From: an uncultured delta proteobacterium | GTDB taxonomy: Bacteria; Desulfobacterota; Syntrophorhabdia; Syntrophorhabdales; WCHB1-27 | NCBI GenBank assembly: GCA_963810935.1 | Contig: CAWEPK010000012.1 | Span: forward strand, 128,001 to 192,000 | DNA: 64,000 nucleotides | Direction: 5' to 3' | Made by a program: the position numbers and the translations under genes | Shown here: positions 1 through 64,000 of the stretch, piece after piece | Numbering within the stretch: the first letter of the stretch is position 1 | Layout: each line of letters begins with the position of its first letter | Notes under the pieces: model-generated | The model's input: the letters and a program-made list of their open reading frames with translations, nothing else | The model's database searches: none | What the model was told of the DNA's origin: nothing

Positions 1-828
1 CCATCAGCATGACGACATACTGTCGAAACTCTACGCCATGTCCGGCACGGTACTACACCCGGACGTGCTCGACCTGCTCGGCAGCGTCTGCGGCCGCGAG
101 GAGTTCTGGATCGACCTCTGCTCGCCCCGGCTCTACTCCGTCCTCCTCAACGAAGGGCCTTTCAGAAAGACGGAAATCGGCCTCCCGGAGATATCCGTCA
201 TCGCAGAGCTTTTCCGCAACATCATTGATTTCCGCTCCCGGTTCACCGCTACGCATCGTCCGGGGTGGCAGTCGCCGCGTCCCTGCTGTCCAGGATATTC
301 GGGCTGACCGAGCAGGAGACGAAGCTTATGGAGGTGGCCGGTAACTTCCACGACGTCGGTAAACTCGTGATTCCCAACAGCATCCTCGACAAGCCCGGCC
401 CGCTGACGATAGACGAGATGGCTGTCATGAAATCGCACACGTACTACACGTATTCGATCCTCAAGACCATCGGGGGCATCGAGAACCTGGCGGAGTGGGC
501 GGCATACCACCACGAGAGGCTCGACGAGTCGGGCTACCCCTTCCACTGCGCCGGATCGGGCCTGAATACGGGCGCCAGGATCGTGGCGGTGGCGGACGTA
601 TTTACCGCGCTGGCTGAAGACCGGCCGTATCGGAAAGGGTTGGAGGACCACCGGATTACGGGCACCCTCAGGCGCTTCGCGGACACCGGCCTGCTCGACC
701 GGAAGATAGTGGGCCTGCTGATCGATAACCACGACGAGATCAGGGGCAGCGTCGCCCGGAAACAGGCCGAGGCCAGGGCCTTCTATGAAAACCAGTTCTC
801 CGCCATAGAGAACCGCCTGGTGTCGTAA
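1..828 (+). CDS. HD-GYP domain phosphodiesterase (5' end outside window; apparent frameshift near 256)
   Basis: Frames 38..307 and 265..828 join into one protein (..SRFTATH-SSGVA..); motifs HDVGK, HHERLDESGYP, VADVFTALAEDRPYR. Confidence 0.85.
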
Positions 829-877
829 CAATTCCGTGCTCGCGACCGTCGCCCGCTTTACTGCCGGCACTTAAAGG

Positions 878-886
878 TGTTAAATT
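878..886 (+). promoter_or_regulatory. Extended -10 box (TGT-TAAATT) 7 nt before mobA ATG, probable leaderless promoter
   Basis: TGnTAAATT at 878-886; no Shine-Dalgarno before ATG 894. Confidence 0.45.
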
Positions 887-893
887 TGAATCG

Positions 894-1475
894 ATGGAAG
901 TCACCTGCGCCATACTCTCCGGGGGCAGGAGCAGACGGATGGGCCACGACAAGGCGACGGCCCTGATAGGCGATACATTCCTCGTCAAGCACGTTTACGA
1001 CATCGCCCGTAAGGTGTTTGAGAGGATCGTCGTCGTGTCGAGCATCCACAACGCCATTGCAGGTGTTGACGCGCCCATTATCGCCGATATCCTGCCCGTC
1101 CCCGGCTCGCTGACCGGCATCGTCTCCGCCTTGATGTACGCGGATTCCCCGGTCGTCTTTATCATGGGGTGCGATATGCCGTTCGTCAGGCCGGAGTCGA
1201 TACGCTATGTCCTCGACGCCTACGAAGGTGGGGACGTAGTCGTGCCGAGGACCAAAGGCGGGCTCGAACCTATGCACGCCCTCTATGCAAGGAGCTGCAT
1301 CTCGCCGATGCTGACCGCGATCGAGCGGCGCAGGATGAAGGTGACCGGCGTCTTCCCCCTGCTCTCAGTAAAAATACTCCCGTTCTGCCCGCTGTTTATG
1401 GCTGACGGCGTCTCTGTCTTCGACAACGTAAACACGGAGGAGGACCTGAAGCGTGCAGAAAGACTCCTTCCCTGA
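894..1475 (+). CDS. mobA: Molybdenum cofactor guanylyltransferase
   Basis: ILSGGRSRRMGHDKA, GCDMPF, EPMHALY, FDNVNTEEDL motifs of MobA-like NTP transferases. Confidence 0.9.
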   Translation: MEVTCAILSGGRSRRMGHDKATALIGDTFLVKHVYDIARKVFERIVVVSSIHNAIAGVDAPIIADILPVPGSLTGIVSALMYADSPVVFIMGCDMPFVRPESIRYVLDAYEGGDVVVPRTKGGLEPMHALYARSCISPMLTAIERRRMKVTGVFPLLSVKILPFCPLFMADGVSVFDNVNTEEDLKRAERLLP

Positions 1476-1920
1476 AGTAGAGATAGTCGAGATGAAGGAA
1501 GAGCACCTCGACGAGGTGCTGGGCATCGAGCACCGCTCCTTCGCGGCGCCGTGGTCGCGGAAACTTTTCCGCGAAACGATGACCTTCCCATTCTCCATGA
1601 GCGTCATCCTGATGAAAAAGATTGACAAGAAGGTCATGGGTTATGCAAACTTCTACGTGATAGCCGGCGAGGTGCAGGTGTTGAACGTCGCCATCGCGCC
1701 GGAAGAGAGGAACCAGGGCTGTGCGGGCCTGCTGCTCGGCCGCTCCATCGACCTCCTCAAGAGCCGGGGAGCGCGGGACTTCTTCCTGGAGGTGCGCGAG
1801 AGCAACGCGCACGCCCTCAAGCTCTATAAGAAGCTCGGCTTCAGGAAGGTCGGCCGGAGGAAAAGATATTACACGGAGACGAACGAGGACGCGCTCGTCA
1901 TGCAGTTGAAAGCGGAGTAA
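1453..1920 (+). CDS. rimI: Ribosomal-protein-alanine N-acetyltransferase (GNAT)
   Basis: IEHRSFAAPWS, LEVRESN, LYKKLGF, RKRYY..EDALVM motifs. Confidence 0.9.
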   Translation: MQKDSFPEVEIVEMKEEHLDEVLGIEHRSFAAPWSRKLFRETMTFPFSMSVILMKKIDKKVMGYANFYVIAGEVQVLNVAIAPEERNQGCAGLLLGRSIDLLKSRGARDFFLEVRESNAHALKLYKKLGFRKVGRRKRYYTETNEDALVMQLKAE

Positions 1921-2684
1921 TGCACCCTATCGACGACATAGAAGGAACGATCATTCAGAACCAGCCCGTCGTGACGGGCCACTACCTGGCCGCAGTCAGG
2001 CTGGACAGGCCTATGCATACGCCCTCACCCGGCCAGTTCGTGATGGTCAGGACAGGCGGGGAAGGCGTCTTCCTTCGCCGCCCCTTCAGTATCCACGACT
2101 ACGGCAGGTCGGTCCTCCGCATCCTTTACAGGGTAACAGGCGCGGGGACGTCGCATCTCGCGGGCATGGTGCGAGGGGCAAAGATAGCCGTCCTGGGGCC
2201 TCTAGGCAACGGCTTCACTCCCCTTCCCGGCCATACGCCCGTGATCGTGGCAGGCGGCATAGGGATCGCCGGGGTCCATCTGTTGTGGGCGCGTATGAAG
2301 AACAAGGCATCCCTCTTCTGGGGCTGCACATCCGCAGACGACGTGGGCCTGCTCGGCCGCATCGCGGAGTGCGAGCCATATATCTCCACGATAGACGGCT
2401 CGTTCGGCTGCCGGGGCAACGTCGTAGACCTGCTGGCCGACAGCATGGGAGAGATCAAGAAACCATTCCAGGTATTCGCGTGCGGACCGGAGGCGATGTA
2501 CAGGAGCCTCGCCGGCCTCCTGGGTAAAGAACGCATACCGTGCCAGGTCTCCCTCGAAGAGCGCATGGCCTGCGGCTTCGGCGTCTGCTTCGGCTGCGTC
2601 CGGAAAACGGACGATGAAAAAGAACCCTACCAGCGGGTCTGCAAGGAAGGACCGGTCTTCGATATATGGCGGATATCTCTGTAA
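1920..2684 (+). CDS. pyrK: Dihydroorotate dehydrogenase B electron transfer subunit
   Basis: PGQFVMV, LRRPFSI, GPLGNGF, AGGIG, CGP, MACGFGVCFGC..VCKEGPVF; directly upstream of pyrD. Confidence 0.92.
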   Translation: MHPIDDIEGTIIQNQPVVTGHYLAAVRLDRPMHTPSPGQFVMVRTGGEGVFLRRPFSIHDYGRSVLRILYRVTGAGTSHLAGMVRGAKIAVLGPLGNGFTPLPGHTPVIVAGGIGIAGVHLLWARMKNKASLFWGCTSADDVGLLGRIAECEPYISTIDGSFGCRGNVVDLLADSMGEIKKPFQVFACGPEAMYRSLAGLLGKERIPCQVSLEERMACGFGVCFGCVRKTDDEKEPYQRVCKEGPVFDIWRISL

Positions 2685-3577
2685 CCCTCTTCGGAAAGCG
2701 CCTGCGCAACCCGGTCATGAACGCGTCGGGCACGCTGGGCTATGGCGTGGAAATCGAGCCTTTCTGGCCCCTCGATATCCTGGGCGCCCATGTGTCGAAA
2801 GGCCTCTCCGCCCTGCCCCACCACGGCAATCCGCAGCCGCGCATCTGGGAGGACAGGTCGGGCCTCATGAACAGCATCGGCCTCCAGAACATCGGGGTCC
2901 ATCGCTTCTTCGAGGAGGTCTTTCCCCTCTTCAAGAAAAGGCAGACGCCCGTCATAGTCAATTTCTTCGGGTTCTCGGAAGACGAGTACGCGCAGTGCGC
3001 GGAGGCCGTCCCTGAAGACGACTTCGTCTGCGCCCTGGAGATGAACCTCTCCTGTCCCAACATCAAGCAGGGCGGCATCTGCATGGGGAAGAACCCGGAT
3101 GACGTCTACAGGGTCGTCAGGCGCATCAAAGGCGTCACGCGCCTGCCGCTACTAGCGAAGCTCACCCCTGAAGTGGCCAACATCGTCGACATAGCGCGGG
3201 CAGCATATGATGCAGGCGCGGACGGGGTCACCGTCTTCAACACCCTTCCGGCAACAGCCATAGACCTCGAAGGCAAGAAGATAGCCGCGAGGGGCGGCCT
3301 CTCGGGGCCTTTCCTGAAGCCCATCGCCCTGCGCGCAGTTGCGGACATCGCGTCGGCTGTCCCGATCCCTGTCATCGGCACGGGCGGCATCATGGACGCC
3401 TCCGACGCCATCGCATTCATCATGGCCGGGGCAGCCGCAGTCCAGGTGGGCACTGCAACGCTCATCGACCCCTTCGCCATACCCAGGATCGTAAAAGGCA
3501 TCGGGGAGTATCTCGATTCACATCATATATCAGGGATAGACGCGATCAAAGGGAAGGCGCTTGCTCAAAATCGCTGA
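2666..3577 (+). CDS. pyrD: Dihydroorotate dehydrogenase B catalytic subunit
   Basis: NPVMNASGT, GNPQPR, NSIGLQN, EMNLSCPN, KLTP, GGLSG, VQVGTA motifs. Confidence 0.93.
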   Translation: MADISVTLFGKRLRNPVMNASGTLGYGVEIEPFWPLDILGAHVSKGLSALPHHGNPQPRIWEDRSGLMNSIGLQNIGVHRFFEEVFPLFKKRQTPVIVNFFGFSEDEYAQCAEAVPEDDFVCALEMNLSCPNIKQGGICMGKNPDDVYRVVRRIKGVTRLPLLAKLTPEVANIVDIARAAYDAGADGVTVFNTLPATAIDLEGKKIAARGGLSGPFLKPIALRAVADIASAVPIPVIGTGGIMDASDAIAFIMAGAAAVQVGTATLIDPFAIPRIVKGIGEYLDSHHISGIDAIKGKALAQNR

Positions 3578-5234
3578 ACACGATGCGGACGTCGCCGCCC
3601 TGCTCGAAGACGGCCTGAAGCTCCCGCCCATCGTGGCGCGCATCCTGGCATCGCGCGGCATCGGAACGTGCGAGGACGCGGAGCGTTTCCTCTATCCGAA
3701 GATCGAGCACCTCTCCGACCCCTTCTCCCTGCCCGATATGGCCTCTGCCGTAGACGCGGTCGCCTCTGCCGTGAAGTCGGGCAGGCGGATAGGCCTCTTC
3801 GGCGATTATGACGCGGACGGCATAACTGCGACGGCCCTCGTGCTCAACTTCCTCGTGGAGGCCGGCGTGCAGCCGGAAGTCTACCTGCCTGGCCGGGAAG
3901 AGGGTTACGGGCTCAACGCGCAGGCAGTCAAAGAGCTTCGCGGCAGGGGCGTAGACTTGCTGGTCTGCCTCGACTGCGGCTCGTCAAACGTAGCCGAGGT
4001 CGAGCTTGCCAACAGCCTGGGCATGGACGTCGTGGTCATAGACCACCACGAGACAACCGACCCCCTCCCCGCTGCTGCCGCCCTGGTCAATCCCAAGCGA
4101 AAGGACTCCGTGTTCCCGACACGCGAGCTTGCGGCGTGCGGCGTGGCATTCTTTTTCCTTATCGCGCTGCGTAGGGTCATGGACTCGCGCGGCATGCTTC
4201 GCGCTCCCATCAACCTGAAGCGCCAGCTCGACCTGGCCGCCCTGGGGACAGTGGCCGACATGGTCCCCCTGACCGGCGACAACCGCGTGATAGTCAAATT
4301 CGGCATGCAGATGATGGAAAAACAGCCTAGGCAGTGGCTCAAATCATTCTTCAGGCTGAAGATGATCTACGGGCAAAAGCTTGACAACTACGCGTTGAGC
4401 TTCATAATCATCCCCAGGATTAACGCGGCCGGCCGCGTCTCCCATCCTAAGACCGCCCTCGACTTCCTCATCGCCGGCGGCATGGAAGAGTGCGACACCC
4501 TTCTTGCCGCCCTTAACAGCGCCAACAGGACGCGCCAGAACATGGAAGGGCTAGTCATAGACGAGGCGACCGAGATGATGGAGGCGAACGGGGCAGCCGC
4601 GAAGCAGAGCCTCGTGTTATATAAAGAGGACTGGCCCGTCGGCGTGATCGGCATAGCCGCTCAGAAACTGGCGGAAAGCTCAGGCAAGCCGTGCATCATC
4701 TTTACCCGCGTCGACGGGACGTGGAAGGGCTCTGCCAGGGGCGTCGCCGGCCTCGACCTCTTCGGCACCGTGAGCACGCTGGCGGACCTGCTCCTGCGGT
4801 TCGGCGGCCACAAATTCGCCTGCGGCCTCTCCCTGCGCGACGACGCGCTGCACAGCTTCCCCGTCGCCTTCGAGAAAGCGGTGGCGGCTGCGCTCGTCGG
4901 GGTGGAGAAGATCGTAGCGGTCGACGGCATCGTGGACTTCGAGGAGTTGACTGCCGAGCTTGTGGAGTCCCTGGAGCTGCTTGCGCCCTTCGGCTTCGGC
5001 AACCCGCGGCCCGGCTTCCTCCTGTCGCCTTCAGCCGTCTCCACCACACGCAACAGGTCGGTCAGGCTCACCGACCGGAGGTCCCGCGTCTGGCAGGGGT
5101 TTTTGCAGAGGGGCGTCGACGTGCCGGACGTCCCCGGCGTGCAGGTGGTTGCCTCCCCTGCCTTCAGGGAGCAGATGGGGGAGCGCTTCGTGCACCTGCA
5201 GATCAGGGAGTTCGTGACACAGCAGCAGATATAA
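3561..5234 (+). CDS. recJ: Single-stranded-DNA-specific exonuclease RecJ
   Basis: GDYDADG, DHH, LGTVAD, PRINAAGR, GSAR, GGH, LAPFGFGNPRP motifs. Confidence 0.95.
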   Translation: MLKIAEHDADVAALLEDGLKLPPIVARILASRGIGTCEDAERFLYPKIEHLSDPFSLPDMASAVDAVASAVKSGRRIGLFGDYDADGITATALVLNFLVEAGVQPEVYLPGREEGYGLNAQAVKELRGRGVDLLVCLDCGSSNVAEVELANSLGMDVVVIDHHETTDPLPAAAALVNPKRKDSVFPTRELAACGVAFFFLIALRRVMDSRGMLRAPINLKRQLDLAALGTVADMVPLTGDNRVIVKFGMQMMEKQPRQWLKSFFRLKMIYGQKLDNYALSFIIIPRINAAGRVSHPKTALDFLIAGGMEECDTLLAALNSANRTRQNMEGLVIDEATEMMEANGAAAKQSLVLYKEDWPVGVIGIAAQKLAESSGKPCIIFTRVDGTWKGSARGVAGLDLFGTVSTLADLLLRFGGHKFACGLSLRDDALHSFPVAFEKAVAAALVGVEKIVAVDGIVDFEELTAELVESLELLAPFGFGNPRPGFLLSPSAVSTTRNRSVRLTDRRSRVWQGFLQRGVDVPDVPGVQVVASPAFREQMGERFVHLQIREFVTQQQI

Positions 5235-5239
5235 AGGCT

Positions 5240-6874
5240 CTAGACTTTGAACGAATGGGTCGCGCCTTCCAGATAGCGCGACAGCTCCGACAGGTTCGTC
5301 GCTGCGTCGGACATCTCCTTTGAAGAGGTGAAAGTCTCCTTCGTCACCGTGGAAATCCCGTCGATGTCCCTCGCAATCTCTTCCGTCGTTATGTTCATCT
5401 GCACCGTGGCCGCCGCTATCTGGTGGACCCCTCCGTGAAGGTGGTCGATGCTCTCTATGATGCGTGAAAGGGCGACAGACGCCTGAGAGGAGAACTCGAC
5501 CCCGGCCGCGACTTTCTCTTTCGCGCCGTCCATCGAGACGATCGTCTTCTCCACGCCTTCCCTGATCGCGTTGATCATATGGGCTATCTCGGTCGTCGAA
5601 GACGCGGTCCTCTCGGCAAGCTTCCTCACTTCGTCGGCCACCACCGAAAAGCCCCTGCCGTGCTCCCCTGCCCTGGCCGCCTCGATTGCCGCATTCAGGG
5701 CCAGGAGGTTCGTCTGGTCCGCGATGCCGTTGATCGTGGTGACGATGTCTCCGATTTTTTCGGACTGGCTGCCCAGGTCCCTGACAAAACCGAGTGTCGT
5801 TTCCATGGTCCCCGCGATCACGTTTACTTCCCTGATGGCCTTGTCCACGACCTCCTGCCCGCCCCTGGCCACCTGCACGGCCTCGTTTGCCGATGTCGCC
5901 ATAGAGTTCGAGTTGCTCGCGATTTCGCCGGACGTCTGGCCCATCTCGACGGAGCCGGCTGCCACCTGTGCCGCCCGGTTCACCTGGTCGTTCGCGCCCT
6001 CGGATAGCCGTTTGGCCGCAACGCTCATCTGCCCGCTTGCAGACGCGACGTCCTCGGCCGATGCCGCCACGTCCGCGAGCATTTTCCTGAGATTAGTGTT
6101 CATCACGTCCATCGAGCGGGCAAGAGCGCCCATTTCATCCTTGCGGCCGAGGGCGTGCGCTGACACGGGTATGGAGAAGTCGCCCTTCGACATCAGGCCT
6201 ATATGCTCCGAGCAGCGCGCCAGCGGTACGGTGATGCTCTGGGTTGTCCGCCTTGACAGGAGAGCGCCGGCGAGCAAGGCGGCAGCGCCGAGCACCAAAA
6301 AAACGATCATGGCCGCGGAGTAACGGCCCTTCGCCTCTTCGTACCTATATTGTATGCGCCCTTCGTTGTACCTGACTATATCTTGCGCAACGCGGATGGA
6401 GGCCTCCAGACTGGCTGCGAGCCCCGCGTACCGCTCGGCCGCCTCCGCATGTTTTCCCTCCATGACCAGCGCAATGACGCTGCCTGCCAGTGCCTTGCCC
6501 TTTGCGTCCTCTTCCTTCAGCCCGGCTATGAGCCGCTTGCCTTCCGGGTTGATCTCGAGGGATTCGAGCGCCATGACGGACCTCGCGGAAGCGGCGTTCT
6601 TCTCGTCTATCTTCTTCCCGGCTGCGAGGGCTGCCGCGCCGTCCCGGGACATGACAACCTTTTCGGCGAGCCGGCCGATATCGGCCAGTGCGGACCTTGC
6701 GTCGTTGGCGCTGCTTATCTTGGCCGTGTTGACCTTGACTATCCGCTCGACTGTGCGGTGCATCAGGTTGAGGTAGACGAGCCCCGTAACGACGATCGTT
6801 ATCATCAACGACAGGATTATGCCGAACCCGGTCGCCAGTCTCCGTCCTGTCCTGACATCGCTGAATAGCCTCAT
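5240..6874 (-). CDS. Methyl-accepting chemotaxis protein (two TM, four-helix sensor, HAMP, signalling domain)
   Basis: IADQTNLLALNAAIEAARAGEHGRGFSVVADEVRKLAERT signature. Confidence 0.95.
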   Translation of the reverse strand: MRLFSDVRTGRRLATGFGIILSLMITIVVTGLVYLNLMHRTVERIVKVNTAKISSANDARSALADIGRLAEKVVMSRDGAAALAAGKKIDEKNAASARSVMALESLEINPEGKRLIAGLKEEDAKGKALAGSVIALVMEGKHAEAAERYAGLAASLEASIRVAQDIVRYNEGRIQYRYEEAKGRYSAAMIVFLVLGAAALLAGALLSRRTTQSITVPLARCSEHIGLMSKGDFSIPVSAHALGRKDEMGALARSMDVMNTNLRKMLADVAASAEDVASASGQMSVAAKRLSEGANDQVNRAAQVAAGSVEMGQTSGEIASNSNSMATSANEAVQVARGGQEVVDKAIREVNVIAGTMETTLGFVRDLGSQSEKIGDIVTTINGIADQTNLLALNAAIEAARAGEHGRGFSVVADEVRKLAERTASSTTEIAHMINAIREGVEKTIVSMDGAKEKVAAGVEFSSQASVALSRIIESIDHLHGGVHQIAAATVQMNITTEEIARDIDGISTVTKETFTSSKEMSDAATNLSELSRYLEGATHSFKV

Positions 6875-6937
6875 GAAGACTCCTTGCTGTAGTTTTTGCC
6901 GGAAAGCGCCCGGTCGCGCCGCTTGCCCCTTATTTGT

Positions 6938-6964
6938 TTATCGGTGTGGAGGATATGTGATTAA
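6938..6964 (-). promoter_or_regulatory. Sigma28 (FliA)-like promoter of MCP gene
   Basis: Minus strand TTAA-N15-ACCGATAA, near TAAA-N15-GCCGATAA consensus. Confidence 0.45.
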
Positions 6965-7023
6965 CCTAGGGAAATTACTAGTGCGAGGGACTACCGGTAA
7001 TGGTTATTGCGTAGCTAACCGCC

Positions 7024-7614
7024 TTAAATGACGTCGCCGGTCAGGACCCGGGCGACAAGCTCGGAGAAGGAGCGGGCGGAAAACTTCTTCATCATCTGGT
7101 ACTTGTGGTATTCGACCGTCCTTGGAGATATGTTCAGTTGGAAGGCTATCTCTTTCGCCACGCGGCCGTTGCAGAACAGGTTTAATATCTGCTTCTGCCG
7201 TTCGGTAAGGACCGGCGCGGCCGCAGGGTTAGGCGCGGCCGCAGCGCCGCCCAGATACTTGGCTACATGGATGGAGCCGCTTACCCGGCCGTCCCGCGTA
7301 AACAAAGGCGACACGGATACAAGGATCCTGATGCCAAGGTGGGGCTCGAAGAATTCCTCTTTCTGATGGTTTCCGGTCCGCAGCGCCCTCGTATGCGGGC
7401 AACGCTCAGGCGGTGCCGCAACCCCATGGACTACCTCGAAGCACCTGCGGCCGACGATCTGCGCCGGTTCTTTCTGCAGCAGGGCGGCAAGGGCGGCATT
7501 TACCTTTACGATCCTGTAATCCCTGTCGTGGATAGAGATGAACACGGACGTAGCGTCGAGCGCCGCGTCCCACTCATAGCTGAGTGCATCCCGCTTGTCT
7601 TTACGACTCCCCAT
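7024..7614 (-). CDS. PAS domain + LuxR-type HTH transcriptional regulator
   Basis: N-terminal PAS (IHDRDYRIVKVN..GRRCFEV..CP); C-terminal LTERQKQIL..KEIAFQLNISPRTVEYH. Confidence 0.85.
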   Translation of the reverse strand: MGSRKDKRDALSYEWDAALDATSVFISIHDRDYRIVKVNAALAALLQKEPAQIVGRRCFEVVHGVAAPPERCPHTRALRTGNHQKEEFFEPHLGIRILVSVSPLFTRDGRVSGSIHVAKYLGGAAAAPNPAAAPVLTERQKQILNLFCNGRVAKEIAFQLNISPRTVEYHKYQMMKKFSARSFSELVARVLTGDVI

Positions 7615-7749
7615 TACGTTCTCTCTTTGTTTCGTTATGATGTTCGAACGAACGGTGAGAGGTCTGGCAGAATTATAGTCCATTGCGCCACGTTTTTCAA
7701 AAAAAATATCGGCGCCTTTGTGTAAGCCCCAAATGCGTTATAATATCGG

Positions 7750-8646
7750 ATGGACCTTAACCACTGCGAGATTTGTCCCAGGAGTTGCGGGGTAGACCGC
7801 ACCGCCGGGCAGCGCGGCTTCTGCCGCTGCGGCGCAGACTGCGTCGTCGCCCACTACGGCCTCCACTTCGGTGAGGAGCCGCCCGTCTCGGGTGAGCGCG
7901 GCTCCGGCACCGTCTTCTTCTCGCCGTGCAACCTGCGCTGCCTCTTCTGCCAGAACTACCAGATAAGCCAGATAGAGTCGGGCCGGGCCGTCCGGCCGGC
8001 GGAGCTTGCCGATATTTTTCTGGAGCTGGAGGCTAAGGGGGCGCACAACATCAACCTCGTCAGCCCCACGCCCTACGCGCCGCAGATATGCGATGCGATA
8101 GCGCGCGCAAAGCAGAAGGGCATCGGCATACCGTTCCTTTACAACACAAACGCCTACGAGACCGTAGAGACGCTCCGCGCACTTGCGGGCCTCATCGATA
8201 TCTACATGCCCGACCTCAAATACTGGAGCGCCGCCATAGCGGAAGACCTCTCGGCCGCTCCCGGCTATCCCGCATGTGCGATCGCCGCAGTTAAGGAGAT
8301 GAAAGAACAGGTCGGGGACCTTACGCTGTCAGGCGGCGTGGCGACGCGGGGGCTTTTAATCCGCCACCTGGTGTTACCGGGCGGCCTCGCTGGGACGAGG
8401 CGCATTATCGGCTGGATAGCGCAGAACCTCGGGCCGCAGACTGCCGTCAGTCTCATGTCCCAGTACTACCCGGCGCACCGTGCAGGCGCACGCGCCATCA
8501 TCAACAGGCGCATCAGGCCGGACGAGTACGCGCCCCTCGTGGACCTCCTTGAGGAGAAGGGCTTCGGGAACGTCTTTATTCAGGAGATGGAGAGCGCCGA
8601 ATCGTACCGGCCGGACTTCAACAAGAAACGCCCCTTCCGCCAGTGA
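7750..8646 (+). CDS. Radical SAM protein, PflX-like (pyruvate formate-lyase activating enzyme family)
   Basis: CEICPRSCGVDR, HFGEEPPVSG, CNLRCLFCQN (CxxxCxxC), GAHNINLVSPT, DIYMPDLKY, LLIRHLVLPG. Confidence 0.85.
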   Translation: MDLNHCEICPRSCGVDRTAGQRGFCRCGADCVVAHYGLHFGEEPPVSGERGSGTVFFSPCNLRCLFCQNYQISQIESGRAVRPAELADIFLELEAKGAHNINLVSPTPYAPQICDAIARAKQKGIGIPFLYNTNAYETVETLRALAGLIDIYMPDLKYWSAAIAEDLSAAPGYPACAIAAVKEMKEQVGDLTLSGGVATRGLLIRHLVLPGGLAGTRRIIGWIAQNLGPQTAVSLMSQYYPAHRAGARAIINRRIRPDEYAPLVDLLEEKGFGNVFIQEMESAESYRPDFNKKRPFRQ

Positions 8647-8677
8647 TGGAAGGGGCATGTTCGCCTCACAAACCGTA

Positions 8678-8824
8678 TCATCCGTAAAACAGCCGGAACC
8701 ATGGATACGCCAGCGAAAAAAGCGACCCGACCCAGAGGGATACCCCGTCCTTTAAACCTTTGGTCATCGGCCTTTTATGGGCCGTCGGGGAGGTGGCAGA
8801 TGTCTCTTCACACTTGTACTCCAT
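8678..8824 (-). CDS. Small hypothetical protein, 48 aa (MEYKCEETS...LWVGSLFSLAYPWFRLFYG)
   Basis: GGAGG 5 nt before ATG; follows another small ORF on the same strand; hydrophobic/aromatic C-terminus. Confidence 0.4.
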   Translation of the reverse strand: MEYKCEETSATSPTAHKRPMTKGLKDGVSLWVGSLFSLAYPWFRLFYG

Positions 8825-8850
8825 ATCATCCTCCATCCGGTCCGTTGACT

Positions 8851-9000
8851 TTATTTCAGGAGAAGACGGCGACCCAAGCCACGATCGGAGCGGCCGGTTT
8901 GCGCAATCGTCCGCAGTAGGACCTTGAGCATCTCGGCTTCGACGCGACCCGCCTTCGTGCTCGTCTCGGCCAGGCGTTCAATTTCTCTTCGTCCTTTCAT
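8851..9000 (-). CDS. Small basic hypothetical protein, 49 aa (MKGRREIERLAETSTKAG...RRLLLK)
   Basis: GGAGG 4 nt before ATG; fills intergenic gap. Confidence 0.4.
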   Translation of the reverse strand: MKGRREIERLAETSTKAGRVEAEMLKVLLRTIAQTGRSDRGLGRRLLLK

Positions 9001-9201
9001 GTTGCCTCCATCATGTTGTGTAACGTACTGTAGTTATTGCAATTGCAGTGCCGAAACGCAAGAGGAGAAGAAATTCCGCGAATTCGAAAGGAATTCAGAG
9101 AAACTGCAATCGGACGGCGCCCGATCCTAAGGCCGCGCCGGCAAGTTTTTTGTCCTTTTATAAGGATAGCGTCCTGAAAAGCGGACAGAGGCAGGAAGGT
9201 A

Positions 9202-11859
9202 TCATTCGCTCTCGCCGTCGAGCACGCGCCTGACGGTCGTCGCCAGCTCCCTCTTTGTCAGGGGCTTCATCACAAACCCCTTTATTCCGGCAGCCTTTGC
9301 TGAATCAGCATCTACAAGGTGGCTGAAACCGGTGGTCATTATGACAGGCGTCTCCGGTCTGATGTTCATTATTGCCCGCGCAAGCTCCAGACCGGTCATA
9401 TCGGGCATGGTCTGATCTGTGATCACAACATCGAACCGGGACGGATCGAGCCTGAAAAGCGCCAGAGCCTCCCGGCTGCCGGTACGGCATACTACCTCGT
9501 AACCGAGTTCGGCGAGCAGGTCTTCTCCCATCTCGATCAATGCTTCCTCGTCATCGACGAAGAGGATCCTCTCCTGCCCCGTAGGGATGGTCTGGCCGCC
9601 CACATGATCCGTCACCGGTGTTTCTTCGACTTTCGGGAAATAGGCCGTGAACGTCGATCCTTTGCCCGGTTCGCTTTCGGCCGTGATATACCCGCCCGAT
9701 TGTTTCACGATCCCCATGACGACAGATAAGCCCAGTCCTGTCCCTTCCCCCTGCTTCTTCGTAGTAAAGAAGGGGTCGAAAATCTTATCGATAACTTCCG
9801 GCGGAATGCCTGACCCCGTGTCACGGACAACGAGCTTCATATAGAACCCCGGCTCCATACCGTGATCTCCGTTAGAGCGGGGGATGCTGAAGTCGGAAAG
9901 TTCTATGTCGAGCGTCCCGCCCTTCTCCCTCATTGCGTAGGCGGCATTTGTCGCCAGGTTCATAAGGACCTGCTGAATTTGAACGGGATCGCCCATAATC
10001 ACGCCCGATTCGCTTTTCACGGAGACTTTGATGCTGACTGTAGAGGGTATCGACGCCCTCAGCAGCCTTACCGTCTCCTCGACGATGCCGGATAGCCGGA
10101 GAGGTTTCTTCTCCTGCTCGGTCTGCCGGCTGAAGGTGAGCATCTGCCTGACCAGGTCGCGTCCCCGGAGGCCCGCTTCCAGAACTCTCCTGGTGCTGCG
10201 CCTCTCCTTGCTGTTTTCCGGGAGGTGGTCCTGCAGTAATTCGGTAAAGCCGATAATGGCGGCAAGAATGTTGTTGAAATCGTGGGCAATGCCTCCTGAG
10301 AGCGTGCCGAGTGCTTCCATTTTTTGGGCCTGATGGAACTGTCTTTCCAGTCGCCTATGATCCGTGACATCAAGATTAATCTCCATAATAGCTATGGCGT
10401 TCCCGGTATTGTCACGCTGCAAAGCCTGCCGGCTTGCAACTACGATCCGGCGGCCATCCTTTGTCGTGTGCCGCAACTCTCCCTCCCAGTGCCCTCTCCT
10501 GGTCAGTACCGCCATGTGTTCTGCGAAGGAAACTGGAAACTCGGTCTTAAGAAGGCTACGCGTGACCTTGCCCACGGCCTCGGCCTTTGTCCAGCCGTAC
10601 AACTCTTCTGCTGCCCTATTCCAAAAGGTAATCCTGCTATCCATGTCGCGGACGAGAATGGTGTTATGGGCGAGTTCGAGCAAGTCGGCCTGCCGGCGGA
10701 GGGCCTCGGTCCTCTCCTGAACGCGCAGCTCCAGCTCGTCATGCGATTTGCGCAGCTCCTCTTCCATCCGTTTGTGCTCGGTGATGTCCATAATCGTGCT
10801 GCAGGCAACGTTGCCCTCACCCGCAAAGTTGATCATCTCGCTCGAAAACAATACTGTGAGGATTTTACCCGTTTTGGTCCTCATGCGGACTTCGAGGTTC
10901 GGGACCCTGCCGTTTTCCTCGAACAGGCGGACAAGTTTCGCCCGGTCGGCCTCCGGGTTAAGGTAGACGTTCAGGTCTGCTACGACCCTGCGCCCTATGG
11001 CTTCCTCCCTGCTATATTCAAAGAGCTTCAAAAAGCTGTCGTTGGCCTCGATAAGAGTCTGGTCGGAGGGTCGGGTGATTGTCATTGCGCTCGGGCTTCC
11101 ATAGAAAGCCTTCGAGAACCGCGCCTCGCTCTCCCTCACCGCTTCCTCGGCCCTCTTGCGCTCGGTTATATCGCGTATCACGCTTAGCAGGACCGGGTCG
11201 CTGCCGATGAAGACGCCTTGTGAGCTTACCTCCACGGGAAAAGTTGTCCCATCCTTCCGCAGGTGGTCTGTCTCGAACAGGATGCCCGCCGATCCGGCCT
11301 TATCCATCTGGGAGTCGGCCAGCGAACGTTCTTGACCTCGCAGGTCGTAGATGGTCAGTGAGAGAAGCTCTTCATCGCTGTACCCGTACGCTTTGGTTGC
11401 GGCTTGATTGGCTTCCAGTATGCGGCCGTCCCGGCGGCGCACGAACAAAATGATGTCACGAGAATCGCCGGCCAGAAGCTGGTAACGGCGCAACGCCTCC
11501 GCGCTCTCCTGCCTGGCCTCCAGCACTCTGACCTTTCCCAGTCTGGCGGCAATGACGGTCAGGATGAGTCCACTCAGATAGAACAGCGCCAGCGCCACAA
11601 TATCTCCCGTGGCCTCTATTTTGAATGAGTACATGGGCTGCAGGAAGAGGAAGTCGGCGGTAAGTCCGCTCAGCAGGATAGAGAGCAATGCCGGGCCTGT
11701 GCCGCAGATGAGGACAACGAGTATTACCGCCGGATAGAAGGTGACGAAGGGAACGGTGACACCAAACAGCCGCCCCAGAACGAGGCGCACGGCAGCCGCG
11801 ACTGCTACGATGATGATGGCCCTTATATAGTCTCTGACCGGTACGTCCCGTACGTTCAT
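9202..11859 (-). CDS. Hybrid sensor histidine kinase (KdpD/DUF4118-like TM region, 3 PAS, HisKA, HATPase, REC)
   Basis: GGIAHDFNNIL H-box, FDPFFTTK..GTGLGLS, C-terminal VDDE..ITDQTMP receiver. Confidence 0.93.
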   Translation of the reverse strand: MNVRDVPVRDYIRAIIIVAVAAAVRLVLGRLFGVTVPFVTFYPAVILVVLICGTGPALLSILLSGLTADFLFLQPMYSFKIEATGDIVALALFYLSGLILTVIAARLGKVRVLEARQESAEALRRYQLLAGDSRDIILFVRRRDGRILEANQAATKAYGYSDEELLSLTIYDLRGQERSLADSQMDKAGSAGILFETDHLRKDGTTFPVEVSSQGVFIGSDPVLLSVIRDITERKRAEEAVRESEARFSKAFYGSPSAMTITRPSDQTLIEANDSFLKLFEYSREEAIGRRVVADLNVYLNPEADRAKLVRLFEENGRVPNLEVRMRTKTGKILTVLFSSEMINFAGEGNVACSTIMDITEHKRMEEELRKSHDELELRVQERTEALRRQADLLELAHNTILVRDMDSRITFWNRAAEELYGWTKAEAVGKVTRSLLKTEFPVSFAEHMAVLTRRGHWEGELRHTTKDGRRIVVASRQALQRDNTGNAIAIMEINLDVTDHRRLERQFHQAQKMEALGTLSGGIAHDFNNILAAIIGFTELLQDHLPENSKERRSTRRVLEAGLRGRDLVRQMLTFSRQTEQEKKPLRLSGIVEETVRLLRASIPSTVSIKVSVKSESGVIMGDPVQIQQVLMNLATNAAYAMREKGGTLDIELSDFSIPRSNGDHGMEPGFYMKLVVRDTGSGIPPEVIDKIFDPFFTTKKQGEGTGLGLSVVMGIVKQSGGYITAESEPGKGSTFTAYFPKVEETPVTDHVGGQTIPTGQERILFVDDEEALIEMGEDLLAELGYEVVCRTGSREALALFRLDPSRFDVVITDQTMPDMTGLELARAIMNIRPETPVIMTTGFSHLVDADSAKAAGIKGFVMKPLTKRELATTVRRVLDGESE

Positions 11860-12014
11860 CTTAGTAACCGAGACAAGCAGCCATATTTTATCCTGTTTTG
11901 AGAACAGAATAAAGAGTAACGCATCTTTCCCGCGAGCGGACCGGCGGGCAGCTTTTCACCCGGCAATCGTTAATAGTTCAACCAAAAAACAACGCCGATC
12001 CACGGGCATATGCA

Positions 12015-12034
12015 TTATGTCATAAATGACATAA
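12015..12034. promoter_or_regulatory. Perfect palindromic operator TTATGTCAT-AA-ATGACATAA
   Basis: 9-bp perfect inverted repeat in the divergent intergenic region upstream of the ydhYVW-like operon. Confidence 0.6.
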
Positions 12035-12175
12035 GTACATTATTTCATTGACTGTTTTTAGCTACGCGTGTTAGGACAGAATAACACGGAGCGATGGAAC
12101 GCCGGTAGCACCGACCCCGAAGAAGATGAAATCGACTGACGATTTCTTAAATATTTGAGCAGGCAGGAGGAAAAC

Positions 12176-12913
12176 ATGCGCGATCAGGACGAAAAGCACC
12201 CGGAGCTGGAAAAACTCCTTGAAATAGCAGGCCTGGATCATTCCTGTTCCAGAAGGGGTTTCTTGAAGTGGAGCGGGGTAACGGTAGTGGGAATAACGGC
12301 TCTGTGGACATTGAAGGCAAAGGCTGTGGACGCTCCCCTCGTCATTATGGACCAGGCGAAGGGGATCGTGATCGCGGACCCTACCAGGTGCGTGGGCTGC
12401 AGACGGTGCGAGTTCGCCTGCACGGAGTTTAACGACGGCAAAGCTTCCCCGACTATCTCGAGGATCAAGGTAAGTCGAAATCTCAACTTCGGCGTGAACG
12501 GTGTTTTTTACGGCCAGCGTGCCCAGGGGACCTGGGGGGACGGGCTTGTCTTTCAAGACCTCTGCAAGCAGTGCCCGCATCCCGTTCCGTGCGCGAACGC
12601 CTGCCCGAATGACGCCATAGTAGTGAAGCCCCCCACGAATGCGAGGGTCGTTGACCCCAATAAATGCGTCGGGTGCAAGATGTGCCAGAGGGCATGTCCA
12701 TGGGAGATGATGTCTTTCGACGCCGACACCAACAAGGCGACGAAATGCTTCCTCTGCGACGGAAAGCCCAAATGTGTTGAGGCTTGTCCGGCCGAAGCCC
12801 TGATGTACGTAGCGTGGCGCGACTTAACGGATAAGATAGCGCCACGGGTGGCGCCGAGCGCTATCGTCGCTCCGGCCAAGGCAGCGGCATGCAACGAGTG
12901 CCACAAAAAGTAG
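12176..12913 (+). CDS. Tat-signal 4Fe-4S ferredoxin-type protein, YdhY-like
   Basis: SRRGFLK twin-arginine motif; CVGCRRCEFAC, CKQCPHPVPCANACP, CVGCKMCQRACP, KCFLC..CVEACP; AGGAGG RBS. Confidence 0.85.
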   Translation: MRDQDEKHPELEKLLEIAGLDHSCSRRGFLKWSGVTVVGITALWTLKAKAVDAPLVIMDQAKGIVIADPTRCVGCRRCEFACTEFNDGKASPTISRIKVSRNLNFGVNGVFYGQRAQGTWGDGLVFQDLCKQCPHPVPCANACPNDAIVVKPPTNARVVDPNKCVGCKMCQRACPWEMMSFDADTNKATKCFLCDGKPKCVEACPAEALMYVAWRDLTDKIAPRVAPSAIVAPAKAAACNECHKK

Positions 12914-12928
12914 AGGAGGAAGGTTACC

Positions 12929-15034
12929 ATGGTGAAGCAAGGAGGATGGGCGGGTAAGGTCCTTCGGGTCGACCTGTCAACGAGCCGGATCTCGAAAGAA
13001 GATACGATAGAGAAATACAAGGATTACCTGGGAGGCACAGGCATCGGCTACAAAGTGATCTGGGACGAGGTCCCGGCCGGGACGAAGCCTTTCGAGCCGG
13101 CGAACAAGATCATATTCGCAGTCGGTCCCCTTGCAGGGACCGGCGCCCCCTGCAACGGGCGCACGGCTATTACGACCCTCTGGCCGACGTGCTGGCCAAA
13201 GCCGTTGGTGGCGAGCGGACATATGGGAGGCCATTTCGCGGCGTCCCTGAAGTTTGCAGGGTATGATGCGATCGTCATCGAAGGGAAGGCTGACCGTCCC
13301 GTGTGGCTTTTCATTGCAGACGGGAAGGCGGAGGTCAAGGACGCCCGCCACATGTGGGGCCAGGGGATACGCCGCACGACCCTCGAGATCAGCCAGCAAA
13401 TGGGACCCGAGGCCTCGGTGGCAGCGATCGGCCAGGCGGGTGAGAACCTGGTCCCCATGGCTGTTGTCATGAACGGATATTCCCACTCGGCCGGCGGGGT
13501 CGGAGGCGTCCTTGGCTCGAAGAACCTGAAGGCTATCGGCGTCGTTGGGACAGGCAGCGTTCGGATCGCGGGAAGCAAGGACGAATGGGAGAAGGCCGTA
13601 AAATACCACCTGTCCCTTTTGGGCGCCAATAACCAGCACGTAGTCCCCAACAGCCCTCAGCCCTGGGCAGAGTATCACGCCCCGGGGACCAGGTGGCTCG
13701 CATCGAAGGGCCGGAAATGGGGAGCGGCTGAGCCGGCGATAGATACGGGCACGTGCGAGCCGCACAACCTCAACCGCATCGCCTACCGGACCAACAACAT
13801 GGCGTTCTACCTGGGCGAAAAGGGATGGAAGTACACGGTGAGGGGGAACGGGTGCACCGGTTGCCCAATCCGCTGCCATACGATGATGAAAGTTCCTTCG
13901 GTCGCGGCTAAGTACGGGATACCCGACAGGGGGCAAAATACCTGTGCGGGATTGATGATGGGCCCATGGTTCTACAAGAGCTTCCCGGACGGGCCGCAGG
14001 GAGAGACGGCGATAGAGGCCGCGATGGTTGGGATGCACCTGGCCGATGACCTCGGCATCTGGTGCAACTACTCGCAGATGCAGCGGGATTTCATCAAGAT
14101 GCATTACGAGGGGATCATAAAAGGGAAGATCGGAGAGGCCGAATACAAGAGCTTCTCCTGGGACAAGTACGAAAAGGGCGACCCCGGCTTCCTCTTCGAG
14201 ATAATGCCGAAGATCGCATACAAACAGGGAGAGCTGGGCACGGCCATAGGTCTCGGCACCGGATACATGCTGGAGCGCTGGGGGCTTTCGGAGGCTGAGT
14301 GGAAGAAGGACCACGAGCTTGTCTACTGGAAGATGGGCCATCCCAAGCACCACGCGAACGAAGACGCCGGGCAGTCGGGGGTCATTATCAATACGATCTA
14401 TAACCGGGACACCCAGTGCCATTCCCAGGTAAACCTCACGCGGAACGGGCTGCCCCTCGAGGTCCAGAAGCGCCTGGGCGCGGAGCTGTGGGGTTCCCCC
14501 GACGCCATCGACGCGGTAGGGGCATACACGCCGATGAACGTCTACAAAGCGAGGTTCGCCAAATGGTCCCTCGTCAGGAAGGAGTTGCACGATTCTCTAT
14601 CCGTGTGCAACTGGATGGGGCCGTGGGCTGCCTCGCCGCTGAAAGAGAGGGGCTACCGGGGTGACGACTCCATCGAATCGGTCCTTTACAGCATCGCGAC
14701 GGGCGACAAAAAGAGCCGCGAGGAACTGGACAAAGTGGGAGAGCGCATCTTTCAGCTCCACCGGGCGCTGACGATCCGTGACATGGGGACCAAAGAGATG
14801 CGCACAAGGCACGACACCGTTCCCGATTGGGTCTTTACGGACAAATCGGGCAAGGCGCCCTTCACTAAGGGGACGATCCGCATGGACCCCGCGGACATCG
14901 AGAAGGGCAAGGGCATGTTCTATAAAGAGTGCGGGTGGGATGAGCAGACGGGAGCGCCCCGCGCCGAAACTTACCGGAAGCTGGGGCTCGACTACGCGGC
15001 CGCGGAGCTGGGCAAGAAAGGGCTCCTGCCGTAG
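12929..15034 (+). CDS. Aldehyde:ferredoxin oxidoreductase family molybdo/tungstoenzyme, YdhV-like
   Basis: GWAGKVLRVDLS, YLGGTGIG, LKFAGYDAIVIEGKA, IGQAGEN, LGSKNLKAI, CTGCPIRC, DDLG, GWDEQTGAP. Confidence 0.92.
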   Translation: MVKQGGWAGKVLRVDLSTSRISKEDTIEKYKDYLGGTGIGYKVIWDEVPAGTKPFEPANKIIFAVGPLAGTGAPCNGRTAITTLWPTCWPKPLVASGHMGGHFAASLKFAGYDAIVIEGKADRPVWLFIADGKAEVKDARHMWGQGIRRTTLEISQQMGPEASVAAIGQAGENLVPMAVVMNGYSHSAGGVGGVLGSKNLKAIGVVGTGSVRIAGSKDEWEKAVKYHLSLLGANNQHVVPNSPQPWAEYHAPGTRWLASKGRKWGAAEPAIDTGTCEPHNLNRIAYRTNNMAFYLGEKGWKYTVRGNGCTGCPIRCHTMMKVPSVAAKYGIPDRGQNTCAGLMMGPWFYKSFPDGPQGETAIEAAMVGMHLADDLGIWCNYSQMQRDFIKMHYEGIIKGKIGEAEYKSFSWDKYEKGDPGFLFEIMPKIAYKQGELGTAIGLGTGYMLERWGLSEAEWKKDHELVYWKMGHPKHHANEDAGQSGVIINTIYNRDTQCHSQVNLTRNGLPLEVQKRLGAELWGSPDAIDAVGAYTPMNVYKARFAKWSLVRKELHDSLSVCNWMGPWAASPLKERGYRGDDSIESVLYSIATGDKKSREELDKVGERIFQLHRALTIRDMGTKEMRTRHDTVPDWVFTDKSGKAPFTKGTIRMDPADIEKGKGMFYKECGWDEQTGAPRAETYRKLGLDYAAAELGKKGLLP

Positions 15035-15073
15035 GTGTGTGAAGGCGCCGGGCCCTAAGGGAAGGAAGCAATA

Positions 15074-15661
15074 GTGGACAGGCAGGACGGACAGACCAAG
15101 GAAGAAACCGAGGCAGCGGCCAGAGAGGCCGTAATCAAGTTTGTTGAAAGGAGCAGCGCCGCCGGCCGGTTCGTTACGGCGGAAGACATCCGCAACGAGC
15201 TTGCCGCGACTATCGGGCCGTTAGAACGTCTCGACCTTGACGCATTCGGGCAATTTTTGAAAGAACCGGTCGTGCGGAATGAGGAACTGAAGGAGGTCGC
15301 CGGTGGGGACGGCGTCGCCCGCTACTATTCCGGCCGGGCCATGACTGACGCGTACGCCGGGCTCCTTATCCGTAAAGGCCAGGACCCGCTGCTTCTCGTA
15401 ACGGACATAGTCCGCGAGAATTCCAGGCTCTATCCGCGCCCGGTCCCTCTTGGCATGTTCGGTGATACCCCGTTCGACCTGACGCCCGAGGAGGTTTCAT
15501 CATGCCTCGGAAGGATGGCCGGCCGGGAGGAATACGGCGATATCCGCCGGACAACGACGTCGATCGGCACCGTCTTCCTTTATTCCACCCTTCACCTGGA
15601 GCCGGATTACGCGAGCTTCCTCGCCGAATGGATCGACGTCGGCCAATTGAACAGTCCATGA
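15074..15661 (+). CDS. YdhW-like oxidoreductase-system accessory protein
   Basis: Position after YdhV-like gene; VRENSRLYPRP..PF..FLYS..YASFLAEW pattern resembles YdhW. Confidence 0.65.
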   Translation: MDRQDGQTKEETEAAAREAVIKFVERSSAAGRFVTAEDIRNELAATIGPLERLDLDAFGQFLKEPVVRNEELKEVAGGDGVARYYSGRAMTDAYAGLLIRKGQDPLLLVTDIVRENSRLYPRPVPLGMFGDTPFDLTPEEVSSCLGRMAGREEYGDIRRTTTSIGTVFLYSTLHLEPDYASFLAEWIDVGQLNSP

Positions 15662-15779
15662 AGAAAAACAGCGACTGAAAGCCGGACGCGGCAGCTCCCA
15701 ACGGCCACTTCCTTAACGGGTGAGGGGATAGGAAAGGTCTGATCGGCCGGAGAGATTTTCGTCGGGGCACCCGCGAGTA

Positions 15780-15895
15780 GACCGCCTAGGCGGTCGCAAA
15801 GTGGGTCGTTCGCGTTGTTTTTCGACCAAGCGAGCCGCAGCGTACGTTTTATGTACGTGAGGACTCGCGCCCGAGGAAAACGGCGCGAAGGGCGC
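15780..15895. repeat. Palindrome-rich non-coding element (16-bp perfect palindrome plus long imperfect hairpin with CGTAC-N7-GTACG centre)
   Basis: GACCGCCTAGGCGGTC at 15780-15795; TTCGCGTTGTTTT pairs with AAAACGGCGCGAA, GCGAG with CTCGC. Confidence 0.5.
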
Positions 15896-15917
15896 GGAAA
15901 GATCCCGGCCCTAGCTA

Positions 15918-15968
15918 AGTACTATATGGGACATAGGTCGAGCTACGACCTATGTCCCATATAGTACT
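15918..15968. terminator. 23-bp perfect stem, 5-nt loop between convergent operons (terminator or REP-like)
   Basis: AGTACTATATGGGACATAGGTCG-AGCTA-CGACCTATGTCCCATATAGTACT. Confidence 0.55.
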
Positions 15969-17164
15969 CCCCAGTCGGTTAGTATATATACGCCGCCTAT
16001 AATCGGGTCCGTCTCATTCCTCTCCGCCAGCACCGCCAGCGTCTTGTCCTGTAGGCGCACGCCTTTCGGCAGCAGCTTCACGCCGCTTGCGGCGTAAATG
16101 TCCTCAGCGACCACCATGCCTGACTTCAGCTCGTCCACGCGCAGCCTCAGCTTGTTCGTATCGGCGACCGTCCTGTGGCTGAGCAGGTACTCTATCAGCA
16201 GATTGGCTATGCGCTCGTTAAGAATGGAATGCATTGCGGAACGCACCCGCCCCACGACCTCCTCCGTCGAGAGCCCCTCCATCTTCAGCTCTTCCTGGTA
16301 AACGATGGTCCGCAGGATCCTGGCGCTGACCGGTATCTCGTCCCCGACAAGCTCGTCCGGGAAACCGGAGCCGTCCTCGTTCTCAAGCTGGTGGTAGACC
16401 GCCTCCGCCGAGGCCCTGGCCCCCGAGATGGTCGATACGATTATCGAGCCTATAACAGGATACTGGCGGTAGGCCGGCTTCAGCGATACGGACAGGCCTA
16501 GGTAGCCCTTGCCCAGAAGCGAATCAGGCAGCCCGATCTTGCCTATCTCGTGCATGAGAGCGGCAAAAAGAAGGTGGCGGCGTTTTTCGTCAGGGTAATC
16601 GAGCCTGCCCGCTATGAACTTGGCTATCTCTTTGGCGTCGCGCGCGCGGTCGCTCGCTCCGGGGATGCGCACGTCCAGCACACTGTGCAGCAGGCCGATC
16701 ATCTCCTTGAAATTCTTCTTGAGCAGGTCGCTCGTATCGGAGAGGCGCTCCTCTTCAGCCGCAAGCTCGTCTTCCAGCCGCCTCGTGCCTATCATCGACC
16801 GCACCCTCGTCAGGAGCGCTGCGGGGCAGAGCGACTTTTCAATGCAGTCATCGGCCGTCTTCCCAAGCAGGGGGACTACAAGCGGCACCTCTACCGTCTC
16901 GCAGACGACCAGGGAGGGTACAGGGACAGGCGGGCCGTCCCCGCAAATAAGCACGGGGTGTGACTCGATGCCGGCGGCCGCCCGGAGGTCGAGGATGAGC
17001 AGCTCGGGGGGCTGTTGGCCGGCGCTGCGCCACGCCTCTTCGAAGCTCCGCGCGGGCCTGATGTCGAGCATCGGGTCCTGACGGAGGATCCCGGCGATCA
17101 TGACGAGCGTCTGCGGGTCTTCACTCACCGCGAGCACCGGCGCTTTGATTGTGCACCGCATCAT
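15950..17164 (-). CDS. Receiver domain + degenerate HD-GYP-like protein
   Basis: N-terminal REC (PELLILDL); HEIGKIG and HQLENEDGSGFP replace HDxGK and HHERxDGxGYP; 2 nt after motB stop. Confidence 0.8.
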   Translation of the reverse strand: MMRCTIKAPVLAVSEDPQTLVMIAGILRQDPMLDIRPARSFEEAWRSAGQQPPELLILDLRAAAGIESHPVLICGDGPPVPVPSLVVCETVEVPLVVPLLGKTADDCIEKSLCPAALLTRVRSMIGTRRLEDELAAEEERLSDTSDLLKKNFKEMIGLLHSVLDVRIPGASDRARDAKEIAKFIAGRLDYPDEKRRHLLFAALMHEIGKIGLPDSLLGKGYLGLSVSLKPAYRQYPVIGSIIVSTISGARASAEAVYHQLENEDGSGFPDELVGDEIPVSARILRTIVYQEELKMEGLSTEEVVGRVRSAMHSILNERIANLLIEYLLSHRTVADTNKLRLRVDELKSGMVVAEDIYAASGVKLLPKGVRLQDKTLAVLAERNETDPIIGGVYILTDWGVLYGT

Positions 17165-17165
17165 G

Positions 17166-17993
17166 TCACTGCTTCCCCATAGGTGGTAATGGCGGGCCCG
17201 CCAGGGCGCGCTCGGTCCGCACCGCCTGTGTCACGGACCGGCTCGGCATAAGGATGCTGACCCTCCTGTTCCGGAAATCGTACGGGCTGTCAGGTATTTT
17301 CAAGTTCCTGTCCGCAAACCCGCGCACGGCACGCACCTGGTCCTTGCGGACCCCGCTGTCTTCGAGCACCTTGCGGGCAGCGTTGGCCCTGTCCGCGCTC
17401 AGGTCCCAGTTCGTATAGTCTCTGGATGCGTATGGCCTGGCGTCCGTGTATCCTTCGAGGATCATGTCGTTTCCGAGGCCGGCGAGGCGCGGCGCGATCA
17501 GCTTGATCAGCTTGACGGCTTCCGGCTTGAGGTGCGCCTTGCCTATGTCGAAAAAGAGCCCTTCGGACGCCTCGACGAGGTCGATCCTCAAACCCTCCTG
17601 CGTCACTGTCACCTGTATCTTGTCCTTGAACTTGCTGAAATCGGGGGTGGCCGCTATCGCCTTCTTGAGGTTCTCCGCCTCTGCCTTGAGCCTTGCCATC
17701 TCCCCTGCTTCTTTGTCGGGCGCCACGGGCGCGTTAACCGCCTTCGACGTCGCCGGGCCCGACATGATCCCTTTCTTTGCGGCCATGAAAAGACCCGGGT
17801 CCTTGAAATATGCTGCGATGGCGTCCTTCACGTCTTTGCTCTGCCCGACTATCCAGAGCACGATGAACAGGGCCATCATCGCGGTCACGAAATCTGCGTA
17901 GGCCACTTTCCAGGCCCCGCCGTGGCTCCCTCCGTGGTCCCTCTTCTTCTTTATTATCGTCCTTACGGGGACGTTGCGTTCCTCTTCGATCAT
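17166..17993 (-). CDS. motB: Flagellar motor stator protein MotB
   Basis: HGGAWKVAYADFVTAMMALFIVLW with conserved Asp; OmpA-like EGYTD..NWDLSADRA..NRRVSI; ATGA overlap with motA. Confidence 0.93.
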   Translation of the reverse strand: MIEEERNVPVRTIIKKKRDHGGSHGGAWKVAYADFVTAMMALFIVLWIVGQSKDVKDAIAAYFKDPGLFMAAKKGIMSGPATSKAVNAPVAPDKEAGEMARLKAEAENLKKAIAATPDFSKFKDKIQVTVTQEGLRIDLVEASEGLFFDIGKAHLKPEAVKLIKLIAPRLAGLGNDMILEGYTDARPYASRDYTNWDLSADRANAARKVLEDSGVRKDQVRAVRGFADRNLKIPDSPYDFRNRRVSILMPSRSVTQAVRTERALAGPPLPPMGKQ

Positions 17994-18844
17994 TTCTTGC
18001 CCTTCACGTGGTCTTCCATCTCCTGGAATGAAGGTCTGCAATCGTCAGGGATCGTCCGCCGCGAGAACTCGACGCAGACGATCGGGTTGAAGCCTTTCGC
18101 AAAGGCGACCATCGCGGCCTTGATCGCCTCGTATATCTTCGATTCCTCGTCGTTCGATATATCGAAGTTCGTCGCCAGAGGCTGGATGAAGCCGTAGGAA
18201 AGAAAGATGCCCAGGAAGGTGCCGACGAGGGCCGCGGCTACCTTGTGGCCCACCTCTTCGGCCGCCCCGCCGATAGCCTGCATGGTTATAATGATGCCGA
18301 GCACGGCGGCGACGATGCCGAGGCCTGGCATCGAGTCGCCGATCTTCTGAAGTATCATGCCGGGTCTTGTGCCTTCATGGTGCTGCGTCTCTATGTCGAG
18401 GTCCATCAACGACTCCATGTCGTGCGGCGGCACGCCGCCCAGAATGACGAGGCGGAAGGTGTCGCACATGAAGGTGAGGAGCTTGTGATCTCCCAGGAAC
18501 CGGGGATACTGCTTGAAGATGGAGCTTTCTCCAGGCGCCTCTATGTGGCTTTCCAGCGCGATCAGACCCTCTTTACGGCTGATCTGGAAGACCTCGTACA
18601 GGAGCCTCAAGAGGTCGAGGTAGACCTTCCCTCCGTCCTCACTGCCTTTTAAGGTGCCCATCGCCTTGGCGACGATCTTCTTGAGCGTCTTCACCGGCGT
18701 GGAGATAAGGAGGGCCCCGAAGGCGGAGCCGATAATGATGATGAATTCGGCAACCTGCATGAGGACCATGAACGGTCCGCCTTCCATGGCGAAACCGCCC
18801 AGGACCGCGCCTATGACGACGATACTGCCAATTAATACCAGCAC
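17990..18844 (-). CDS. motA: Flagellar motor stator protein MotA
   Basis: GGFAMEGG..EFIII, RKEGLIALE, PGLGIVAAVLGII, ALVGTFLGI..YG; normal 284-aa length. Confidence 0.93.
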   Translation of the reverse strand: MLVLIGSIVVIGAVLGGFAMEGGPFMVLMQVAEFIIIIGSAFGALLISTPVKTLKKIVAKAMGTLKGSEDGGKVYLDLLRLLYEVFQISRKEGLIALESHIEAPGESSIFKQYPRFLGDHKLLTFMCDTFRLVILGGVPPHDMESLMDLDIETQHHEGTRPGMILQKIGDSMPGLGIVAAVLGIIITMQAIGGAAEEVGHKVAAALVGTFLGIFLSYGFIQPLATNFDISNDEESKIYEAIKAAMVAFAKGFNPIVCVEFSRRTIPDDCRPSFQEMEDHVKGKK

Positions 18845-18906
18845 TTTTTGGTCCTTTTTCCGGACGCGATACGGACCGGTACGCCCGGTCCCTTATATAT
18901 CATCGA

Positions 18907-18934
18907 TTATCGGCACAACAGGGGGAATACTTTA
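18907..18934 (-). promoter_or_regulatory. Sigma28 (FliA/SigD) promoter of motAB operon
   Basis: Minus strand TAAA-N16-GCCGATAA, about 60 nt upstream of motA start. Confidence 0.7.
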
Positions 18935-19037
18935 CAAATATCGGCTGACGCGAAAACTTATGGATGCAAATGCGGTTCATTCTATTATATACTGTTTCAT
19001 TAGGTGGCATAGCCCGGTATACAGCAAAGGAGACGCC

Positions 19038-19868
19038 GTGAATAAGGTGAGTGGCCCGAGCAGTAAACCGTTTTATAACAGGTCCCTCGAAAGGGCCCTC
19101 CAGATCATGATCGCTTTCGGCGGCGACAGGAAATCCCTGACCCTGGGCCAGCTCTCGGATGCCCTCGACCTTTCAAAAGCGACCGTATTCCGGCTGTGCG
19201 CCACCCTGGTCAATTACGGTTTCCTGCGCCAGGACCGCGAGCAGAAACAGTACTCCCTCGGCGTCAAGCTTTTCGAGCTGGGAAGCATCGTCGCCTCTTC
19301 CTTTTCGCTCGCCGGCATCGCCGCCCCTCACATAGCCCGGCTCCAGTTGGACCTCGGCAAGACAGTCTTCCTGGGCGTCCTCGACGAGGGCGAGCTGCTC
19401 TACCTCGATAAGAGGGAGGGCCTGAAGGAGCCGATAAGCTTCACATCCAACGTAGGCTCGCGGCGGCCGCCGTACTGGGGCATGCTCGGCCTGACGCTCA
19501 TGGCCTTCCTGCAGCCTGAGGAAGTGGATGCACTGCTTGTCGCGCACCCCCTCGTCGCCACAACGAAAGACTCGTTCCCCGACGCGGAGTCCCTTAAGAC
19601 GGCGCTGCGCTCTATCCGGGACGCGGGGTACGCAGTCGATGAGGGAAGGTCCATCGAAGGCGTCGGCGGAGTTGGGGCGCCCATCCGCGACTATACCGGT
19701 AAAATCGCTGCCGCGTTGGGGATCGGGTTTATTCACTTGTCCGTCGACCCCGACCAGGTAAGGCGGATAACAACAAGGCTCCTTCAGGCGGCTTCCGCGA
19801 TATCGGCCGACGCAGGCTATAGGGTAAAATCGTCCGGTCAGGCAGAAGGCGGCAGAAAATTGTCTTGA
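19038..19868 (+). CDS. IclR family transcriptional regulator
   Basis: SLERALQIM..LSKATVFRLCATL..YSLGVKLFELG HTH; GYAVDEG..VGAPIRD effector domain; AAGGAG RBS before GTG. Confidence 0.92.
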   Translation: MNKVSGPSSKPFYNRSLERALQIMIAFGGDRKSLTLGQLSDALDLSKATVFRLCATLVNYGFLRQDREQKQYSLGVKLFELGSIVASSFSLAGIAAPHIARLQLDLGKTVFLGVLDEGELLYLDKREGLKEPISFTSNVGSRRPPYWGMLGLTLMAFLQPEEVDALLVAHPLVATTKDSFPDAESLKTALRSIRDAGYAVDEGRSIEGVGGVGAPIRDYTGKIAAALGIGFIHLSVDPDQVRRITTRLLQAASAISADAGYRVKSSGQAEGGRKLS

Positions 19869-19924
19869 CAAGGCACCGGACGCTGCTATAGCATCACTGT
19901 ATGAGGTGTCATTTTATTAAATGA
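19865..19924 (+). promoter_or_regulatory. Sigma70-type promoter and candidate IclR operator upstream of CoA ligase
   Basis: TTGACA (19865) with TG-C-TATAGC (19884-19892); palindrome TCATTT-TATT-AAATGA (19909-19924). Confidence 0.45.
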
Positions 19925-19992
19925 AATAGCTGCCTGCCGCCACGGCAGACGCGATAGCACCGGGCCGGAAACACCTAACCAAGGGGGCAAAC

Positions 19993-21300
19993 ATGGAATA
20001 TTGGAACAAGTACACGGAAACGTTGCCCAGGGAGAAGCTGGACAACACGGAGTTTAAGTACTTCAAGAACCTCTTCGCTTTCGCAAAGGCCAACTCGAAG
20101 CTTTACGCGGAAAAGCTGAAGGGGATCGAACCGGGCGACATCAAGACCTTCGCAGATATCAAGAAGGTGCCCTTCACGTACAAGGAAGAGCTGCGGAAAT
20201 GGCAGGAGAACGTCGAGCCGTTCCCTTACGGCGGGCTCCTCGGCATACCCATTGAGGAGGTCTCGTCCTTCAGGCAGACGAGCGGCACGACGGGCAGGCC
20301 GGTCTACGTGCCCGAATCATACGAGAGCTGGCAGTGGAGGATCGAATCGTGGTGCCACATTCTCTGGATGGCGGGCTTCAGACCCCGGCACAGGCTTTTC
20401 CTCCCCTTCGGCTACAACGTCTACGTCGCATTCTGGGAGGCCCATTACGCTGCCGAAAAGCTCGGCTGCGAGGTGGTGCCGGGTGGCGCCCTCGACACGA
20501 AGGGCCGCGTCAATAAGATCATCGAGCTTAAGGCCAACGCTATGGCGGGCACGCCCACGTACATGCTGAACATCGCGCAGGAAGCCATGGCTATGGGGAT
20601 CGACCCCAAGTCTTTCGGCATGGACCGCATGATAGGCGCGGGCGAGCCGCTCCCCGAGGCGACGCGCAAGAGGATCGAAGCGACATACGGCTGCAAGATG
20701 TTCGACCACATAGGCAGCACGGAGACGTGCGGGTTCGCAGGCATGTGCGAGGCGCAGAAAGGGCTGCACATCGTGGAGCCTTTCTTCCTGGTGGAGATGC
20801 TCGACCGCGAGACGCTGTCGAAGGAAGTCGCAGTAGGCGAGCAGGGCGTCATCGTCATCACGCCTCTGGGCAGAAGGTCTTTCCCGGTGCTGCGCTTCAA
20901 CACGAACGACGTAGCGATCAAGGGGCCGGACCAGTGTGAATGCGGCAGGACGTCGCTCAAGCTCATGGAGATCGTGGGCAGGGTCGACGACATACGGAAG
21001 ATCAGGGGCGTACTCTTCTCCCCCAAGACGGTGGAGCAGCTCATCAGGTCGGAGTTCCCGGAGATCGTCGAGTTCGAGATAGTCGTGACCCGCGAAGACA
21101 TCATGGACAACATCCTGCTGCGGATCGAATGCGACCCGAAGGTCGAGGCGGCTGCGGCCCAGGACGTGGCCAAGCGGCTCAGCGAAAGGCACAAGATCAA
21201 GACAAACCTGTCCTGCAAGGTAAAGGTCGAGCCGGAAGGCACGCTGCCCAGGTACGACCTCAAGGCCAAACGCTTCAAGGACATGCGAGGTGACCACTAA
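19993..21300 (+). CDS. Phenylacetate-CoA ligase family (PaaK-like) aryl/acyl-CoA ligase
   Basis: PFTYKEELR..PYGG, TSGTTGRP, GAGEP, GSTE, LRFNTND, CECGRT, GRVDD..IRGV, KAKRFKDMR. Confidence 0.88.
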   Translation: MEYWNKYTETLPREKLDNTEFKYFKNLFAFAKANSKLYAEKLKGIEPGDIKTFADIKKVPFTYKEELRKWQENVEPFPYGGLLGIPIEEVSSFRQTSGTTGRPVYVPESYESWQWRIESWCHILWMAGFRPRHRLFLPFGYNVYVAFWEAHYAAEKLGCEVVPGGALDTKGRVNKIIELKANAMAGTPTYMLNIAQEAMAMGIDPKSFGMDRMIGAGEPLPEATRKRIEATYGCKMFDHIGSTETCGFAGMCEAQKGLHIVEPFFLVEMLDRETLSKEVAVGEQGVIVITPLGRRSFPVLRFNTNDVAIKGPDQCECGRTSLKLMEIVGRVDDIRKIRGVLFSPKTVEQLIRSEFPEIVEFEIVVTREDIMDNILLRIECDPKVEAAAAQDVAKRLSERHKIKTNLSCKVKVEPEGTLPRYDLKAKRFKDMRGDH

Positions 21301-21449
21301 TGGACGAGATAAGGAAAGAAATCCAGAACATAGAGAAGAGCGCGGAGAGGATAAAGGCGCTGGCGGACGGGAATAATTCCCTCCTGAAGAACGCCTCCAT
21401 TATACTGACGTTTGTTTATCTGCTGAAGTTCAACACCCCGGAAGAATAA
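21300..21449 (+). CDS. Small hypothetical protein, 49 aa (MDEIRKEIQNIEKSAERIKALADGNNSLLKNASIILTFVYLLKFNTPEE)
   Basis: TAATG stop/start overlap with CoA ligase, GAGGTG RBS, followed by a terminator. Confidence 0.7.
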   Translation: MDEIRKEIQNIEKSAERIKALADGNNSLLKNASIILTFVYLLKFNTPEE

Positions 21450-21456
21450 TAAGAGT

Positions 21457-21492
21457 GGGGCCGGGTTTCCCGGCCCCTCCCCTTTCTCTTTT
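21457..21492 (+). terminator. Rho-independent terminator
   Basis: GGGGCCGGG-TTT-CCCGGCCCC followed by a pyrimidine/T-rich run. Confidence 0.65.
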
Positions 21493-21512
21493 TGCCCGGC
21501 CGGAATAGTCGA

Positions 21513-22916
21513 TCATTCCGACGCTACGTAGGGCTTGACCATCTTCGCCGGATCGACGACCCGGTCGAACTCTTCTTCTGTGGCGAATCCGAGCTTCAGC
21601 GCCGCATCCTTCAACGTCAGGTCGTTGTCCATCGCGTAGTGTGCGATCTTTGACGCCTTGTCATATCCGATGACGGGTGAGAGCGCCGTGACGAGCATCA
21701 ACGAGCGTTCCACGTATTCGGCAATCTTCTTGCGGTTCGGCTTCGTGCCCTCGACGAGGAACCTGCGGAAGTTCGTGCATCCGTCCGAGAGGATCGTAAT
21801 CGAGTGGGTGATGTTGAAGATCATAAGCGGCTTGTAAACGTTCATCTCGAGGTATCCTCCCGCGCCGCCGAAGCCGACGGCCGCGTCGTTCGCCATCACC
21901 TGCACGGCGATCATCGTCAGGGCCTCCGCCTGGGTCGGGTTCACCTTGCCCGGCATGATGGATGAGCCCGGCTCGTTCTCGGGGATCAAAAGCTCGGCAA
22001 AGCCTGCCCGTGGGCCGCAGGACATGAGCCTGATGTCGTTGGCAATCTTATAGAGCGACACGGCCAGGGTGCGCATCGTCCCGGAAAGCTGGACAAGGCC
22101 GTCGTGGCTACCCTGGACGGCGAACTTATTCGGTGCGCTGACAAAAGGCAACCCCGTGAGTTTTGCGATCTCGGCTGCGGCAGCTTCCCCAAAGCCGGGC
22201 GCCGAGTTGATCCCTGTTCCCACGGCCGTTCCACCAAGCGCAATGGGGTAGATTCCATCGAGGGCAGTTTCTAACCGCTTCAGGTTGTCCGCGAGCATCC
22301 CGCTATAACCCGACCATTCCTGACCGAGCGTCAGCGGGGTTGCGTCCTGCATGTGGGTCCGGCCGATCTTGATGATGTCATCCCATTCCCCGGCCTTTGC
22401 CCCGATGGCGTCGTGAAGCGCCTGAACGGCCGGGATGAGCCTCTGTTTCACGTTGACTGCGGCAGCGATATTCATAGCCGAAGGGAAGGAGTCGTTGGAC
22501 GACTGGGCCATGTTGACGTGGTCGTTCGGATGAACAGGCGCCTTGCTCCCGAGGGGCGTACCTGCGATCTGACAGCAGCGGTTGGAAATTACCTCATTCA
22601 CGTTCATGTTGAACTGAGTGCCGCTGCCCGTCATCCACACGTGCAAAGGGAACATGTCGAGGTGCCGGCCGGCAAGGACCTCGTCGCAGACCTGAACGAT
22701 CATCCGGTAAAGCCCGTCGGCCAGCCGGCCGCCGTTGTGGTTGGCAATGGCCGAGGCCTTCTTGAGAACGGCGTACGAAAAGATCATCTCTCGCGGGATA
22801 AGGTCGGAACCGATGCTGAAGTGCTCCAGCGAACGCTGCGTCTGGGCGCCCCAGAGCTTATCGGCCGGGACATCGACTGTCCCGAGGCTGTCGGTCTCTT
22901 TGCGGGTCTCTGCCAT
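21513..22916 (-). CDS. fumC: Class II fumarate hydratase
   Basis: [51 protein letters not shown]. Confidence 0.96.
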
Positions 22917-22950
22917 AGGGGGCTCCCCCGATTGCTTTGGTTGTACGCCT

Positions 22951-24628
22951 CTACGCTGCCTTCCTCCCGGCCCGCTTCTTGAGAAGGTCCGGATATTCAG
23001 GCTTATAAAGCCGGGACTCGAGGAAACTCCTCGTCTCTTCCGGCCGTCCGACTCCCGCCAGATCCCTGTCGAAGATTACATCTACGACGCTTTCAGCCGT
23101 TGTTACTTCCGTCTTGAGTATACCTGTCTGGGGCGGATAGAGCAAGCCCGCTTCGATCTCGCTCCATGTGACCTGGTTTGCCAGGCTGCGGGCCGCGGCG
23201 ATGAACATCTCGTCAGTCACGCGCTTCGCCCTCGTGGCATAAACCGCGAGGCCGACTGCCGGAAAGATATACATGTTGTTGGCCTGACCGGGGATGAACG
23301 TCATGTCTCCGAACCGGACAGGGGGGAACTGCACCCCGCCCGCATAGAGGGCCCTCCCCTCCGACCAGCGGTATGCCTCCTCGGGCGTGCATTCTGCGCG
23401 GTCCGTGGGGTTCGAGAGGGCGAAGATGATCGGCCTGTCGTTCAGGCGCGCCATCGCCTCTACGATCGGCTGATTGAAGGCCTTGCCTACGGTGCTGACG
23501 CCGATGATCGCGGTAGGCTTGATGTCCTCGATCACTGCCAGGAAGTCGTGCGAAGAGGCGTGCCGGTGGGCATAGGGTTGCTGGAAGTCTTTCAGGTCGG
23601 TGCGGCTCGACTCTATCAGGCCGTGCGTATTGAACAGCCAGATGCGCGACTTTGCCTCTTCGTTCGAAAGCCCCTCCAGCGCCATGGCCGATGCGATGAT
23701 GTTGGCGATGCCGATGCCCGCAGAGCCCGCGCCCAGGAAAAGGATGCGCTGGTCGGCCAGGGTGAGGCCCGTGAGACGTAGTGCGCTCAGAAGTCCCGCG
23801 ACCGTTACCCCGCCTGTGCCCTGGATGTCATCGTTGTAGCAACAGACCTTGTTGCGGTAGCGTGCCAGCAGCCGCATGGCGTCAACGCCTTTCCAGTCCT
23901 CGAAGTGGATGCAGCAGCCGGGGAAGACCTCCTGGACGGCGGACACGAACTCATCGACAAAGGCATCCAGCTCGGCTCCCGTTCGCCCGTGGCTGGCGAA
24001 GGCCGAGATAGAGCGGGTCGTTGATGAGCGCCTGGTTGTCCGTGCCGGAGTCGATATGCATGGGAAGGAGATACTGTGGAGGGACAGCCGCGCAGGCCGT
24101 GTAGAGCTGCAGCTTGCCGATGGGGATGCCCATGCCGTTTGCGCCCAGGTCGCCAAGGCCGAGTATCCTCCCGCCGGAGGTGGCGCAAATCACCCGAACG
24201 TCTTTCTCCGGCCAGTGGCGCAGGATTTCCTTCACATGCCCCTTGTGTTTGAGCGAGAGATACATGCCTCTCGGGCGCCTGAAGATATGGCCGAATTTCA
24301 GGCAGGCCTCGGCGACGGTAGGGTCGTAAAGGATCGGCAGGAACCGGGCGGGGTCCGACATTACCACCTTGTAAAATAGCGTCTCGTCGGTGTCGACGAG
24401 CCCAATGAGGTAAATGTAGCGTTCAAGGTCGGTCGGCTTCACCGCGAGTTGCTGCATGACCCTCCGGACCTGGGCCTCCTCGCTGTCTACACCGGAGGGC
24501 AAGAGCCCGGTAAGGCCGAGCGCCTCCCGCTCGTTTTCGGTAAAAGCAGTAGACTTGTTGAGTTTGGGATCGTGAAACAAGTCCGCTCCATGCTTCCCGT
24601 TTACGGTAGTACCGTTTGATCGATTCAT
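22951..24628 (-). CDS. maeA: NAD(P)-dependent malic enzyme (one apparent +1 frameshift near 23982)
   Basis: [61 protein letters not shown]; two ORFs join at [14 protein letters not shown]. Confidence 0.88.
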
Positions 24629-24815
24629 ATCTTGCTCCTTTGCTCTTGTCTCGTTTGAGGTATTGTCGCGTGCGGCTTTCGGCGGGTGCAGCCTACCCGA
24701 ACAACCTCTCTTTAGTGTCCCTAAACTAATGCCTGGTTATCTCATGTCAAGGGGATGGGCGCGTTCGCCTTACGGACATTAAATATCGGCTGAAATAGAT
24801 GACTGCGACGGGGGT

Positions 24816-25571
24816 TTAATCGGAAATGACTTTCGCACAAGAATCTGCGTCTGTAGCTGCCGGTGCCTGGACCTGGCCGAGATAAAAATCGATTACGGCC
24901 TGATCGGCCATTAACTCACTTGCCGAGCCTTCCAGTACGATCTTTCCACTTTCCATGACGTAACCATGAGATGAAACTAAAAGGGCCTGGTGCGCGTTCT
25001 GCTCCACCAGCAGGATAGTCAGGCCCTCGGAGTGCAGCTCGCCGACGATCTCGAAAATGGTCTGGACCAGAAGGGGCGCCAGTCCGAGGGACGGTTCGTC
25101 CAGAAGCAGCAGCTTGGGCTTTGCCATCAAACCGCGCGCAATGGCCAGCATCTGCTGCTCCCCGCCTGAAAGAGTGCCGGCCAGCGACTTGCGGCGCTCG
25201 CCAAGGATCGGGAAGCGTTCCTCCATGGCTGCGATGGTCGCCCTGGCCTCGCCGGCGGACCGGCGGTAAGCGCCCAGCTCCAGGTTTTCCCGAACTGTCA
25301 TGTTGGCCAGCACCAACCGCCCCTCGGGTATCTGGACGATCCCTTCCGAGACCCTCCGATGAGGGCTGTCATGTGTAATATCTCTTCCCTGAAATCGAAT
25401 ACTGCCCCGAATTGCAGGGACAACGCCGCTGAGGGCGTTCAGGATCGTTGTCTTGCCGGCCCCGTTCGGTCCCACTAGGGAAACTATGGCCCCCTGGTCT
25501 ACGCGAAAGGAGACCTCCCGCACGGCCTCAACGTGTCCGTAAGATACGGTGAGTCCGCTTACCTCAAGCAT
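24816..25571 (-). CDS. livF: Branched-chain amino acid-type ABC transporter ATPase
   Basis: GPNGAGKTT, PEGR, LSGGEQQMLAIAR, LDEPSLGLAP, LVEQN. Confidence 0.9.
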   Translation of the reverse strand: MLEVSGLTVSYGHVEAVREVSFRVDQGAIVSLVGPNGAGKTTILNALSGVVPAIRGSIRFQGRDITHDSPHRRVSEGIVQIPEGRLVLANMTVRENLELGAYRRSAGEARATIAAMEERFPILGERRKSLAGTLSGGEQQMLAIARGLMAKPKLLLLDEPSLGLAPLLVQTIFEIVGELHSEGLTILLVEQNAHQALLVSSHGYVMESGKIVLEGSASELMADQAVIDFYLGQVQAPAATDADSCAKVISD

Positions 25572-26334
25572 GTGTTTTCCCCACGCCCAGGTAGGCTTCG
25601 ATCACCTCATGGCAGGACCGCACCTCCGCCGGGCTGCCGGTGGTGAGCACCCGGCCGAAATCGAGGACGGTGATGCGCTGACAGAGGCTCATGACAAAGG
25701 ACATGTTGTGTTCTATCAAAAGGATGGTCATACCCTCCCGGCAAAGGGACCGCAGGAGGTCCGCCACCACGGTCGCTTCCCCCTGGCGCATGCCTGCCAC
25801 CGGCTCGTCGAGCAGCAGCAAGCTGGGATTAAGGGACAGGGCCCTCGCGATCTCCAGGCGGCGGCGTTCACCATATGAGAGGTTGCGTGACTGATAATCC
25901 GCCTTGTCGTCCAGCCCCACGCGGGCCAGCGTCTGTATGGCCTGTTTATAAAGGCTGCGGTCCTCATGTCGAGCCGACGGCAGGCGGAGCAGCCTCGGCA
26001 AGAGCGACCGCCGCGAGGTGAGATGCTGGCCGGCCTGCACGTTTTCCAGGCAGCTCATGTGCGGAAACAGACGGATGTTTTGAAACGTTCTGGCTATCCC
26101 GATGGCTGCCATCTGATGCACGGCAAGGCGATGGAGGTCATGCTCCTTATAGCTCATCCGGCCCGCGCTCGGCGGAAGCAGCCCGCTCAGGATATTGATC
26201 AGGGTGGTTTTGCCCGCCCCGTTCGGACCGATTAAGCCGTGGATGGTCCCGGGTTCAACGAAGAAAGAAACGTCATCCAGGGCTCGCACGCCGCCGAAGC
26301 TCCGGGATACGTTTTCGACGCGCAGGCTGTTCAT
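25564..26334 (-). CDS. livG: Branched-chain amino acid-type ABC transporter ATPase
   Basis: FGGVRAL, GPNGAGKTT, GIARTFQNIRLF, LSYGERRRLEIAR, IEHNM, VIEAYLG. Confidence 0.9.
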   Translation of the reverse strand: MNSLRVENVSRSFGGVRALDDVSFFVEPGTIHGLIGPNGAGKTTLINILSGLLPPSAGRMSYKEHDLHRLAVHQMAAIGIARTFQNIRLFPHMSCLENVQAGQHLTSRRSLLPRLLRLPSARHEDRSLYKQAIQTLARVGLDDKADYQSRNLSYGERRRLEIARALSLNPSLLLLDEPVAGMRQGEATVVADLLRSLCREGMTILLIEHNMSFVMSLCQRITVLDFGRVLTTGSPAEVRSCHEVIEAYLGVGKTHA

Positions 26335-27203
26335 CTTGCCCTCGCTTTTGCCGCCCCGGACCGGCCCCTCGACAGGAGCGAAGCCAAGCCGTTGGGAAGA
26401 AAGAGAATCACCAGGAGGAGAATAAGCCCGTTGATCCCCATGCGGATCGGCCCGGCAGCCACTCCCACGCCCCGCAGGACCTCCGGGAGTGCGGTGAGCA
26501 TAGCCGCCCCGAGGACCGGGCCGTACCAGACGCCCAGACCGCCGACGATGTTATAGATCAGCAGGTCTACGGCGATGAAGAAACCGTAATCACGCGGAGT
26601 AATCAGGTAGTTCAGATGGGCATACATGCCTCCGGCCAAGCCGGCTATCATGGCGCCGATGACAAAAGCCACGACCTTATAATAGGTGATATGGATCCCC
26701 AGAGAGCCGGCGGCGGTCTCGTCCTCGCGTATGCTGATCAGCCCCCACCCCAGACGCGAATGTCTCAGAACAGCGATGAAATAAGCCGTCCCGGCCAGGA
26801 CCAAATAGATCATCCAGGTCTTGGTAACGTTGGGGATGCCGGTCAGGCCCTCGGCTCCGCCGGTGATGTCGAGATTGACTGCCGCGAGGCGCACCACTTC
26901 GCCGAAAGCCAGAGTCGCCATGGCCAGGAAGACCCCCCGCAGCCGCAGCACGGGCAACCCGATGATCAGGCCAACGAGCCCGGCGGTGCAGACCCCCCCC
27001 GCGAGAGAGACTACATAAGGGAGCTTGAAATGGACGCTCAGGATTCCGGCTGTGTAACCTCCCACCGCCGCGAACGCCGCGTTGCCCAGGGAGAGCATGC
27101 CCGCCGAAAGGGTCACGTTCATGCTCAGGGCCAGCAGGGCGTTGATGCCGATGAAGCCTATCAGGCTGCCGTATATGGCATAGAACTGAAGAAGGTACTC
27201 CAT
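26331..27203 (-). CDS. livM: Branched-chain amino acid-type ABC transporter permease
   Basis: SLGNAAF, LRLRGVFLAMATLAFGE, TGG, IREDETAA, GGLG..GPVLGA. Confidence 0.88.
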   Translation of the reverse strand: MEYLLQFYAIYGSLIGFIGINALLALSMNVTLSAGMLSLGNAAFAAVGGYTAGILSVHFKLPYVVSLAGGVCTAGLVGLIIGLPVLRLRGVFLAMATLAFGEVVRLAAVNLDITGGAEGLTGIPNVTKTWMIYLVLAGTAYFIAVLRHSRLGWGLISIREDETAAGSLGIHITYYKVVAFVIGAMIAGLAGGMYAHLNYLITPRDYGFFIAVDLLIYNIVGGLGVWYGPVLGAAMLTALPEVLRGVGVAAGPIRMGINGLILLLVILFLPNGLASLLSRGRSGAAKARAR

Positions 27204-27209
27204 CTGCCT

Positions 27210-28101
27210 TTAGGCCTCCCTTGTCTTCCCGCGTCCCAGAAGCCCGGACGGCCGGACCAGAAGGATCGCGAAGAGGACCGCGAAGGCGACGGCGTCCCGC
27301 AGATTGGACGTACCGGTGATGGCCACGGTGAGTACCTCGCTCAGACCGAAAGCCAACCCCCCCAGTATCGCTCCTGGGATGCTCCCCATGCCGCCCAGGA
27401 TGATCACCGCGAGCCCTTTCGAGCTCGATGGAGCGGCCCATGTCCGGAGTGAGGTTGTTGAAGTAGAGGCCGAAGAGAATGCCCGCTGCGCCGCCCAGTG
27501 ACGAAGAGACAAAAAAGGTAAATGCAATGACGCCGTTCACATTGATGCCCAGGAGCATGGCCGCCCTTTCGCTCTCGCCTATTGCGCGGATGGCTTTACC
27601 GATGCGGGTGCGGCCCATGACGAGAGTGAGGATGATCATCAACAAGGCCGCGACGCAGACAATCCCCACCTGCAGCAAGGTGATCGTTACTCCGCCGATC
27701 TGCCACGTATAAGCGACGATGGTGCCTACCGGAAAGCGCACGGACCTGGCGCCGAACAGCCCCAGCGCCGAGGCTTCGAAAATAATGGCCATCGCAATGG
27801 ACGATATCAGTCCGGAGAACTGGCTGTCGCTGCGCTTGCGCAGGGGGGCAAAGGCCACCTGGTTGAGCAGCAGGCCCAGGACGCCCGCTGCGATTGTCGC
27901 CAGCGGGAAGGCAAACCAGATGGATAATCCGGCATTTTGAACCAGCCACAAAGCTATCAGGCCGCCGAGGGTGAAGATGGCCGCGTGGGCCAGGTTTAAT
28001 ATATCCAGCACCCCGAAGACCAGGGTGTAGCCCACCGCGAACAGCCCATACACGCTGCCTATGAACAGGCCGTTAATCAACTGTTGGAGAAGCAGGCTCA
28101 C
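27210..28101 (-). CDS. livH: Branched-chain amino acid-type ABC transporter permease (apparent frameshift near 27420)
   Basis: QQLINGL..YGLFAVGYTLVFG..NLAH; C-terminus (KGLAVIILGGMGSIPGA..RPSGLLG) in adjacent frame. Confidence 0.85.
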
Positions 28102-28113
28102 CGCCGCCTCGTC

Positions 28114-29253
28114 TTAGTTGCCCATCACTACGAATTTTCCGCCTTTGATCTCCTGCACTATGCCGGGGTGTGAAGCGTCACGGCCCTCGGTAAAAGAGAA
28201 ACGGCCCAATACGGTATCGACGTTCTTGACCTTGACCAGGGAGTCGCGAAGCGCCTTTCGATCAGCAGTCCCGGCCGCTTTGGCCGCCTGATACGCGATC
28301 TGCACGCCGGCGTAAGCCTGGGCCGCAAACTGATCCGGGGCGCGGTTGTACTTCTTCGTATAGTCGTTGACAAACTTGACGTTCAACGGCGCCTTGGAGG
28401 AGATGTTCCAGGCAGCGCCCACGATCACCCCCTCGGCGGCGTCGCCGGCATTCCTGATCAGGCCGGGAGAGTTAAGACCGTTGCCGCCTATGATGCGCAC
28501 CGTCTTCGGTATTCCGAGCTGCCGCGCCTGGCTGATAATACCGGAGGCTTCTTCTGCCAGGGCGCCGCAGATGATCGCGTCGGGGTTCTGGGCCTTGATC
28601 TGGGTTAACTGCGGCGAAAAGTCGCGGTCCCCCTTGGCGAATGTCTGCTCGCCCAGTATCTGGATGCCCGACGACTGGAGGACTTTCTTGAACACCTCAT
28701 AGGTGGCCTTCGTCATCGCGTCGTCGTTACCGTACAACATCGCGACCTTCTTCAGTCCCAGCTTCTCTTTTGCGACCTTGACGGTATGAGGGATAACCAC
28801 GTTTTCAGTCAGGGAGTCCCGGAAGATGAAGTTGCCGATTTCGGTAATACCGGAGATGGTGTTGCTGATGGCCAGAACCGGCACGCCCGCCTGCTGGGCG
28901 ATGGGGTCGGTGATCTTTGCCGTGTTGCTCAGGGTCGGCCCGATGATAAGCGAGACTTTGTCGCCGTTAATGAGCTTGTTGAATACGTTGGTCCCCTGCT
29001 GAGGCACGGACGCATCATCCTCGAAGACGGGGACGATCTGCAACCCGCTGCCCGAGGCGGCATTGATCTGGTCGACGGCCAGGAGGATGCCCTCTTTCTG
29101 GCTGGCCCCGTATACCGCAGCGCCGCCGGTCATGCTGAGGGCAAAACCGATCTTGATGGTTTTAGTTGCAGCGGAAAAAACCGGCGTTACAAGGGCCGAT
29201 AAAAGAAACAAGCCTACGACCACGCCTGTCAGAGCACGACCTAATAGCTTCAC
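28114..29253 (-). CDS. Liv-type ABC transporter periplasmic binding protein
   Basis: Signal peptide, IKIG..TGGAAVYG, DFSPQLTQIK, F.A.AY motifs; heads the liv operon. Confidence 0.9.
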   Translation of the reverse strand: MKLLGRALTGVVVGLFLLSALVTPVFSAATKTIKIGFALSMTGGAAVYGASQKEGILLAVDQINAASGSGLQIVPVFEDDASVPQQGTNVFNKLINGDKVSLIIGPTLSNTAKITDPIAQQAGVPVLAISNTISGITEIGNFIFRDSLTENVVIPHTVKVAKEKLGLKKVAMLYGNDDAMTKATYEVFKKVLQSSGIQILGEQTFAKGDRDFSPQLTQIKAQNPDAIICGALAEEASGIISQARQLGIPKTVRIIGGNGLNSPGLIRNAGDAAEGVIVGAAWNISSKAPLNVKFVNDYTKKYNRAPDQFAAQAYAGVQIAYQAAKAAGTADRKALRDSLVKVKNVDTVLGRFSFTEGRDASHPGIVQEIKGGKFVVMGN

Positions 29254-29487
29254 GGGGACCTCCCTAATCGAGATATATGGCTTCCGATCTATTCCTTAGT
29301 ACTGCGTTTAGCCCAAATTGGATCATGCCTCCACGAAAAACCCGCCATCACGCCGGCAAAAAGGGTCTTTGCGCCCGGATGCAGGATGAGAACACAGGAT
29401 GATTTTGGGGTGAGTCAGTTTATTCAAACGGTAGGCAGGAATTTCACCTTCGAACCCACATGTTCCGAACAACTAAACTCAAGTTTT

Positions 29488-29517
29488 ATTGTATGCATAA
29501 ACAACTTTCTTTGTCAA
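29488..29517 (-). promoter_or_regulatory. Sigma70-type promoter of liv operon
   Basis: Minus strand TTGACA-N18-TACAAT; palindrome TGTTC-C-GAACA at 29461-29471 just downstream. Confidence 0.55.
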
Positions 29518-29541
29518 AATAAGCGAAAAGGAAAGCCGGTC

Positions 29542-30288
29542 TTAATCCGCGACTTTCTTCAGCAGAAATTCGCGCAGCCTGCCCGCCCCTGCCTTCAGCT
29601 CGTTCCCCCGAAACCCGCTCTGCCACCCTCCCGCGCCGACGAGGTCCGATACCACCAGGAACGCGACGCCGCGCAGCCCCTTGTGGCTGCACACCGCGTA
29701 CAGTGACGCCGCCTCCATGTCCACCCCTATTACGCCTTCTTCCGCATACCTTGCGACCTTGTCCGCCGTCTCCCTGTAGATCGCGTCGGTGGTCCACACG
29801 CACCCCGCGCGAAACCCCGCTTCATCCGCCTGTGCGCGCCACTCACCCGCCCACGCCGACGCGACAACCCTGTCCGCGCTTTCCAGGTAGTGCGCGGAGA
29901 CGCCCTCTTCCCGGACCGCCTCCGTCGCAAGGACGACGTCGCCCGGACGCACGCCGCCGCCGATCCCGCCGCAGTAGCCCCACAGGCAGAATTCCTCCGC
30001 GCCGAAGGCCGCAAGCTCCTCCACGAGTGCCGCCAGGGCAGGCCCGCCGACTGCTGATCGCGCCAGCACCGTGCCGCCCCCGGCCGTCTTGTAAAATCGC
30101 CGGAACGGCAGCCATGCCGCCACAGGCGCGGCGCCCGTGCGGCCGGCGAGCGCGGAAAGGTCGGCAGGGGTGAAAACGATCACCGCCCTTTTGGGGAGGT
30201 GCAATTCTTCCGGTCGTTTATTGGTGAACGCGATGACCAGGTCTTTTGCGGTCAGTACTGGCGCGGAGCCGTCAAAGAACCAGCTCAT
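29542..30288 (-). CDS. Nucleoside phosphorylase family protein (uridine/purine NP-I)
   Basis: GGPA..VEEL, GYCGG, AVREEGVSAHY, WTTDAIYRET, VDMEAA, VVSD. Confidence 0.85.
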   Translation of the reverse strand: MSWFFDGSAPVLTAKDLVIAFTNKRPEELHLPKRAVIVFTPADLSALAGRTGAAPVAAWLPFRRFYKTAGGGTVLARSAVGGPALAALVEELAAFGAEEFCLWGYCGGIGGGVRPGDVVLATEAVREEGVSAHYLESADRVVASAWAGEWRAQADEAGFRAGCVWTTDAIYRETADKVARYAEEGVIGVDMEAASLYAVCSHKGLRGVAFLVVSDLVGAGGWQSGFRGNELKAGAGRLREFLLKKVAD

Positions 30289-30763
30289 GCACCTTTTCCT
30301 TGAGCCTCCTGTATGATTCGTAAAGGTGCTCGGAGATAACCTTCGTCTCTCCTATAGCGGGCATGAAATTGGTGTCGCCGACCCAGCGCGGGACGACGTG
30401 GATGTGGATATGCTCTTCGAGGCCGGCGCCCGCCGCCTTGCCATTGTTGATCCCTATGTTAAGGCCCTGGGCGCCGAACGACTGTCGGAGGGCGGACGAG
30501 ACGATGCGGACGAGGCCCATCAAATCGAGCGTCTCCTCATCAGTTATCTCTTCGATACTGCCGACGTGACGGCAGGGCACGACCATAACGTGCCCGTTTG
30601 CATAAGGGTAGCGGTTCATGACGGCAAAGGCGAGACCTTTGCGCAGGAGCACCAGCGCGGAATCGTCGTCTTTCGGCTCGATGCATAGGAAGCATGCATG
30701 CCTGTCTGTCTTGGGCGGGGCAGCGATATATTCCATCCTCCATGGCGCCCATATCCTCTTCAT
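30272..30763 (-). CDS. HIT family hydrolase (Ap4A hydrolase/phosphorylase-like)
   Basis: WAPWRMEYI, CFLC, NRYPYANGH, GINNGKAAGAG, HIHIHVVPRW.GDTNFM. Confidence 0.9.
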   Translation of the reverse strand: MKRIWAPWRMEYIAAPPKTDRHACFLCIEPKDDDSALVLLRKGLAFAVMNRYPYANGHVMVVPCRHVGSIEEITDEETLDLMGLVRIVSSALRQSFGAQGLNIGINNGKAAGAGLEEHIHIHVVPRWVGDTNFMPAIGETKVISEHLYESYRRLKEKVHELVL

Positions 30764-30765
30764 CT

Positions 30766-31278
30766 TTAGTCCCTCATGAATACGAAGTCCTTCCAGTAAT
30801 CGGGGTAGCCCCCAGCACCCAGGCCCAGCATGAGCACATGCGTCCCGCTCGGCCGGCCCGGCTTCTTCAGCGGTATCATGGCCGCCTCTTCCGGGAGTCT
30901 ATCGCCCTTTTTATGATTGCAGTAAATACATGAAGTTACGATGTTCGACCACTCGGTCAGGCCGCCCCTCGACCTAGGTGTGATATGGTCGCACGTCAGG
31001 TGCTTGGCGTCGAACCGCTCGCCGCAGTACTGGCAGGTGTAATTGTCGCGGAGGAAGACGTTTTTCCGGGAGAACCGCACGCGGAGTTTTTTGGGGCGGA
31101 CGAAGGTGAGAAGCCTTACGACAGCCGGCAAGCGGACCCGCATAGAGACACTACGCACCTCACGATCATACTCCCGGATTACCTCGACCTTTTCAAGGAA
31201 CAGGAGCGTAACCGCCTTTTTCCACGAAACCACGCCGAGAGGCTCAAACGTGGTATTGAGAAGCAGCGTCCGGTCCAT
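30766..31278 (-). CDS. HNH endonuclease (HNH_5/McrA-like)
   Basis: LLLN..EPL, FSRKNVFLRDNYTCQYCG, DHITPRSRGG..W.NIVTSCIYCNHKKG. Confidence 0.9.
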   Translation of the reverse strand: MDRTLLLNTTFEPLGVVSWKKAVTLLFLEKVEVIREYDREVRSVSMRVRLPAVVRLLTFVRPKKLRVRFSRKNVFLRDNYTCQYCGERFDAKHLTCDHITPRSRGGLTEWSNIVTSCIYCNHKKGDRLPEEAAMIPLKKPGRPSGTHVLMLGLGAGGYPDYWKDFVFMRD

Positions 31279-31385
31279 GAACGTATTGACAATAACGCTT
31301 TTGAGGGCCGGTTGTCAAGGGATGGTTGGGCGGGGGTGGGCGGTATGTGAGGACTCGCCTTCCGGCAGATTCGATGCCAGACCGG

Positions 31386-31616
31386 CTATTTTTCGATCAG
31401 GTCGAGAAACTCGTCTTTCGATAGATCAATGTCTCTCATGACTTTCGAGAAGAGCCCCGGTCCAACCGTTTCCTTGGCATGAACGGGGACAACCGTCGCC
31501 CTTCCGTCCGGGTGTTTCATGAAGACGTGGCTCCCCCTATGCCTTTCTATCGTAAAACCGATTTTTCTGAGCATTGAGACGAGATCAGCGCCCGTGACGG
31601 CGGGAAGGTTGCTCAT
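31386..31616 (-). CDS. hicA: HicA family toxin (mRNA interferase)
   Basis: 76 aa, GF..RHRGSHVFMKHPDGRATVVPVH..GPGL. Confidence 0.9.
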   Translation of the reverse strand: MSNLPAVTGADLVSMLRKIGFTIERHRGSHVFMKHPDGRATVVPVHAKETVGPGLFSKVMRDIDLSKDEFLDLIEK

Positions 31617-31822
31617 ACGGCGACTTTTTGAATCCCTATGAATTCCATAGCCGGCGCGTCTTCTCCGTAAACCTCAAGACAAAGCCGGATCGCTTCCCTG
31701 ACCCTTTCGAGAAGTTCATCAAGAGAGCGTGCCTGCGTGTGGCATCCCTTCAATTCCGGAACGTCCGCCACATAATATCCTTCTTCGTCCCGTTCTATAA
31801 GCACGGTAAACTGCCTCGCCAT
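31613..31822 (-). CDS. hicB: HicB family antitoxin (short form)
   Basis: FTVLIERDEEGYYVADVPELKGCHTQARSLDEL..EAI; GGAGG RBS; ATGA overlap with hicA. Confidence 0.9.
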   Translation of the reverse strand: MARQFTVLIERDEEGYYVADVPELKGCHTQARSLDELLERVREAIRLCLEVYGEDAPAMEFIGIQKVAV

Positions 31823-32021
31823 AGGAACCTCCGTATTCTTGCAATATATCAGATATACGGACATTGTCAACCTCGTAGTCTTTGTTATACTCCCTCGCCG
31901 TCATCCCTAAGCTATTCAGCATTTTACCGAAGGGGGCCGGGAGATTTTGGATGGAAAGGTCCCGGCCCCCCCACAAAAAATTGACAAACCAACCTGTGGG
32001 AACAATACTTAAACAAAGCTC

Positions 32022-32441
32022 ATGGATACGAACGGCGCACAGGCAGTACTATGGCCACTGGCCGCCTATGCGGCGGCGGTCGTGCTGCTCGCCGCCTTTA
32101 TGGTCGTCTCGTCGTATCTTCTCGGCCAGCGCCACATGGACGCGCAGACGGGTGAGCCGTACGAGTCGGGCATCAGGCCCACAGGCACGGCCTGGATCCA
32201 TTTCGACGTTAAGTATTACCTGATCGCCATGTTCTTTGTGGTCTTCGACGTCGAGAGCGTCTTCATTTACGCGTGGGCCGTCGAGCTGCGCGAGGCCGGC
32301 TGGCCGGGGTTTACCGCGATGTCCGTTTTCGTGGGGCTGCTCCTTGCCGCCCTCGCCTACCTGTGGCGTATGGGCGCTCTCGACTGGGCCGTTTACGGAA
32401 AACGCGAAAGGCAGGCGGCCGTGGGAACAAGGCACATATGA
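32022..32441 (+). CDS. nuoA: NADH-quinone oxidoreductase subunit A
   Basis: EPYESGI, KYYLIAMFFVVFDVE, W..GALDW. Confidence 0.95.
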   Translation: MDTNGAQAVLWPLAAYAAAVVLLAAFMVVSSYLLGQRHMDAQTGEPYESGIRPTGTAWIHFDVKYYLIAMFFVVFDVESVFIYAWAVELREAGWPGFTAMSVFVGLLLAALAYLWRMGALDWAVYGKRERQAAVGTRHI

Positions 32442-32453
32442 AGGAGGTCCTGG

Positions 32454-33059
32454 GTGGATGTAAAGAAGAATATGCCCCCTGTAGACAGCGGGGCCGCCCC
32501 AGGCGTCCTCCTCTCGCGGCTCTCCGACCTCGTCGCATGGGGTCGTAAGAACTCGCTCTGGCCCCTCAACTTCGGCTCGTCCTGCTGCTACATAGAGATG
32601 GCGGCCGGCGTCACGCCCAGGCACGACATCGCCCGCTTCGGCGCCGAGGTGCTGCGTGGCAGCCCGCGCGAGGCGGACGTCCTCATCGTCGCAGGCACGG
32701 TCTTCAAAAAGATCGCACCCGTCATACAACGCCTTTACGAGCAGATGATGGAGCCCCGCTGGGTCATCTCGATGGGCGCCTGCGCAAACTCCGGCGGCAT
32801 GTACGACATCTACAGCGTAGTGCAGGGGGTGGACAGCTTCCTGCCCGTCGACGTCTACGTGCCCGGATGCCCGCCCCGGCCGGAAGCGCTCATGGAAGGG
32901 CTGCTCATGCTCCGCGAGGTCGTGCAGGGCGAGAAGCGGCCCCTTAGCTGGGTCGCAGGCGCACAAGGCGTCTCAAAGGCGGAGATGCCTTCCAGAAGGG
33001 AGATGACGCGGGCGGCGCGCAGGGCGCAAGGCCGTTTACGCCCGCCCGACGAGATATGA
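32454..33059 (+). CDS. nuoB: NADH-quinone oxidoreductase subunit B
   Basis: [41 protein letters not shown]. Confidence 0.95.
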
Positions 33060-34810
33060 ACGCGACCGCCGCCGACCCCGTCATAACAGAGCCTGGAAGG
33101 CCGCTTCGGGAAAGGCGCCCTTACCCCCCAGGCGACGAAGGACGGGCTTCCAACTCTCTGGGCGCCTGTCGCGTCTGCGGGCGACGTGCTCGCTTACCTG
33201 AAGAACGAGGCGGACCCGCCATACCGTATGCTCTGCGACCTGACCGCAATCGACGAGCGGACCAGGACGCACAAGCCCGGCCCGCCGGAGAGTGATTTCA
33301 CCGTCGTCTACCATCTCATGTCTTTCGGCCGCAACGCGGACGTCCGCATAAAGACCGGCCTTCGCGCAGGCGGTCTCTCGGTCCCGAGCGCCGTGAGCCT
33401 CTTCCCGAACGCAGGCTGGTACGAGCGCGAGGCGTTCGACATGTTCGGCATCGCATTTACGGGCCACCCGGACCTCCGGCGCATCCTGATGCCCCCGACC
33501 TGGGAGGGCCACCCCTTGCGCAAAGACCACCCCGCCAGGGCGACGGAGATGGGTCCCTTCGAGCTGCCCGAAGAGAAGGCGGACGCGGAACAGGAGGCCC
33601 TGCGGCTGCGTCCCGAGTCGTTCGGCATCACCCGCAGCAGGCGCGACACGGATTACATGTTCCTCAACTTCGGCCCGCACCATCCGGGCACGCACGGCAT
33701 CTTCCGCGTCATGCTCGAGCTGGACGGGGAGGAGATCGTCGGCGCTACGCCGGACATCGGCTACCACCACAGGGGCGCGGAAAAGATGGGCGAGCGCCAG
33801 TCCTGGCATACCTTTATCCCCTACACGGACCGCATTGACTACCTGGCGGGCGTAGCGAACGAGCTGCCCTACGTCCTCGCAGTCGAGCGCCTGGCAGGCA
33901 TCGAGGCGCCGGAGCGGGCGCAGGTGATAAGGGTCATGATGACAGAGCTTTTCCGCATCGCGAGCCATATCGTCTGGTACGGCACGTTCGCGCAGGACCT
34001 TGGCGCCCTTTCCCCTGTTTTCTACACGTTCGACGACAGGGAGGCGGTCTTCCGCGTGATAGAGGCGATTGCCGGCTATCGGATGCACCCCATCTGGTTC
34101 CGCATCGGCGGCGTGGCAGCCGACCTGCCGAAGGGATGGGACGGCCTCGTGCGCGACTTCCTCGCGTACATGCCGAAGCGGCTCAAGGAGTACGACACGA
34201 TTGTCATGAGGAACCGCATCGTCAAGGCGCGCACCATCGGCGTCGGCGCGATGACCCTGGACGATGCGGTCGAATGGGGCTACACCGGCCCGAATTTGCG
34301 GGCGTGCGGCATGGAGTGGGACTTCCGGAAGAAACGGCCCTACTCCGGCTACGAGCGGTTCACTTTTGACATACCCACGCGCAGCCGTGGCGACTGTTAC
34401 GACAGGGCCGCCGTCCGCGTGGAGGAGATGCGCCAGAGCCTGCGCATCATCGAACAGTGCCTCGAAAACATGCCGGGCGGGCCGTACAAGGCAGGCGAGA
34501 CGCGGGCCGTGCCGCCGCTGAAAGAGCGCACCATGCGCGACATAGAGACGCTCATCCACCATTTCCTGGAGGTAAGCTGGGGGCCGGTAGTTCCGCCGGG
34601 CGAGGCCACGGCAGGCACGGAGGGGCCGAAGGGCTACAGCAGCTACTACCTCGTGAGCGACGGCGAAACAGGCTCGTACAGGACGCGCATCAGGACGCCG
34701 TCGTTCGCCCATCTGCAAGCTGTTCCCTTCTTTGCCGGGGCGCTATGATTTCCGACTTGGTGGCGATACTGGGAAGCCTCGATTTTGTAATGGGAGACTG
34801 CGACCGCTGA
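33056..34810 (+). CDS. nuoC: Fused NADH-quinone oxidoreductase subunit C/D (apparent frameshifts near 33091 and 34728)
   Basis: [19 protein letters not shown] (C) continuous with [22 protein letters not shown] (D); C-terminal [13 protein letters not shown] in adjacent frame. Confidence 0.9.
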
Positions 34811-34811
34811 C

Positions 34812-35276
34812 ATGCTGAGCGATGACGAGATAAAAACAATCGAGGAAGCCGTCCGCATCTATCCCCATCGCCGGGCGGGGTGCGTTGAGGCGATGAAAGC
34901 AGTGCAGGAGAAACGCGGCTGGGTGCCGGACGAGGAGATCGCCGAGATCGCCGGTTTGCTGGGCATGACTGCGGACGAGCTCGATGCTGTGGCCACGTTC
35001 TATCCCTTCATTTTCAGAAAGCCGGTCGGCAGGCACGTCGTCTGCGTCTGCGACAGCATCGCCTGTTGGGTCATGGGACACGAGGCCGTGCTGGAGGCGC
35101 TCAAAAAACATCTGGGCGTGGACTTAGGCGGCACCACGGGAGACGGCCGGTTTACCCTGTTGCCGATCTCCTGCATCGGCGCATGCGACCGGGCGCCCGC
35201 CATCATGGTGGACGCCGACCTCCACGGGCCTGTCGCGCCGGACGGACTCGCGGACATACTGGGCAGGTACACATGA
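34812..35276 (+). CDS. nuoE: NADH-quinone oxidoreductase subunit E
   Basis: [20 protein letters not shown] 2Fe-2S ligands. Confidence 0.93.
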
Positions 35277-36576
35277 GGGGCAGCACGGAGAAGCCGCTCA
35301 CAGGCGCAATGCGGCCGGACGGAAAGGCCCTGAGCCTCGCAGAATACGAAAAAACGGGCGGCTACGAAGCCCTCAAAAAAGTCCTGCGGCAAATGACGCC
35401 GAAAGAGGTGCAGGAAATCGTCAAGGCGGCCAACCTGCGCGGCCGTGGCGGCGCGGGGTTCCCGACAGGCGTAAAATGGGGATTCACGCCTATAGGCGAG
35501 GGGGCGCCGCGTCCCGAAGTTCCTCATCTCCAACTCGGACGAGATGGAGCCGGGGGCCTTCAAGGACCGCGTGCTTATGGAAGGCAACCCCCACCAGTTG
35601 ATCGAGGGGATGATCATAGCCGCTTACGCAATAGAGGCGGAGAACCGCCTACGTCTTCTTGCGATGGGGCTACGGCGCATCCGGCCGCCGGATCGCGGCA
35701 GCCATAAGGGAGGCATACGAGGCGGGCTACCTCGGCCCGTCCGTCGCAGGGTCGCGCTACGCGCTCGAAATGCACGTCCACGTGAGCGCAGGCCGCTATA
35801 TCTGCGGAGAAGAGACGGCTTTGCTCAACGCCCTCGAAGGGAAGCGGGCTATCCCAAGGGCCAAGCCCCCCTTCCCCGGCACTAACGGCCTGTGGGGGAA
35901 GCCGACCGTAGTCAACAACGCGGAGACCCTCGCGAATGTCCCCCATATCGTGAGGCACGGTCCGGAGTGGTACAAGGGCCTGAGTCTGTCGGACGACGGA
36001 GGCACGAAGGTCTACGCGGTGTCCGGGCGCGTGAAAAGGCCGGGCTGGTGGGAGCTGCCGATGGGGACGACGATACGGGAGCTTCTCGAAGAGCACGCGG
36101 GGGGCATGGTCGAAGGATACGCCGCGAAGGGCGTTATCCCCGGCGGCGGCTCGACGGAGTTCGTCCTGCCCGACCTTTTCGATACGCCCATGACTTTCGA
36201 CGTCATGGAAAAACAGGCGGGCAGCCGCATGGGGACGGGCACAATGATCGTCCTGGACGATGCGACCTGCCCAATCGGCATGGTCCGCAACCTCGAGGAG
36301 TTTTTTGCCCGCGAGTCGTGCGGCTGGTGCACCCCCTGCCGTGACGGCCTGCCCTGGATCGCCCGCATCCTGGGAGACATCGAGGAAGGCAGAGGGCGGC
36401 CCGAAGACCTGGAGGTCCTGGCCGACCACGCGTTGTCGCTCAGGATGGGCCGCACCTATTGTGCCCTCGCGCCGGGCGCGATAGAGCCGCTGGCGAGCGC
36501 GTTGAAGCTTTTCAAAGCAGAGTTCATCCGTCACATCGAAGAGAAAAGGTGCCCGTACAGGCATCGGGGCACATAG
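35273..36576 (+). CDS. nuoF: NADH-quinone oxidoreductase subunit F (apparent frameshifts near 35513 and 35645)
   Basis: [54 protein letters not shown]. Confidence 0.9.
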
Positions 36577-36578
36577 CT

Positions 36579-39300
36579 ATGGCGACGATTTATATAGATA
36601 AAAAACCATACGAGGCAAAGGCGGGCGAGAACCTCCTGAAGACGTGCCTCGGCCTCGGGCTCGACCTGCCTTATTTCTGCTGGCACCCTGCCCTGCACTC
36701 CGTAGGCGCATGCCGCCAGTGCGCAGTGAAGCAGTTCAAGGACGAGCACGACACGGCGGGCCGCATCGTCATGGCCTGCCTTACGCCGGTCGAAAACGGG
36801 ATGCATATCTCCATCGACGACCCGGAGGCGAAGCGCTTCCGGCAAGGCGTCATCGAGTGGCTGATGACGAACCACCCCCACGACTGCCCGGTATGCGACG
36901 AAGGCGGCGAATGCCACCTCCAGGACATGACTGTGATGACGGGCCATTCGTACCGCAGGTATCGCGGCAAGAAGCGCACGTTCCCACACCAGGACCTCGG
37001 GCCGCTCCTCACGCACGAGATGAACAGGTGCATCGCGTGCTACAGGTGCACGCGGTTTTACAACGATTACGCGGGAGGCCGCGATTTCGGCGCTTTCGCG
37101 TCGCGCAACCGCGTCTTCTTCGGCCGCGCCGCTGCCGGCACCCTCGAAAGCCCCTTCGCCGGGAACCTCGCCGAGGTCTGCCCGACGGGTGTCTTTGACG
37201 ATAAGACTTTCTCGCGCCATTATACGCGCAAGTGGGACTTGCGCACTGCCCCGTCCGTCTGCGTCCACTGCGGCCTCGGGTGCAATACGATCCCAGGAGA
37301 GCGACTACGGCAGCCTGCGGCGTATTCGCAACAGGTACAACGGGTCGGTAAACGGCTATTTCCTCTGCGACAGGGGAAGGTACGGCTATGCGTTCGTCAA
37401 CGGCGAAAGGCGCATCCGCGAGCCGCGCCTGAGGCGCGAGAAAGCGCTGGGCCTCCATCCGGTATCCGCCGAAGAGGCGGTTTCCGCTGTCGCCGGGATA
37501 TTGGCGTCGGCCGGGCGCGTAGTCGGCATCGGCTCTCCGAGGGCTTCATTGGAGGCTAACTTCGCCCTCCGTACGCTTGTCGGCCCTGACGCCTTTTATG
37601 CAGGCGTCGCGGAAGACGAATGGAAATGCCTATCCCTGGCCGCAGAGTCGATGCAGCGGGAGGGCGCGCTCGCCCCGAGCCTTTCCGATATCGCCCGATG
37701 CGACGCGGTGCTCATTCTCGGCGAGGACATTTCGAATACTGCACCCATGCTCCATTTGCAGGTCTTGCAGTCGCAGCGCGTTTCGGCAATCGAAACCGCC
37801 GCAAAATTCCATATACACGAATGGGACGACACGGCAGTGCGCGTTGCGGCGGGCGGCGCGCGCAGTCCCCTCTTTATCGCAACGACGGGCGCGACTGACC
37901 TGGACGGCCGTGCGACTGCCACCTTCCGCTCGGCCCCGGCAGGCCTCGCCCGCACGGGCATGCACGCAGCGCACCTGATCGACGAAAGCGCACCGCCTGT
38001 TCCCGACCTTGGGGCTTCGGCCTCCCGCTTCGCCTCAGATGCGGCCTCGGCGCTCATCGCGGCCAAACGGCCTGTCATTATTACGGGGCCCGGCAGCCGG
38101 GACACACGCGTTATGGAGGCGGCTGCGAACATCGTATGCGCCCTGCGCAGGGCAGGCAAAGAAGCCTATTTCTGCCTTGCCGGCCACGAATGCAACAGCG
38201 CGGGCCTCGCCCTTATGGCGGACAAGGGCCTCGACCGGGCCGTAGCCGATGCGGAAGGCAGGGACGACGCAGTCGCCGTTATCCTGGAGAATGACTTATA
38301 CAGGCGCATGGACGCAGCCAGCCTCGAGCGTTTCTTCGGCGCGTTTCGCCATGTGATAGCGATCGACCATACCTTCCACCGGACGCTCCTTCGCGCAGAC
38401 GCGGCCCTTCCTGCGGCCACCTTTGCCGAAGGCAACGGGACGTTCGTCAACAATGAAGGCAGGGCGCAGCGCGCATTTCAGGTATTCCCTGCGCAAGGCG
38501 ACGTGCGGGAAAGCCGGCGATGGATTAAGGACGTCATGGACCGCATGGGGCGGCCGGAATCCGCTCGCTGGACTGGCCTAGACGGCCTTCTCGCGCATAT
38601 GGCCGAGGCGCTGCCGATCCTTGCCCCGGCGCTTCTTGCGGCCCCGTCCGCTTCCCTCCGCATAGCAGGCATGAAGGTCGCCCGCGAGGCGTCGCGATAC
38701 AGCGGAAGGACGGCGATGGACGCAGACAGGGCAATCCACGAGCCAAAGCCGTCTTCCGATAGCGATGCGCCTTTCACGTTTTCGATGGAAGGCTATCAGG
38801 GCGCGCCTCCGTCCGCCCTCATTCCGCGCTTCCGCGCGCCGGGCTGGAACTCTGCCCAGGCAGTCAGCAAATTCCAGCAGGAGATCGGCGGCCCCTTAGC
38901 CGGAGGCGACCCCGGCGTCCGACTGTTCGACGCGTCCGGGCCGGACGGCAACACACGTTATGTGACAGACGTGCCGGAACCCTTCGTCCCCAAAGACGGC
39001 CTCTTTCTCGTCGCGCCCTTCTATCACGTATTCGGCTCGGACGAGATGTCCCTCATGACGCCGGAGGTCAGGGAGCTGGCCCCGACGCCGTATGTAGCCC
39101 TTTGCGGGAAAGACATGGCGCGCCTGCACCTATCGAACAATGATGCGGCCGTGCTGACCGTCGGCGGTTCTTCTTTCAGGCTGGCAGTGAGAATGCACCC
39201 GGAGCTGCCGCCCGGCGTCGCCGCCGTTGCCCACGGCCTGCCGGACGCCCCGGTGATCGAATTTCCCGCCTGGGCGGAAGTGAAGAAGGCAGCGCCATGA
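36579..39300 (+). CDS. nuoG: NADH-quinone oxidoreductase subunit G, long form (apparent frameshift near 37303)
   Basis: [55 protein letters not shown]. Confidence 0.9.
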
Positions 39301-40253
39301 TACAGGTCGTCATTCACCTCGTCATCGTCATCGCAGTGATAGCCGTCGTGCTCGGCATCGCCGCAAACCTCATCTGGCTGGAACGCAGGCTCCTCGGCCT
39401 CTTCCAGGACCGATACGGGCCGAACAGGGTCGGCCCCTTCGGGCTCATGCAGCCCATCGCGGACATGGTCAAGATCTTCTTCAAGGAAGACTGGATACCA
39501 CCGTTCGCTGACAAGCCCGTCTTCGTCATCGCCCCTGCCGCAATCATCGTAACCGTGCTGATGGGCTTCGCCGTGGTCCCCTTCGCGCCGGGTATCGTGG
39601 CTGTCAGGCTCAACGTGGGCCTGCTTTTCTTCCTCGCCTTTTCATCACTCGGCGTTTACAGCATAGCCCTGGCCGGCTGGTCGTCCGGCAGCAAGTACGC
39701 GCTGCTCGGGGCCTTGCGGGGTGTCGCCCAGATGCTCAGCTATGAAGTTTTCATGGGGCTGTCGCTCGTCGGCGTAGTGATGATCGCAGGCTCCTTCGAC
39801 CTTTCCGCAATCGTGGATGCGCAACGGCGCGTCTGGTTCGTCATCCCCCAGATCGTAGGTTTCATGGCCTTCCTGATAGGCGGCGTGGCAGAGACGCGGC
39901 GCCTGCCCTTCGACCTGCCGGAGGCGGAGGCGGAGCTTGTCGCAGGGTATCACACGGAATATTCCTCCCTCAAATTCGGCATGTTCTTTGTCGGCGAATA
40001 TATGGGCGTCACTCTGGTGAGCGCGTTCATTACGCTCCTTTTCTTCGGCGGATGGCACGGTCCTTTCCTGCCCGGCATCGTCTGGTTTTTCATAAAGACC
40101 TTCGCCTTCGTCTGCCTTTTCATTTTGATGCGGGCGGCCCTTGCGCGGCCCCGCTACGACAGGCTAATGGCGTTCGCATGGAAGGTCCTTTTGCCCGTAT
40201 CGCTCGCCAACCTGCTGGCTACGGCGGCGATAACGCTCGCGTTTTTCCGGTGA
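39297..40253 (+). CDS. nuoH: NADH-quinone oxidoreductase subunit H
   Basis: ERR..QDRYGPNRVGPFG, SKYALLGALR, RLPFDLPEAEAELVAGYHTEYS. Confidence 0.96.
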   Translation: MIQVVIHLVIVIAVIAVVLGIAANLIWLERRLLGLFQDRYGPNRVGPFGLMQPIADMVKIFFKEDWIPPFADKPVFVIAPAAIIVTVLMGFAVVPFAPGIVAVRLNVGLLFFLAFSSLGVYSIALAGWSSGSKYALLGALRGVAQMLSYEVFMGLSLVGVVMIAGSFDLSAIVDAQRRVWFVIPQIVGFMAFLIGGVAETRRLPFDLPEAEAELVAGYHTEYSSLKFGMFFVGEYMGVTLVSAFITLLFFGGWHGPFLPGIVWFFIKTFAFVCLFILMRAALARPRYDRLMAFAWKVLLPVSLANLLATAAITLAFFR

Positions 40254-40259
40254 TGGCGC

Positions 40260-40775
40260 ATGTGGAGCATAATTAAAACCCTGTTCGCGGTCTTCCTTCA
40301 CGCCTTTCACAGGCGCTCGACCGTGCAATACCCGGAGGTCAAGCCGCGTCTGCCTGCGCGCTGGCGCGGGAGGATCGTCCTTACCCGCGACCCGTCGGGG
40401 GACGAGCGGTGCGTCGCCTGCTACCTCTGCGCGGCGGCCTGCCCCGTGGACTGCATAGCCTTACAGGCAGCCGAAAGGGAAGACGGGCGGCGCTATCCGG
40501 CATTCTTCCGCATCAATTTTTCACGGTGCATCTTCTGCGGGTTCTGCGAGGAGGCCTGCCCGACGTATGCCATCCAGCTCACGCCTGATTTCGAGATGGG
40601 CGAATGGCGCAGGCAGGACCTCGTTTACGAAAAAGAAGACCTTTTGATCGACGGGCCGGGCAAGTACCACGAATACGATTTCTACAAGGTGGCGGGCGTT
40701 TCGATCCGCGGCAAGGTGGCCGGAGAGGGCACAGAAGACGAGCCGCCCTCCGACATAAAGGACCTCTTGCCATGA
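40260..40775 (+). CDS. nuoI: NADH-quinone oxidoreductase subunit I
   Basis: [31 protein letters not shown]. Confidence 0.96.
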
Positions 40776-40790
40776 GGGGGAGCAGATAGA

Positions 40791-41308
40791 GTGGGCAATT
40801 ACGCGTTTTATATCCCGGCGGCAGTCGCGATAGCCGCTACCTTCATGGTAGTGACGAGCGGCAACGCGATCCATGCGTTGCTTTACCTCGTAGTATCGCT
40901 GCTTGCCGCGGCGGTCGTGCTTCTCGTCGCGGGCGCGCCCTTCGCCGCGGCCCTCGAAGTGATTATTTACGCAGGGGCGATCATGGTGCTCTTCATCTTC
41001 GTCATCATGATACTGGGCAGGGGGCCGCGGAAGCTGCGCACAGGGCCGCCCCCGGCAGCCTGGATCGGCCCCGGCATCCTGGCCGCCATCCTCGCAGCAG
41101 AGCTTGCGTACCTCGAAGCTAAAGGCGGCGCGGCAATGGGCGGGGCCGGGGTTGCACCGGCAGCGGTGGGCGCGTCTTTGATGGGAACGTACCTTCTCGG
41201 CGTCGAACTTGCCTCGGTGCTCCTTCTTGTCGGCCTTATAGGCGCGTTCCATCTGGGATACCGCCTCGGGTTAGAGGAGACACCGCGGATGACGGAGGCG
41301 GGCCATGA
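40791..41308 (+). CDS. nuoJ: NADH-quinone oxidoreductase subunit J (3' end uncertain; reads through into nuoK, probable frameshift near 41270)
   Basis: N.IHALLYL, EVIIYAGAIMVLF.FV.M, VELASVLLLVGLIGA. Confidence 0.85.
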
Positions 41309-41628
41309 GCGTTGCCGGACCTCTGAATGTCCCCTTCGAGCACGCGATGATGTTTGCGGGCATACTTCTCATTCTCGGTCTCGCGGGGATCATCGTGCGG
41401 AGGGACACGATCTTTATCCTGCTTTCGCTCGAAGTCATGCTCAATGCGGCGGGCCTTGCCTTTGTGCTCGCTGCTGCGCGCTTCGCGAGCCCGGACGGCC
41501 AGGTGATGTTTATCTTCGTCCTTGCAGTCGCGGCTGCGGAGGTTTCCATAGGGCTTGCGCTCGTGCTCTGGCTTTATCACTATAAACGGACTGTCGATAT
41601 TGACAGGGCCCGCGACATGAGGGGATAG
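41305..41628 (+). CDS. nuoK: NADH-quinone oxidoreductase subunit K
   Basis: RR..I..LLSLEVMLNA, DGQV, VAAAEVSIGLAL. Confidence 0.94.
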   Translation: MSVAGPLNVPFEHAMMFAGILLILGLAGIIVRRDTIFILLSLEVMLNAAGLAFVLAAARFASPDGQVMFIFVLAVAAAEVSIGLALVLWLYHYKRTVDIDRARDMRG

Positions 41629-41629
41629 C

Positions 41630-43535
41630 GTGGCAGACCTTTTGTGGCTAATTCCGGCATTGCCGCTTGCAGGTTTCATGGTCCTGCTGTTTTTCGGCCG
41701 AAGGCTGACAGGACGCAGCCCGGCCGTGGTTGGCTGTTTGTCGGTCGGCCTCTCCATGGTCGCCGCCCTTGCGCTTGCGGCGGGGTTCATCAGCAGCGCC
41801 CCGCCCCGTCATGCAATCGCAAAAACGCTCTATACCTGGTTCAACGCAGGCGGGCTCATCACCTCGATCGGGTTTTACTTCGACGGCCTGTCGCTCATGA
41901 TGGTCGTCGTCATCACCGTCGTCGGCTTCCTCATCCATATATATTCTTCCGACTTCATGGCAGCCGATTCGAGCCTGCCGACTGCGGAAGATGGCCAGGG
42001 GTATGCCCGCTTCTTCGCCTACATGAACCTTTTCGTCGGCTCCATGCTCGTCCTCGTCCTCGCGGACAACCTGCTGTTGCTCTATCTCGGATGGGAAGGG
42101 AGTGGGCCTGTGCTCCTACCTTTTAATCGGCTTCTGGTACAAAGACCCCGCGAACGGGCGGGCGGCGGTCAAGGCATTCATGGTGACGCGCGTCGGCGAC
42201 GCATCCCTTGCAGTCGGCCTTTTCATCATCGCATGGAGCTTCAGCACCTTCGACATACAGGAGGCGGCCGCAAGGGCGGCTCACGCCTGGCCGCAAGGCT
42301 CCGCAATCGCTATTGCGGCGGCGGCATTGCTCCTGGGCGGCGCTATCGGCAAGTCCGCCCAGTTGCCGCTCCAGACGTGGCTCCCCGACGCGATGGCAGG
42401 CCCGACGCCCGTCTCCGCCCTGATCCATGCAGCCACGATGGTAACCGCAGGCGTCTATCTGATCGGCAGGACGCACGCTATTTTTGAGCTTGCCCCGCCC
42501 GTCCTTACAGCCGTCGCTGTCATAGGCGCGGCTACGCTTTTGATCGCGGGGGCGAGCGCCCTGGTCCAGCGCGACCTGAAGCGCATCCTCGCTTACTCGA
42601 CGATGAGCCAGATAGGCTATATGTTCTGCGCCCTCGGCGTGGGCGCGTGGTCTGCCGCTTTCTTCCACTTCATGACGCACGCATTTTTCAAGGCCCTTTT
42701 GTTCCTGTCGGCAGGGGTAGTCATAAAAGCGATGGATAACGAGCACGACATATTCAAAATGGGCGGACTCCGGTCACACTTACCCTCTGCATGGCGGGGC
42801 TTTCTCGTCGGTGCGGCGTCCCTTGCCGCGCTCCCGTACGTAACCGCGGGCTTCTACAGCAAGGACTTGATACTTTCCACCCTCCTCGCATCGAAGCAGG
42901 GCGGCATATGGCTCTGGGCCGCGGGGCTTCTCGGGGCGTTTCTGACGTCTATCTACGCCTTCCGCCCGGTCTTCGTCGTCTTCTTCGGAGAGGGACCGGG
43001 GCGCAAAACGGGGCGGGCAGGCCCGTTGATGGCTGCGCCCCTTTTCGTGCTGTCGATCTTTGCCATCGGGGCAGGGTGGCTCCTGCCGAACGGCTTTGCC
43101 GGGCCTTTCCTTTCCGGCCTCTTCGGCGCACTCCCCACGGGCGCGGCCGAAGAAAAAGGCGTGGGTCTTCTCGCTACGCTTGCGCCGCAGGTCGTTGTCG
43201 TCGCAGGCATCGTGCTTGCCGGGATGCTCTATCTCGCCCTGCCTCGGACAAGGAAGGCCCTCACCGGCAGCCCGGCGGGCGCGGCTGCCAACCGCTTCCT
43301 GTTTTCCGGCTGGGGCTTCGACAGGCTTTACGGCGTGCTTTTCGTCGCCCCTTTCATTTGGGCGGCGCGGATAAACAGGTCGGACATCATCGACCTGCCC
43401 TTCCGCGTCGTGGGCCTCATCGCTGAGTTCGCATCGCGCGGCCTCTCCCTTACCCAGTCGGGAAAGGTCCGCTGGTACGCCGCCGCAGTCGCCCTGGGCG
43501 GCGCGGTCTTTCTGGGACTGGCGGTGTTCCTGTGA
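41630..43535 (+). CDS. nuoL: NADH-quinone oxidoreductase subunit L (apparent frameshift near 42100)
   Basis: RFFAYMNLF, GWEG/VGLCSYLLIGFW, GKSAQLPLQTWLPDAMAGPTPVSALIHAATMV, THAFFKALLF. Confidence 0.92.
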
Positions 43536-45021
43536 TCCTCGTCGCCATCATCTTCGTCCCCATTGCAGCGGGCCTTGCCGCCTGGCTCTCCGAGCGCATA
43601 AGCAGCCGGGCGCCCAGAGCGGTTTGCCTCTTCGGCTTCATAGTCGACTTCGCCCTCGTCGCATGGTTGTGGGCCGATGCCCCGCATGCGAGCGCCGCAG
43701 GCCCGTGGCTCGCGACGTTCCGGGCAGCGTGGCACCCCCTCCCTGCCGTGAGCTTCTACCTGGGGGCGGACGGGATCAGCCTCGTCCTCCTTGCCCTTAC
43801 GGCATTTCTGGGCTGCATCGCGACTGCCGCCTCGTGGAACGAGATAACCGAAAGGACAGGCTTCTTCCATTTATGCCTTTCGTGGACGGTCGCAGGCGTC
43901 GCTGCCGTTTTCTGCGCCCTCGATCTTTTCCTTTTCTATTTCGTCTGGGAGCTCGATGCTCGTGCCGATGTATTTCCTTATTGCCCTGTGGGGACACGAA
44001 GACCGCTTCCGGGCCGCAGTCAAATTCTTCATCTTCACGCAGGTGAGCGGCCTCCTCATGCTGGCAGCGATCTTCGGCCTCTATTTCAGCCACGCAAGCG
44101 CGGGCGGGACGCCGACCTTCGACTACCAGGCGCTTTTCGCAACGCCGCTCGCCCCATCCCTCGCGCTCCTTAATACAGGCAGGCTTCCTTTCAGCCTTTC
44201 TCGTGAAGCTCCCCGCCTTCCCGTTCCACACGTGGCTGCCCGACGCGCACACGCAGGCCCCGACGGCAGGCAGCGTCGTCCTCGCGGGCCTGCTTTTAAA
44301 AACAGGCGCGTACGGCATCATCCGATTTTCCGTGCCGCTGTTCGCCCAGGCAGGCGGGCAGCCGGCGTTCCTGCTCGCTGTGCTCGGCGTAGCAGGCATA
44401 CTATACGGCGCGCTCCTCGCTTTGGGGCAGACCGACATGAAGCGTCTCGTCGCCTACACGAGCGTAAGCCACATGGGGTTCGTACTTACGGGCATTGCCG
44501 TGGGGAACGAAATCGCCTTCCAGGGCGTGATGATACAGATCGTCTCCCACGGCCTCTCCACGGGCGCCTTGTTCGTCATGGCGGGCCTGCTCCAGGAGCG
44601 CCTGAAGACGCGCGACATGGAGCGCATGGGCGGCTTCTGGACAGACGCGCCGCGCATGGGCGGCATGGCGATGTTCTTTGCCCTTGCCTCGATGGGCCTG
44701 CCGGGCATCGGCAACTTCCTGGGCGAGTTCATGGTCGTCCTCGGCGCGTATAAAGTGAGCCCGGCCCTTGCCGCCGTGGCATCCGTCGGGTTCATATTCT
44801 CGACTGCCTATTCCCTGCGCCTCGTCCACCGGGTCTTCTTAGGCGAGCACAAGGAGGCGCAGCGGGTCTCCGACCTTTCGGCGCGCGAGACGGCCGTAAT
44901 GGTGCTCATGCTCCTTCCGCTTTTATGGCTCGGCCTCGCTCCGCAGGCGTTCATAGACAAAGTGAAAGTCGGAGGGACAGTGCAGACTGACGTTCGGCCG
45001 CCGCAGAAGGTGGCACGATGA
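43532..45021 (+). CDS. nuoM: NADH-quinone oxidoreductase subunit M (apparent frameshifts near 43954 and 44180)
   Basis: DGIS, DLFLFYFVWE, VKLP.FPFHTWLPDAH.QAPTAGS, LLKTGAYG, KRLVAYTSVSHMG. Confidence 0.9.
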
Positions 45022-46441
45022 GCCTCCTGCCCGTCCTGCCGATGGGGGTGCTCGTCTTTGGCTTGGCCCTGGCTATGATCGGCGTTGCCGTGCGGCGGAG
45101 TCACGCGGCGACGTTCGGCATCACCCTCGCGGCAATCATCGCGTCGGGCGTATCCGCCGCCGGCCTTGCCTCGTCCGTCCCCATGCAGGGCGGCCCGCTA
45201 TTCTTCGCAGACGGGTTCGCCCTGTTCTACGCGGGCCTGGTGCTTATCGCGGGCGCGTGCGTTGCTATCCTTGCCAGGGGCTACCTGAAAGGCCGCGCGG
45301 TCAGGCCCGAAGAATTCTATATGCTGCTTCTGGGCGCATTGACCGGGGCCTTAGCGCTCATTTTCTCCTGCCATTTCGCCTCGTTCTTTTTGGGCCTGGA
45401 GGTGCTCTCCGTCTCCCTTTACTGCCTTATCGCGTACCCGCGCTCGGATGCGCGCCAGACGGAAGGGGCGATCAAGTACCTGGTGCTCTCGGGTGCGTCG
45501 TCGGCCCTTCTGCTTTACGGCATGGCCATCGTCTACGGGCTGACCGGGGCGATGGGGTTCTCAGCCGTGTTTCAGGCGCTTGCAGGCTTAAAACACGGGC
45601 AGGCCGCAGTCTTCGCAGGGACTGCCTTCATCGTCACAGGGGTCGGCTTCAAGCTCGGCGTTGTGCCGTTCCACATGTGGACGCCCGACGTATATGAGGG
45701 CGCGCCCGCGCCGGTGACCGCCTTTATCGCGACGGCATCGAAAGGCGCGGTCTTCGCCATCGTCATGCGATTTTTCTCAGGCGGCGCGCTCTTCGGGGCA
45801 CCGTACCTGTTCGCACTCTTTTCCATCGTCGCGGTCGCGTCGATGCTCGCCGGGAACCTCCTCGCCCTCTTCCAGACGAACATAAAGCGCCTCCTCGCCT
45901 ACTCGTCGATTGCCCATTTCGGCTACCTGCTGATCGCGTTCCTCTCTGCCGGCCCGTACAGGATAACGGCAGTCACGTTCTACCTCGTCGCCTATTTCGT
46001 GACAATGCTGGGCGCATTCAGCGTGATGACCGCGTTGTCGGGCAAAGAAAGGGACGCGGACAGGATCGAGGATTACGAAGGCCTTTTCTACACCCGCCCA
46101 TGGCTGGCAGGCGCGTTTGCGTTCCAGTTGCTGTCGCTTGCAGGGCATGCCGCTGACTGCAGGTTTCATTGCGAAGATATACATAGTGGCTGCGGGGGTA
46201 AATTCCGCGCTTGCGGCTACTGGTGGCAGCGTTGATCGCAGGCAGCGGGATAAGCCTGTTCTATTACCTACGGGTAATCGTGGCCCTATTCCGCAAACCG
46301 GCAGCCGCCCCATACGCGCCGCCGGGGCGACTTGGCGCGCGGATCATGACTGCGGCCTTGTTCGTCCTCCTTGTCTGGTGGGGGATATTTCCCGGTCCGG
46401 TGTTATATGTGATAGGTCTTATAAAACCGATTGTGCCGTAA
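45018..46441 (+). CDS. nuoN: NADH-quinone oxidoreductase subunit N (apparent frameshifts near 46144 and 46211)
   Basis: EGAIKY, FKLGVVPFHMWTPDVYEGAP, QTNIKRLLAYSSIAHFGY; both indels are absent from the duplicate at 53799. Confidence 0.92.
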
Positions 46442-46449
46442 CGATGTCA

Positions 46450-46496
46450 ATTACATCTCACCCGCAGTTGCCGCAATTGGCCCCGGTCCAATTGCG
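46450..46496. repeat. Repeat A copy 1 (ATTACATCTCACCCGC..GCAATTGG-loop-CCAATTGC)
   Basis: Near-identical to 53744-53797 and 58105-58159. Confidence 0.9.
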
Positions 46497-46606
46497 AAAG
46501 CAGACGCTCGCAATCATTTGCAGGGGCCGGCAGGCCCCTGATCTTTACCGGACCCTCAAGACCACGCGCCAACGGTTTAGACGCGCTTTCCCTGGTTCGC
46601 TCTACT

Positions 46607-47138
46607 CTATCCTTCGAGCTTTTCAATGGAGGTTGCAGTCGCGTCCGTATAGGTCACACTCAACCGGTCGCCATACTTCAAGCTTTCCAGGAGGTTGGGG
46701 TCTCCGACCTTCACGTTCAGAAACTGTCCTTCAGACCCTTTCAGCGTCACCATCGAGCGGCGAGGGTCGATGATCTGCACTATGCCGCTCATCGTGACGG
46801 GCTGGCGGCCGGGACCTGCCTCGTACGGGCGCCGGCGCGCTCATCAATTGCTGGCCGGGTTTTGCCATCTGCAGGACCCTGCCCTCCTGATATCGGACGG
46901 CTACCCGGTCGCCGGGGTTTAACTGGGAGAAATTCGTCACGCTCTCTCCGGCTATTACGCTGAAAACGCCGCCGTCCGTGTTTTTGAGCATAACCATGCG
47001 GGTTGTAGGGTCTAAAGATTCCACCATGGCGATGGTGCTGACTATCTCGGACCTTTCCTCCGTTTCCTGCCCCTTGACTATCGCCGCCCAGGACATCAGG
47101 CATATTGCGGCCATGCAAAGAATCATTACACGTTTCAT
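46607..47138 (-). CDS. Exported hypothetical protein with two similar beta-rich repeats (apparent frameshift near 46830)
   Basis: AGGAGG RBS, signal peptide MKRVMILCMAAICLMSWAA; repeats VESLDPTTRMVMLK..LNPGDRVAVRY and VQIIDPRRSMVTLK..LKYGDRLSVTY. Confidence 0.7.
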
Positions 47139-47450
47139 AGCTTTCCTCCTTTTCAATCTCGCCTTTCCAGCAAAGTTGTCATGAATGGGGGTCTTGTCAA
47201 TGAGGAGGCCGTAATCGCAAGCGGGGGGATGATTAACAAGGGCGATTTCATGCTGGGAAAGGGTGGGATGGACATCATTCTTTCCTATGGACTTCCTGTC
47301 CAGTCAAAACGTAATGGACCTGTCCGTAAAGTCAAGGCCCCGCCGGCAGCTCCCCTTTCTTGTCTGGCCGTCTATCCTGCATTACGTTTCAATGATCGGA
47401 AGGTGCGCAGCGCCGTCCAGGGACCGGGGCAAGTGGAAGGAGACGACCGA

Positions 47451-48134
47451 ATGACCGGGACGACCCTCCCGTATACAGCACACACATCGGAAAACGGTGT
47501 TCAGACCGAGATATACCTGCCCAAGAAATGGTATTTTCAGCGCTTTGTATACGATACCCTGATAGAAGGCCTGAATCTCGATCACGTCAAGGATAGCCTC
47601 GTCCGGAATATTGAAGATGTGAGCGAACTGCTGAAAGATTTTGCGATAAGGCCGCTGGAAGGTAGATTGACAAAATCGAGAATCGAGCGCATGAACCCGT
47701 CGTTCTGGGGCTATTCCGTGTACGAAGTCGATAGGGTAGTCTGTGCGTCCCCTGCGAAAGGACCGGGGGTGGAAGTGGAAAAGATTCAGGTGCTCAGGGT
47801 CATGTTTCGAACGGACATAGAAGACATGCAGAAGGCCCTTGAAGCCGGGGGTATAGCAATCCCACCCGAAAAGATCAGGGCAATCATTTATGACCTGTAC
47901 CGTTCGAATATAAAAGAGCTCGAGGCCTTGCCGGAAAAGACGGGCGCATCGATCATCCGGCAGTATTTGAGAGACTGGCTCTGGGATATCCGGCTTTTTC
48001 TTTTCGGTTACGTAATCCGCGAAGTCTGTAACGCGATCAAAAGGCTGGGCGGAGGCGCAAAGCCCTCGGAAGAGATATGGGTAGTCTCTTTCTGGGACAC
48101 CAAAATCAGCCGGATCGTTCCGACGCCGGCTTAG
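47451..48134 (+). CDS. Hypothetical protein (227 aa), no recognised family
   Basis: AAGGAG RBS, open frame ending 18 nt before usp start. Confidence 0.7.
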   Translation: MTGTTLPYTAHTSENGVQTEIYLPKKWYFQRFVYDTLIEGLNLDHVKDSLVRNIEDVSELLKDFAIRPLEGRLTKSRIERMNPSFWGYSVYEVDRVVCASPAKGPGVEVEKIQVLRVMFRTDIEDMQKALEAGGIAIPPEKIRAIIYDLYRSNIKELEALPEKTGASIIRQYLRDWLWDIRLFLFGYVIREVCNAIKRLGGGAKPSEEIWVVSFWDTKISRIVPTPA

Positions 48135-48152
48135 TAATCGATGGAGGACGAT

Positions 48153-48632
48153 ATGAGAAAGATCCTCTTGGCGATAGACGGTTCCGCCTGTTCTTCCCGT
48201 GCCGTCGCATATTGTGGGAAGCAGTTTGCCGGTGTACCGGATTTATCCGTCGCCCTCCTTCACGTCCTGCCGAACCTCCCGGCCCAGTTCTGGGACGACG
48301 GCCACATTCTATCGGAACAGGAGAAAGAGGCGCGAGAAACGGTCGTAGCCACGTGGCTGGAGAACCGGAAGCTGGCAGCGGAGCCTATGTTCCGGGCTGC
48401 AATGGAGGAGCTGGAGCAAAGCGGTATACGTCCGAAACAAATAGAAAGAAAAACCATTTATGATTCCACCGATGTCACGACAAGCATCCTCGAGGAGGCG
48501 AGGGACGGGGGCTACCTGACCCTGATACTGGGGCGGTGCGGCCCCTCCGGCATAGGTGGGCACCTCCTGGGGAGCACCACTGGCAGGATCGTTCAGCGGG
48601 GCGCCGACCTGACAATATGCGTGGTCGAATAG
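48153..48632 (+). CDS. Universal stress protein
   Basis: KILLAIDGS..AV.Y, LLHV, ILGRCG.SG...LLGSTT. Confidence 0.88.
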   Translation: MRKILLAIDGSACSSRAVAYCGKQFAGVPDLSVALLHVLPNLPAQFWDDGHILSEQEKEARETVVATWLENRKLAAEPMFRAAMEELEQSGIRPKQIERKTIYDSTDVTTSILEEARDGGYLTLILGRCGPSGIGGHLLGSTTGRIVQRGADLTICVVE

Positions 48633-48720
48633 GGATTCCTGGAAACGAATAAAGGCAGACTGCGGCTACTAAGACCGGTACGCCCACAAAGTGCTGAACG
48701 AACAAGGAGGTCTTGACGTG

Positions 48721-49734
48721 ATGGGGGAGAACAGACCGAGACACATGACGCTCGATCGCTTCTTAGTCGGGCAGCAGAGAGCACACCCCGGGGCCGGAGG
48801 CGAGCTGACGCGGGTCATGGACCAGGTCGGTACCGTGGGGAAGATTATCTCCAGCTACATGCGGCGTGCAGCCCTGGGAGCGATGACCGGCCTTACCGGC
48901 GCTGTGAACGTCCAGGGTGAAAAGGTGCAGAAGCTCGATGAGCTGGGCAACACGATCTTCGTCCAGGCATTCGAATACGTCGATATCGTCGGCGCCATAG
49001 TCTCCGAGGAGATGGCCGAGCCGCTGGTCGTCGAGCCCGGAAGGACCTCGGGGAAATACGTCGTGCTGGTAGACCCCATCGACGGTTCTTCCAACCTGGA
49101 CGTGGACTGTGCGGTCGGCTCCATCTTCTCCATACGGGACCTCAGAGGCTCCGTGGAAGAATCGATCCTTATGGAGGGAGCGCACCAGGTTGCGGCAGGC
49201 TACATCATGTACGGCATGTCGACGGTCCTCGTCTACACGGCCGGGGACGGCGTGCACAGCTTCGTTCTCGATGAAGAGATCGGGGAGTTCGTCCTGGACC
49301 ACGACAACATCCTGATGCCCGACCGGGGAAAGACCATGGCCTCCAATTTCGGCAATTACAAAATATGGGGCGAGCCGGCAAGGAAGTTCGTCGAGACCCT
49401 TTCCGCCGGAGAGAAGGGTTACTCCCTCCGTTACTCGGGGGCGCTCGTCGCCGACCTGCATCAAATCCTTCACAGAGGAGGCATCTACTTTTACCCGGAG
49501 GACAATAAAAGACCCAGGGGCAAGCTGCGGCTCCTTTACGAGTGCGCACCCCTTGCCATGATAGCCGAACAGGCAGGGGGCGGGGCGACCACGGGGAAGA
49601 TGAGGGTTATGGACATCCGGCCCGAAAGCGTCCACCAGCGCATACCCTTCGCTATCGGCAGCCGGCACGAGATAGGCGTGTATGAAGATGCCTATCGTAA
49701 TGTCGAAAAGGCTAAAGCGGCTCCGGGCGGATGA
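48721..49734 (+). CDS. fbp: Fructose-1,6-bisphosphatase class 1
   Basis: NVQGEKVQKLD, SEE, DPIDGSSN, AAGY.MYG, RYSGALVADLH, GKLRLLYECAP. Confidence 0.95.
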   Translation: MGENRPRHMTLDRFLVGQQRAHPGAGGELTRVMDQVGTVGKIISSYMRRAALGAMTGLTGAVNVQGEKVQKLDELGNTIFVQAFEYVDIVGAIVSEEMAEPLVVEPGRTSGKYVVLVDPIDGSSNLDVDCAVGSIFSIRDLRGSVEESILMEGAHQVAAGYIMYGMSTVLVYTAGDGVHSFVLDEEIGEFVLDHDNILMPDRGKTMASNFGNYKIWGEPARKFVETLSAGEKGYSLRYSGALVADLHQILHRGGIYFYPEDNKRPRGKLRLLYECAPLAMIAEQAGGGATTGKMRVMDIRPESVHQRIPFAIGSRHEIGVYEDAYRNVEKAKAAPGG

Positions 49735-49879
49735 GTTGTGGACCGATCGACTTCATGAAGGACACCTCGGCCGGAGAGAGACGCTGCTTGGTGGAGGTTT
49801 TCATTCGGTCGAAAAATGGCGGCCTGCAATTGCAGCATCGACCGTATCCGATAAGAAGTAAGGATTACCGAGAGGAAGG

Positions 49880-52800
49880 TCACTCAGGGAGGGCCGCGGA
49901 TATACGATCCCGGGCGTGCAGCACCCGGCTTACCGTCTCAGCCAGATCCCTTGCGACCACCGGCTTATAGAGGAACTCCGCTATGCCCGCCGCCTTTGCC
50001 TTCTGGGGCGACACTGTCTCGCTGTACCCAGTGAAGAGGATTATGGGCATGTCCTTTCTGAGCTCAAGCATCTTCTCGGCGAGTCTCATGCCTGTGAGGT
50101 CGGGCATTACGTGGTCGGTAAGGACGAGATCGAAGTCTCCAGGCGCCTTCTCGAACTTCTCCCACCCCTCATGCCCACTGCCCGCAGTCGTTACCTGATA
50201 GCCGAGGCGTTTCAGGGTGTCCGAGGTCATCTCTACGACGGCCGGTTCGTCATCAACGACGAGCACTCTCTCTGTACCCTTGAGGAGGGCAGCCTGCTGG
50301 ATGGGCTCTTCCTGCACGGCCTCCTGATGGGATGGGAAGAACACCTTGAAGGTGGTCCCCTTGCCCGGCCTGCTCTTCACGGTGATCGCCCCGTTATGGG
50401 CCTTTACGATGCCGAAGACAACGGCAAGACCCATGCCTGAACCCTTGCCCTGTTCCTTGGTCGTGAAAAACGGCTCGAATATCCTGCAGAGCACCTGCTT
50501 CGGCATGCCGGCCCCAGTGTCGCGGACCGTAAGCACCACGTATCTTCCCGTCTGCATGTCGGGGTCGGGCTTCGGGTCTTTCTCCCCGAAGACCGCGTCC
50601 GATACGCCCATGAAGAGGAGGCCCCCATCTTCGTTGATTGCGTCGGCCGCGTTGGTCGAGAGGTTCATTATTACCTGCTGGACCTGGGAGACGTCGGCAA
50701 GGACCGCATCAAGGTCGCTGCGGGTGTCGACTTCGATCTTTATCATGCTCGGCAGGGAGCCCCGAAGGAAATTGGCTGTCTCTTGCACCAAGGGACCGAG
50801 CTTGAACGGCTTTCTCCGCCCCTGGCTCTTCCTGCTGAAGGCGAGAATCTCCTTTACCAGATCCCTTGCTCTTTGGGAAGCCATCAGTATCTGTTTGATC
50901 CTGTGATCGGCCCCGTCCGAGCCGTCGCCGATGTCATCAAGGGCAAGCTCCGCGTTGCCGATGATGACGGCGAGCATGTTGTTGAAGTCGTGGGCTATGC
51001 CACCTGCGAGTGTTCCGAGGGCCTCCATCTTCTGAGCTTGACGGAGTTGCTCCTCAAGGCGCATTCGTTCCTCTTCAGCTCTTCGGGACTCGGTCAAGTC
51101 GATCACAATGCCTCGTACGCCGGTTACCTTTCCGTTACGCTCAGTCCGGCTGGCGCGGATGAAAACGGGAAATTCGCTTCCGTCATTCCGTCTCACCGTA
51201 TATTCACCGCCCGGCAGGGCCTCCCCTTTCAAAATCCTGTTCATATTTTGTTTTATCCTGCCGTAGTCCTTCTCTGCTACCAAATCTCTTATATAGAGAC
51301 CCTCTCGGAGCTTCTCGGAAGTGACGCCAAAGGTTTCGATGGCTTGGCGGTTGGCGTATGTATACCTCTCGTTCAAATCCGTCTCGAACACTATCTCCGG
51401 CAGCAGCTCCACCAGCGTATGGAACCTTTCATTTGATTCTTCCAGTTCTGCTGTTCTCTCCCAAACCCGCTGCTCAAGCCCGTTACGGGAGCGGCGAAGC
51501 TCTTCCTCCATCCGCTTGCGTTCCGTAATGTCACGTAGTGCGGTAAGCCTCACTTTCCGGCCATGATGCGTCTCGGTCTTACCGTGTGCCTCGACTGTGA
51601 CGGGTTGCCCGTCTCGTTTTATCATCCCATGCTCGACTATTACTTCCAGCCCCTGTAGGATGTTGTCCATAACTTTCGCGCGGTCTTCAGGGACAATGAA
51701 TTCTGAGACCTCCCTGCCCACCATCTCTTCCCGGCGGTAGCCGAGCATACTGAATAACTGATCGTTGCCGTCTACAAACCTCCCTTGCTCGGTAATTGCC
51801 ACGCCCTCGAAGGTTGCCTGCGTGAGGATTTTGAACCTCTCCTCGCTTTCCCGTAAAGCTTCCTCGGCCCGCTTGCGCTCGGTGACGTCCCGGAAAATCA
51901 CCACCACCCCGCTGGTGTTGCCGGCCTCATCTTTTATCGGAGCACCGCTATCGTCTATGGGGACCTCCGATCCGTCTTTTTTCATGAGGACCGTATGGTT
52001 CGCAAGACCGACAGTCATTCCTTCCCGGAGCACCTTCGTTACGGGGTTCTCAACCTGATTACGGGTCTGCTCGTTGATGATGCTAAAGACTTCTGTCACT
52101 GGTCTCGCCGCGGCTTCTTGGAGGGTCCAGCCGGTCAACCCCTCCGCAACGGCGTTCATGAACGTGATCTTTCCTTCAACGTCCGTGGCTATGACTGCAT
52201 CGCCGATGCTCGAAAGGGTGGTGGCCCAGCGTTGCTCGCTCGCGCGAAGGGCAGCCTTTTCTTGAATCAAACGCTCTGCCATGCTATCGAATGCGCGCGC
52301 CACTTCTCCAAGCTCGCCGCCTTTCACAATGGAAGCCACATTCACGTTATCAACGCCCGCAGCCAATCGCCCGGCTGCCTTCTTCAACGCCGTAGCAGGG
52401 TTTACGATGAGACGACTTCCGATAAGCCAGGCCAGGAACAACCCGATAATAAACAACGACACAAATACCGCCAGGTTACTGAACATTGTGATGTTCGCCT
52501 TTGAAATGGCTGAGGCCAGCGGTATGCTTGAACGGATGTAAAGATAGGGTTCCGATTCATTGGGCAGGCGGAGTTTTTTGTAGGCGGCAAGGCGGGGCTT
52601 CTCGTCATTTCCGATAGCTTCGTATGTTCCTTCGTCAGCCCCCTCCCTCATCCTGGTGAAGAGGTCTTGCCTGATGTCGCGCCCGCCGATGAGTTTCCCC
52701 GAGAGGGGATCGTTGAGACTCCTCATGAGGATAGTCCCCTGGTCGTCAAGCAAGGCGAATAATGAACCCGGCGGCAGGTTAAGGTGTTCGAACATATGCC

Positions 52801-53350
52801 GGATGTAATCCAGGTCAAGGGTAATCCCTATTACGGCTATTAGCTTATTCGCCGTCTGCTTCACCGGGTATCCGAAGGTAATGATGGGTCTTTTCACTAT
52901 GCGGGCCATTGCGTATTCACCGGGCGAAAACATCCCGGTACGGGCTGCCTTTTGAAAGAATGTCCGGTCAGCCAGCGACACCTTCCCCTCAGTGGGTATT
53001 GCCGATGCCCGGACGAGACCGGATTTGTCGCAGACGATGATATTGGCATACTGAGGATTCTTTCTCAAAAGCTCAGAAAGAAGGGGAGTGGCGGTAACGG
53101 GATTTAGGGACCGTATCGGGGAAAGCAAAGAAAGTGCGGTTGCCAGTTGCTCCGCACCCGCGGCTATGGCCTGCTGCTGACCGGCGACATCATTGACGAA
53201 CTTCAGACACTCAGCCTTGCCATCGGCTATCGCTTCGTGCCGCTCGGCTATTCCTGAGTAGACGATCAGGCCTATGGACGGCACCGCCAATACGGCGATT
53301 AAAATTGCTAAATGTGCGCGTATGGGCCACGAGAAGAACCCTTTTCTCAT
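49880..53350 (-). CDS. Hybrid sensor histidine kinase (Cache-like periplasmic domain, HAMP, 3 PAS, HisKA, HATPase, REC)
   Basis: Two TM segments, GELGEVARAFDSM HAMP, AGGIAHDFNNML, FEPFFTTK..GSGMGL, VVDDE..LTDHVMP. Confidence 0.92.
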   Translation of the reverse strand: MRKGFFSWPIRAHLAILIAVLAVPSIGLIVYSGIAERHEAIADGKAECLKFVNDVAGQQQAIAAGAEQLATALSLLSPIRSLNPVTATPLLSELLRKNPQYANIIVCDKSGLVRASAIPTEGKVSLADRTFFQKAARTGMFSPGEYAMARIVKRPIITFGYPVKQTANKLIAVIGITLDLDYIRHMFEHLNLPPGSLFALLDDQGTILMRSLNDPLSGKLIGGRDIRQDLFTRMREGADEGTYEAIGNDEKPRLAAYKKLRLPNESEPYLYIRSSIPLASAISKANITMFSNLAVFVSLFIIGLFLAWLIGSRLIVNPATALKKAAGRLAAGVDNVNVASIVKGGELGEVARAFDSMAERLIQEKAALRASEQRWATTLSSIGDAVIATDVEGKITFMNAVAEGLTGWTLQEAAARPVTEVFSIINEQTRNQVENPVTKVLREGMTVGLANHTVLMKKDGSEVPIDDSGAPIKDEAGNTSGVVVIFRDVTERKRAEEALRESEERFKILTQATFEGVAITEQGRFVDGNDQLFSMLGYRREEMVGREVSEFIVPEDRAKVMDNILQGLEVIVEHGMIKRDGQPVTVEAHGKTETHHGRKVRLTALRDITERKRMEEELRRSRNGLEQRVWERTAELEESNERFHTLVELLPEIVFETDLNERYTYANRQAIETFGVTSEKLREGLYIRDLVAEKDYGRIKQNMNRILKGEALPGGEYTVRRNDGSEFPVFIRASRTERNGKVTGVRGIVIDLTESRRAEEERMRLEEQLRQAQKMEALGTLAGGIAHDFNNMLAVIIGNAELALDDIGDGSDGADHRIKQILMASQRARDLVKEILAFSRKSQGRRKPFKLGPLVQETANFLRGSLPSMIKIEVDTRSDLDAVLADVSQVQQVIMNLSTNAADAINEDGGLLFMGVSDAVFGEKDPKPDPDMQTGRYVVLTVRDTGAGMPKQVLCRIFEPFFTTKEQGKGSGMGLAVVFGIVKAHNGAITVKSRPGKGTTFKVFFPSHQEAVQEEPIQQAALLKGTERVLVVDDEPAVVEMTSDTLKRLGYQVTTAGSGHEGWEKFEKAPGDFDLVLTDHVMPDLTGMRLAEKMLELRKDMPIILFTGYSETVSPQKAKAAGIAEFLYKPVVARDLAETVSRVLHARDRISAALPE

Positions 53351-53501
53351 GCTCCGGACCCTCCAATCCATCATCCAGGTCGGTGAGCCGAAGATTCTGT
53401 GAAGTATAATAGATATTAGTGTTTATCTTGGAAACTACAAGCCCCCATCCGTTGCCGCTCGTAATGGCGCAGAGAGACCTGATGCGAGAAAACCGACCCA
53501 A

Positions 53502-53583
53502 GAAGTACACCTTTCGCCGCTTTTCTCTATGAAATATCAGCCTTACACGGCAGGACGCGACGAGGCAACATGAGCGCCCCGCG
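53502..53583. repeat. Repeat B copy 1 (about 82 bp)
   Basis: GAAGTACACCTTTCGC..TTCTCTATGAAATATCAGCCTTAC.CGGCAGGACGCGACGAGGCAAC.TGAGCGCCCC recurs at 57885-57966. Confidence 0.9.
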
Positions 53584-53601
53584 CTCGTTATTCCCCTCCT
53601 C

Positions 53602-53682
53602 CGTCACCCTGGCGGGAGCCGGGGTCCAGGGTTGTCTCTGCGTCACCTGAAGTGCCGGATGCCGGCTTTCGCCGGCATGACG
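53602..53682. repeat. REP/REPIN-like inverted doublet
   Basis: CGTCACCCTGGCGGGAGCCGGGGTCCAG ... CCGGATGCCGGCTTTCGCCGGCATGACG, resembling GTCAT-type REP doublets. Confidence 0.6.
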
Positions 53683-53743
53683 CAAGAAGAATAGGGCCAG
53701 GGGGGAGCGGATCGCTCTAACGCCTTTCAGCCCGAAGTCAATG

Positions 53744-53797
53744 ATTACATCTCACCCGCGGTTGCCGCAATTGGCCCTCGGCCCAATTGCGGCCGTG
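53744..53797. repeat. Repeat A copy 2, fused directly to the nuoN 3' duplicate
   Basis: ATTACATCTCACCCGCGGTTGCCGCAATTGGCCCTCGGCCCAATTGCGGCCGTG. Confidence 0.9.
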
Positions 53798-53798
53798 A

Positions 53799-54233
53799 AT
53801 GCTGGGCGCATTCAGCGTGATGACCGCACTGTCGGGCAAAGAAAGGGACGCGGACAGGATAGAGGATTACGAAGGCCTTTTCTACACCCGCCCGTGGCTC
53901 GCAGGCGCGTTCGCGTTCCAGTTGCTGTCGCTTGCGGGAATGCCGCTGACTGCGGGGTTCATCGCGAAGATATACATAGTGGCTGCCGGTGTAGATTCCG
54001 CCCTGCGGCTGCTGGTGGCAGCGCTGATCGCAGGCAGCGGGATAAGCCTGTTCTATTACCTCCGGGTAATCGCGGCCCTATTCCGCAAGCCGGCAGCAGC
54101 TCCGTATGCGCCGCCGGGGCGCCTGGGTGCGCGGATCATGACTGCGGCCTTGTTCGTCCTCCTTGTCTGGTGGGGGATATTTCCAGGGCCGGTGCTGTAT
54201 GTGATAGGTCTTATAAAGCCTATTGTGCCGTAG
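53799..54233 (+). pseudogene. nuoN: Second copy of the nuoN 3' end (144 codons, frame intact)
   Basis: Aligns to 46005-46441; protein identical except N/D and V/A; no RBS. Confidence 0.9.
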
Positions 54234-54400
54234 TGACGTTCCCCCGTCACACGAATCAATGAAAACCCAAAATGCGAACAAAAGACTGACCTAATATAGA
54301 TGGCAGGCTTATTTGTACCGACATTCGGACATTACGGTCCGGTCTGTGCAATCCGCATGTCCTCGTCACTGGAGCATCAGGCCGAGAGGTGTGAATAACA

Positions 54401-55595
54401 TGTAAAAGTCAACCTCTCGCCGGACAGTCAGCCCCTCATTCGGGCATGATGGTCATGCCGCTTGTTCAGCCATCTGAGCCTTTACCTTTTTACCTTCCTC
54501 TATGGTCTCGATAGGCCTCTTTCCCATGTTCCGGTATCCCCGGTGAGGTCTTTCGTTGTTGTAGTAAGCAAGCCAGGTGTCGAGGTCCGCCTGGAGCTCT
54601 TCTAAGGTCAGGTAAAGCTTTGTACGGAACGTCTCCCTGAAGAATTCATCAAGGATCGTACGGTTGAACCGCTCTACAAAGCCGTTGCTCCTTGGATTCG
54701 CCACTTTCGTCCGCCTGTGCTCGATATCGTTAAGCTCCAAGAATATCTGGTAAGGATGGATCATCGGCCTTCCGCAGTACTCTCGCCCGTTGTCTGTAAG
54801 GATATGTTCGACCTTAAGGCCGTGTTCCTCATAGAAGGGCAGTACCTTGTCGTAAAGGATGTCTGCGGCGGTCTCGGGTATCTTCGAGGTGTAGAGCTTC
54901 CCGAAGGCATAGGAACCGTACGTATCGACCACCGCCTGGAGATAGACCCGTCCCACCCCCTTGATGCTTCCAACCATGAAGGTGTCCTGGCTTAAGAGGT
55001 ATCCCGGATACAGGCTCTCAACCTTCCGCTCTCTGAAGCAGGGGTTAGCCTTCTCAATAAGCCTTATCTGCTCTTCCGTCAGATCGATCTGGGCGCCGGA
55101 GCGTTCTTCTTCGAGCTTGAGGATGCGCTTGTATCTTGTCTCCAATCCTTCCCGCATCCAAATGTTCCGTACTGTCGAGGGACTTACCGAGACGCCTTCC
55201 AGCCGGAGCTGATCCGATACCCTCAGTTGGCCCCACGCAGGATGGGCGATGGAGAGGCCGATCACCTTTTCTTTGATTTCAGAGGGCGTCTCGTTCGGAA
55301 AGGACTTCGGTACGGGAGGCCGGTCTATGAGGCCCTGTAATCCCTGTTCCTGGAATGCCCGTTTATACTCGTAGAACTGGCTCCGGCAGACGCCCCGCCT
55401 CCGGCATGCCTCGGAGACGTTCCTCAACCGCTCCGCTAGCTGTAGCAATGTCATCTTCCCCTGTGCTATCTTTGATTCGGCAGTCATGCGTTCCTCCTTG
55501 GGTGGTGTTTTTTGGGCAAAAACATCCTACCCGAAGAGAATGCTGACTGCCAACTGCTTTCTTAGAAAGTGTTCGGGAAGAGGTTAACTTTTACA
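54401..55595 (-). mobile_element. IS481 family insertion sequence, 1195 bp
   Basis: TGT...ACA ends; 26-bp IRs TGTAAAAGTCAACCTCTCGCCGGACA / TGTAAAAGTTAACCTCTTCCCGAACA (22/26); flanking 7-bp direct repeat AATAACA (54394-54400, 55596-55602). Confidence 0.93.
54453..55487 (-). CDS. IS481 family DDE transposase
   Basis: HTH (NVSEACRRRGVCRSQFY), QDTF..KGVGRVYLQ, LTDNGREYCG, NGFVERFNRT, YNNERPHRG. Confidence 0.95.
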   Translation of the reverse strand: MTAESKIAQGKMTLLQLAERLRNVSEACRRRGVCRSQFYEYKRAFQEQGLQGLIDRPPVPKSFPNETPSEIKEKVIGLSIAHPAWGQLRVSDQLRLEGVSVSPSTVRNIWMREGLETRYKRILKLEEERSGAQIDLTEEQIRLIEKANPCFRERKVESLYPGYLLSQDTFMVGSIKGVGRVYLQAVVDTYGSYAFGKLYTSKIPETAADILYDKVLPFYEEHGLKVEHILTDNGREYCGRPMIHPYQIFLELNDIEHRRTKVANPRSNGFVERFNRTILDEFFRETFRTKLYLTLEELQADLDTWLAYYNNERPHRGYRNMGKRPIETIEEGKKVKAQMAEQAA

Positions 55596-55618
55596 AATAA
55601 CACATTAGCGCCGAAAGA

Positions 55619-55680
55619 TGATAATGCGGGCGTCACCCGGAGCCGGCTGCTTCGCGCGCGGGTGCACGCGATGGTTGGGC
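55619..55680 (-). other. Integron attC-like site (R' degenerate)
   Basis: Minus strand R'' GCCCAAC -5- L'' CGTGCACC -23- L' GGTGACG -5- R' ATTATCA; one extra base at position 4 of L''; lies downstream of the adjacent gene. Confidence 0.65.
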
Positions 55681-55794
55681 AATCATAGTCTCCCCGCTTC
55701 TCTCGGCGGCCCTTCACGAGAATTTGATAATTCAATGGGCGCCCCTCACTCCCTACTCACTTCCTACCCTCCGCAAATAGCTTAGATTCCGAAG

Positions 55795-57727
55795 TTATTG
55801 GCCAGAGAGGATTTCAAGAACTTTTCTTAGGCATATAACGAATACTTTATCTTGGTTTTCCGTCATCAAATGCGTAACGCCGTGATATTCTCTACGATTC
55901 ACCTGTGCCGCTTCTGTAATGTCAATGATCCCAATGCCCTCCGCGACGTGCTTTGAACCAATCTCCCAGCAAACCAACCATTTGATATCTTGAAGTCTTT
56001 TGTATCCGCTCCGCACATCCCTTACCAGACCATCCGTGTCGTATTTGAATTCTAAAAAGCAGCGGTTAGGAGAAACAGCTTTGCCGTCCCTAAACTTATC
56101 TTGTGCAATCCCAAGCCGATTAGTCGTGTGATGGTACGTAGTTGTGGCATCTGCTCCCAATGCAAACCTGCCTACCCCATCATAAGTTCTTGAAATATGA
56201 GTTGTAAACACTTCATATCCTTTGAGTTTGCCTGTTCCCAAAAGGTTAAAGAATAGTGCAACCACATCTTGCTCTTCAGACGGAATTTTCTTTAGGCTAA
56301 CCCAACTCACACCTATGTCAGGTTTTGCGATAGCATTGTCCTTCATTGCGTCCAAATCAGCTTCTTGGCCCTCATCAAACGGACCAGGGCTCGGCTTAAG
56401 ACAATCATCTTCGATAGTAAACTTCGTCCTTTGAATCGCATTTGCAAAGAAATTTCCGAATTCTCCAATCTCTTCCGGCAGGCTTTTTCTCCCCACGTCG
56501 CTTTTTAGTGGCCCGCATGCTCAGTAAAACAAAGAATCTGCTAAAGTCACCAGACCTGAACGTAAAATCAATTCGCTTCTGCTCACCTATCTTCTGGGTT
56601 TTAGTCGCAAAAACTATACCGTGATTCAGTTGCGCATCCCTCTCGGGTCCCCAAATTTGGTTGTTTCTATCCTGCCAGAATTCCGAGCCGTAGGTAAAAC
56701 ATACATAAGCCTCGGGTTTGTGCACATTCAGGATTCTCGATAGCCTCTCGCGCTTTACTTGCCGCAAATATGACACTGTTTCCATTCTTCTTGTCACTAA
56801 CTCACTCACCTGATCGTATGTAAATGTCTCCCATAGAACATCCATGTCACGCTGAGCTTCAGGAAGACGTCCTCTCGCATCACGACTCAATGACGTTAAC
56901 CTTATGTTGGCCTCAGTTGCCAGGTGTGGATAAAGGTATCCTATTTTCATAAGTGCCGACTGAGGATTTCCCGTCTTATCAACCACCGTCAAAGTTGCTC
57001 TGACCGCTTTAAAGAAAGTATCGTTGGCATCAAAGTCAACATATCCCAACGCCGTATGAAGCCGCAAAATAGCTTCCCATTGAGATAAATCCTCACCCTG
57101 TTCCGACAACACCTTCATATTAGTCTCATTGTCGAACCAAATCGAAACAACGGTTCCGTGATCCGCTGGCGCCTCCGGATGGCACGCCATAGGATTTACC
57201 TTCGGCATAGGTAATAATACAATTTCCTTCCGGCACCATTTCAATGCATCGCGTAGCTCCCCAGATGTGAGTTCACCCGTGTCTTGAGCCACAGTGCTCA
57301 CACAAATTCTATTCGATCCGTATGACAAGAAAGTCGAACCAACCCCCTTCTCGCCCCTCTGCCTGTCCTCAGAATCAGCCTTCAAGGTAGCATAGGGAGT
57401 GAAAAAGTATTTCAGCACCACGCTTTTGGGCATCCCCAATCCGTTATCCACAACTGTGAAGCTGTTCTCTTTGAGATCGACTATTACTCTTATTGAAGGA
57501 GTATAGTCCGCACTCGCCCCTTCTGCCTCTGCCTTCCTGAATGCCCTCTCACACGCATCCATTGCATTTTGAACGGACTCATAAAAGTGGTCGAATTGGT
57601 GATGATAACTACTAATTATTTCGGCTACTTTATTTCTCATTAATTCCGCTGCATATCTATCTCCTTCCCCCTCTTCCTCAATTACTTGCAGAGGATTAAA
57701 GGCTTCCGTTAACGAATTTTCAGCCAT
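55795..57727 (-). CDS. GHKL (Hsp90/MORC-like) ATPase fused to C-terminal PD-(D/E)XK-like nuclease, about 643 aa (apparent +1 frameshift near 56510)
   Basis: ESVQNAMDA, DNGLGM, GEKGVG, HGT GHKL motifs; C-terminal EQDVVALF..YD..LEFKY..LVCWE; removing one base joins the ORFs via LKSDVGRKSL; AT-richer than flanks. Confidence 0.75.
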
Positions 57728-57884
57728 TACCTTCCCCCCTTTCAAGGCTTTCTGTTTCCTTTAACATACTATACTACTCGCTTTTCCCTTGCCCTTCCCG
57801 AATAGCTTATTTCCCCCATTCCAGCAATCATTACCGATTGTAACACTTGCAATCGGCTCGGTCGAGGAAAATCTATCCTTTCAG

Positions 57885-57966
57885 GAAGTACACCTTTCGC
57901 ACTCTTCTCTATGAAATATCAGCCTTACGCGGCAGGACGCGACGAGGCAACGTGAGCGCCCCCGCG
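57885..57966. repeat. Repeat B copy 2
   Basis: Near-identical to 53502-53583. Confidence 0.9.
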
Positions 57967-58104
57967 TTGCGTTACGAACGATCCACAAGAGGCATAGAGT
58001 ATCGGAAGTAAAAAATGACTGAACCGTTTTTGGAAGTAAAACGTGTCAAAAGCGGTCAGTCTTTAGTCCGCCCCACACGTAAATAAGCCGAATAGCAGCC
58101 TTGC

Positions 58105-58159
58105 GATTATATCTCACCCGCAGTTGCAGCAATTGGCCCGCGGTCCAATTGCTGCCGTG
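58105..58159. repeat. Repeat A copy 3
   Basis: GATTATATCTCACCCGCAGTTGCAGCAATTGGCCCGCGGTCCAATTGCTGCCGTG. Confidence 0.9.
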
Positions 58160-58167
58160 GTCGGAGG

Positions 58168-58291
58168 AGCCGCATGGAGGATGCTTCATATGCGGATGCA
58201 ATGGGAGCCGTGGCGGCCGGAGATCGTACATTCGTACATCGGAGGCCCCACGGCGAGCAGGGCGCCGCAGAGGGAGCATCCTTCATGCGGC
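58168..58291. repeat. Long imperfect hairpin element with GTAC-N4-GTAC centre
   Basis: GCCGCATGGAGGATGCT pairs with AGCATCCTTCATGCGGC; inner CCGTGG/CCACGG. Confidence 0.55.
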
Positions 58292-58370
58292 GAGTCCAAA
58301 CCTTGCCACACCATCCGCCCTTGCCTTTTCACCTCACACCACCTCGGGTTCCTGACACGCACACCCCTAC

Positions 58371-59239
58371 TTACCTCGCTATCACATACACCGCCGTCGC
58401 CTCCGTCCACTCTGATGGCGTCCAGCCTGCCTAGCCTTTTTACCAGGTCGCTTATCATGCCGGTTTTCGATGCGTCGAATACTTCGTACTTGCCTTCCTG
58501 AAAACCCAAGGGGACGAGGTCTTCCTTTTTCAGGGTTGCTATCACCTTGATCTTTTCCTCGACCGTGGCCGCCTTCGTGCCGGGGAGCCTGCGCGCGACC
58601 AGCTTTACGGGGCTGCCCGCTGGTGGGAACTCGCGTGCTTCGTTGGCTAAGACCCGGTTGTCGGGGTGAGCGAAATTGGGCAGGAGCACGGTCACGGAGC
58701 CGTCGGCAGCTACGGAAAAAATGTAGATGTAGCAGTTCCTCGTCGGCTGGTAAACGATGCGCGCAGATTCGCCCTCGCGCAGGTCCGCCTTCGCCATGGC
58801 CACGTTCAGGGCAAACCCCGCGCGGTGCGGCCGGACGGGCTCTACGAGTACCTTGAGGTGTACCTTGTAGACCCACCTGTCGCTGCCGTCCCACCCCTGC
58901 CGCACGGGTATTATGCTTGCCGCCCTCCCCTGCACGGAGGCGTAGATGAGGTCTTCCGCCAGTTGGCCGTTGGAGACAAGGACATGCGATTTAACGAAGA
59001 TGCCCCGTGCCTGCTCGATGGCTTTTGCAACGGCCTTCCGTTTGGCCGTCTCCATTACTTCCTTGGGCGTCTCGACGTCGCCTAAGGTCGCCTCCCCTTC
59101 CGCCTCCACCCAGACCGGCGCATCTGCCGGCGCAGGCGCGGGACCGGCGGCCAGGCATGCCCCCGGCATGGCCCACAAGCACATAAGTGCGGCCGCGAGG
59201 CTGACGGCTGGAAAAAGGATGCACTTTTATGCCGCGCAT
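58371..59239 (-). CDS. Exported protein with FlgT/LPP20-like N-domain and DUF4384-like C-domain (apparent frameshifts near 59226 and 58416)
   Basis: Signal peptide restored by removing one A; WVEAEGEA..AKAIEQA; GESARIVY..CYIYIFSVAADGSVTVLLPN; corrected end SEWTEATAVYVIAR*. Confidence 0.65.
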
Positions 59240-59242
59240 GCC

Positions 59243-61048
59243 TCACCTCGCAAGGACGAAGCGCCCCTTGATGCGCTCGACGGGCGGCATCAGGCCGGGC
59301 GTCTGATCGACGTTCTGCCTTTTCGCCTCGTCCTGCACAAGGGGTCTGATATATTCGTAGATATCGCCCATGCTCTTCCTGCCTTCTCTGATGGCCCTTA
59401 AGAAATAATAGGTCAGGATACCGTGCTCCCTCTCGTCCGCGGAGGCGGAGATCTGGCTGCCCGTGGTGGCGGAGAGGACCGCCAGTCCCGGCGGCAAAGA
59501 AGGCGCGTCAGCCATTAATACGAGGGGCCGTGTCCCTTTAGCCACGACGCTCCTGCCGCCCGAGCCTGTGAAACAGGCGTCGAGCACCACGATCGTCTCC
59601 CTCGCGCGCACCTTCCCCAGCATTTCGTAAAGCCTGCTCAGGGGATAACCCGTGTCCTGCAGATAGGACGGGTCCCCGTCGTAAGGCAGCAGGTAAGCTG
59701 TCCCGCTGGCAGGGTCGGGCGCGCCGTGGCCCGAATAGTAGAAAAATACCCTGCTCTCTTTTTTCACCATGTTGGGGAGCATATGCTCGACGCACTTCTG
59801 GATGCCGCTGCGCGTCGCCTCGTCATCTTTAAGGAATTCTATGTTCCTAGGGGCAAAGCCGAGCGCCTCTATGTATGCCTTGACCAGCCTCGCGTCGTTG
59901 TAAGAGTAATCCGACTTGGGAATGCCCCTGTGGTATTGCTCTATGCCGACGATAATGGCCACGTCCAGCGGCCCGAAGACCTTCTGTTCCCTGCGCAGCG
60001 CAGGCAGGAGGTCGATATTGAACCCGTCGAAGTTCCTGACTGCGGCTTGCCTGGGGGTCTCCTTCGGCATGACCCTGGTCACGCTCATCGCCTGCGCCTC
60101 TTCGTTCAGCACGAGGCTTATGCGCGGCTTCAGGGAGAAGCGCGGCCTCTCCTCGTCGACGGCGAAGGAGACAGGGAGCAGGCCGGGGCCGTCGTAGCGG
60201 CGCGTGACGTTCAGGGAGAAGGCGGCCTTTTTCGACTCACCGGGGTTCAGGCTGCCGAGCAGTACCTTCTCATCGCCGAGGATCGCCACGCTTTTTTTCG
60301 CCGATTCGATCCGGCCCGTGACGCCCCTGGCAGGGCCGCCGCCCGAATTACGCACGGTCAAAATGACCGTCACTTCCTTACCTTTCGTGATGATCCGCCT
60401 GCCGTCAACGTCGAGGATCTCGACCATCGAGACTACGAGCGCAGGCGGTGCGAGCGGGCCTGTTCTGAAGGAGACAGCCGCAGGGGGTGAATCGAACCCG
60501 CCGTCCTCCCGGAGGACCGTGCGCAGCAGCACCTCCTGGCTCTGGACGCGCTCCGAGGCCGCGATGGGAACGCGCAGGAACCTTTCTTCTCCCGGCCCAA
60601 GCGTGCCTATCGCATATTCCCGCTCGAAGGTGACGCCCGAGACGCTGCGGGGCTTCCCCGCCCTGTCGATCGTGTCGAGCAGCAGCCTGACGTCGTGCGC
60701 CTCGCCTTGTCCGTTATTCCGCGCCTTCAATGCAAGGGCGCCCTGCTCCTCCGCGTCGAGTATATTGTTGCCTGACGGCTCCGTAAAAAGCAGGGAGGTT
60801 ACAGAAAGCCGGGGATAGGACGACGCAGTTTTCGGGCCTTCGGCAGGCAGGGTTTGCGCCCTGTTCCACGGCACCTGCCAGGTCTGCACCTGGGCGAGCC
60901 GCAGGGGCGCTACGTCAATGTTTAAACCGATATCGGGGTTGGGGGAAACATAGCCGGGCTCCGTCGCAGACATGGCGACAGCGTGGGGGCCGATCCCCGG
61001 ACACAAAAACAGTAGAGCAGCAATCAATACGATTGAGCCATGGCGCAT
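59243..61048 (-). CDS. Exported caspase-family (peptidase C14) protein with Ig/CARDB-like domains
   Basis: Signal peptide; AIIVGIEQY..NDA..ATRSGI, FFYYSGHG and VVLDACFTG catalytic His/Cys; HGILTYY. Confidence 0.85.
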   Translation of the reverse strand: MRHGSIVLIAALLFLCPGIGPHAVAMSATEPGYVSPNPDIGLNIDVAPLRLAQVQTWQVPWNRAQTLPAEGPKTASSYPRLSVTSLLFTEPSGNNILDAEEQGALALKARNNGQGEAHDVRLLLDTIDRAGKPRSVSGVTFEREYAIGTLGPGEERFLRVPIAASERVQSQEVLLRTVLREDGGFDSPPAAVSFRTGPLAPPALVVSMVEILDVDGRRIITKGKEVTVILTVRNSGGGPARGVTGRIESAKKSVAILGDEKVLLGSLNPGESKKAAFSLNVTRRYDGPGLLPVSFAVDEERPRFSLKPRISLVLNEEAQAMSVTRVMPKETPRQAAVRNFDGFNIDLLPALRREQKVFGPLDVAIIVGIEQYHRGIPKSDYSYNDARLVKAYIEALGFAPRNIEFLKDDEATRSGIQKCVEHMLPNMVKKESRVFFYYSGHGAPDPASGTAYLLPYDGDPSYLQDTGYPLSRLYEMLGKVRARETIVVLDACFTGSGGRSVVAKGTRPLVLMADAPSLPPGLAVLSATTGSQISASADEREHGILTYYFLRAIREGRKSMGDIYEYIRPLVQDEAKRQNVDQTPGLMPPVERIKGRFVLAR

Positions 61049-61266
61049 TTTCGAGCCCCTCCTGTCAGACGATCTATCTCGCCGCGTCGAATCCGCACCT
61101 GTGCCCGGCCAGCTTTATCCCGGCCCGGCTATAATACATGCAAATTGTGTATCACAAAGGGGACGAAAGTAAAGAAAATTTTGGAGGATGACCGTGCTAT
61201 ATTACATCAGATGTTGCGGACAACATACCGGGAGAGCAGAGGATACGACGCACAGCGCCGCGTGAG

Positions 61267-62002
61267 TCACCTGGCCCGGAGGCCCTCATAAAGCCAGGCC
61301 GCGCCGAAGGTCAGCTTGTGCCTCCGTACTTCAGTCATGCCCGCCTCCTCCATCATCGCACAGAACCGGTCGGCCGGGGGGAAGTTCATGATGGAATCGG
61401 CGAGGTAATAATATGCGCCGGGGTTGAGGGAAAAGCGGGAGGCGATGGCCGGCAGCAGGCGGTTCAGATAGGAGTGGTAGAGCAGACTCCGAGAACCAGT
61501 TGCGCGTAAAGCCCATTTCGAGCACCATGACCTGCCCGCCGGGGACGACCACCCGTGTCATCTCCTTCAGGGCGCGCGCCTTGTCCGGTATGTTCCTGAT
61601 GCCGAAGGCTATGCCCGCGACGTCGAACGAGCCGTCTGCGAAAGGCAACGCCAGCGCGTCGGCCCGCATCAGGCGCACCCTGTCCGAAAGCCCAATTCCT
61701 GTCACTTTGGGCCGCCCCGCCTCCAGCATCTCGGCGGAGAAATCGACGCCCGCCACCGTTATGGCGGGATAGCGCAAGGCAGCGCCTATGGCAAGGTCGG
61801 CCGTCCCTGTCGCGACGTCGAGGAAGCGCATAGTCCGGCCGAACGACATCCGCCGTATCGTAAAGCGCCGCCAGGCAATGTCGCGTCGTAAGCTCAAAAA
61901 ATGGTTAAGGAAATCATAGCGGGGGGTCACGGTCGAGAAGATGTCCTTCACCATCGCCACGCGCTGGGCGTCCGTCGCCTCCCGGACGGGGATATATTTC
62001 AT
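61267..62002 (-). CDS. ubiE: Ubiquinone/menaquinone biosynthesis C-methyltransferase (apparent frameshift near 61490)
   Basis: F..V..RYDFLNH.LS...WRR, LDVATGTAD, DALALPFADGSFD, FGIRN; C-terminus AYYYLADSI..F in adjacent frame. Confidence 0.88.
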
Positions 62003-62061
62003 CACGCGGCCTTCTTCGCGGGGGGACGCATCGTTATGTATGGAGGGTGTAGGGTCAGGCA

Positions 62062-62601
62062 TCAGGCCACAGCCGGAATGAGGCCGCCGAACTTCTCGAA
62101 GCGGTCCTTCTTGACCTTGCAGATGGGGCACACCTCGGGCGGTTCCTCGCGGGCGCAGAGGTATCCGCAGACACGGCACCGCCAGACGGGGGGTGACGCG
62201 GCAGCGGCGGCAGGCCCGGATGAGGCGGCCTGCCGTACAGGCTGCGTGGACTGGCCGGCATCGATCGCGCACCTGCGCTCCGGGATGGGCACGATCCGCG
62301 ACGGGTCTTTTGCTGCTGCCTCCGACACGTAGAGCGCGCAGTAACAGGCGCCGTAGTCCGCGATATCCTGGTCGCGGTAGTCGCAGGGGCAGACGATGTC
62401 CCGGTCGGCCTCTGCCCGGCATGAGGCGAGCCTGCACGGGCAGGAGGCATAGCCGTATCGCTTCAGGTTTGCCAGAAGTCCCGCAGCAAGCTCCCGTACA
62501 AACGCCTCGTCGGGATTCAGAAAATACCCGGACGCCTTTGCGTCTGCCGAAAGCCGGGTCAGAAAGACCCCTGTCTCGTCGCGCCGTTCGTCTGCTTTCA
62601 A
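62062..62601 (-). CDS. Ferredoxin:thioredoxin reductase catalytic subunit fused to rubredoxin
   Basis: YGYASCPCR, DIVCPC, GACYCALY; C-terminal WRCRVCGY..PPEVCPIC; TTGA overlap with glutaredoxin. Confidence 0.9.
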   Translation of the reverse strand: MKADERRDETGVFLTRLSADAKASGYFLNPDEAFVRELAAGLLANLKRYGYASCPCRLASCRAEADRDIVCPCDYRDQDIADYGACYCALYVSEAAAKDPSRIVPIPERRCAIDAGQSTQPVRQAASSGPAAAAASPPVWRCRVCGYLCAREEPPEVCPICKVKKDRFEKFGGLIPAVA

Positions 62602-62873
62602 GCGGGTTGCAGCGCCTCCCTGATTTTTTTCTCCTCGAAGCCCACGATGCACTGGCCGTTTATGACGATGGACGGAAAGGAGCAGCGCGGGTTGACCGCC
62701 CGCACCTCCTGCATGGTCCTCTCCCTCTCCTCCCCTTCGAGCAGGTCGACATCCGTATATTCGTAGCCGACATCCAACTCTTTCAGGAGGCCTTTCATCT
62801 TCTTGCACCAGACGCACGTGCTCAACGTGTACAGCCTAACCGAGCCACGGTCGCTTCCTTCCACGCGCTGCAT
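62598..62873 (-). CDS. Glutaredoxin/NrdH-like redoxin
   Basis: LYTLSTCVWCKK, SFPSIVI, IVGF; AAGGAG RBS. Confidence 0.9.
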   Translation of the reverse strand: MQRVEGSDRGSVRLYTLSTCVWCKKMKGLLKELDVGYEYTDVDLLEGEERERTMQEVRAVNPRCSFPSIVINGQCIVGFEEKKIREALQPA

Positions 62874-63049
62874 GGCAAATCTCCTTAATAGCGGCTTTTG
62901 GTACAATATAACACAGTGGCCCCTCAATTTCAGCCTTGACCGGCAGGGCGGACGGTCAAAAAGGCTGTCCGGCGAAGGCCAATAAATGTCTTGTAGTCCC
63001 CCGCCCAAATCTGTTACGGTACTAGACACAATCCATAAGGAGGGTTCAA

Positions 63050-64000
63050 ATGGGTAAGGTCACGGCCGTTTTCGCTTTATCCCTGCTGTTTTTCGCCGCC
63101 GCCGCGTTTTCGCCGCTTTGTGCAGCCGAGCCTGCGCCGGCCGTGAAGACGGCGGTTTCCTGGATAGACCAGAACAGGGCTACTTATAACGAGATCGCCG
63201 GGTACATCTGGAATAACCCGGAGCTGAGCCTCGTAGAGTTCAAGTCGTCGGCAAAGCTCCAGCAGTACCTCGAAGCGAACGGCTTCAAGGTCGAGAAAGG
63301 CGTCGCGGGCATGTCTACGGCCTTCGTAGCCACCTATGGCTCGGGCAAGCCGGTAATCGGCTTGATGGCCGAGTTCGACGCCCTGCCCAACCTATCGCAG
63401 AAAAAGGGCGTGGTCAGCCCCGCCCCGATTACGCCTGGCGCGTCCGGCCACGGATGCGGGCATGACCTTTTCGGTACTGCGAGCGCAACCGCGGGCATAG
63501 CCATAGCCAAGGCCATGCAGAAACACGGCATCAAGGGGACCGTAAAGGTCTTCGGCACGCCGGCGGAGGAGACGCTCGTCGGCAAGATCTATATGAACAG
63601 GGACGGCGTGTTCGACGGCACGGACGTCATGATCACCTGGCACCCGTGGGATACGAACGAGGTCAATTACACCTCCAACCTCGCCATGGACAACCTAAAG
63701 TTCCGCTTCTACGGCAAGTCGGCACACGCTGCGGCATTCCCCGAAGCCGGGAGGAGCGCCCTCGACGGAGTCGAGTTGATGGACGTGGCCGCTAACTACA
63801 TGCGGGAGCACGTGACGCAGGAGGCGAGGATCCATTACGTAATCCCGAAGGGCGGCGAGGCCCCCAACGTAGTGCCCAACTTCGCGGAGGTCTGGTATTT
63901 CGTCCGCTCTCCCCGGAGGGCCGATGTAGACAAGATGAGGGCATGGCTGATCGACATCTCGAAAGGCGCGGCCATGATGACCCAGACCAGGACGGATTAC
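63050..64000 (+). CDS. M20D amidohydrolase, AbgB-like, with signal peptide (runs off window end)
   Basis: AGGAGG RBS; IWNNPELSLVEF, AEFDALP, GHGCGH, FGTPAEE, WHP, GKSAHAA..GRSALD, GGEAPNVVP. Confidence 0.9.
   Translation, partial: MGKVTAVFALSLLFFAAAAFSPLCAAEPAPAVKTAVSWIDQNRATYNEIAGYIWNNPELSLVEFKSSAKLQQYLEANGFKVEKGVAGMSTAFVATYGSGKPVIGLMAEFDALPNLSQKKGVVSPAPITPGASGHGCGHDLFGTASATAGIAIAKAMQKHGIKGTVKVFGTPAEETLVGKIYMNRDGVFDGTDVMITWHPWDTNEVNYTSNLAMDNLKFRFYGKSAHAAAFPEAGRSALDGVELMDVAANYMREHVTQEARIHYVIPKGGEAPNVVPNFAEVWYFVRSPRRADVDKMRAWLIDISKGAAMMTQTRTDY

Follow-up and report, generated by a model that had tools for sequence, protein, structure and literature searches.

A GHKL ATPase-S5 gene with a C-terminal putative nuclease domain, carried in a variable slot of a Syntrophorhabdales genome, as a candidate single-gene defence family

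Fusions of a GHKL ATPase to a nuclease domain have been described before. Iyer, Abhiman and Aravind (2008, PMC2292703) described paraMORC3, in which a GHKL-S5 module precedes a C-terminal E-D-ExK domain; part of the family, mainly in proteobacteria and Bacteroidetes, is stand-alone, and the same account links related GHKL families to methylase or restriction-modification (RM) contexts. VcSduA, a type I-D Shedu protein made of a GHKL domain and DUF4263, blocks phage without death of the host cell, and this depends on both its ATPase glutamate and its nuclease lysine (Adams et al. 2025, PMC12137116). GHKL-Shedu fusions are also listed by Gu et al., and Tiamat, an anti-phage protein as well, joins an Hsp90-like ATPase to a PD-(D/E)XK nuclease at its C terminus and is stand-alone (bioRxiv 10.64898/2026.09.30.754977). 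A preliminary description of the locus reported here, made from the sequence, presented its gene as a candidate uncharacterised anti-phage system. This overstated its novelty, since stand-alone fusions of GHKL and restriction-fold domains were described in 2008 (PMC2292703) and one of them was validated against phage in 2025 (PMC12137116). The design is already known; what domain tests indicate is that the present family has a putative nuclease domain of its own and falls outside Shedu and Tiamat.

The gene lies on the minus strand (55795..57727) of a 64,000-nt stretch of contig CAWEPK010000012.1, hereafter the window, with its ATG at 57727 and its stop codon ending at 55795; read through a one-base break it encodes 643 aa. 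It is AT-rich in a GC-rich background, as first noticed (45.3% GC versus 59.6% across the window). A 440-aa frame carries every GHKL motif (ESVQNAMDA, DNGLGM, GEKGVG, HGT), and a second frame the nuclease-like strings YDG, LEFKY and LVCWE, all found as claimed. Both frames align to one intact 641-aa homologue, P0002 (71% and 77%), joining at about its residue 405, which with the motifs in place upholds the reading of a single fused gene. The only Pfam match on the gene was HATPase_c_3, above its cut-off, and PADLOC gave no match on it.

The preliminary description had also reported one extra base near 56510 splitting the gene, and the break was located at 56509..56511. Four soil runs, all from one study, contain the stretch; no RNA run is listed as containing it. 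The only read contig spanning the break (run X1, 656 nt, depth 4.8) has one base fewer at 56509 and also differs at 56511, which leaves its frame open, and a loose end in run X3 matches the X1 version for 11 nt. The window's broken version was seen in none of the read contigs compared. Along the rest of the gene, the remaining listed contig pieces do not differ from the window. Frame changes also break a housekeeping gene of the window, nuoN, when it is compared with the relative G401. Since the X1 contig is open, the X3 end agrees, homologues are intact and nuoN is frameshifted too, the break is most likely an assembly or consensus error, on support that is thin, comes from one study and may derive from the source sample itself; the frameshift is thus probably not real, and the living strain probably has an unbroken gene. 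Elsewhere, the nuo operon (42031-46460) differs from that of a second relative, G402, by about 24 non-triplet indels. Such counts indicate many indel errors in the window's assembly, in that of G402, or in both, and the split genes of the nuo region therefore need read checks.

The GHKL (Bergerat) ATPase domain extends approximately over 57100..57670 (minus strand), as judged from the HATPase_c_3 match, the invariant columns and the fold matches. Its key residues are E50, N54 and D57, together with DNGxG, GxKG and HGT, and motifs I-IV of GHKL ATPases (ExxxNxxD, DxGxG, GxxGxG, GT) are all present. The Bergerat fold is followed by a middle region with an S5/transducer domain (approximately 56390..57099, minus strand) that has the conserved basic residue; an invariant DxGR(K) sits there, directly past the break. 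The ATPase residues, the DxGR motif and the E-D-ExK tetrad are invariant in 131/131 aligned sequences, mostly 20-30% identical. The S5 motif of prokaryotic MORC proteins (GhXhhpXXRhl), sought with one regular expression, occurred in none of the 131. In the predicted structure (pLDDT 95.3), the N-terminal 450 residues match the fold of Hsp90, MORC and MutL.

The C-terminal domain (55798..56289, minus strand) is a putative PD-(D/E)XK nuclease, an assignment that draws on conserved motifs and on the predicted topology. Its conserved features are, in order, E (56274), YD, ExK, a further K, VCW and GxTH, with an insertion of about 30 residues separating motifs II and III. E483, D514, E557 and K559 form the E-D-ExK tetrad in the correct order, and the predicted secondary structure (helix-3 strands-helix-strand) fits that of the PD-(D/E)XK fold; in the Atlas, the domain matches domains fused to EVE, HARE-HTH and Mrr_N with a TM of only about 0.53. 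PDB searches with the whole model gave matches only in the ATPase region, a single-sequence model of the C-terminal domain had a pLDDT of 34, and profile searches of PDB sequences and Pfam returned nothing credible for it. Profile-profile comparisons with SduA_C and NucS-like sets were not significant, although those two sets match each other; with the insertion removed, the E value (0.11) equalled that of the negative control, with YD and EFK in register, and hhalign to a 20-sequence SduA_C profile gave 0.5%, against 96.7% for the NucS-like control. No Q is conserved behind ExK in the family. The same C-terminal domain (TM 0.89) recurs, without a named ATPase domain, in Atlas clusters whose proteins have 259 and 370 aa, some of them cyanobacterial; these short proteins may be split forms or other fusions.

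Of the described proteins, paraMORC3 is alike in its GHKL-S5-restriction-fold layout with E-D-ExK, in being partly stand-alone and in its host groups, proteobacteria and Bacteroidetes being groups in which the present family is common. It differs in that Adams et al. (PMC12137116) tie it to DUF4263-bearing proteins, and the present family lacks DUF4263, a comparison made by description. The likeness to VcSduA, as described there, lies in the single gene, the N-terminal GHKL domain, the clamp-like middle, the C-terminal nuclease (putative here) and the similar size; the nuclease lysine is K557 in VcSduA and K559 in P0002. The VcSduA nuclease is, in contrast, of the DUF4263/SduA_C type, which Pfam found in 0/33 family members and 0/37 C-terminal parts, and a GHKL+SduA_C-like protein standing in for VcSduA scored only 8.5 bits against the family profile, over the ATP lid. 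Tiamat is likewise a stand-alone Hsp90-like ATPase with a C-terminal nuclease, yet it is described as having DUF3684 and NOV_C/DUF3883 and is far longer than the 640-680 aa or so of this family; NOV_C matched none of 33 members, and TmtA (Tiamat) matched 2-3 of the 33 weakly (best E 2e-4). No literature report of the family was found; the supplementary lists of the Tiamat and Shedu papers could contain members.

Searches gave 41 homologue matches, mostly of 624-669 aa, in Bacillus, Priestia, Dehalococcoidia and metagenomes. The family comprises 292 representatives at E<=1e-30 and, in the Atlas, about 2,000 members from bacteria and archaea. Its spread is patchy, with homologues in Bacillus, Vibrio, Aeromonas, Bacteroidota and archaea, on plasmids and in 4 viral contigs. 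The gene was not found in 21 genomes of the host's taxonomic family or in 400 of its phylum, samples that are partly incomplete; no relatives were found in the phage records searched, nor in E. coli genomes by a DNA search with one enterobacterial homologue, and viral contigs gave only short ATPase-motif matches to the window's own clade. Four other family loci (L008, L051, L067, L083) are broken into 2 or 3 ORFs.

Comparison with the relatives G401 and G402 places the gene in a variable cargo slot that runs from the 3' end of nuoN to a dispersed repeat (54240..58100, no strand). In G401 the slot is empty, nuoN joining a DUF4384 gene directly; in G402 it is filled by a different set of AT-rich genes, along with a TPR protein; in the window it holds an insertion sequence, an attC-like site and the fusion gene. 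The gene is a recent horizontal acquisition and mobile. The insertion sequence (54401..55595, minus strand) encodes an rve/HTH transposase, has 26-nt terminal inverted repeats and a 7-nt target duplication (AATAACA), and is presumably IS481-like; it is no part of the system. The gene's neighbours are this element, a DUF4384 gene and a caspase-like gene, and no methylase, helicase or antitoxin lies beside it, in agreement with what had been noted. The two flanking genes (58186-61048; DUF4384, and CARDB plus caspase domain), considered as partners, were rejected because the relatives keep both, next to nuoN, without the fusion gene. A possible promoter, TCGACC-17-TACAAT with a TG (57837..57865, minus strand), is weak; the scan found 6 sites against 3.3 ± 2.0 expected. 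It lies in a segment of which the genome has 4 further copies.

Several repeats lie around the slot. A palindromic intergenic repeat of about 210 nt (58090-58300), with partial copies at 46449-46503 and 53743-53797, has roughly 20 copies in the window's genome and many in G401 and G402, and borders both cargo blocks; Rfam gave no match for it and none in 53000-59300. The nuoN 3' end is duplicated (46004-46447 and 53798-54239) around a 7-kb block, in G402 as well but not in G401; we take the genes of this block to encode a lipoprotein, a USP-like protein, a fructose-bisphosphatase-like protein and a hybrid kinase. An imperfect direct repeat of about 40 nt (55740-55790 and 57766-57815; core TAAGCTATT) flanks the gene and may be due to chance or be an insertion scar.

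Genes were called at 89 loci bearing the gene, most of which fall in a branch that shares about 25% identity with the clade of the window's gene; five of the loci (L001, L003-L006) belong to that clade itself. No partner gene is conserved among them. The commonest neighbour clusters are integrases (11/89 loci) and cytosine methylases (10/89), and the gene has a lower GC content than its flanks in 74 of 78 loci. Defence genes were sought with PADLOC at 70 of the 89 loci (421 ORFs within 3.5 kb, trimmed to 450 aa), 19 being left out as near-duplicates, short, partial or viral; matches were sorted by eye, and generic ABC ATPases and HTH matches excluded. A clear defence or RM gene was present within 3.5 kb at 20/70 loci and a borderline one at 6, leaving 44 with none even when borderline cases are counted; the systems seen were Gabija, Hachiman, Wadjet, DISARM, Mza, Iet and type II RM. 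At 17 control loci (110 ORFs), a small set from one phylum and not taxon-matched, no clear case was found, or one if a UvrD helicase is counted. Fisher's test gave p values of 0.009-0.06 for 20/70 against 0-1/17, whose significance is inflated by the relatedness of the loci and by a control drawn from a single phylum. Enrichment of the family near defence genes is thus suggested, not proven, and the neighbourhoods fit the mobile, partnerless gene, often close to defence genes, that the preliminary description had envisaged. Two close homologues (L004, 3700-7278; L003, downstream of 2029) adjoin tRNA-like fragments, read by eye where ARAGORN found none, and in L004 there is an integrase too, along with a type II restriction gene; these surroundings suggest integrative islands.

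Taken with the analogy to VcSduA, the sequence features make it likely that the gene, gained by horizontal transfer, encodes a nuclease that acts on its own against invading phage or plasmid DNA and would work, like VcSduA, as a dimeric ATP-gated clamp licensing its own nuclease. By what is known of GHKL proteins, the product would form a dimeric clamp with DNA entering the S5 cavity; ATP binding would shut the N-terminal gate, the R/K of DxGRK completing the site, and gate closure or hydrolysis would license the C-terminal E-D-ExK centre for cutting. Self DNA would probably be spared by loading solely on a feature of incoming DNA, a form of discrimination proposed because there is no cognate methylase. 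Free ends or unusual DNA structure would be the leading candidate for that feature, placed by analogy to Shedu above modified bases, the second choice, for which the only hint is that EVE, HARE-HTH and Mrr_N carry a similar domain; a phage protein, with abortive killing, would come well behind, and any other feature last. A more specific version is tentative and rather doubtful: that this widespread family is a single-gene defence missing from the catalogues, its Hsp90/MORC-like clamp taking the place of the small modification readers (EVE, HARE-HTH, Mrr_N) joined elsewhere to a related nuclease domain. The protein would then be an ATP-gated restriction enzyme whose clamp reads modified or structurally unusual phage DNA, making it a third convergent GHKL-nuclease fusion, independent of GHKL-Shedu and Tiamat. 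The GHKL-nuclease concept itself is not new, and the family is a good candidate. If protective, it would add a large family without a name in PADLOC 2.0, Pfam or NCBIfam and, at about 645 aa, a compact model for the gating of a nuclease by a GHKL clamp. Bacillus, Vibrio natriegens, Pseudomonas and Lactiplantibacillus, all culturable, have intact copies, and the question of how foreign is told from self DNA without a methylase is one shared with VcSduA and Tiamat.

Other functions were weighed against this one. The protein could serve a cytosine-methylase system (a MORC/paraMORC-type RM) as its restriction subunit or as an accessory one, with stand-alone copies using an unlinked methylase or being remnants. 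The methylases counted above, all within 8 kb, would fit, as would Vsr in 6 loci and the directly downstream, co-directional methylase of L028 and L068, and such a context is described for related GHKL families (PMC2292703). However, 79 of the 89 loci have no cytosine methylase in the DNA fetched; several methylase loci hold systems of their own (Mza in L035 and L082, DISARM in L068), the orientation varies, and the window's gene has no methylase beside it. This subunit role is accordingly unlikely. Slightly less likely again is a mobile DNA repair or recombination enzyme with no defence role, combining a MutL-like clamp with a MutH/Vsr/EndoMS-like nuclease: in their patchy distribution, low GC and position in islands the genes do not resemble core repair genes, no MutS-like partner cluster recurs, and the Hsp90 and MORC structure matches score as high as or above MutL. 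Whatever the family does, the window's copy might be a true pseudogene in a decaying cargo slot with a frameshift, an insertion sequence and a broken attC, as the adjoining element, the degenerate site and the thin read support for an open frame would allow; yet the single contig across the break has an open frame, no other listed piece differs from the window, every conserved residue is retained, and nuoN is frameshifted too, making this the least probable of the three. A single-gene nuclease against invading DNA is hence the preferred function.

A separate matter is whether the gene works as an integron cassette that an integron integrase moves, and whether its family is one of cassette-borne defence genes, and the preliminary description had made much of an attC-type site downstream. 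A solitary, degenerate attC-derived site (55619..55680, minus strand) is indeed recognisable from its boxes, its spacers and its likeness to real arrays. It lies 114 nt past the stop codon, with R'' GCCCAAC and 5-nt spacers, its L boxes pair at 7/7 with one extra base, and it is close to the attC sites of four real arrays even in bases outside the search pattern; in one such array, the distances from stop to attC are 79 and 138 nt. With a single attC-like site behind the gene and no integrase or array near, the locus also resembles the SALINs, solitary cassettes reported to be common (bioRxiv 10.1101/2022.09.11.507474), but the crossover triplet here is not GWT, and the site therefore looks inactive. 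The geometry thus stood while other properties did not: the R' (crossover) box reads ATTATCA, not GTTRRRY, pairs with R'' at 2/7 and has its base outside the listed read contigs, and the strand has no folding advantage over shuffled sequences (z +1.4 and -0.2). A relaxed attC scan had matches in 15/1500 random 420-nt windows, a strict genome-wide scan 2 matches against 9-11 in shuffles, and the exact pattern none in 61 related genomes. No attC array was found in the neighbourhood or genome, no upstream core site is complementary to R'', and the best integron integrase match (TIGR02249) reached 66.5 bits against a cut-off of 265, an absence that is not certain because the genome is 93% complete. 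None of 84 homologue loci, the closest homologues included, has an attC-like site within 400 nt downstream. The site is best read as a decayed solitary attC that would come from a real attC family, and the gene may once have been part of a cassette; the family as such is not cassette-borne, its integron link is incidental, and a working cassette is improbable.

Two further attC-like sites lie on contig C7 of the same genome. One, decayed (L020, L168), stands behind a pair made of an MTaX1-HNH nuclease and an N6/N4 methylase and adjoins small toxin-antitoxin-like genes. This site and the one in the window share a terminal junction of 25 nt, GCATTATCATnTTTnnGCGnTAATG (84866-84890 on C7, 55603-55627 in the window), and in both the crossover reads ATT; the junction, a motif defined from those two, has 2 copies only in the genome and 0 in 21 genomes of the taxonomic family, and it may reflect a shared donor or a shared target. 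The other site (331424-331486; L019) is solitary, has an intact GTTAGAC, and lies among lower-GC unknown genes and a deaminase-domain gene.
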